DNA from: Promethearchaeota archaeon
GTDB taxonomy: Archaea > Asgardarchaeota > Lokiarchaeia > Sigyniarchaeales > SOKP01
Assembly: GCA_048938025.1 (NCBI GenBank)
Contig: JBHLMP010000061.1
Span: 1 to 18,878 of the forward strand
Length of the DNA stretch: 18,878 nucleotides
Reading direction: 5' to 3'
Shown here: in pieces, positions 1 through 18,878 of the stretch
How the letters are laid out: every line of letters begins with the position of its first letter
How positions within the stretch are numbered: position 1 is the first letter of the stretch
Notes under the pieces: generated by a model
The model's input: the letters and a program-made list of their open reading frames with translations, nothing else
What the model was told of the DNA's origin: nothing
Database searches by the model: none
Translations under genes and position numbers: made by a program

Positions 1-359
1 CAGTGGTCATGCGATTTAGGCGTGACTTCTTCAATCCTTCCGACTTGTAGACCGGAGCGTGCGAGGGCACGGATGCATGCTTGAGCACCAGGACCGGGCG
101 TTTGCGATTTATTACCTCCGGGGGCTCTTACTTTGATATGTATCCCTCTAACACCTTTATCTTTGAGTTCATTAGCTACTCTAAAGCCGCACTGCATTGC
201 GGCATATGGATTGCTTTCATCTCTGTCAGCTTTTACTACCATACCACCGGAGCATTTTGCGAAGGTTTCTGCTCCGCTGAGGTCTGTAGCTGTCACAATC
301 GTATTATTATAACTCGAAAAGACGTGAATAATTGCCCATTTCATATCTTTGCTACTCAT
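1..359 (-). CDS. rps11: 30S ribosomal protein uS11 (3' end runs off window; missing from ORF track)
   Basis: Manual translation from ATG at 359: [56 protein letters not shown]...[44 protein letters not shown]. These are typical archaeal uS11 motifs, and the gene follows uS13-uS4. Confidence 0.97.
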
Positions 360-372
360 TTTTTATGCTCAC

Positions 373-900
373 TTAACTTTTTTCTTTAGCTTTTGTTTTT
401 ATTTTTGTTTTTGTTTCTGAAAAGGGGCTATTTGGAGCGAAACCGATTAAATCTTCTTCAGCTCTTTTTACGAGATAAGAAGGAGCATTTATTTTTTTAC
501 CACCAACTTGAATATGTCCATGAACAATTACTTGTCGTGCTTGATAGATTGTACTAGCAAGCCCTTTTTCATAAACTAAAGTTTGTAATCTTCTTTTAAG
601 AACATCTTCTACTGTAAGGAGGAGTACATCTTCAAATTCTGCTTCTGATCCAATAACACCTAATCGATCTAGTTTCCGAATGAGAGTTTGTTGTACTTCT
701 AAAGCTCTTTCTTTTGATAAGGTTCGAGATTGTCGAGCTATATCTCGCCAATTTCCAAGGATAGTTCGTGATTTCCAATATTCTCTTTTATTTCTAAGTC
801 CGTATTTTCCCAGAAATTCCAGCTCTTCCATCATTCTATCTTTTTGAAATGGGTGTTTAGGCTTTTTATATTTTTTTTTCAGACGTCGTGGATCTCCCAT
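373..900 (-). CDS. rps4: 30S ribosomal protein uS4 (archaeal type)
   Basis: N-terminal MGDPRRLKKKYKKPKHPF, KYGLRNKRE, and S4 domain RRLQTLVYEKGLASTIYQARQVIVHGHI; lies between uS13 and uS11. Confidence 0.97.
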   Translation of the reverse strand: MGDPRRLKKKYKKPKHPFQKDRMMEELEFLGKYGLRNKREYWKSRTILGNWRDIARQSRTLSKERALEVQQTLIRKLDRLGVIGSEAEFEDVLLLTVEDVLKRRLQTLVYEKGLASTIYQARQVIVHGHIQVGGKKINAPSYLVKRAEEDLIGFAPNSPFSETKTKIKTKAKEKS

Positions 901-910
901 TACTTTTCAC

Positions 911-1408
911 CTACTTTTTTGGCTGTATTATTCCCTTTTTCCTTCTTAGAACTCCAACGACTAAACCATGACGTCCAGTGCTTTTAGTTTTTTGTCCTCT
1001 TACTTTTAACTTTAAGTGATGTCTTACTCCTTTATAGCTTTTCATTCTTTTCATTCTGTCTATGTCTCTTTTAACGGCGATTTCTAATTGACTTCCGATT
1101 ACATGTGTATCTGTTCCATCTCTTAAATCTTTCTTTCGATTTACCATCCAAATTGGAATTCCATTTTCAACCGGGTTTAATATTATTTCTTCGATTCTAT
1201 TAAGATCCTTTTCAGGGAGAGCTCCAATTCTCACATTAGGATTAATATCTGTCACTCTAATTATTGCTTGAGCAAATCTTCTTCCGATTCCTTTAATCTG
1301 AGTTAACCCATATTCTACTTTTGTGTTACCATCAACTTGAGATCGAAGTTTACGAAAAAATACTTTTTCTCTAAAGTTTTTTGGTCTTACCGGTGATAAT
1401 GAACTCAT
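911..1408 (-). CDS. rps13: 30S ribosomal protein uS13
   Basis: LTQIKGIGRRFA H2TH motif, IPIWMVNRKKD, and SYKGVRHHLKLKVRGQKTKSTGR C-terminus. Confidence 0.97.
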   Translation of the reverse strand: MSSLSPVRPKNFREKVFFRKLRSQVDGNTKVEYGLTQIKGIGRRFAQAIIRVTDINPNVRIGALPEKDLNRIEEIILNPVENGIPIWMVNRKKDLRDGTDTHVIGSQLEIAVKRDIDRMKRMKSYKGVRHHLKLKVRGQKTKSTGRHGLVVGVLRRKKGIIQPKK

Positions 1409-1523
1409 TTCTAGTCTTATTATTTTTGAATAATATAATTCTAAATGTCAAATTTAATATTAATTTTATGGTTTCAGACATGAAGAACATAGAAATTAAG
1501 GGGTTTTTCTATACACAAAAAAT

Positions 1524-3014
1524 TTAGTAATTAGGAATTCGTAGATTTTCGTTTAGTCTCGAAGTAATATGCTTTTTAGAGGCATTCTTTTTTGAACCTG
1601 CTACTTTTTGAAGTAACGACAAACCAGGTTTTACATTTTCTATTGGTTTTGATTCAATCAGATTATTGGCTATTAGGCTATCATATAATTTTTTACCTTT
1701 ATCTGTTCTTATTATTACAGTATTCCATCCTAATGGAGAACCTATAGATCCTATAGAAATATCAGCTGATTCAGAGGTTAAGTCATAACAAACTTCACAA
1801 TCTGGACGGGCTAAATGGGAAATTTCTTTAATGGGTATACTTAATTCTTCATTTGCAGTGTAGATAAAAAATTTGCCCTTGTTAATATTCATTTTTCTAA
1901 TATCTTTAATATTTACATTTAATAATTCACAGATCTTTAAGATTGATTCATAAGAAAAAGATTCCATGCAAAAAATCCCAATCCTATATTTAACATTATT
2001 TAAAGAAGGGATAGTTAGGTTAAAAATTTCTGATTTTAATAATGCTTGCATCATGCATGGTACTCCTACAATTGCTAATGATTTATTTTCCTTATTTAAT
2101 TGGCTTAGCAATCTTAATGTAGGATTATTAACATATTTCGTTCCTGTAGTTAATAGGATATCCTCTTTGTTTCTTAGTAATATCGGCTCAGGACGCCATA
2201 TTGTTTGACTCATTTTTGCTCCTAAAGCAAGATCAATCATTTTTTTATCAAATAGATAATGCAGAACTGTACTAGTAATTCCTCCATCTTGACATACTTT
2301 AGCAATTTCTTTAAGTTTTGACCTAGCAGAATATATCTCTTTATACGGACCAATATTGGTATAAACTTTAAATTCGGAGCAGTTATCTTGATACATATTT
2401 AGAACATTCACAGGTAAAAAAGATCTTGGGCAGACAGAATAACATAATCCACATCTAATGCATTTATCTTCTTCGATTTTACCGAACCCATTATAGATGT
2501 TAAGGCAATTTACAGGGCAGATTCCTGCACATAAACTACAACCAGAGCAAATTTTTGAATCAAATATTACCTTTACAGGTTCATAAATAGACTGGATATT
2601 TGAAACTTTATCCCGATTAATTTTTATCGATAAATCTTTAAAAATTAATTTCTCTTGAGAATTTTCATCTCCCTTAATTTTTTCATATATTTCTTCTATT
2701 ATGACTCTTTTTTCATTTTTTAGTAATTCTAATAAACTTAAAGCTTTTCTAAGTTCAATTGAGTTCTCTTCAGAAAAATTTTTAATTGAAGTTAAGTTTG
2801 AATTCTGATTAGAACTTAAAAAATAGAATAATGTAAATTTAGATTGTTCTATATTGAACATCTTAAATAGGATATTATAGTATTGAGTTTCATCATAAAC
2901 TTCTGCATTTAATATATCTTCTTTTGCGTCTATAAGAGCTCTAACCCTATATGAATCTAAACTATCTGCTACTGTTTTTAAAAACTCCCATGAAAATTTT
3001 CCTTCAGAACTCAT
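1524..3014 (-). CDS. Coenzyme F420 hydrogenase/dehydrogenase beta subunit (FrhB/FdhB family) with 2x[4Fe-4S] ferredoxin domain and ~145-aa N-terminal extra domain
   Basis: CSGCSLCAGIC and CIRCGLCYSVC ferredoxin motifs; FrhB motifs QDGGITS, GTKY, VGVPCM, IGIFCMESF, CEVCYDLTSESADISIGSIGSPLGWNTVIIRT. Confidence 0.9.
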   Translation of the reverse strand: MSSEGKFSWEFLKTVADSLDSYRVRALIDAKEDILNAEVYDETQYYNILFKMFNIEQSKFTLFYFLSSNQNSNLTSIKNFSEENSIELRKALSLLELLKNEKRVIIEEIYEKIKGDENSQEKLIFKDLSIKINRDKVSNIQSIYEPVKVIFDSKICSGCSLCAGICPVNCLNIYNGFGKIEEDKCIRCGLCYSVCPRSFLPVNVLNMYQDNCSEFKVYTNIGPYKEIYSARSKLKEIAKVCQDGGITSTVLHYLFDKKMIDLALGAKMSQTIWRPEPILLRNKEDILLTTGTKYVNNPTLRLLSQLNKENKSLAIVGVPCMMQALLKSEIFNLTIPSLNNVKYRIGIFCMESFSYESILKICELLNVNIKDIRKMNINKGKFFIYTANEELSIPIKEISHLARPDCEVCYDLTSESADISIGSIGSPLGWNTVIIRTDKGKKLYDSLIANNLIESKPIENVKPGLSLLQKVAGSKKNASKKHITSRLNENLRIPNY

Positions 3015-3056
3015 AATTGTTATTTTTTTATAAATAACTATTTAATTATATAAAAT

Positions 3057-3125
3057 CCGAAAACCCTTGCTATGGGATAGTTACCTCTCAACTATGATTT
3101 TTTTGAAAGGCTCATTCTATTTCGG
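3057..3125 (-). promoter_or_regulatory. Candidate SECIS (selenocysteine insertion) RNA element overlapping the mvhD stop codon
   Basis: Minus-strand RNA: AUAG(3120-3117)/CUAU(3080-3077) lower stem; AUGA (3115-3112) opposite AA; 9-bp stem GCCUUUCAA(3111-3103)/UUGAGAGGU(3091-3083); A-rich loop AAAAAUCAUAG; outer pair CCGAA(3125-3121)/UUCGG(3061-3057). It lies directly 3' of two UGA-containing genes. The 3' side has AA instead of the canonical GA. Folded by eye only. Confidence 0.5.
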
Positions 3126-3549
3126 GTAAAATTTTTTTAGGTAGAGGAGGCAAAACTTCAATTTTTTTAGTAATATCCTCAACAGAATGAATGAATTTTT
3201 CTACATCTGCTGCAGAGACGAAATACTGCTGGATGCGATCTTCAGAAATCCCAATATGTTTAAATAATTTTTTTAAAAAAAGCACATGTTCATATGTATT
3301 CATATTTCCTTTTCCAAACTCACATTCTCCTTCTTTTCATGAAATTATTGCTACACCATCTGCTCCGTTCAGGAAACTCTCCATTATTAAATGAATACCT
3401 ACTCTTCCTGTACATCTAACTCTAATCAAGTGAAATTCAGACGAGTATGATTTTCTCGTAGTTCCAGTTAAATCCGCAGCAGAATAACCTCATTTTTCGC
3501 ATCCAAAAGCAATTACTTTTTTAAAATTTTTGTTTTCTATTTGAATCAT
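3112..3549 (-). CDS. mvhD: MvhD/VhuD [2Fe-2S] hydrogenase iron-sulfur subunit, predicted selenoprotein with two Sec (U20, U71), 145 aa
   Basis: From ATG at 3549: MIQIENKNFKKVIAFGCEK-U-GYSAADLTGTTRKSYSSEFHLIRVRCTGRVGIHLIMESFLNGADGVAIIS-U-KEGECEFGKGNMNTYEH... The TGAs at 3492-3490 and 3339-3337 match the Cys of the MvhD motifs CxxC-Y-xAD and GADGVxxxGC-xxGDC. In frame with the 3112..3303 ORF; GAGGT SD-like sequence upstream. Confidence 0.92.
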
Positions 3550-3570
3550 AAGATTTAACCTCTAAAATGT

Positions 3571-5568
3571 TTAATTTTCCTCGATTTTTTGTGCTTTTCC
3601 AATTGATTTAATCTCACTACTACCGATTCCTTTAATTTCTTCTATGAATTGTTTATCTCTATAATATTTTAAATCAATTGCTCTAGCGGGGCAAGATGTA
3701 AGACACACACCACAACCTTTACATTTCAAATCATCAACAATAGCGATATTATTTTCACCTACTTTTATGGCTTCATAGTAACAAACCTTTTCACATCTAC
3801 GGCATCCCATACAGAGGTTATTCTCTACTTCTGCAATAATTAATTCTTGGTTGATTGTATCATGAGAAAGCAGAGTGGCAACTTTACTCGCTGCAGCTAA
3901 AGCTGTCGATACTGAAAAGGGAATATTTTTTGGTCCTACAGCACATCCACAAATGTAAATTCCCATTGTATTCGTCTCTTGAGGACTTAAACACCCATGA
4001 ATTTCAGTTAAAAATCCATCTGGACCTTTTGTTAGACCTATCACATCTATTATTTCAGCAGTTCCTTTGGAAGGGATCATACCTGTAGATAATACAACTA
4101 GATCCGCATTAATTTTAAAAATTTCACCTGTTAATGATGAATATGCCCGAATTATTAATTTTTTTGTATCAGGGTCCTCCACTATTTCTCCTACTTTACC
4201 TCTAATCATTCTAATCCCTGAATCTCTTATTTTCCTATAATATTCTTCATTTCCTTTATCTGATGTCCTAATATCAATGTAAAATAAAATAACATCCATT
4301 TCAGGAAATTCTTGTTTTAATAATTGAGCATTTTTAAGAGCCACACTGCAACATACTGCTGAGCAATAAGGGAGTTCTTTAACAGATCTCGAACCAACAC
4401 ATTGAATCATTACAATTGTATTTGGAATCTGTCCATCAGAAATTCTATATACATGACCGTCAGTCGGACCAATCGGACTTAACATTCGTTCTAATTCTAT
4501 TTGAGTGATTACATCAGGAGATATCCCATAATTATAATCATTAGTTTCTATAATTGGATATTCATCATATCCAGTAGCAACAATTACCGCTCCGACATTT
4601 ATGTCTATATATTCTGGTTCTTGATCAAAATCAACCGCTTCAGCTGGGCAAACTCTTTGGCAGTTTTTGCAATTAATACAGGAAGTTTTATCGATAACTG
4701 CATAATTTGGTACAGCTTGTGGGAAAGGGATATAAATAGCACCTCTATCGCCAATTCCTCTGTCAAATTCATTAGGAATTTTAATAGGACATTGGGTTGT
4801 ACATAATCCACAACCTGTACATTTACTTACGTCAACATAACGAGGATTTTTTCTTATTTTACACTTATAATTACCTGGAATACCATTAAATTCGATAATA
4901 TCGCTATATGTATATAAATTTATATTTGGATGTTTGTAAGTATTAACCATTATTGGCGCAAGAACTCATATTCCACAATCATCAGTAGGATAAATTCTAT
5001 CTAGTTGTGCCATTTTTCCACCGATAGTAGGTTCTTTTTCAATTAGATAAACAGTTATTCCTTGGTTTGCTAAATCTAACGCAGCATTCATTCCTGCAAT
5101 TCCTGCTCCAATTACTAAAGCTGCTCTTTTTACTGGAATCTCTTTACGTGGAACGCTTTCTAGTTCACGGGCACGGTTTATTCCTGCTTGAACTAATCTT
5201 ATTGCCTTTTTAGTGGCACTTTTCTTATCATTTGCATGTACGAATGAACACTGTTCACGTAAATTAACCATCTGAAAATAATAAGGACTTAATCCAGCTT
5301 CAGCTAAAACTGCTCGATATGTAGGTTCGTGAATTTTTGGAGTACAAGCAGCGACAACAATCCTATTTAAACCTAATTCCAGAATATCATTTTTGATAAT
5401 TTGTTGCCCAGGATCACTACAAGTAAAATCATTTACTCTAGCAACTACGACATTTGAGAGGGGTTCAACAGCATCTCTTACAACATCACAATCTACAGTG
5501 GCTCCAATATTTACTCCTCACCTGCATACATACACACCTATTCTAACAGTGGTCTGATTATCAGACAT
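3571..5568 (-). CDS. hdrA: Heterodisulfide reductase subunit A (HdrA), predicted selenoprotein with two Sec (U17, U201), 665 aa
   Basis: From ATG at 5568: MSDNQTTVRIGVYVCR-U-GVNIGATVD...CSDPGQ...VVAACTPKIHEPTYR...NLREQCSFVH...GAGIAG (FAD)...YPTDDCGI-U-VLAPIMVNTYKHPNI, then inserted ferredoxins, CVGSR..YCSAVCC and C-terminal ferredoxins. The TGAs at 5520-5518 and 4968-4966 replace conserved Cys (CHCG and DCxxC-ILxP). The 4966..5271 and 3571..4950 ORFs are in the same frame. Confidence 0.94.
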
Positions 5569-5852
5569 TTAACCCACCCTTGTAATCTATCACCATTATT
5601 TAGTTGATATTTAATTTAACAAATAATAAAATATATTGATTAAGTAAAAAAAAGAAATAATTTATTCTTTCTGATTAGATTAAATAATTCTACTATTAAA
5701 TAAAAGAAAGTCATAGATTCGTAATTTTTTCTACTAATTTTTGAATTCTCAACAATATTTTATATGATTATTTTAGATCGAAATATGAATCCGAAAAAAC
5801 GAAAGAAAATTATCTAAATATATTTTTTTATTAATAATAACTTTCTATAATT

Positions 5853-6038
5853 ATGTCAGAGTCAGAAGAGAATAAGAGAGAGGAATTTGCTAAGCAATTT
5901 ATGCTTGAGGAAGGATTAAAGGGTAAAGCTAGGAGAATAAAAATTATGAAAATTATAGATAATGTAGGTTATGATAAAAAAAAGATAAAGACTGCTCTTC
6001 TTCGCTCAACAATAACTGAAAGAATTCAGCATGATTAA
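5853..6038 (+). CDS. Small hypothetical protein (61 aa)
   Basis: ATG start, TAA stop, charged helical composition, no overlap with other genes, upstream of serS; no family recognised. Confidence 0.65.
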   Translation: MSESEENKREEFAKQFMLEEGLKGKARRIKIMKIIDNVGYDKKKIKTALLRSTITERIQHD

Positions 6039-6142
6039 AATTTTTTTATTTTGCTATTATTATAGAAATTTCATAAAATTTTAATGATAAAATAAATAAA
6101 TTATTCAAGAGAGTTTCATTGAAAATTTAAAGTGGCTATAAT

Positions 6143-7432
6143 TTGCTCGACATCGAATTATATAGAAATGATTTGGAAAAGATTATTGAATCCGAAGTAA
6201 AAAGATTTAAAGATCCATCTAATGCTGAAAAAGTTTTAGAATATGACAAAAAATGGAGAGAGACTTTACAAAAACTACAAGATTTAAGGAGAGAAAGGAA
6301 TGAATTATCAATTCAAATTGGTAAATTTAAGAAATCTGGAGATACCAAAAAAGCTGAAGAAACTAAAATCAAATCTAAGGAAATTAAAGATAAAATAGAT
6401 GAATTAGAAGAAAAAAAAACTGAATTTTTTGAACGTAGAGAAAATTACCGATACATTGTGGGTAATATTTTACATGATTCTGTACCTATTGGTGAAACTG
6501 AAGAAGATAATGAAATTGTAATAACTGTTGGAAAATTACCAAAATTTGATTTTAAACCTTTATCTCATGTCAATTTAATCACTAAGATTGATGGAGCAGA
6601 TACAAAAAAGGCATCTGAAATCGCGGGTTCGAGATTTTACTTCTTAAAAGGAGATTTAGTTTCACTTAATTTAGCTCTGATAAGATTTGCTTTAGATAAA
6701 TTAATAAATAAGGATTATATTCCAATGTGGCCACCCTTCTTTATTAAATACGATATTATAAAAGCAGCGGCAGAATTAGCAGATTTTGAAGAACAATTAT
6801 ATAAAATTCAAGATGAAGATCTATTTATGATTGCCACCGCAGAACAAACATTAGCTGCTTATCATTATGATGAAATTATCGACCCCGAAAGATTACCTTT
6901 GAAATATGCTGGAGTATCATCTTGCTTTAGACGAGAAGCAGGATCTCATGGGAAAGACACATTAGGAATATTTAGAGTACACCAATTTGAAAAGGTTGAA
7001 CAATTTATTTTTTGTAAACCAGAACATTCATGGAAGCTATATGAAGAGCTGATAGAAAATGTAAAAGAAATTTTTCAGGATTTAAAAATACCCTATAGAA
7101 TCGTAAATATTGCGTCTGGAGAATTAAATGATAATGCTGCTAAAAAGTATGACCTTGAAGCTTGGTTTCCCGCTTCAGAAAATTATCGTGAACTCGTTTC
7201 ATGTAGCAATTGTACAGATTATCAGGCAAGGAAATTGAAAATAAGAATGGGAAAAGTTGGTTCACAGCAAGCTAAAGAGATTTTGCATACCTTAAATTCA
7301 ACTGCAATAGCAACAACGCGAACTATTTGTTGTATATTAGAAAATTTTCAAAATAAGGACCATTCAGTATCAATTCCAGAGGTCCTTCAAAAATATATGA
7401 ATGGTAAAAAAATTATTAAAGCAGTAAAATAA
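6143..7432 (+). CDS. serS: Serine--tRNA ligase (canonical type), TTG start
   Basis: MLDI start, N-terminal coiled-coil arm, IATAEQ, motif 2 CFRREAGSHGKDTLGIFRVHQFEKVEQF, KKYDLEAWFP, ELVSCSNCTDYQAR, HTLNSTAIATTR. Confidence 0.97.
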   Translation: MLDIELYRNDLEKIIESEVKRFKDPSNAEKVLEYDKKWRETLQKLQDLRRERNELSIQIGKFKKSGDTKKAEETKIKSKEIKDKIDELEEKKTEFFERRENYRYIVGNILHDSVPIGETEEDNEIVITVGKLPKFDFKPLSHVNLITKIDGADTKKASEIAGSRFYFLKGDLVSLNLALIRFALDKLINKDYIPMWPPFFIKYDIIKAAAELADFEEQLYKIQDEDLFMIATAEQTLAAYHYDEIIDPERLPLKYAGVSSCFRREAGSHGKDTLGIFRVHQFEKVEQFIFCKPEHSWKLYEELIENVKEIFQDLKIPYRIVNIASGELNDNAAKKYDLEAWFPASENYRELVSCSNCTDYQARKLKIRMGKVGSQQAKEILHTLNSTAIATTRTICCILENFQNKDHSVSIPEVLQKYMNGKKIIKAVK

Positions 7433-7446
7433 AAGTAGAAATAATA

Positions 7447-8679
7447 ATGATTGAAATATCTTTGGAAGAATTTGAAGATTTTTACAAAAAAAAGATTAAT
7501 TCTCAATTTTCAAAAATAAAGAGAGCAACCCAAAAATTAATAACTGACATTCGAGAAAACTTAATCGAAATTAAAGTCTGTATGGATCATTTTATAAAAT
7601 CTGGAGAAAGTAAAGTCGATGGAATAGCTCAAAAATCGTTACACTTCTTTTCTGACAAAATAAGAAAAGAGATTGATGAAATTGAAATTCCTGACGAAGA
7701 TATTTACTATGATAATGTAAATGATCTACTTAATTCTACAAAAAAGCTATTCCCCACTATAAATGAAATTGCTAGAAAGGCATTTCCAAAATTTCAGAAG
7801 GAAGTTCAAACTGAAATCAAAGAGCTCGATTATATTACCCGAAAATTGGGAAAAAAGCAAGGCATTCTTGATGAATTCTTAAGAAAAAAATATAGTGATG
7901 TAAGGGAAGCAGAAGAATTACTAAAAAAATTACCAAAATTGTTTTCTCTGAGAGATCATATTGAAAAAACTAGAATTGAATTGGATGAATTTGAAAATGA
8001 CCATGAAGAGAAAAAAGAGGTTCAAAAGAAATTAAATTCGGAATTAATTGAGCTTGAGAAAAATCAATTATTTAAAAATCTAGAAGATGAAGAGGACAAT
8101 TTATTCAAACTAAAGTTAAAGATTAATGATGTAATAGGATTCAAGAAAGCTCTAAAAAAATTAAAATTTGAATTAGAAAAGGGGACAATTAATGTTCCTA
8201 ATATCGATCTGAATTATCTCAAAGAATTTCTTAAAAATCCCATTAGAATGTTAAGTATTGAACGAAAAGACTTACCAAAATTTACAACTCTCATGGTACA
8301 ATTACGCCATTCATTAGAGGAGAATAAATTAAGCCTCAAATCAGAAACAAAAGAGAAAACAATTGAGCAAATAAATGCTATTTTTGATGAAAAAGAGTTA
8401 CAAGCAAATATTGAGACTTATCTACAAGTGAAAGAAAAAATAAAAGAGATTAAAAATAAAATTGAAGAAGCAGGTCTAGCTCAAAAACTAGATGACTTAA
8501 AAAATCAAATATCAATAATCAGCATTAAATTAGAGCATATCGAGAATGATAAGAACCGAAAAAATAAGGATTATACTAGATATCTTAGTAATTTAAAAGT
8601 TGAACGCGAAACTTTTCAAAATATGGCTGAAAATATATTAAACGAGCCTGTAAAAATTAGTATCACATTTTCATTTTAG
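7447..8679 (+). CDS. Hypothetical coiled-coil protein (410 aa)
   Basis: Long ORF 14 nt after serS, rich in E/K/L heptads; no catalytic or P-loop motif seen. Confidence 0.8.
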   Translation: MIEISLEEFEDFYKKKINSQFSKIKRATQKLITDIRENLIEIKVCMDHFIKSGESKVDGIAQKSLHFFSDKIRKEIDEIEIPDEDIYYDNVNDLLNSTKKLFPTINEIARKAFPKFQKEVQTEIKELDYITRKLGKKQGILDEFLRKKYSDVREAEELLKKLPKLFSLRDHIEKTRIELDEFENDHEEKKEVQKKLNSELIELEKNQLFKNLEDEEDNLFKLKLKINDVIGFKKALKKLKFELEKGTINVPNIDLNYLKEFLKNPIRMLSIERKDLPKFTTLMVQLRHSLEENKLSLKSETKEKTIEQINAIFDEKELQANIETYLQVKEKIKEIKNKIEEAGLAQKLDDLKNQISIISIKLEHIENDKNRKNKDYTRYLSNLKVERETFQNMAENILNEPVKISITFSF

Positions 8680-8694
8680 TTTTTCAATTTGTGT

Positions 8695-9426
8695 TTACTT
8701 TTTTTTTATTATCCTGAACACCCGATTATTATCAACATTAACTTTTTTTAAGGTTAGATTTAAATTTTTTTTTAAAAATTGGTAAGTTTCTGTATGCGTT
8801 AAATTAAAAATTTTTAAATAATTGTATGCTAACACTATATCTTGCTTAACATCCACATCAAACCCTGCTCTAAAGGAATCATAAATCGATATCTTTTTTA
8901 TCCCCATATCATTTGCTTTCTGTATTAAGGCTACTAAAGAGGGTATATTTGGATCTGCAAAAAATGTAGGAATTATATCAGGAGGATTTCTTCCAAGTAT
9001 AGATATTCCAGCAGATTGAATAGCAGGACAAACTAATAATTGATTATTTTTTAACATTTCATTAATTTCATTAAAGTTACGAGCTTTGATTAAAATTATA
9101 TCTATAAACGTTAATATTGTACTTTCTGCATTAAATTTATTAATTGCTATATCATTAAGATTTTTAATAACTTCATCAAACGATTTAGGAGGATTAGTTA
9201 AATTCTCTTTAATTCCAATCAACCCATAATCTTCAGCAAAATCCAATATCTCATCAGTATTACAGTATACTATTTGTTTATCAAAACATGTGACCATAGT
9301 CAAAGTCTTTATTAGGTCTTTAAACATAGCTAAAGTTAAGTCTCTAAGTTGATTATTTGAAAAACAATCTCTAAGTCGAGATTTTGTTCTTGATAATGGT
9401 GCCACAGGAATTAATAAAATACTCAT
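8695..9426 (-). CDS. cofC: CofC-like 2-phospho-L-lactate/PEP guanylyltransferase (F420 biosynthesis), divergent
   Basis: N-terminal ILLIPVAPLSRTKSRL...RDLTLAMFKDLIKTL matches the CofC IPVK-xxxAKSRL...AMLxDV pattern; C-terminal GFDVDVKQDI matches DVDxxxDL. Confidence 0.72.
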   Translation of the reverse strand: MSILLIPVAPLSRTKSRLRDCFSNNQLRDLTLAMFKDLIKTLTMVTCFDKQIVYCNTDEILDFAEDYGLIGIKENLTNPPKSFDEVIKNLNDIAINKFNAESTILTFIDIILIKARNFNEINEMLKNNQLLVCPAIQSAGISILGRNPPDIIPTFFADPNIPSLVALIQKANDMGIKKISIYDSFRAGFDVDVKQDIVLAYNYLKIFNLTHTETYQFLKKNLNLTLKKVNVDNNRVFRIIKKK

Positions 9427-9500
9427 AGTAATAATCTAATAAATTTAATACAACATAAAAATAATAATGGAGGATCTTTTAAATTTAGATAGTTCAAAAC

Positions 9501-10058
9501 TTATTTTAATTTATTCAAAATTTGAACTGATAAAGTTTCAAATGCCTTATTTACATTTTCATTTAACTTGGCTGAAGTCTCAAAATACTTTACTCCTAAA
9601 CTATTTACTTTTTTATCTATAATTTGTTTATTAATATTTCTTTTTAAATCAGTTTTATTTCCAACAATAATATATGGAATATCTCCACTTACTTCTTCTA
9701 ATTTTGAAATCCAAAAATCTAAATTTTTAAAGGAAGATAGATCATTTAAATTAAAAACTACCATAGCTCCAACTGCTTGGACAAAATAATACTCATTACT
9801 AAAAAGTTTATCTTGCTGCCCTCCGATGTCCCAGAAGTACAATTTAAAGCCTTTTTCTTTCACATCTTTCTTCAATTCTGGATTTTTAAAGTCTAATTTA
9901 TCAAGAATGTTTGTTAAATCAATTTCTTTTATTAAAAAATTAGCTCCTATTGTTTGATGATATCCTTCGTTAAACTTGTCATCTACATATCGTACTAATA
10001 AAGATGTTTTGCCAACTCCAGGCTCTCCACACAAAATCACTTTCCCTCGATACGACAT
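9501..10058 (-). CDS. Ras-superfamily (Rab-like) small GTPase
   Basis: G1 GEPGVGKTS, G2 TIGANF, G3 WDIGGQ, G4 NKTD, G5 ETSAK; no C-terminal Cys prenylation motif. Confidence 0.95.
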   Translation of the reverse strand: MSYRGKVILCGEPGVGKTSLLVRYVDDKFNEGYHQTIGANFLIKEIDLTNILDKLDFKNPELKKDVKEKGFKLYFWDIGGQQDKLFSNEYYFVQAVGAMVVFNLNDLSSFKNLDFWISKLEEVSGDIPYIIVGNKTDLKRNINKQIIDKKVNSLGVKYFETSAKLNENVNKAFETLSVQILNKLK

Positions 10059-10169
10059 ATAATCAATTCCCCCTTTTTTTTATCCTATGCTTTATAAATT
10101 AATTTTTATTAAATTTTTATTCGATTTTTTTACTTTATCATCCTTCATATTAAAATAAAATTTAAAGAT

Positions 10170-11012
10170 TCAACTTGGATAAGGTACTTTTTTTGGAGTT
10201 AATTGAATTTCCTTGCATTCTGAAGAAATGAAATGTTTAAATAAATGTTCATACCCAATAATTTGTTTTGGTACACCATTTTCCAACCATAATCCTGAAG
10301 TATATTCAGGGGCTTCTTTTACTTGATCTAACGTGGTAAGTAAAAACTCGTTGTCAGTAATCAATAATCCAAAAGGAATTACGCTATCGCCTTCTATAGA
10401 ATGAATTACTACTGAAATTTTCAATAATTTTTTCATCTCTTCTTTTAAGGTATCATTGTATTTTAGAGCAATAACAACTTGGATATCAGATGAAAATTTC
10501 TTATTCCAAAGATCTTTTAAAATCCAATCATAGCCTCCTAATTCTGTCATTAATAGATCAGGAGTAATTATGAAAAAGATTCGTTTCTTTGCAAAACTGA
10601 TTAGTTCTTTAATCTTTTTTCTAATTTTCTCTCTTGAGTTAATAGACCATACTCGGGGTTCAGATTCTTCTTTATCAATTTCCAATTCGCTTATTGCTTT
10701 CTCTAATATTAATGTATCTTCTATTTTTTGCTTGTATTCCTCACGAATAACTTTGAATATTCTTTCTATCGGTATTACTTGATAATTTGCACCTCTCTTT
10801 ATAGGTTCTTTTTGAATAAAACCTTTTTCGATTAATCTATTTAACGAGTCATAAACTCTTGCGCGATCTACTCCTGAGTGTTTTGCAATATCTGCTGGAC
10901 TTAATATTTTATATTTACATAAGGTAAGTAAGACTTTGGAATCATTCTTCGTGAAACCTAATGATTGAAGCGCAACCTCAATTTCAGTTTCATCAATATT
11001 ATTTTCTAGCAA
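10170..11012 (-). CDS. TrmB-family transcriptional regulator (TTG start, TGA stop)
   Basis: N-terminal wHTH LQSLGFTKNDSKVLLTL...ADIAKHSGVDRARVYDSLNRLIEKGFI, followed by VWSI...LISFAKKRIFFI effector-like domain. Confidence 0.88.
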   Translation of the reverse strand: MLENNIDETEIEVALQSLGFTKNDSKVLLTLCKYKILSPADIAKHSGVDRARVYDSLNRLIEKGFIQKEPIKRGANYQVIPIERIFKVIREEYKQKIEDTLILEKAISELEIDKEESEPRVWSINSREKIRKKIKELISFAKKRIFFIITPDLLMTELGGYDWILKDLWNKKFSSDIQVVIALKYNDTLKEEMKKLLKISVVIHSIEGDSVIPFGLLITDNEFLLTTLDQVKEAPEYTSGLWLENGVPKQIIGYEHLFKHFISSECKEIQLTPKKVPYPS

Positions 11013-11428
11013 TTTCCAGAATTGTCAATTTTTTTTTATATCTATATTATAATAATCTATTCTTAGATTTTATATTTTAATTTATTTTTTTAATTAAAAT
11101 TAAAATTATCAAGAATAAATGAAATAATAGAAATAATAGAATTTTTCTTATAATTAGTGAATCTTTTTTATTGAAATCTTAATAAGTATATAATATTGAA
11201 TAATTAAGAAATCAAGATTTTATTTAATAGAAGTTGAAATTTCAACAATTATCTATTCCTTAAAAATTTCACAATGCTTAATAATAAATTGAAAAATTTT
11301 CGAAGAGAATATTGAGATATTAATAAAAGTGAAAATTCAAAAAATTAAGAAATAAAGCCTTCATTTAATAAAAATTAAAATTTGATTTTAGTCGGAAAAA
11401 TTTTTCTAAAATTAATATAACGATCTGA

Positions 11429-11497
11429 TATTCGAATACCATTGATCTCTCTTTATCGCTCTCTCAAAATATTGATTCGAATCATAACATTTATATA
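11429..11497 (+). promoter_or_regulatory. Putative histone gene promoter: TATA-like TTTATATA (11490-11497) preceded by two ATTCGAAT-core palindromes
   Basis: TATTCGAATA at 11429-11438 and TGATTCGAATCA at 11473-11484; TATA-like element ~80 nt upstream of the ATG; GGAGG SD-like sequence just before 11579. Confidence 0.45.
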
Positions 11498-11578
11498 ATA
11501 GAAATGTGTAGTTATAATTAATTATTAATTTAATAAAATAAAAGTAATCTTATTTAAAATTAGTGGAGGAATAAAAAA

Positions 11579-11824
11579 ATGGCAAAAAAGAAACCCGCAC
11601 CAGCCAAAGCGAAAAAGAAGGCTGAAGGATATATTGCTAAAGCACCTATTCGAAGATTAATGAAGAAAGAAGGCGCTGATCTAGTTGCTGCTGAAGCCTT
11701 AGATAAATTAATAGACTTTTTAGAGAAAAGCGCAGCAAATGCTACAAAAGAAGCACTCAAAGTCTGTAAAACCGACAAGCGCAAACGGATAACGGCTGCT
11801 GATGTAAGGAATGCAACAAGATAA
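11579..11824 (+). CDS. Archaeal histone (HMf-like fold) with Lys/Ala/Pro-rich N-terminal tail
   Basis: IAKAPIRRLMKKEGA (alpha1), VAAEALDKL...ANATKEALKVC (alpha2), KRKRITAADV (L2-alpha3, cf. RKTIxxxD); tail MAKKKPAPAKAKKKAEG. Confidence 0.93.
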   Translation: MAKKKPAPAKAKKKAEGYIAKAPIRRLMKKEGADLVAAEALDKLIDFLEKSAANATKEALKVCKTDKRKRITAADVRNATR

Positions 11825-11850
11825 GTAATTTAAATTTAGAATAATTTTAG

Positions 11851-11870
11851 TTTTTTTTTCTTTTTTTATT
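11851..11870 (+). terminator. Oligo-T archaeal terminator candidate downstream of histone
   Basis: TTTTTTTTTCTTTTTTTATT ~27 nt after the histone stop, in a convergent intergenic region. Confidence 0.5.
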
Positions 11871-11880
11871 GTTTAACTAA

Positions 11881-12405
11881 TTAAAAACTTTCAAAAAATT
11901 TTTTAGTTAGATATTTATTGATATTACTTTCTAACTTCTTTTTAACATTATCTAATCCCTCAGGTAATACTCGTGTTTTGCCCACTATATCTATAAAACC
12001 GAGTTCAGAGCCATATCGGGGAACCAAATGAAAATGCAAATGATCAATACTACCTCCTGCATCTCTCCCTTGGTTTATACCAATATTATACCCCTTAGGG
12101 CTATATAGATCGTCCAATAACAATTGTATTCCCTGAATTGTCCTAGTAATGTGAAGTAATTCTTCTTTAGTAAGTTCAAGGAACTTCGTTATGTGTCTCC
12201 GGGTTACAATCATTAAATGAGCTGGATTATATGGATAAAGGTTGAGAACGACGAAGCAGAGATGATCTTCATAGATTTTCAGGGATTTGACCCTCCCATC
12301 ATTATCTCGTACGGCACATAAAATGCAATCAACTTTAGGTCTAGCTTTTCCTTGAACATAATCCAATTTTCCTAGTGCTTGTAACCACTTATTAAAAATA
12401 ATCAT
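11881..12405 (-). CDS. HIT-family nucleotide hydrolase (Ap4A hydrolase/phosphorylase-like)
   Basis: CILC, LNLYPYNPAHLMIV, GYNIGINQGRDAGGSIDHLHFHLVPR histidine triad. Confidence 0.93.
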   Translation of the reverse strand: MIIFNKWLQALGKLDYVQGKARPKVDCILCAVRDNDGRVKSLKIYEDHLCFVVLNLYPYNPAHLMIVTRRHITKFLELTKEELLHITRTIQGIQLLLDDLYSPKGYNIGINQGRDAGGSIDHLHFHLVPRYGSELGFIDIVGKTRVLPEGLDNVKKKLESNINKYLTKKFFESF

Positions 12406-12423
12406 TCACCATTAAAATAATTA

Positions 12424-12960
12424 TTAAGAGTATAGAGAAAAATCAGGACCAGATGTAAATTCTTTACTTTTAGTAAAATCCTCTGGTTTAATTTTCCCAA
12501 CACAATATTCGCTTAAAATAATATTACTTAAAACAGCACAATTAAAGACTCTACGCACACTATTGTAAAAAGTCTTTTTTGACACTAGTCCATGTTGATT
12601 TAGAAATATTTGATCACTAATTTCATATCTATGATTTTGAATATCGATTCTAAAAAACATATCTCTTAGGAGAAATAATTTTCTTAATTCCATAAAATAT
12701 TCCATCTTCTTATTTTCTTTTAAAGAATTTAAAGCATTCACATGAGGAGGAGAAATTTGAGTGCCTAAACTTATAATAATCAAATCCTTATTCTTTGGTT
12801 TAAAGACTACCATTAAATTTCCCCTTGGACCGGGAGGAAAAGAAAATTGAAATCCAAATTCAAGTTTTTGCTCATTATTGGGTATTTTTTTCCTCAAAAG
12901 CCCCTCATCTAAAAGAAATTCTCTAATAAGATGTTTAATTTTACTTTCTTCAATAGACAT
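12424..12960 (-). CDS. Conserved archaeal hypothetical protein, DUF2299-like
   Basis: IREFLLDEGL, FSFPPG, VFKPKNKD, ISPPHVNAL pattern recalled for DUF2299; not verified by search. Confidence 0.6.
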   Translation of the reverse strand: MSIEESKIKHLIREFLLDEGLLRKKIPNNEQKLEFGFQFSFPPGPRGNLMVVFKPKNKDLIIISLGTQISPPHVNALNSLKENKKMEYFMELRKLFLLRDMFFRIDIQNHRYEISDQIFLNQHGLVSKKTFYNSVRRVFNCAVLSNIILSEYCVGKIKPEDFTKSKEFTSGPDFSLYS

Positions 12961-13053
12961 TTTTTATCAATAAATTAAAGAATTAATTCCTTAATTTAAT
13001 TTTTTAAGAAAGGTTTAAATCTCTTATTAAAAGTTCACAATATGTATCTGAAC

Positions 13054-13407
13054 TTAATATTTGCCTTTCGGCCTAAGTTGAGGTTGAATGCCAGCATTCT
13101 TCAATTTTTCAATATTATTTTCTAATTCTTCATTTGAAGTACAAAATATTACTTGTAAAGAACCTACGTCGATAAATATATTACCTACTATACCTAAACC
13201 CATCAGTTGATTTTCCTTATCAATAAAAGTATGATCAATATCCATTTTAATTGCTTGTTTATTTCCTTCTAATTCAACTAATTGGGGTTGACAAGCAGTA
13301 TAGCCTGCTCCTCTATTTCTTAATAAGTAAGTCATAATTGCATAATCTAATTCATCGTTAATTTCTCCTTGTTCTTGAAGGACCTTAATTACATTTGGAG
13401 CTGACAT
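13054..13407 (-). CDS. Hypothetical protein (117 aa)
   Basis: Clean ATG-TAA ORF co-oriented with neighbours; no family recognised. Confidence 0.75.
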   Translation of the reverse strand: MSAPNVIKVLQEQGEINDELDYAIMTYLLRNRGAGYTACQPQLVELEGNKQAIKMDIDHTFIDKENQLMGLGIVGNIFIDVGSLQVIFCTSNEELENNIEKLKNAGIQPQLRPKGKY

Positions 13408-13514
13408 TTTTATTAATAATATTTTTCTTATTTAGATTAAAATTAGTGAAAGTAATTAATAATATTTTGGTTAAGGTCTTATTGAAAAAAAAATAATGAT
13501 AAAAAATATTTTAT

Positions 13515-13769
13515 TTATTTCATTTGTTCATATATAACCTCATCAACTGAATGCAATGCACAATTCATACTACTTAAAACTTCAGTTACATTTTCTAATA
13601 AAATGTCATTTCCCTCAATACTAATATGTAAAGACGCTGTTTTTTGATCTAACTCATCAACTTTGATTCGCACTTTTGTCATGCCTTCAATTTCCATTAA
13701 TGTCCGAGCAACTAAATCAACAGAAGGCATATGGGGTTTTAAAATATCTAAATCAAAGACAACTTTCAT
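13515..13769 (-). CDS. DUF211-like small archaeal protein
   Basis: VFDLDILKPHMPS ... ISIEG ... LHSVDEV matches the DUF211 LDVLKPHxPS/IEG/IHSIDEV pattern. Confidence 0.8.
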   Translation of the reverse strand: MKVVFDLDILKPHMPSVDLVARTLMEIEGMTKVRIKVDELDQKTASLHISIEGNDILLENVTEVLSSMNCALHSVDEVIYEQMK

Positions 13770-13865
13770 TATTTTATTTTAAACCTTTTAGTTTTATTAA
13801 TCTAATTTGATATTTTTAAACTCTATCAATATTAATTTAGTAAATACTTATAATTTTTTATTTAT

Positions 13866-14558
13866 TTATAAAAGTTCCTCAATAGCGTTTATTAATTTTG
13901 AAGGAATATCATTAAGTTCAATAACTTTATCTGCTTTTTCAAAAGTTTCTTGCTTATGGAAATTAGATCTTTTAGTATTTAAAGCAATGGAGTGAGCTCC
14001 CACATTGATAGCTGCTTCAATATCACGATCAGAATCTCCAATAACCACAATTTCATCTGGTTCAACGTTTAGTTCATTACATATGAATCTTAGATGATCT
14101 GGATGTGGTTTTAGATTTGAAATATTATCTCGTCCTACTATTATTACAAAAAATCCTAATAACCTGACTTTTTTAAGTGATATTTTTGCATTTTTTCTTG
14201 TATTAAATGTAAAAATAGCTTGTTTTAGATCTTTAGATTTAGCAAATTTTAGTACTTGATCAATCCCATTAATCATTGTTGCATTCACAGCAGCTTTATA
14301 TTCGATTTTTATTATTTCTTTATCTACTTCCGCTATTATAGCATTTACTTTTCCATTAGAAAATCCCTTTTTTTGAAAAAAATCTCTTGCACTTGTAACA
14401 TTCTCTAAAATTGAATATTTCACAGTAAGAAGATTTTTAGGGACACCATAATTTTTTAAAATTTTAATAGCTACGTGACGTGCTCTTAAATAATCAATTT
14501 TAAAATGTATAAGAGTTCCATCCAAATCCCAAACTATTGCCTTAATAGACTTCAACAT
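13866..14558 (-). CDS. HAD-superfamily hydrolase (phosphoglycolate phosphatase-like)
   Basis: Motif I WDLDGTL, motif II IFTFN, motif III KPHP, motif IV IGDSDRDIEAA. Confidence 0.92.
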   Translation of the reverse strand: MLKSIKAIVWDLDGTLIHFKIDYLRARHVAIKILKNYGVPKNLLTVKYSILENVTSARDFFQKKGFSNGKVNAIIAEVDKEIIKIEYKAAVNATMINGIDQVLKFAKSKDLKQAIFTFNTRKNAKISLKKVRLLGFFVIIVGRDNISNLKPHPDHLRFICNELNVEPDEIVVIGDSDRDIEAAINVGAHSIALNTKRSNFHKQETFEKADKVIELNDIPSKLINAIEELL

Positions 14559-15131
14559 TTAATATACCAGATCAGAATATATTGGTCCTTTTTGAGTTAA
14601 AATAGATTTTTTCAATTTAACTTCGTTTATATTAAAAGATCCAAATTCTAAATTTTTATTTTCATTAATTAATTTTTTGAGCATATCAAAAGTTTTATAA
14701 TTTATATTAGTCTTTTTTAATCGCGCAATTGTTAGGTGAGGTTGGAACTTGGTTCTTTTATCACGATCAATTTTTAATTTTGTATTTAGTAGTTCTTCAA
14801 TAGTATCTTTAATTCTTTGTAAGAATTGAATGTCACCAATGAGTTTTATCCATAAAACTGAAAAGCTATTAAACTGACCTACACCTTTGAGAAAATATTT
14901 AAATTCTTTACCTTGGAACATCTTTTGGTTGACTTCTTCTTTTAATATAGTAAAAATTTTTGGGGCTAAAGGTTCAGGGATATTTCCAAGAAATTTTAAG
15001 GTCATATGAAGATTTTCTGGTTTCACAAGTTTAAGTTTTGGTTGATTTTGTTGTAAACGAGAAGTGAAAGATACAATTCTCTCAATAGTATCTTGATTTT
15101 TTAATTCAATTGCTATAAAGGTTCTCATCAT
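14559..15131 (-). CDS. thpR: RNA 2',3'-cyclic phosphodiesterase (2H phosphoesterase, ThpR/LigT)
   Basis: MRTFIAIEL start, ENLHMTLKFLG and FQPHLTIAR HxT motifs, KSILTQKGPIY C-terminus. Confidence 0.93.
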   Translation of the reverse strand: MMRTFIAIELKNQDTIERIVSFTSRLQQNQPKLKLVKPENLHMTLKFLGNIPEPLAPKIFTILKEEVNQKMFQGKEFKYFLKGVGQFNSFSVLWIKLIGDIQFLQRIKDTIEELLNTKLKIDRDKRTKFQPHLTIARLKKTNINYKTFDMLKKLINENKNLEFGSFNINEVKLKKSILTQKGPIYSDLVY

Positions 15132-15147
15132 GGTTATTTTTCCCTTT

Positions 15148-16284
15148 TTATTTTTTATTTTTCCAATAATTTAAAATTCTCCATTCTCTTTCTACTAATT
15201 GATTCCTATGTTCAGGAATAATATGAATATTTTTTAAATCTTCTATTGAATTTGACTCTAAAAGCTTAATAATATCTTCCAAAAAAAGAATAACCATTTT
15301 TGCTCTAGTATTTGCATCAGCAGAAGCATTATGTGAGATCAGTATCATCCTTATTTCAGGTTGATTTTTTTTAATTGCTTTTAATCTTTTTAAGGTTTTA
15401 GCATCTAAAGGCTCAATTGGAAAAACATCAAACGCAAGATTTATCTGAATTTCCTTTTTTTCTAATAAATCTAATAATGCATCAAAATCTATAATAGCAC
15501 CTCTAGCAGTGTTTACAAGCAAGGCATTTTTCTTCATTAATTTCAAAAGGTTTCTATCAATAACATTTTCAGTATATTTATTTAATGGAATGTGAAGACT
15601 GACTATATCTGCTTCCTGAAAGATATCTTCTAGATTCTCTTTAAATTCAAGTAAAGGAAATTCTTTTTCGAAATCTTTCATTCGCTTAACATCATAATAT
15701 ATAATTTTTACTCCCCAAGGATACAATTTTTTAACCACTTCTTTCCCAATCTCACCTAATCCTACAATTCCCAATATTTTATTTGTAACAACAGATGATA
15801 AGGTTTGATCTAAGTCCCATTTACTTTTTGCTGTCCACTCTCCATTCCAAACGGATATATGGAGATCAATTAAATTTCGTAAATTAGCCATAATTAAAGC
15901 TATAGTATAATCAGCAACTGTGTCATAAAGAACCCCTGGAGTATGAGTTATAATGATATCATCCTTTTCTGTTCTTTCAATATGATTGTATCCTGCTGTT
16001 GAGGTAGCTATTGCAAAAACTGGTGAACTTTCAAGCATTTCAGCTGTGATTGGATGAGCTAAATGACATCCGATAATATGAGGAGTGAAATTTGAAATTT
16101 CATTTTGTAGTTGGTCTTTTGTTGGATTCCTTCCATTGAAAATTTTAAACTCAGCAGCTTCATTTAATTTTTGCCATAGATTCTTAATAACATCGCGAAT
16201 ATTTTTGCTAATTTTTTCATTAGAACCAATTTTTTCTACAGTAAATACTTTTGAAGTAAAATAAACCTTAGGTAAATAAGCCAT
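15148..16284 (-). CDS. D-isomer-specific 2-hydroxyacid dehydrogenase (glyoxylate reductase-like)
   Basis: TAGYNHI, HTPGVLYDTVAD, GIVGLGEIG (NAD), SLHIPL, LVNTARGAIID, DVFPIEP, catalytic His in SHNASA. Confidence 0.92.
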   Translation of the reverse strand: MAYLPKVYFTSKVFTVEKIGSNEKISKNIRDVIKNLWQKLNEAAEFKIFNGRNPTKDQLQNEISNFTPHIIGCHLAHPITAEMLESSPVFAIATSTAGYNHIERTEKDDIIITHTPGVLYDTVADYTIALIMANLRNLIDLHISVWNGEWTAKSKWDLDQTLSSVVTNKILGIVGLGEIGKEVVKKLYPWGVKIIYYDVKRMKDFEKEFPLLEFKENLEDIFQEADIVSLHIPLNKYTENVIDRNLLKLMKKNALLVNTARGAIIDFDALLDLLEKKEIQINLAFDVFPIEPLDAKTLKRLKAIKKNQPEIRMILISHNASADANTRAKMVILFLEDIIKLLESNSIEDLKNIHIIPEHRNQLVEREWRILNYWKNKK

Positions 16285-16316
16285 AATTATTATTCGTAAT
16301 AATTTAATTTCAATTT

Positions 16317-17279
16317 TTAACGCTTAATTTTCTCTGGGAGATAAAAATCATATTTTTTTCTAAATAATTTTGTTTTAATGAACCTGTCAAATCTTCTTGC
16401 ATTTTGAAATATGGTCCATATCATTTTATCATTTTTATAATATTTCTCTACTTCTTCTAATGTAATTGGTTCAATTTCAAACTCTTTAGCTTCCTCATTG
16501 AAAAATCTGTTTACTCTTTTAATTATCCTTGGAATGATTTCTTGTTTTTGTTCTTTAAAGAAGTTAGCAATTAAGTCGATTGTTACTAACCTCCAATCAT
16601 AATAACGATCAAGAACTTCTTGTACAAACAAAGCTTTTAAAATAAATCTTAAAAATGAGGGTGCACTTCTAAGTAACAATTCAGCTTCCATTGCCTCCAC
16701 GTTTTGTTTGCGAAATAATGGAGTACTGGTATCTAAATATAATAATTTAGAATTTTCATTTACATTTGGGCTGATAGCATCATAATCAGCTACCACAAAA
16801 TTAGAAATTTGTCCATCTAATCCGAGATCGATATTTTCATTGTTTCTATTAAAATCCCATACTTTTTTCATATCTCTCATTACAAGAAGAATTAGGATTT
16901 CTATTTTATCATCACTTATGTTATGAATGACTTTATTTCCAACTGCTTCTGGATCAACTATTTGTTGTGTACAGTAAAATTTAATTTCACCTAATTCATC
17001 TTTGAACCAAACTATACCATGGTTAGGTAAAGTAAATCCAATTTCTTTTTCAAGAATTCTGCAATATTCATCATAAGCCCAGACATGTCTTCTCACTTCT
17101 TTCTCATTATAAAAAATTGGAATTCTCTTATATGCTAAATTCAATGGATCATCGAGGATTTTAAAAACTAAACTGATTTCTCCAAATCCTAATATTTTAA
17201 TGGGTATTTTACCTTTTTCTGGATGAATAGTATCTATTGACTTTTCGAATTCTTTTAGTAATTCAATGTTAACATTCAT
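16317..17279 (-). CDS. Hypothetical protein with protein-kinase-like motifs (possibly DUF6206)
   Basis: LGFGEISLVF, AYKR, GLDGQISNFVV and LYLDTSTP; family name recalled from memory, not verified. Confidence 0.6.
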   Translation of the reverse strand: MNVNIELLKEFEKSIDTIHPEKGKIPIKILGFGEISLVFKILDDPLNLAYKRIPIFYNEKEVRRHVWAYDEYCRILEKEIGFTLPNHGIVWFKDELGEIKFYCTQQIVDPEAVGNKVIHNISDDKIEILILLVMRDMKKVWDFNRNNENIDLGLDGQISNFVVADYDAISPNVNENSKLLYLDTSTPLFRKQNVEAMEAELLLRSAPSFLRFILKALFVQEVLDRYYDWRLVTIDLIANFFKEQKQEIIPRIIKRVNRFFNEEAKEFEIEPITLEEVEKYYKNDKMIWTIFQNARRFDRFIKTKLFRKKYDFYLPEKIKR

Positions 17280-17341
17280 ATTATATCAATTTAGTATTAA
17301 ACAATATTTATTAAACTTAATTTAACATTAAGTTTATTTAA

Positions 17342-18878
<1,537 letters not shown>

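Follow-up and report, generated by a model that had tools for sequence, protein, structure and literature searches.

Reading frames of hdrA and mvhD

The window, that is, the whole stretch of DNA analysed (18,878 nucleotides), carries hdrA and mvhD (or vhuD) in tandem on the reverse strand, with a spacer of 21 nt between them. When positions 3112-5568 of this strand are translated with TGA as selenocysteine (Sec, U), both genes are intact: their 810 codons contain zero frameshifts and zero other stops. This reproduces the HdrA of 665 aa and the MvhD of 145 aa that a preliminary description of the sequence had obtained by reading through TGA. The four TGAs that it had placed on conserved cysteines (at 5520, 4968, 3492 and 3339) are exactly located, and they correspond to invariant Cys or Sec in the solved Hdr complexes. 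The features are the following:

3571..5568 (-): hdrA, 665 codons and a TAA stop
5518..5520 (-): UGA of HdrA Sec17, codon 17 in VCRUG, where the N-terminal cluster domain has a C-x-U motif; 5odc, 9sfi and 8rvu have Cys
4966..4968 (-): UGA of HdrA Sec201, codon 201 in DDCGIUVLAP, the canonical position; Cys197 of 5odc, Sec197 (X) of 9sfi, Cys205 of 8rvu
3112..3549 (-): mvhD/vhuD, 145 codons and a UGA stop at 3114..3112, from translation with TGA as U and a PF02662 match
3490..3492 (-): UGA of MvhD Sec20, codon 20 in GCEKUG, a C-x-x-U motif; Cys16 of M. marburgensis MvhD, X in 9sfi_K
3337..3339 (-): UGA of MvhD Sec71, codon 71 in GADGVAIISUKEGEC; Cys67 of M. marburgensis MvhD, X in 9sfi_K

Judging from its domains and matches, the hdrA product is a flavin-based electron-bifurcating HdrA. 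It has the N-terminal cluster domain, the FAD/TrxR domain and the inserted and C-terminal ferredoxin domains, a full set in which the FAD domain and every cluster Cys are present, and it matches the solved HdrA chains from end to end (9sfi_A, E 1.7e-217; 5odc_A, E 4.3e-211). Its scores are below the NCBIfam equivalog cut-offs (NF041778, 602.9 against 1400; NF041891, 609.5 against 1300; NF040770, 812.7 against 1100). U17 is one of the four invariant Cys columns of the N-terminal cluster domain, and C198/U201 correspond, in a gap-free alignment, to Cys202/Cys205 of the M. marburgensis HdrA. MvhD matches the Pfam family PF02662 (FlpD) with 128.7 bits, above the gathering score of 22.3, and its C17, U20, C46, U71 and C76 are five invariant positions of the alignment (A2). 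Sec71 adjoins the His68/Asp71 positions of M. marburgensis MvhD, which are K72/E75 here. The Sec residues (X) of the solved M. maripaludis complex 9sfi coincide with three of the four sites, HdrA U201 and MvhD U20 and U71. HdrA's N-terminal domain and MvhD have the same fold; hhalign relates them too weakly for the alignment to carry weight (probability 7.3%, E 0.0048), placing HdrA C50 on MvhD C46 and C75 on U71.

The hdrA gene has a match in 150 of the 151 genomes of the class. Among the matches listed, HdrA residues 1-218 contain two TGAs in all but six cases (three in five of these, one in the other). The pair Sec17 and Sec201 was confirmed in 42 genomes of relatives, whose proteins are 53-97% identical, and the same TGA codons occur in 30/30 of the best 30 loci and in all 21 full-length orthologues. 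Column 17 of HdrA is U in these same two sets (21/21 and 30/30) and Gly in one relative. A third TGA is found at column 75 in 3/3 extra loci fetched. The 21 HdrA orthologues terminate with TAA (20) or TAG (1), never with TGA. Column 20 of MvhD is U in 18/18 orthologues and column 71 is U in 15/18 and Cys in the other 3. The preliminary description had called U17 the less familiar position. This holds relative to methanogens, but in this lineage U17 is the rule, and five possible Sec positions of Loki HdrA had already been reported by Mariotti et al. 2016 (PMC4989117).

The genome itself encodes nine full-length HdrA. Five have U at columns 17 and 201 (one of them also at 75) and four have Cys at both, and all the HdrA Cys columns are kept across the nine. 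The eleven MvhD copies are divided in the same way, with U at both sites in four and Cys at both in seven. The alternation of Cys and UGA among homologues, proposed earlier as a check, is seen in the paralogues of the genome and at MvhD column 71. Three of the Cys-type paralogues are fused HdrA-MvhD proteins of 783-848 aa. One Sec-type HdrA paralogue of the genome is without MvhD.

If the TGAs were true stops, the locus would consist of decaying pseudogenes or gene fragments. The table-11 ORF listing indeed gives fragments only (3571..4950, 4966..5271 and 3112..3303), as the preliminary description had anticipated for standard pipelines, and the 459-aa HdrA fragment has no exact match in the protein collection searched. 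Nevertheless, the frame is uninterrupted over both genes, identical TGA codons recur in the 42 genomes despite protein identities as low as 53%, the stops fall on Cys columns only, and a covarying SECIS and Sec machinery are present (see below). The pseudogene reading is effectively refuted, and we give it a next to negligible probability. Assembled contigs of three runs (X1, X4 and X6, from studies P1, P2 and P3) span all five TGA positions and have no alternative letter there among the rows listed; they vary elsewhere in the locus yet keep the TGAs. A further run (X8) spans 4966-4968 only.

A probably shared lokiSECIS and the selenocysteine machinery

An element that overlaps the 3' end of mvhD was recognised by pattern match, fold and covariation:

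3125..3057 (-): lokiSECIS
3125..3120 with 3062..3057 (-): lower stem
3115..3112 (-): AUGA core, whose UGA is the mvhD stop codon
3111..3103 with 3091..3083 (-): upper stem, 9 bp
3102..3092 (-): apical loop, 11 nt, beginning with five A and ending with AG
3082..3081 (-): AA
3076..3074 with 3066..3064 (-): extra 3'-side hairpin

The element agrees with all the features given for lokiSECIS in the available text of PMC4989117. The strict pattern finds it in the window, as the single match of the contig, and in 17 of 20 relatives' loci, the remaining three being recognised by eye. In the alignment 91.3% of the cells are paired and both sides have changed in 17 of 20 pairs, a result matched by 0/500 shuffles. 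The minimum free energy fold reproduces the same helices (z -2.10). Taken alone, the element of the window is moderately more stable than shuffled sequences (z -1.76 and -2.10, with 10/200 and 8/200 shuffles equally stable). A search of positions 2950-3250 against Rfam at E up to 10 returned no SECIS family, only chance matches. The extra 3'-side hairpin is located inside the internal loop of the element and is also backed by covariation.

The four internal UGAs of hdrA and mvhD are almost certainly read as Sec through this one shared RNA signal. Both genes are presumably carried by one mRNA, in which the single eukaryote-like lokiSECIS at the 3' end would direct Sec-tRNA(Sec)/EFSec to recode all four internal UGAs. 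The element would act over up to 2.4 kb, the distance to the first UGA; following Mariotti et al. 2016, we infer that the UGA in the AUGA core is too near for recoding and acts as the stop codon of mvhD. Alternatively, each UGA could have its own local hairpin of the bacterial type, without a shared 3' element. No support was found for this scenario: the folds of the 63 nt after each UGA do not surpass those of shuffled sequences (z -0.31, -0.14, +0.52 and -1.52), the spacer between the genes measures just 21 nt and the contig has one lokiSECIS by strict pattern, so we consider it barely credible.

The genome also contains Sec machinery, for which the preliminary description had suggested searching. 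Profile searches found SepSecS (385.7 bits), EFSec (243.7 bits) and two SelD genes, both selenoproteins themselves with one TGA each. A PSTK-like gene scores 139.4 bits, below the curated NCBIfam cut-off of 290.5, and a tRNA-Sec(UCA) adjoining SepSecS scores 34.6 bits, below the Rfam gathering score of 47; since both are under their curated cut-offs, they are candidates only. ARAGORN reports no tRNA-SeC in the whole genome or in the three RF01852 candidates as they stand, and calls a tRNA-Sec once two segments are cut out of the candidate in silico. This candidate has two introns. The other two RF01852 candidates were rejected, as they correspond to a tRNA-Ser-like sequence and a tRNA-Gly.

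It is also conceivable that UGA is decoded without Sec-tRNA, by a genome-wide reassignment or by near-cognate read-through as Cys or Trp, and computation does not distinguish Sec from Cys at a UGA. Yet ordinary genes end at UGA in this genome (reading through the TGA at 10170 of a TrmB-like ORF adds just a tail), as does mvhD, in-frame TGAs are found only on Cys columns, in families already known for selenoproteins, and there is a dedicated SECIS together with the candidate tRNA-Sec(UCA). Such decoding is therefore very improbable, and Sec insertion directed by the lokiSECIS is the reading followed here.

The FrhB-like neighbour and a probable electron-bifurcating module

The gene directly downstream of mvhD encodes an FrhB-like protein:

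1524..3014 (-): frhB-like gene, 496 aa; N-terminal 145 aa without family, followed by 2x[4Fe-4S], FrhB_N and FrhB_C

This neighbour is conserved in 17/17 loci. The protein matches 3zfs_C (1.3e-63), passes NF006807 (274.8 against 269) and is named 'Coenzyme F420 hydrogenase/dehydrogenase, beta subunit C-terminal domain' in the collection; Pfam at E up to 5 recognises no family in its first 150 aa. FrhB-family genes also come after two further Sec-type pairs of the genome, on contig C26 in full and on C29 cut by the contig end. F420 biosynthesis is represented in the genome by CofG, CofD and CofE, all above cut-offs, and a CofC-like gene is present in the window. None of the 33 CCG (HdrB/C) matches of the genome is on the contig of the locus (C85) or beside another Sec-type hdrA, and CCG matches do adjoin Cys-type hdrA on C36, C30 and C67. 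Among the window ORFs there is no Pfam family of an FdhA/ElpA-like bridging subunit.

The FrhB-like protein is a probable F420-reactive partner by homology, and the synteny together with the F420 biosynthesis genes suggests that the locus encodes an electron-bifurcating module linked to F420, with no HdrBC beside it. Since no HdrB/C is near any Sec-type hdrA, heterodisulfide reduction is not implied. In such a module, HdrA and MvhD would form the flavin core and the mobile arm of a flavin-based electron-bifurcating complex, and the FrhB-like subunit would probably feed or withdraw electrons as F420H2/F420; no high-potential acceptor is encoded close to the locus. The association of Sec-type pairs with FrhB-like genes and of Cys-type copies with HdrBC is a hint that the numerous HdrA paralogues of Asgard archaea divide the work between them. 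A literature search by title and abstract found no paper on an Asgard FrhB-HdrA-MvhD cluster. Overall, it is very likely that this Promethearchaeota genome, of the Lokiarchaeota type within the Asgard archaea, has in hdrA and mvhD two intact genes for selenoproteins, which are served by one shared lokiSECIS and encode parts of a bifurcating complex with a probable FrhB-like partner.

Possible roles of the selenocysteines and comparison with known systems

By alignment, all the Sec positions seen (17, 75 and 201 of HdrA, 20 and 71 of MvhD) are on or beside the two clusters of the mobile arm. The mobile-arm model and the 'additional cysteines' are described in PMC13580544, PMC12350162 and PMC13518236, in the portions available. 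Applied to this locus, the four Sec would be on or beside two clusters carried by the arm, which come up to the bifurcating FAD in turn: the MvhD [2Fe-2S] and the N-terminal [4Fe-4S] of HdrA, 'HA3'.

Several scenarios may explain this distribution. The preliminary description regarded Sec as an Fe-S ligand at all four sites. In that case selenium would merely tune the potentials of the MvhD [2Fe-2S] and the N-terminal [4Fe-4S] of HdrA. All four sites do align to invariant Cys. In the available text of PMC9012536, Cys197 of HdrA is described from a crystal structure as ligating the partner's N-terminal cluster in trans, which leaves room for a ligand role of U201, and the location of U17, column 75 and U201 on one cluster would fit the joint switching between Sec and Cys. 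Nevertheless, MvhD keeps five invariant Cys although its cluster takes four ligands, and its Cys16 (U20) is named an additional, non-ligand cysteine in PMC13580544, where the Cys202/Cys205 pair of HdrA also holds an unknown ligand in all four substates. The available text of PMC13518236 mentions a possible Cys-Sec197 selenylsulfide whose role its authors left unsettled, so these three papers, as far as their texts are available, disagree on the role of HdrA Cys/Sec197. The Gly at HdrA column 17 in one relative also argues against an indispensable ligand there. Plain ligands at all four sites are thus quite unlikely. What stands of the claim concerns MvhD U71 (Cys67), probably a [2Fe-2S] ligand by elimination only, and possibly U201; as cluster ligands, HdrA U17 and U201 are perhaps to be retained. 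It is less well supported for U20 and C198/U201, whose counterparts (MvhD Cys16, HdrA Cys202/Cys205) are the 'additional' cysteines between the MvhD [2Fe-2S] and the bifurcating FAD (PMC13580544); by correspondence with these, they probably form an 'additional' Cys/Sec relay between cluster and flavin.

A broader proposal, tentative and on the whole unlikely, is that Sec picks out the residues that are chemically active along the cluster-to-flavin electron path. HdrA 17 (and 75 in some copies), C198/U201 and MvhD U20/U71 would then constitute one Cys/Sec relay or ligand-exchange site, with Sec17 and the partner's Sec201' swapping on, or bridging to, HA3 (the 'shuttle' cluster) during the swing of the arm. 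Were this true, the joint switching of Sec17 and Sec201 would point to a residue that methanogen structures have yet to implicate, and selenium would be a built-in spectroscopic and anomalous-scattering probe of the relay step. In the literature searched, no printed statement was found that assigns the extra Sec positions of Asgard archaea to HA3. The Sec positions include exactly those 'additional cysteines' that the structural papers of 2026 singled out as an unexplained link from the MvhD [2Fe-2S] to FAD.

Among the solved complexes, the Hdr-Vhu of Methanococcus maripaludis (9sfi/9t1s; PMC13518236, available text) has Sec at HdrA 197 (U201) and at both VhuD sites, and its HdrA has its domains in the order seen here, with a full-length match of 727 bits. 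The methanogen differs by a Cys at the U17 position, by a SECIS of the euryarchaeal type, and by an HdrA that works with HdrBC and the Vhu hydrogenase in methanogenesis, none of which is near the Asgard locus. In the Elp-Hdr of Methanothermobacter marburgensis (8rvu; PMC12350162), which has no Sec, ElpB docks via ElpA, a truncated FdhA absent from the window; the FrhB-like protein, which carries 145 additional N-terminal aa, resembles FrhB (218.7 bits) more than ElpB (61.1 bits). The best NCBIfam model for both proteins is that of HdrA2 (NF040770), a fused HdrA-MvhD of which HdrA covers positions 1-642 and MvhD 643-772, but here the genes are split and score 812.7 and 112.6 bits, short of the 1100-bit cut-off. 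Following the available text of PMC4989117, the element resembles eukaryotic type I SECIS and multi-Sec mRNAs (SelP) by its kink-turn-like AUGA...GA/AA core, its unpaired apical A, its 3' location and its distant action on several UGAs; it differs from type I SECIS in its shorter upper stem, in the two cistrons served and in having no Rfam SECIS match.

The closest precedent, which the preliminary description had rightly cited for multi-Sec selenoproteins of Lokiarchaeota, consists of HdrA-VhuD pairs of selenoproteins that share a single lokiSECIS (Mariotti et al. 2016, PMC4989117), a type of pair that Huang et al. 2024 (PMC11227280) followed into 227 Asgard genomes using Sec, both as far as their texts are available. 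No new principle is involved here, as multi-Sec HdrA, two-Sec VhuD and a long-range lokiSECIS for two cistrons were published in 2016 and the Asgard survey in 2024; the practical value is that central redox genes are again fragmented by table-11 annotation. In the available text of these two papers, the 3'-side hairpin, the constant pairing of Sec17 and Sec201, the FrhB-like neighbour and the paralogue without MvhD were not found, but nothing essential differs. Both there and here, a multi-Sec HdrA always including the canonical position near residue 200 is accompanied by a two-Sec VhuD, the genes share a strand in tandem and are separated by a very short spacer, HdrA is never terminated by UGA, the stop may be located in the AUGA, and a single SECIS follows the second gene, with its AUGA, its 9-bp stem and its 11-nt A-rich loop ending in G, then GA/AA.

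Probable selenocysteine codons of the hdrA-mvhD pair

With TGA read as selenocysteine (U), the minus strand encodes two tandem genes separated by a spacer of 21 nt:
5568 to the TAA at 3573..3571, minus strand: hdrA, a single open frame of 665 residues, U at 17 and 201
3549 to the TGA at 3114..3112, minus strand: mvhD, 145 residues, U at 20 and 71

Under translation table 11 the locus yields only three pieces (3571..4950, 4966..5271 and 3112..3303), so that standard gene calling fragments the pair, as the preliminary description had anticipated. The motifs it had listed are all found in the read-through translation (VCRUG, DDCGIUVLAP, GCEKUG and GADGVAIISUKEGEC), and alignment to the respective families agrees with its assignments. 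HdrA can be aligned over its whole length to solved HdrA chains (9sfi_A, 1.7e-217; 5odc_A, 4.3e-211; 8rvu_a, 5.5e-200) and has the full domain set with every cluster cysteine; MvhD is a PF02662/FlpD protein (128.7 bits) that also matches solved MvhD/VhuD chains. In 9sfi, from M. maripaludis, the depositors' X faces HdrA U201 and both MvhD Sec sites, and all solved chains have Cys opposite HdrA U17. The top NCBIfam model for both proteins is a fused HdrA2: HdrA aligns to its positions 1-642 and MvhD to 643-772, and neither score reaches the cut-off.

The alternation of Cys and UGA, proposed as a check on this reading, is observed within the genome itself. Five of its nine full-length HdrA paralogues have U at both columns 17 and 201 (numbered on the window's HdrA) and four have Cys at both; one of the five, on contig C29, has a third U at column 75. 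The MvhD copies (n = 11) have either U at both sites (4) or Cys at both (7), and four of the five Sec-HdrA genes are followed by a Sec-MvhD gene, which accounts for all four. HdrA matches occur in 150 of the 151 genomes of the class. Among the matches listed, residues 1-218 contain three TGAs in five cases, one in a single case and two in all others. Directly checked positions, together covering 42 genomes, have U at both columns in 30/30 of the best 30 loci and in 21/21 full-length orthologues. The third TGA corresponds to column 75 in 3/3 further loci, likewise in locus L070 and in the C29 paralogue, and the single one-TGA case has Gly at column 17. In the orthologues, the first MvhD site is always U (18/18) and the second is U in 15/18 and Cys in 3/18. 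Among MvhD-less HdrA orthologues (L074, G104:C71; L072, G094:C1), one has Gly (GGA) at column 17 and a second carries TGA at column 112, which is not conserved; these could be real variants, decaying copies or assembly errors.

Three other explanations of the TGAs were considered. A pseudogene is at odds with the retention of TGA at the same columns in relatives and paralogues and with the agreement of the sequencing-run contigs. A sequencing error is at odds with the run contigs of three studies (P1, P2 and P3), which cover all five TGA positions and have no other letter there among the rows listed, the differences being elsewhere; one run, X1, may be the source sample. As for a general reassignment of TGA, the codon also terminates ordinary genes here, such as the TrmB-like ORF at 10170. 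Since the TGAs are conserved and the run contigs match, all three explanations are very unlikely.

Recoding signal and selenocysteine machinery

The element at the end of mvhD consists of AUGA, a 9-bp stem, an 11-nt apical loop (five A first, AG last) and a following AA. It displays all the lokiSECIS features listed by Mariotti et al. (PMC4989117, section 11), and an AUGA_AA variant has been reported for the hdrA/frhD genes of Lokiarchaeia (Huang et al., PMC11227280). The stop codon of mvhD is the UGA of the SECIS AUGA. A strict pattern recovers the element in the window and in 17 of 20 relatives' loci, the remaining three having small deviations. When three helices (the lower stem, the 9-bp upper stem and a small 3'-side internal-loop hairpin) were tested on a 20-element alignment, 91.3% of the cells were paired, versus 81.6 ± 0.9 in shuffles, and 17 of 20 pairs had changed on both sides, versus 7.2 ± 1.7; none of 500 shuffles reached the observed values and slid registers all scored far lower. 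The minimum free energy fold of the window sequence comprises the same three helices (-16.9 kcal/mol, z -2.10, 8/200 shuffles as good). The Rfam search returned no family matching the element. The 63-nt stretches downstream of the internal UGAs have no more stable folds than shuffled sequences; given this and the 21-nt spacer, one element must act on UGAs as distant as 2.4 kb. The stops of hdrA in 21 orthologues (20 TAA, one TAG, no UGA) agree with the model of Mariotti et al.

Several features surround this core. The lower stem and the extra 3'-side hairpin (3057-3125, minus strand, and the SECIS alignment A1) are conserved, with compensatory changes in both helices and a T-run after them; the hairpin may have a role in recoding or in transcript termination. 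In most relatives (L056-L068, compared with 3112-3135, minus strand), mvhD ends in ...NPK at a TAG a few bases before AUGA. In the window and its two closest relatives the tail is in another frame (...ILPEIE), the TAG is out of frame and the stop is the UGA of the AUGA core. The genome contains two more elements of exact lokiSECIS geometry (9-bp stem, 11-nt loop), at C54:16838, just upstream of a CCG-domain gene, and at C72:82301, which presumably serve other selenoprotein genes.

A second Sec-type HdrA lacks mvhD altogether (C87:40150-42243, or L092:6151-8244; also L071, L072 and L073). It is 73% identical, with U at columns 17 and 201, and its C-terminus continues into a remnant of the last ~25 residues of MvhD. 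The reading frame closes on the UGA of an almost identical lokiSECIS, in which a G·U pair at the foot of the stem has become U-A, a compensatory change. Orthologues of 678 aa occur in many of the genomes listed.

The preliminary description had also called for a search of the genome for the Sec machinery, which located the following genes (own-genome coordinates):
C48:21260-22417: SepSecS, 385.7 bits
C48:25907-26818: EFSec/SelB-type factor, 243.7 bits
C35:31639-32436 and 32973-33734: SelD, two adjacent genes with one in-frame TGA each
C48:22636-22784, minus strand: candidate tRNA-Sec with UCA anticodon, adjoining SepSecS, 3 kb from EFSec

The PSTK-like gene (139.4 bits) is below the curated cut-off. 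Multiple selD genes are described as unusual outside Loki- and Thorarchaeia (Huang 2024, PMC11227280). ARAGORN called nothing on the raw tRNA-Sec stretch. With about 29-30 nt cut in silico from the D-arm region and about 30-32 nt from the T loop, 737 of 12,480 variants were called, all of them as tRNA-SeC(tca) alone. The gene thus seems to contain an insert at each of these two places, the one in the D-arm region being a putative second intron. For Loki tRNA-Sec, the available text of Mariotti et al. (PMC4989117) reports a T-loop intron of 31 nt and no other.

Selenocysteines and the arm-borne clusters

In gap-free alignments, HdrA C198/U201 correspond to Cys202/Cys205 of M. marburgensis, and U201 to Cys/Sec197 of the Methanococcales enzymes; MvhD U20, U71, K72 and E75 correspond to Cys16, Cys67, His68 and Asp71 of M. 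marburgensis. Structural papers describe an unknown ligand that Cys202/205 and MvhD Asp71 hold in the vicinity of His68 (PMC13580544); a density between cluster A3 and FAD, held by Cys and Sec197, for which a selenylsulfide was suggested and the role declared unresolved (PMC13518236); and Cys197 as a ligand of the partner's N-terminal cluster in a crystal structure (PMC9012536). HA3, the N-terminal [4Fe-4S] cluster of HdrA, is viewed as a shuttle that takes the low-potential electron on an arm swing (PMC12350162, PMC13580544). Together with the numbering alignments, these papers place all Sec positions seen here on or beside the two arm-borne clusters, which take turns in facing the flavin.

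It had been proposed that Sec is an Fe-S ligand at four sites, a proposal with only partial support. Mariotti et al. (2016, PMC4989117), in a study that predates the structures, considered the Loki Sec sites, one excepted, not to be cluster ligands. At least U20 is not a plain cluster ligand, and perhaps U201 is not either. U71 is a ligand only by elimination, because one of the five invariant MvhD Cys is 'additional', a term for Cys lying between the MvhD [2Fe-2S] cluster and the bifurcating FAD. U17 is one of the four invariant Cys positions in the HA3 domain; given that it is strictly paired with U201 and that one variant has Gly instead, it could serve either as a ligand or in a relay.

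The second MvhD site (residues 71-76, window 3322-3339, and paralogues) has Sec followed by K/R/Y/E. The next residue is His in 8 of the 10 copies with Cys and in 1 of the 19 with U; since the copies are related, a link between Sec and the absence of the following His is only a hint. The His in question is His68, near the unknown ligand of PMC13580544.

Neighbouring genes and comparison with known systems

The source organism belongs to Promethearchaeota, a phylum of the kingdom Promethearchaeati, and this name we take to be the current one for Lokiarchaeota. Next after mvhD lies an FrhB-like gene of 496 aa (N-terminal 145 aa, 2x[4Fe-4S], FrhB_N, FrhB_C), which matches 3zfs_C (1.3e-63) and exceeds the cut-off of NF006807 (274.8 > 269 bits). 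Its first 145 residues (2580-3014, minus strand) match no Pfam family and are conserved in 16 relatives. The gene is present in 17/17 orthologous loci having mvhD, and the Sec-type pairs on C26 and C29 likewise have an FrhB-family gene behind them, truncated on C29 by the contig end. CofG, CofD and CofE exceed their cut-offs in the genome and a CofC-like gene lies within the window. The window contains no CCG/HdrB gene, nor does one adjoin any of the genome's Sec-type hdrA genes; CCG genes do adjoin the Cys-type hdrA on C36, C30 and C67.

Other genes nearby include seryl-tRNA synthetase (6143-7432, plus strand), oriented divergently to hdrA, an enzyme that charges tRNA-Sec with serine and whose position beside hdrA is probably a coincidence; a 410-aa Lys/Glu-rich ORF matching no Pfam or NCBIfam family (7447-8679, plus strand); and a Ras-family small GTPase (9501-10058, minus strand; PF00071, 129.3 bits), a typical Asgard signature gene. 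Elsewhere in the genome, C87:34609-37392 (L092:609-3392) encodes a 928-aa fusion (2x[4Fe-4S], FrhB_N/C, Fer4_20 and GltD/NfnB-like Pyr_redox_2) preceded by a DHODB-type Fe-S protein, another F420-linked redox module.

The nearest characterised analogue of the HdrA-MvhD-FrhB-like set is Elp-Hdr, in which an FdhB-like subunit oxidises F420H2 and electrons pass through the MvhD homologue to the bifurcating FAD (PMC12350162). Elp-Hdr has an ElpA bridge, whereas the window locus does not. We infer that the set would be an F420-linked bifurcating or confurcating module, with the putative FrhB-like partner and a high-potential partner besides.

In the available published text, figures and supplements aside, we found no mention of the extra SECIS hairpin, of the way Sec17 and Sec201 are coupled and map onto HA3 and the 'additional cysteines', of the FrhB-like partner or of the conserved MvhD-less Sec-HdrA paralogue. 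The last fits poorly with the published claim that hdrA and frhD always lie side by side. As wider background, 227 Asgard genomes that use Sec were found to contain 1439 selenoprotein sequences (Huang 2024, PMC11227280). Mariotti et al. (2016, PMC4989117) described Loki HdrA with five possible Sec positions, up to four per gene, and a two-Sec VhuD; the two genes had to stand in tandem and shared one lokiSECIS with a reach of about 2 kb. The pair described here has the same multi-Sec HdrA, two-Sec VhuD, tandem order and shared lokiSECIS, and is a further example of that arrangement.

Follow-up and report, generated by a model that had tools for sequence, protein, structure and literature searches.

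Lokiarchaeal selenocysteine insertion sequences (lokiSECIS elements) are described by Mariotti et al. in 2016 (PMC4989117) as an AUGA motif, a 9-bp stem with an 11-nt apical loop (leading adenines and a final G), and then GA. According to the available text of that paper, AA follows the stem in VhuU, one element per HdrA-VhuD tandem serves both genes, a minimal distance between a UGA and the element is proposed, the AUGA of VhuU.1 doubles as the stop codon, and every HdrA terminates at UAA or UAG. The available text of Huang et al. in 2024 (PMC11227280) describes a type I eSECIS-like element, states that stop codon and core frequently overlap in Lokiarchaeia, gives AUGA_AA for hdrA/frhD, and refers to literature on kink-turns with an A.A pair. 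No SBP2 is reported in Asgard archaea in the available text of either paper. In the one functional test of a lokiSECIS that was found in the literature, a reporter carrying the vhuU.2 element gave 21.1 mU/mg in Methanococcus maripaludis, compared to 22.1 mU/mg without a SECIS, which is background (PMC11881835); the supplement of that paper lists the construct energy as -6.9 kcal/mol. A methanococcal SECIS is reported to be functional directly after the coding region (PMC9622424). A G2nA k-turn is reported to show no ion-driven folding as an isolated duplex but to fold inside a riboswitch (PMC5061560), so that tertiary or protein support is likely needed for an A.A core.

The hdrA-mvhD locus and its 3' element

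The element examined here lies in a genome of 3.5 Mb (29% GC, 97% complete), in a window (the whole 18,878-nt stretch of DNA that was analyzed) where ORFs annotated as hdrA, mvhD (also vhuD or frhD), and an frhB-like gene follow one another on the minus strand (Table 1). The best NCBIfam match of hdrA was HdrA2 (E = 2.9e-244), under the cut-off of that model. In-frame UGAs stand at hdrA codons 17 (5520-5518) and 201 (4968-4966), in columns that hold Cys or UGA in nearly all paralog matches of the genome; at codon 201, two weak paralog matches have another residue. In mvhD, which begins 21 nt behind hdrA, in-frame UGAs stand at codons 20 (3492-3490) and 71 (3339-3337), and these columns contain Cys in 7 of 7 Cys-type paralog matches and stop codons in 3 of 3 other Sec-type ones. 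These four UGAs lie 2,406 to 225 nt upstream of the AUGA core of the element. Approximately 140 N-terminal residues without a Pfam match precede the 4Fe-4S and FrhB domains of the frhB-like gene. Elsewhere in the window, ORFs were found for a small GTPase (TIGR00231; 9501-10058, minus strand), an archaeal histone with an N-terminal tail rich in Lys, Ala, and Pro (11579-11824, plus strand), a 61-aa product with no NCBIfam match (5853-6038, plus strand), and a 410-aa product with a coiled-coil look (7447-8679, minus strand).

The host machinery that accompanies a type I lokiSECIS was found in the genome. SecS, SelD (2 copies), and EFSec were all matched over their cut-offs, and matches under the cut-off were obtained for PSTK (E = 1.8e-40) and for a tRNA-Sec with a UCA anticodon and an insertion in the T arm (E = 5.7e-5), which is encoded beside secS. 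Archaeal ribosomal proteins and a histone were also matched and, together with the Sec machinery and the type of SECIS, suggest a Loki-type Asgard archaeon as host. The L7Ae family was represented by only two ORFs in the genome (125 and 133 aa).

A first-pass annotation of the sequence had described a SECIS-like hairpin with its core on the mvhD stop codon, and every piece of it was recovered at the positions given there: the AUGA core (3115-3112), whose UGA (3114-3112) occupies codon 146 of the mvhD frame, the 9-bp upper stem, the apical adenines, the closure of CCGAA with UUCGG, and AA in the 3' half of the core. The apical loop (3102-3092) begins with five adenines and ends in AG. The annotation did not include a side hairpin (3076-3064), which is located past the lower stem and before the 3' strand of the closing helix and turns the predicted fold into a three-way junction.

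Table 1. Predicted features of the hdrA-mvhD locus and its 3' element
Feature	Positions	Strand	Remarks
hdrA, heterodisulfide reductase subunit A-like, 665 aa	3571..5568	-	stop codon UAA
mvhD/vhuD/frhD, 145 aa	3112..3549	-	Pfam FlpD PF02662, E = 1.7e-37
frhB-like gene, 4Fe-4S and FrhB domains, 496 aa, without in-frame UGA	1524..3014	-	42 nt past the element
Whole lokiSECIS element, type I, three-way junction fold	3057..3125	-	fold, alignment, and covariation
Outer closing helix, 5' strand CCGAA (3125-3121)	3121..3125	-	pairs with UUCGG 3061-3057; within last mvhD codons
Kink-turn C-stem, 5' strand UAG	3117..3119	-	short; pairs with CUA 3080-3078
AAU 3-nt bulge and GA, forming AUGA core; UGA is in-frame stop	3112..3116	-	
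Upper stem, 9 bp (3111-3103 with 3091-3083), and 11-nt apical loop (3102-3092)	3083..3111	-	
Core 3' half AA, replacing GA	3081..3082	-	A.A at kink-turn position 2b.2n
Side hairpin, 3 G-C pairs and 7-nt loop with conserved G-pyrimidine	3064..3076	-	

The folding energy of the element (-17.3 kcal/mol, z = -1.52) was matched by 18 of 200 shuffled sequences and is alone not significant. An Rfam scan returned no SECIS family at the element; five weak matches elsewhere in the window were each under the gathering score. A strict SECIS pattern matched nine times in the 3.5-Mb genome and not at all in each of five locally shuffled genomes, which puts it far above chance expectation. Seven of the nine matches lie at the 3' end of genes with an in-frame UGA; the other two are on contigs C72 and C82, and the one on C82 looks like chance. 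A better SECIS elsewhere in the transcript, named in the annotation as a refutation, was not found between 1400 and 5900, where the present element was the only credible candidate (-8.4 kcal/mol) and the next best folded at -2.1 kcal/mol. Methanococcal (euryarchaeal) SECIS elements have a GAA/A bulge clamped by G-C pairs and a short apical stem, and such a structure was not apparent in the single-sequence fold or in the RNAalifold consensus of the element. In the RNA data, two runs held 5 to 6% of the words, and contigs came from relatives only, with none over 3003-3406.

Among 124 mvhD-like loci, a search with the core pattern alone detected the element in 104 of 117 loci containing UGA and in none of 7 Cys-type loci, in a sample of partly related loci selected for their similarity to mvhD and partly for TGA content, with the 7 loci as the Cys control. 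The sample includes 58 TGA-containing paralog matches picked among the matches listed and is drawn from a larger set, with further matches (215 and 529 unlisted, plus other listed rows) outside it. Of the 13 misses, most visibly contain an element with a bulge or a loop of different length, one runs into the end of its contig, and nothing clear is seen in the remaining two. AA forms the 3' half of the core in 31 of 36 orthologs (loci with a called element and at least 64% identity) and in 33 of the 104 elements. In an alignment of 48 homologs, A-U-G-A and the last G of the loop were invariant.

The element shares its core, geometry, and gene position with the lokiSECIS elements of HdrA-VhuD tandems in the available texts of PMC4989117 and PMC11227280, which also describe a UGA stop on AUGA. 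AUGA stands directly before the stem, the 9-bp stem and 11-nt loop are present with five loop adenines and a final AG, AA follows the stem, and a single element lies at the 3' site of a tandem of genes with UGA at Cys positions. The suggestion of a eukaryote-like Lokiarchaeal SECIS is supported, and the element fits the published type I definition exactly. The annotation had called the AA and the short stem noncanonical; that label is not supported, since a 9-bp stem with an 11-nt loop is what defines a lokiSECIS and AA is published, also as an A.A kink-turn. In the available text of PMC4989117, overlap and AA are named for VhuU, and the present element has both at mvhD/vhuD.

Eukaryotic SECIS upper stems measure approximately 11 to 13 bp. 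With eukaryotic type I SECIS the element shares the AUGA/RA kink-turn core, apical adenines, the 3' position, and a minimal distance to the recoded UGA, but its upper stem is shorter (9 bp), one G.A is replaced by A.A, and its lower stem has 2 to 3 bp and opens into a junction. The eukaryotic combination of a GA/GA quartet and a longer upper stem was not found, the core being GA/AA. The element type, the overlap of stop codon and core, and the AA core are all already published and, because the overlap and the AA variant are in print, this locus is a further example and not a discovery. The aspect for which no published description was found is the third arm.

On these comparisons of sequence, the hairpin is predicted to be a true signal by which UGA is decoded as selenocysteine, of a kind published for Loki-type Asgard archaea. 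Its place between mvhD and frhB and the negative lokiSECIS reporter in the available text of PMC11881835, obtained in a foreign host, would also suit a terminator, processing, or stability element that is no SECIS. That reading is highly improbable, as the element follows UGA-containing genes regardless of their neighbors, was found behind none of the 7 Cys-type mvhD loci, and is fixed in core, apical adenines, and geometry. Very probably, then, an ordinary type I lokiSECIS serves as the single recoding signal of the hdrA-mvhD selenoprotein pair. The two genes and the element would be carried on one polycistronic mRNA, in which the element would fold as a kink-turn (3-nt bulge, G.A, and A.A) whose short C-stem opens into a three-way junction. 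Through a factor that may belong to the L7Ae/L30 family, the element would bring EFSec and Sec-tRNA to ribosomes at the upstream UGAs.

Stop codons on and near the core

Genes with the 104 elements ended in UAG (44), UAA (31), or UGA (29). Twenty-five of the UGA stops lie on the core and the other four lie 4, 18, 24, and 30 nt before it. Among the 36 orthologs, 27 end 5 nt upstream at the UAG that belongs to the C-stem, 4 end at UAA, and 5 end at the core UGA; the last are the window, genome G012, and three from a sister genus. The annotation had proposed that the overlap may explain why this UGA terminates. This explanation is not supported, because most orthologs use UAG or UAA a few bases upstream and UGA also serves as a stop off the core. 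The data do agree with the accompanying suggestion that the element is disabled when the ribosome arrives. A link between the overlap and the AA variant was considered as well and ruled out, as the overlap cases among the 104 elements comprise 22 with GA and 3 with AA.

The overlap recurs in other genes. The vhuU of the same genome ends on its own core, with a predicted Sec 84 nt upstream, the nearest recoded UGA that was measured. Of 14 genes in a stand-alone hdrA clade, 11 carry an in-frame UAA 15 nt ahead of the core; in the other 3, from the genome of the window (G000), G012, and G002, this UAA is lost and the gene ends on the core. In a paralogous mvhD clade (L036, L048 to L061, and L067), overlap is found in 16 of 16 members, all with a GA core, and an in-frame UAA three codons past the core, inside the upper stem, is possibly a back-up stop.

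These patterns bear on whether the overlap is a selected device that guarantees termination or couples termination to unfolding of the SECIS, thereby tuning Sec insertion. Core codons account for 25 of the 29 UGA stops, only 4 of the 79 stops off the core are UGA compared to 179 of 1,317 long ORFs genome-wide, one clade keeps the overlap throughout, and vhuU and a stand-alone hdrA of the same genome show it too. Such counts of overlap and stop codons are not a test, because kin are not independent, and enrichment would be expected without selection, because an invariant AUGA by the end of a gene is often the first stop met after a change in the tail. In addition, 31 of the 36 orthologs are without the overlap, UGA stops occur off the core, and a ribosome at the UAG 5 nt earlier would presumably unfold the element equally. 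A selected device is accordingly considered unlikely.

Partial decoding of the terminal UGA as Sec, by the SECIS of the same or another transcript, would add a 13-residue extension with two further Sec, and the frame past the core is indeed open, through a second UGA (3090-3088), until UAG (3072-3070). Very little credence is given to this reading. The extension is not conserved, since most orthologs stop earlier and the read-through length in overlap cases varies from 3 to >20 codons, and the bases covary as RNA pairs.

The data are instead consistent with the recoding element having a dead zone around it, in which a UGA within approximately 30 nt likely terminates and one at a distance of at least 84 nt is recoded. 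A ribosome within approximately 30 nt of the core would open the 5' half of the element or sit on it, and for this reason a UGA in the zone, core included, would be read as a stop. The core UGA would then be a free and safe stop, which is why genes would drift onto it repeatedly, by frameshifts in the tail or by loss of an upstream UAA or UAG. In the window, a small indel in the A-rich tail of mvhD may have shifted the stop from the UAG 5 nt upstream onto the core. The overlap is probably no dedicated termination device, and its distribution suggests that it arises repeatedly by drift; selection may hold it in the 16-member paralogous clade. The comparison puts numbers on the minimal-distance idea of 2016, with UGA stops at 0 to 30 nt from the core and recoding at distances of at least 84 nt.

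The stand-alone Sec-hdrA of the genome (C87:40150-42201, plus strand; L130), which is not accompanied by mvhD, is 74% identical to the hdrA of the window. Its last residues resemble those of the mvhD tail, its stop codon is the core UGA of a near-twin element (94% identity over 80 nt, compared to 77% for coding DNA), and it looks like an hdrA-mvhD pair that has lost mvhD. This gene is an exception to the remark of 2016 on HdrA stop codons yet fits the distance rule. Gene conversion of the SECIS cassette between the two loci would provide another route to the overlap at mvhD. Within G000 and G012 the two elements differ at 10 to 11 of 86 nt, compared to 15 to 29 in 11 other genomes, despite similar coding identity of hdrA, and the word TTACCC is exclusive to the four elements of G000 and G012. 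On the other side, ortholog L148 is nearly as close (12 to 13 differences), the tree is compatible with separate clades (p-AU = 0.43), and a 1-nt slip in the A run relative to L148 also yields the overlap.

The third arm and the putative kink-turn core

Comparative evidence for structure was obtained from the 104 elements and from a MAFFT alignment of the 48 close homologs. In the alignment, 95% of cells were paired and 10 of 21 pairs showed change on both sides: 3 of 6 in the outer helix, 1 in the C-stem, 5 of 9 in the upper stem, and 1 of 3 in the side hairpin. The covariation check that the annotation had recommended for the 3' regions of mvhD orthologs thus came out in favor of a conserved structure. 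The covariation score was reached by 0 of 500 shuffles, a control that ignores relatedness. The outer helix was paired in 95% of cells and the side hairpin in 100%, with its one both-sided change seen in 8 of the 48 sequences. RNAalifold, run without a supplied structure, predicted the outer helix, the upper stem, and the side hairpin, and did not predict the C-stem.

The C-stem was no part of the search pattern. Its first to fourth pairs, of several types, are formed in 104, 93, 57, and 30 of the 104 elements; the 4-bp lower stem of the annotation is thus present in the window and is conserved as 2 to 3 bp only. In this register 254 of 312 cells are paired, compared to 49, 161, and 52 when the strands are slid. 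The side hairpin was more stable than shuffled sequences in all 104 elements (-5.0 versus -2.2 kcal/mol), as was the outer duplex in 98 of 104. Constrained folding formed both arms in 90 of 104, and G-pyrimidine occurred in the side loop in 90 of 104. Flanks paired better with their cognate strand than with strands swapped between clades, which were named by their 5' word, a choice that favors this outcome. Inspection of the loops led to rejection of a self-complementary kissing loop in the side hairpin, most of them not being palindromic.

The order of C-stem, AAU bulge, G.A, A.A, and NC stem places the core in the register of a putative kink-turn, with a G-C pair at -1b.-1n in 84 of 104 elements. 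A 3-nt bulge, G.A at 1b.1n, and A.A at 2b.2n are common to the core and to Kt-23 of Thelohania solenopsae, which has A at 2n (available texts of PMC3985660 and PMC5061560), the register in the window being drawn from the sequence only. Three helices surround kink-turn nucleotides in the k-junction of Wang et al. in 2014 (PMC4005666) as they do here; in the k-junction, as described in the available text, the third helix is built into the strand across from the bulge, whereas the side hairpin of the window starts 4 nt past the core. Because a C-stem of 2 to 3 bp separates the core from the side hairpin, the structure possibly consists of a k-turn with a distinct junction beside it.

The outer helix and side hairpin do not appear in the available texts of PMC4989117 and PMC11227280, whose figures or supplements could show them, and a SECIS three-way junction was not found in the available literature on Asgard SECIS, including PMC9723677 and PMC9499178. 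Tentatively, and with rather below even confidence, the functional lokiSECIS is proposed to be the three-armed domain and not the published hairpin. The kink-turn would swing the 9-bp arm against the side hairpin, whose G-pyrimidine loop would dock on the arm or bind the missing archaeal SECIS factor. If true, this would account for the constancy of the 9-bp/11-nt geometry, for the lack of SBP2, and for the acceptance of an A.A pair, which weakens kink-turns in isolation, and it might explain part of the negative reporter test in M. maripaludis. The bare upper stem-loop of the vhuU element of the genome folds at -6.7 kcal/mol and its whole junction at -23.5 kcal/mol; judged from the listed energy alone, the negative reporter construct appears to resemble the bare hairpin. 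If the side hairpin is required, Asgard SECIS search models and the constructs for reporters and pull-downs have been too short so far, and the hunt for an archaeal SECIS-binding factor, which bears on the origin of the eukaryotic system, should use the whole 69-nt domain. The main value of the locus lies in this junction; the features first flagged matter little, being published.

In elements from other families of the phylum (L163 to L174), stems of 10 bp and longer side hairpins with a common loop word were observed, and some of these elements seem to be without the outer helix. The side hairpin may thus predate the complete junction.

Additional elements and a candidate tandem-Sec family

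At a few loci the stem of the element resembled that of another gene. The upper stems of L155 (genome G146), which has a long branch in the tree, and of the element at C15:31269 resemble that of another paralog or gene family; L085, the ortholog of the C15 element, has a stem like that of the prxL element at C76. These likenesses hint at exchange of SECIS elements between loci. Two further SECIS-like elements were found in the genome, at C72:82301 (plus strand; L137) and C66:23674 (plus strand; L138). Frame P0003 was considered as the gene for the C72 element and rejected, as it was found only in G012 and contains TAA; it is probably the wrong frame or start.

Another ORF, at C77:4915-4358 (minus strand; L136 and L175; protein P0002), contains two adjacent in-frame UGAs followed by a conserved tail of approximately 38 residues. 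A lokiSECIS lies at C77:4352, approximately 130 nt downstream. Homologs were found in 34 of 41 genomes; the UGA-UGA pair was present in 25 of 25 loci fetched, and the element was called in 23 of these. P0002 had no Pfam or NCBIfam match, is not among the seven families in the available text of PMC11227280, and was not recognizable in that of the 2026 catalog PMC13188914. It is a candidate tandem-Sec selenoprotein family. Upstream of P0002 on C77 are ORFs for a ferredoxin with a Cys-rich C terminus and for a small protein with a CACEW motif, and a metal or metalloid handling cluster is plausible there.
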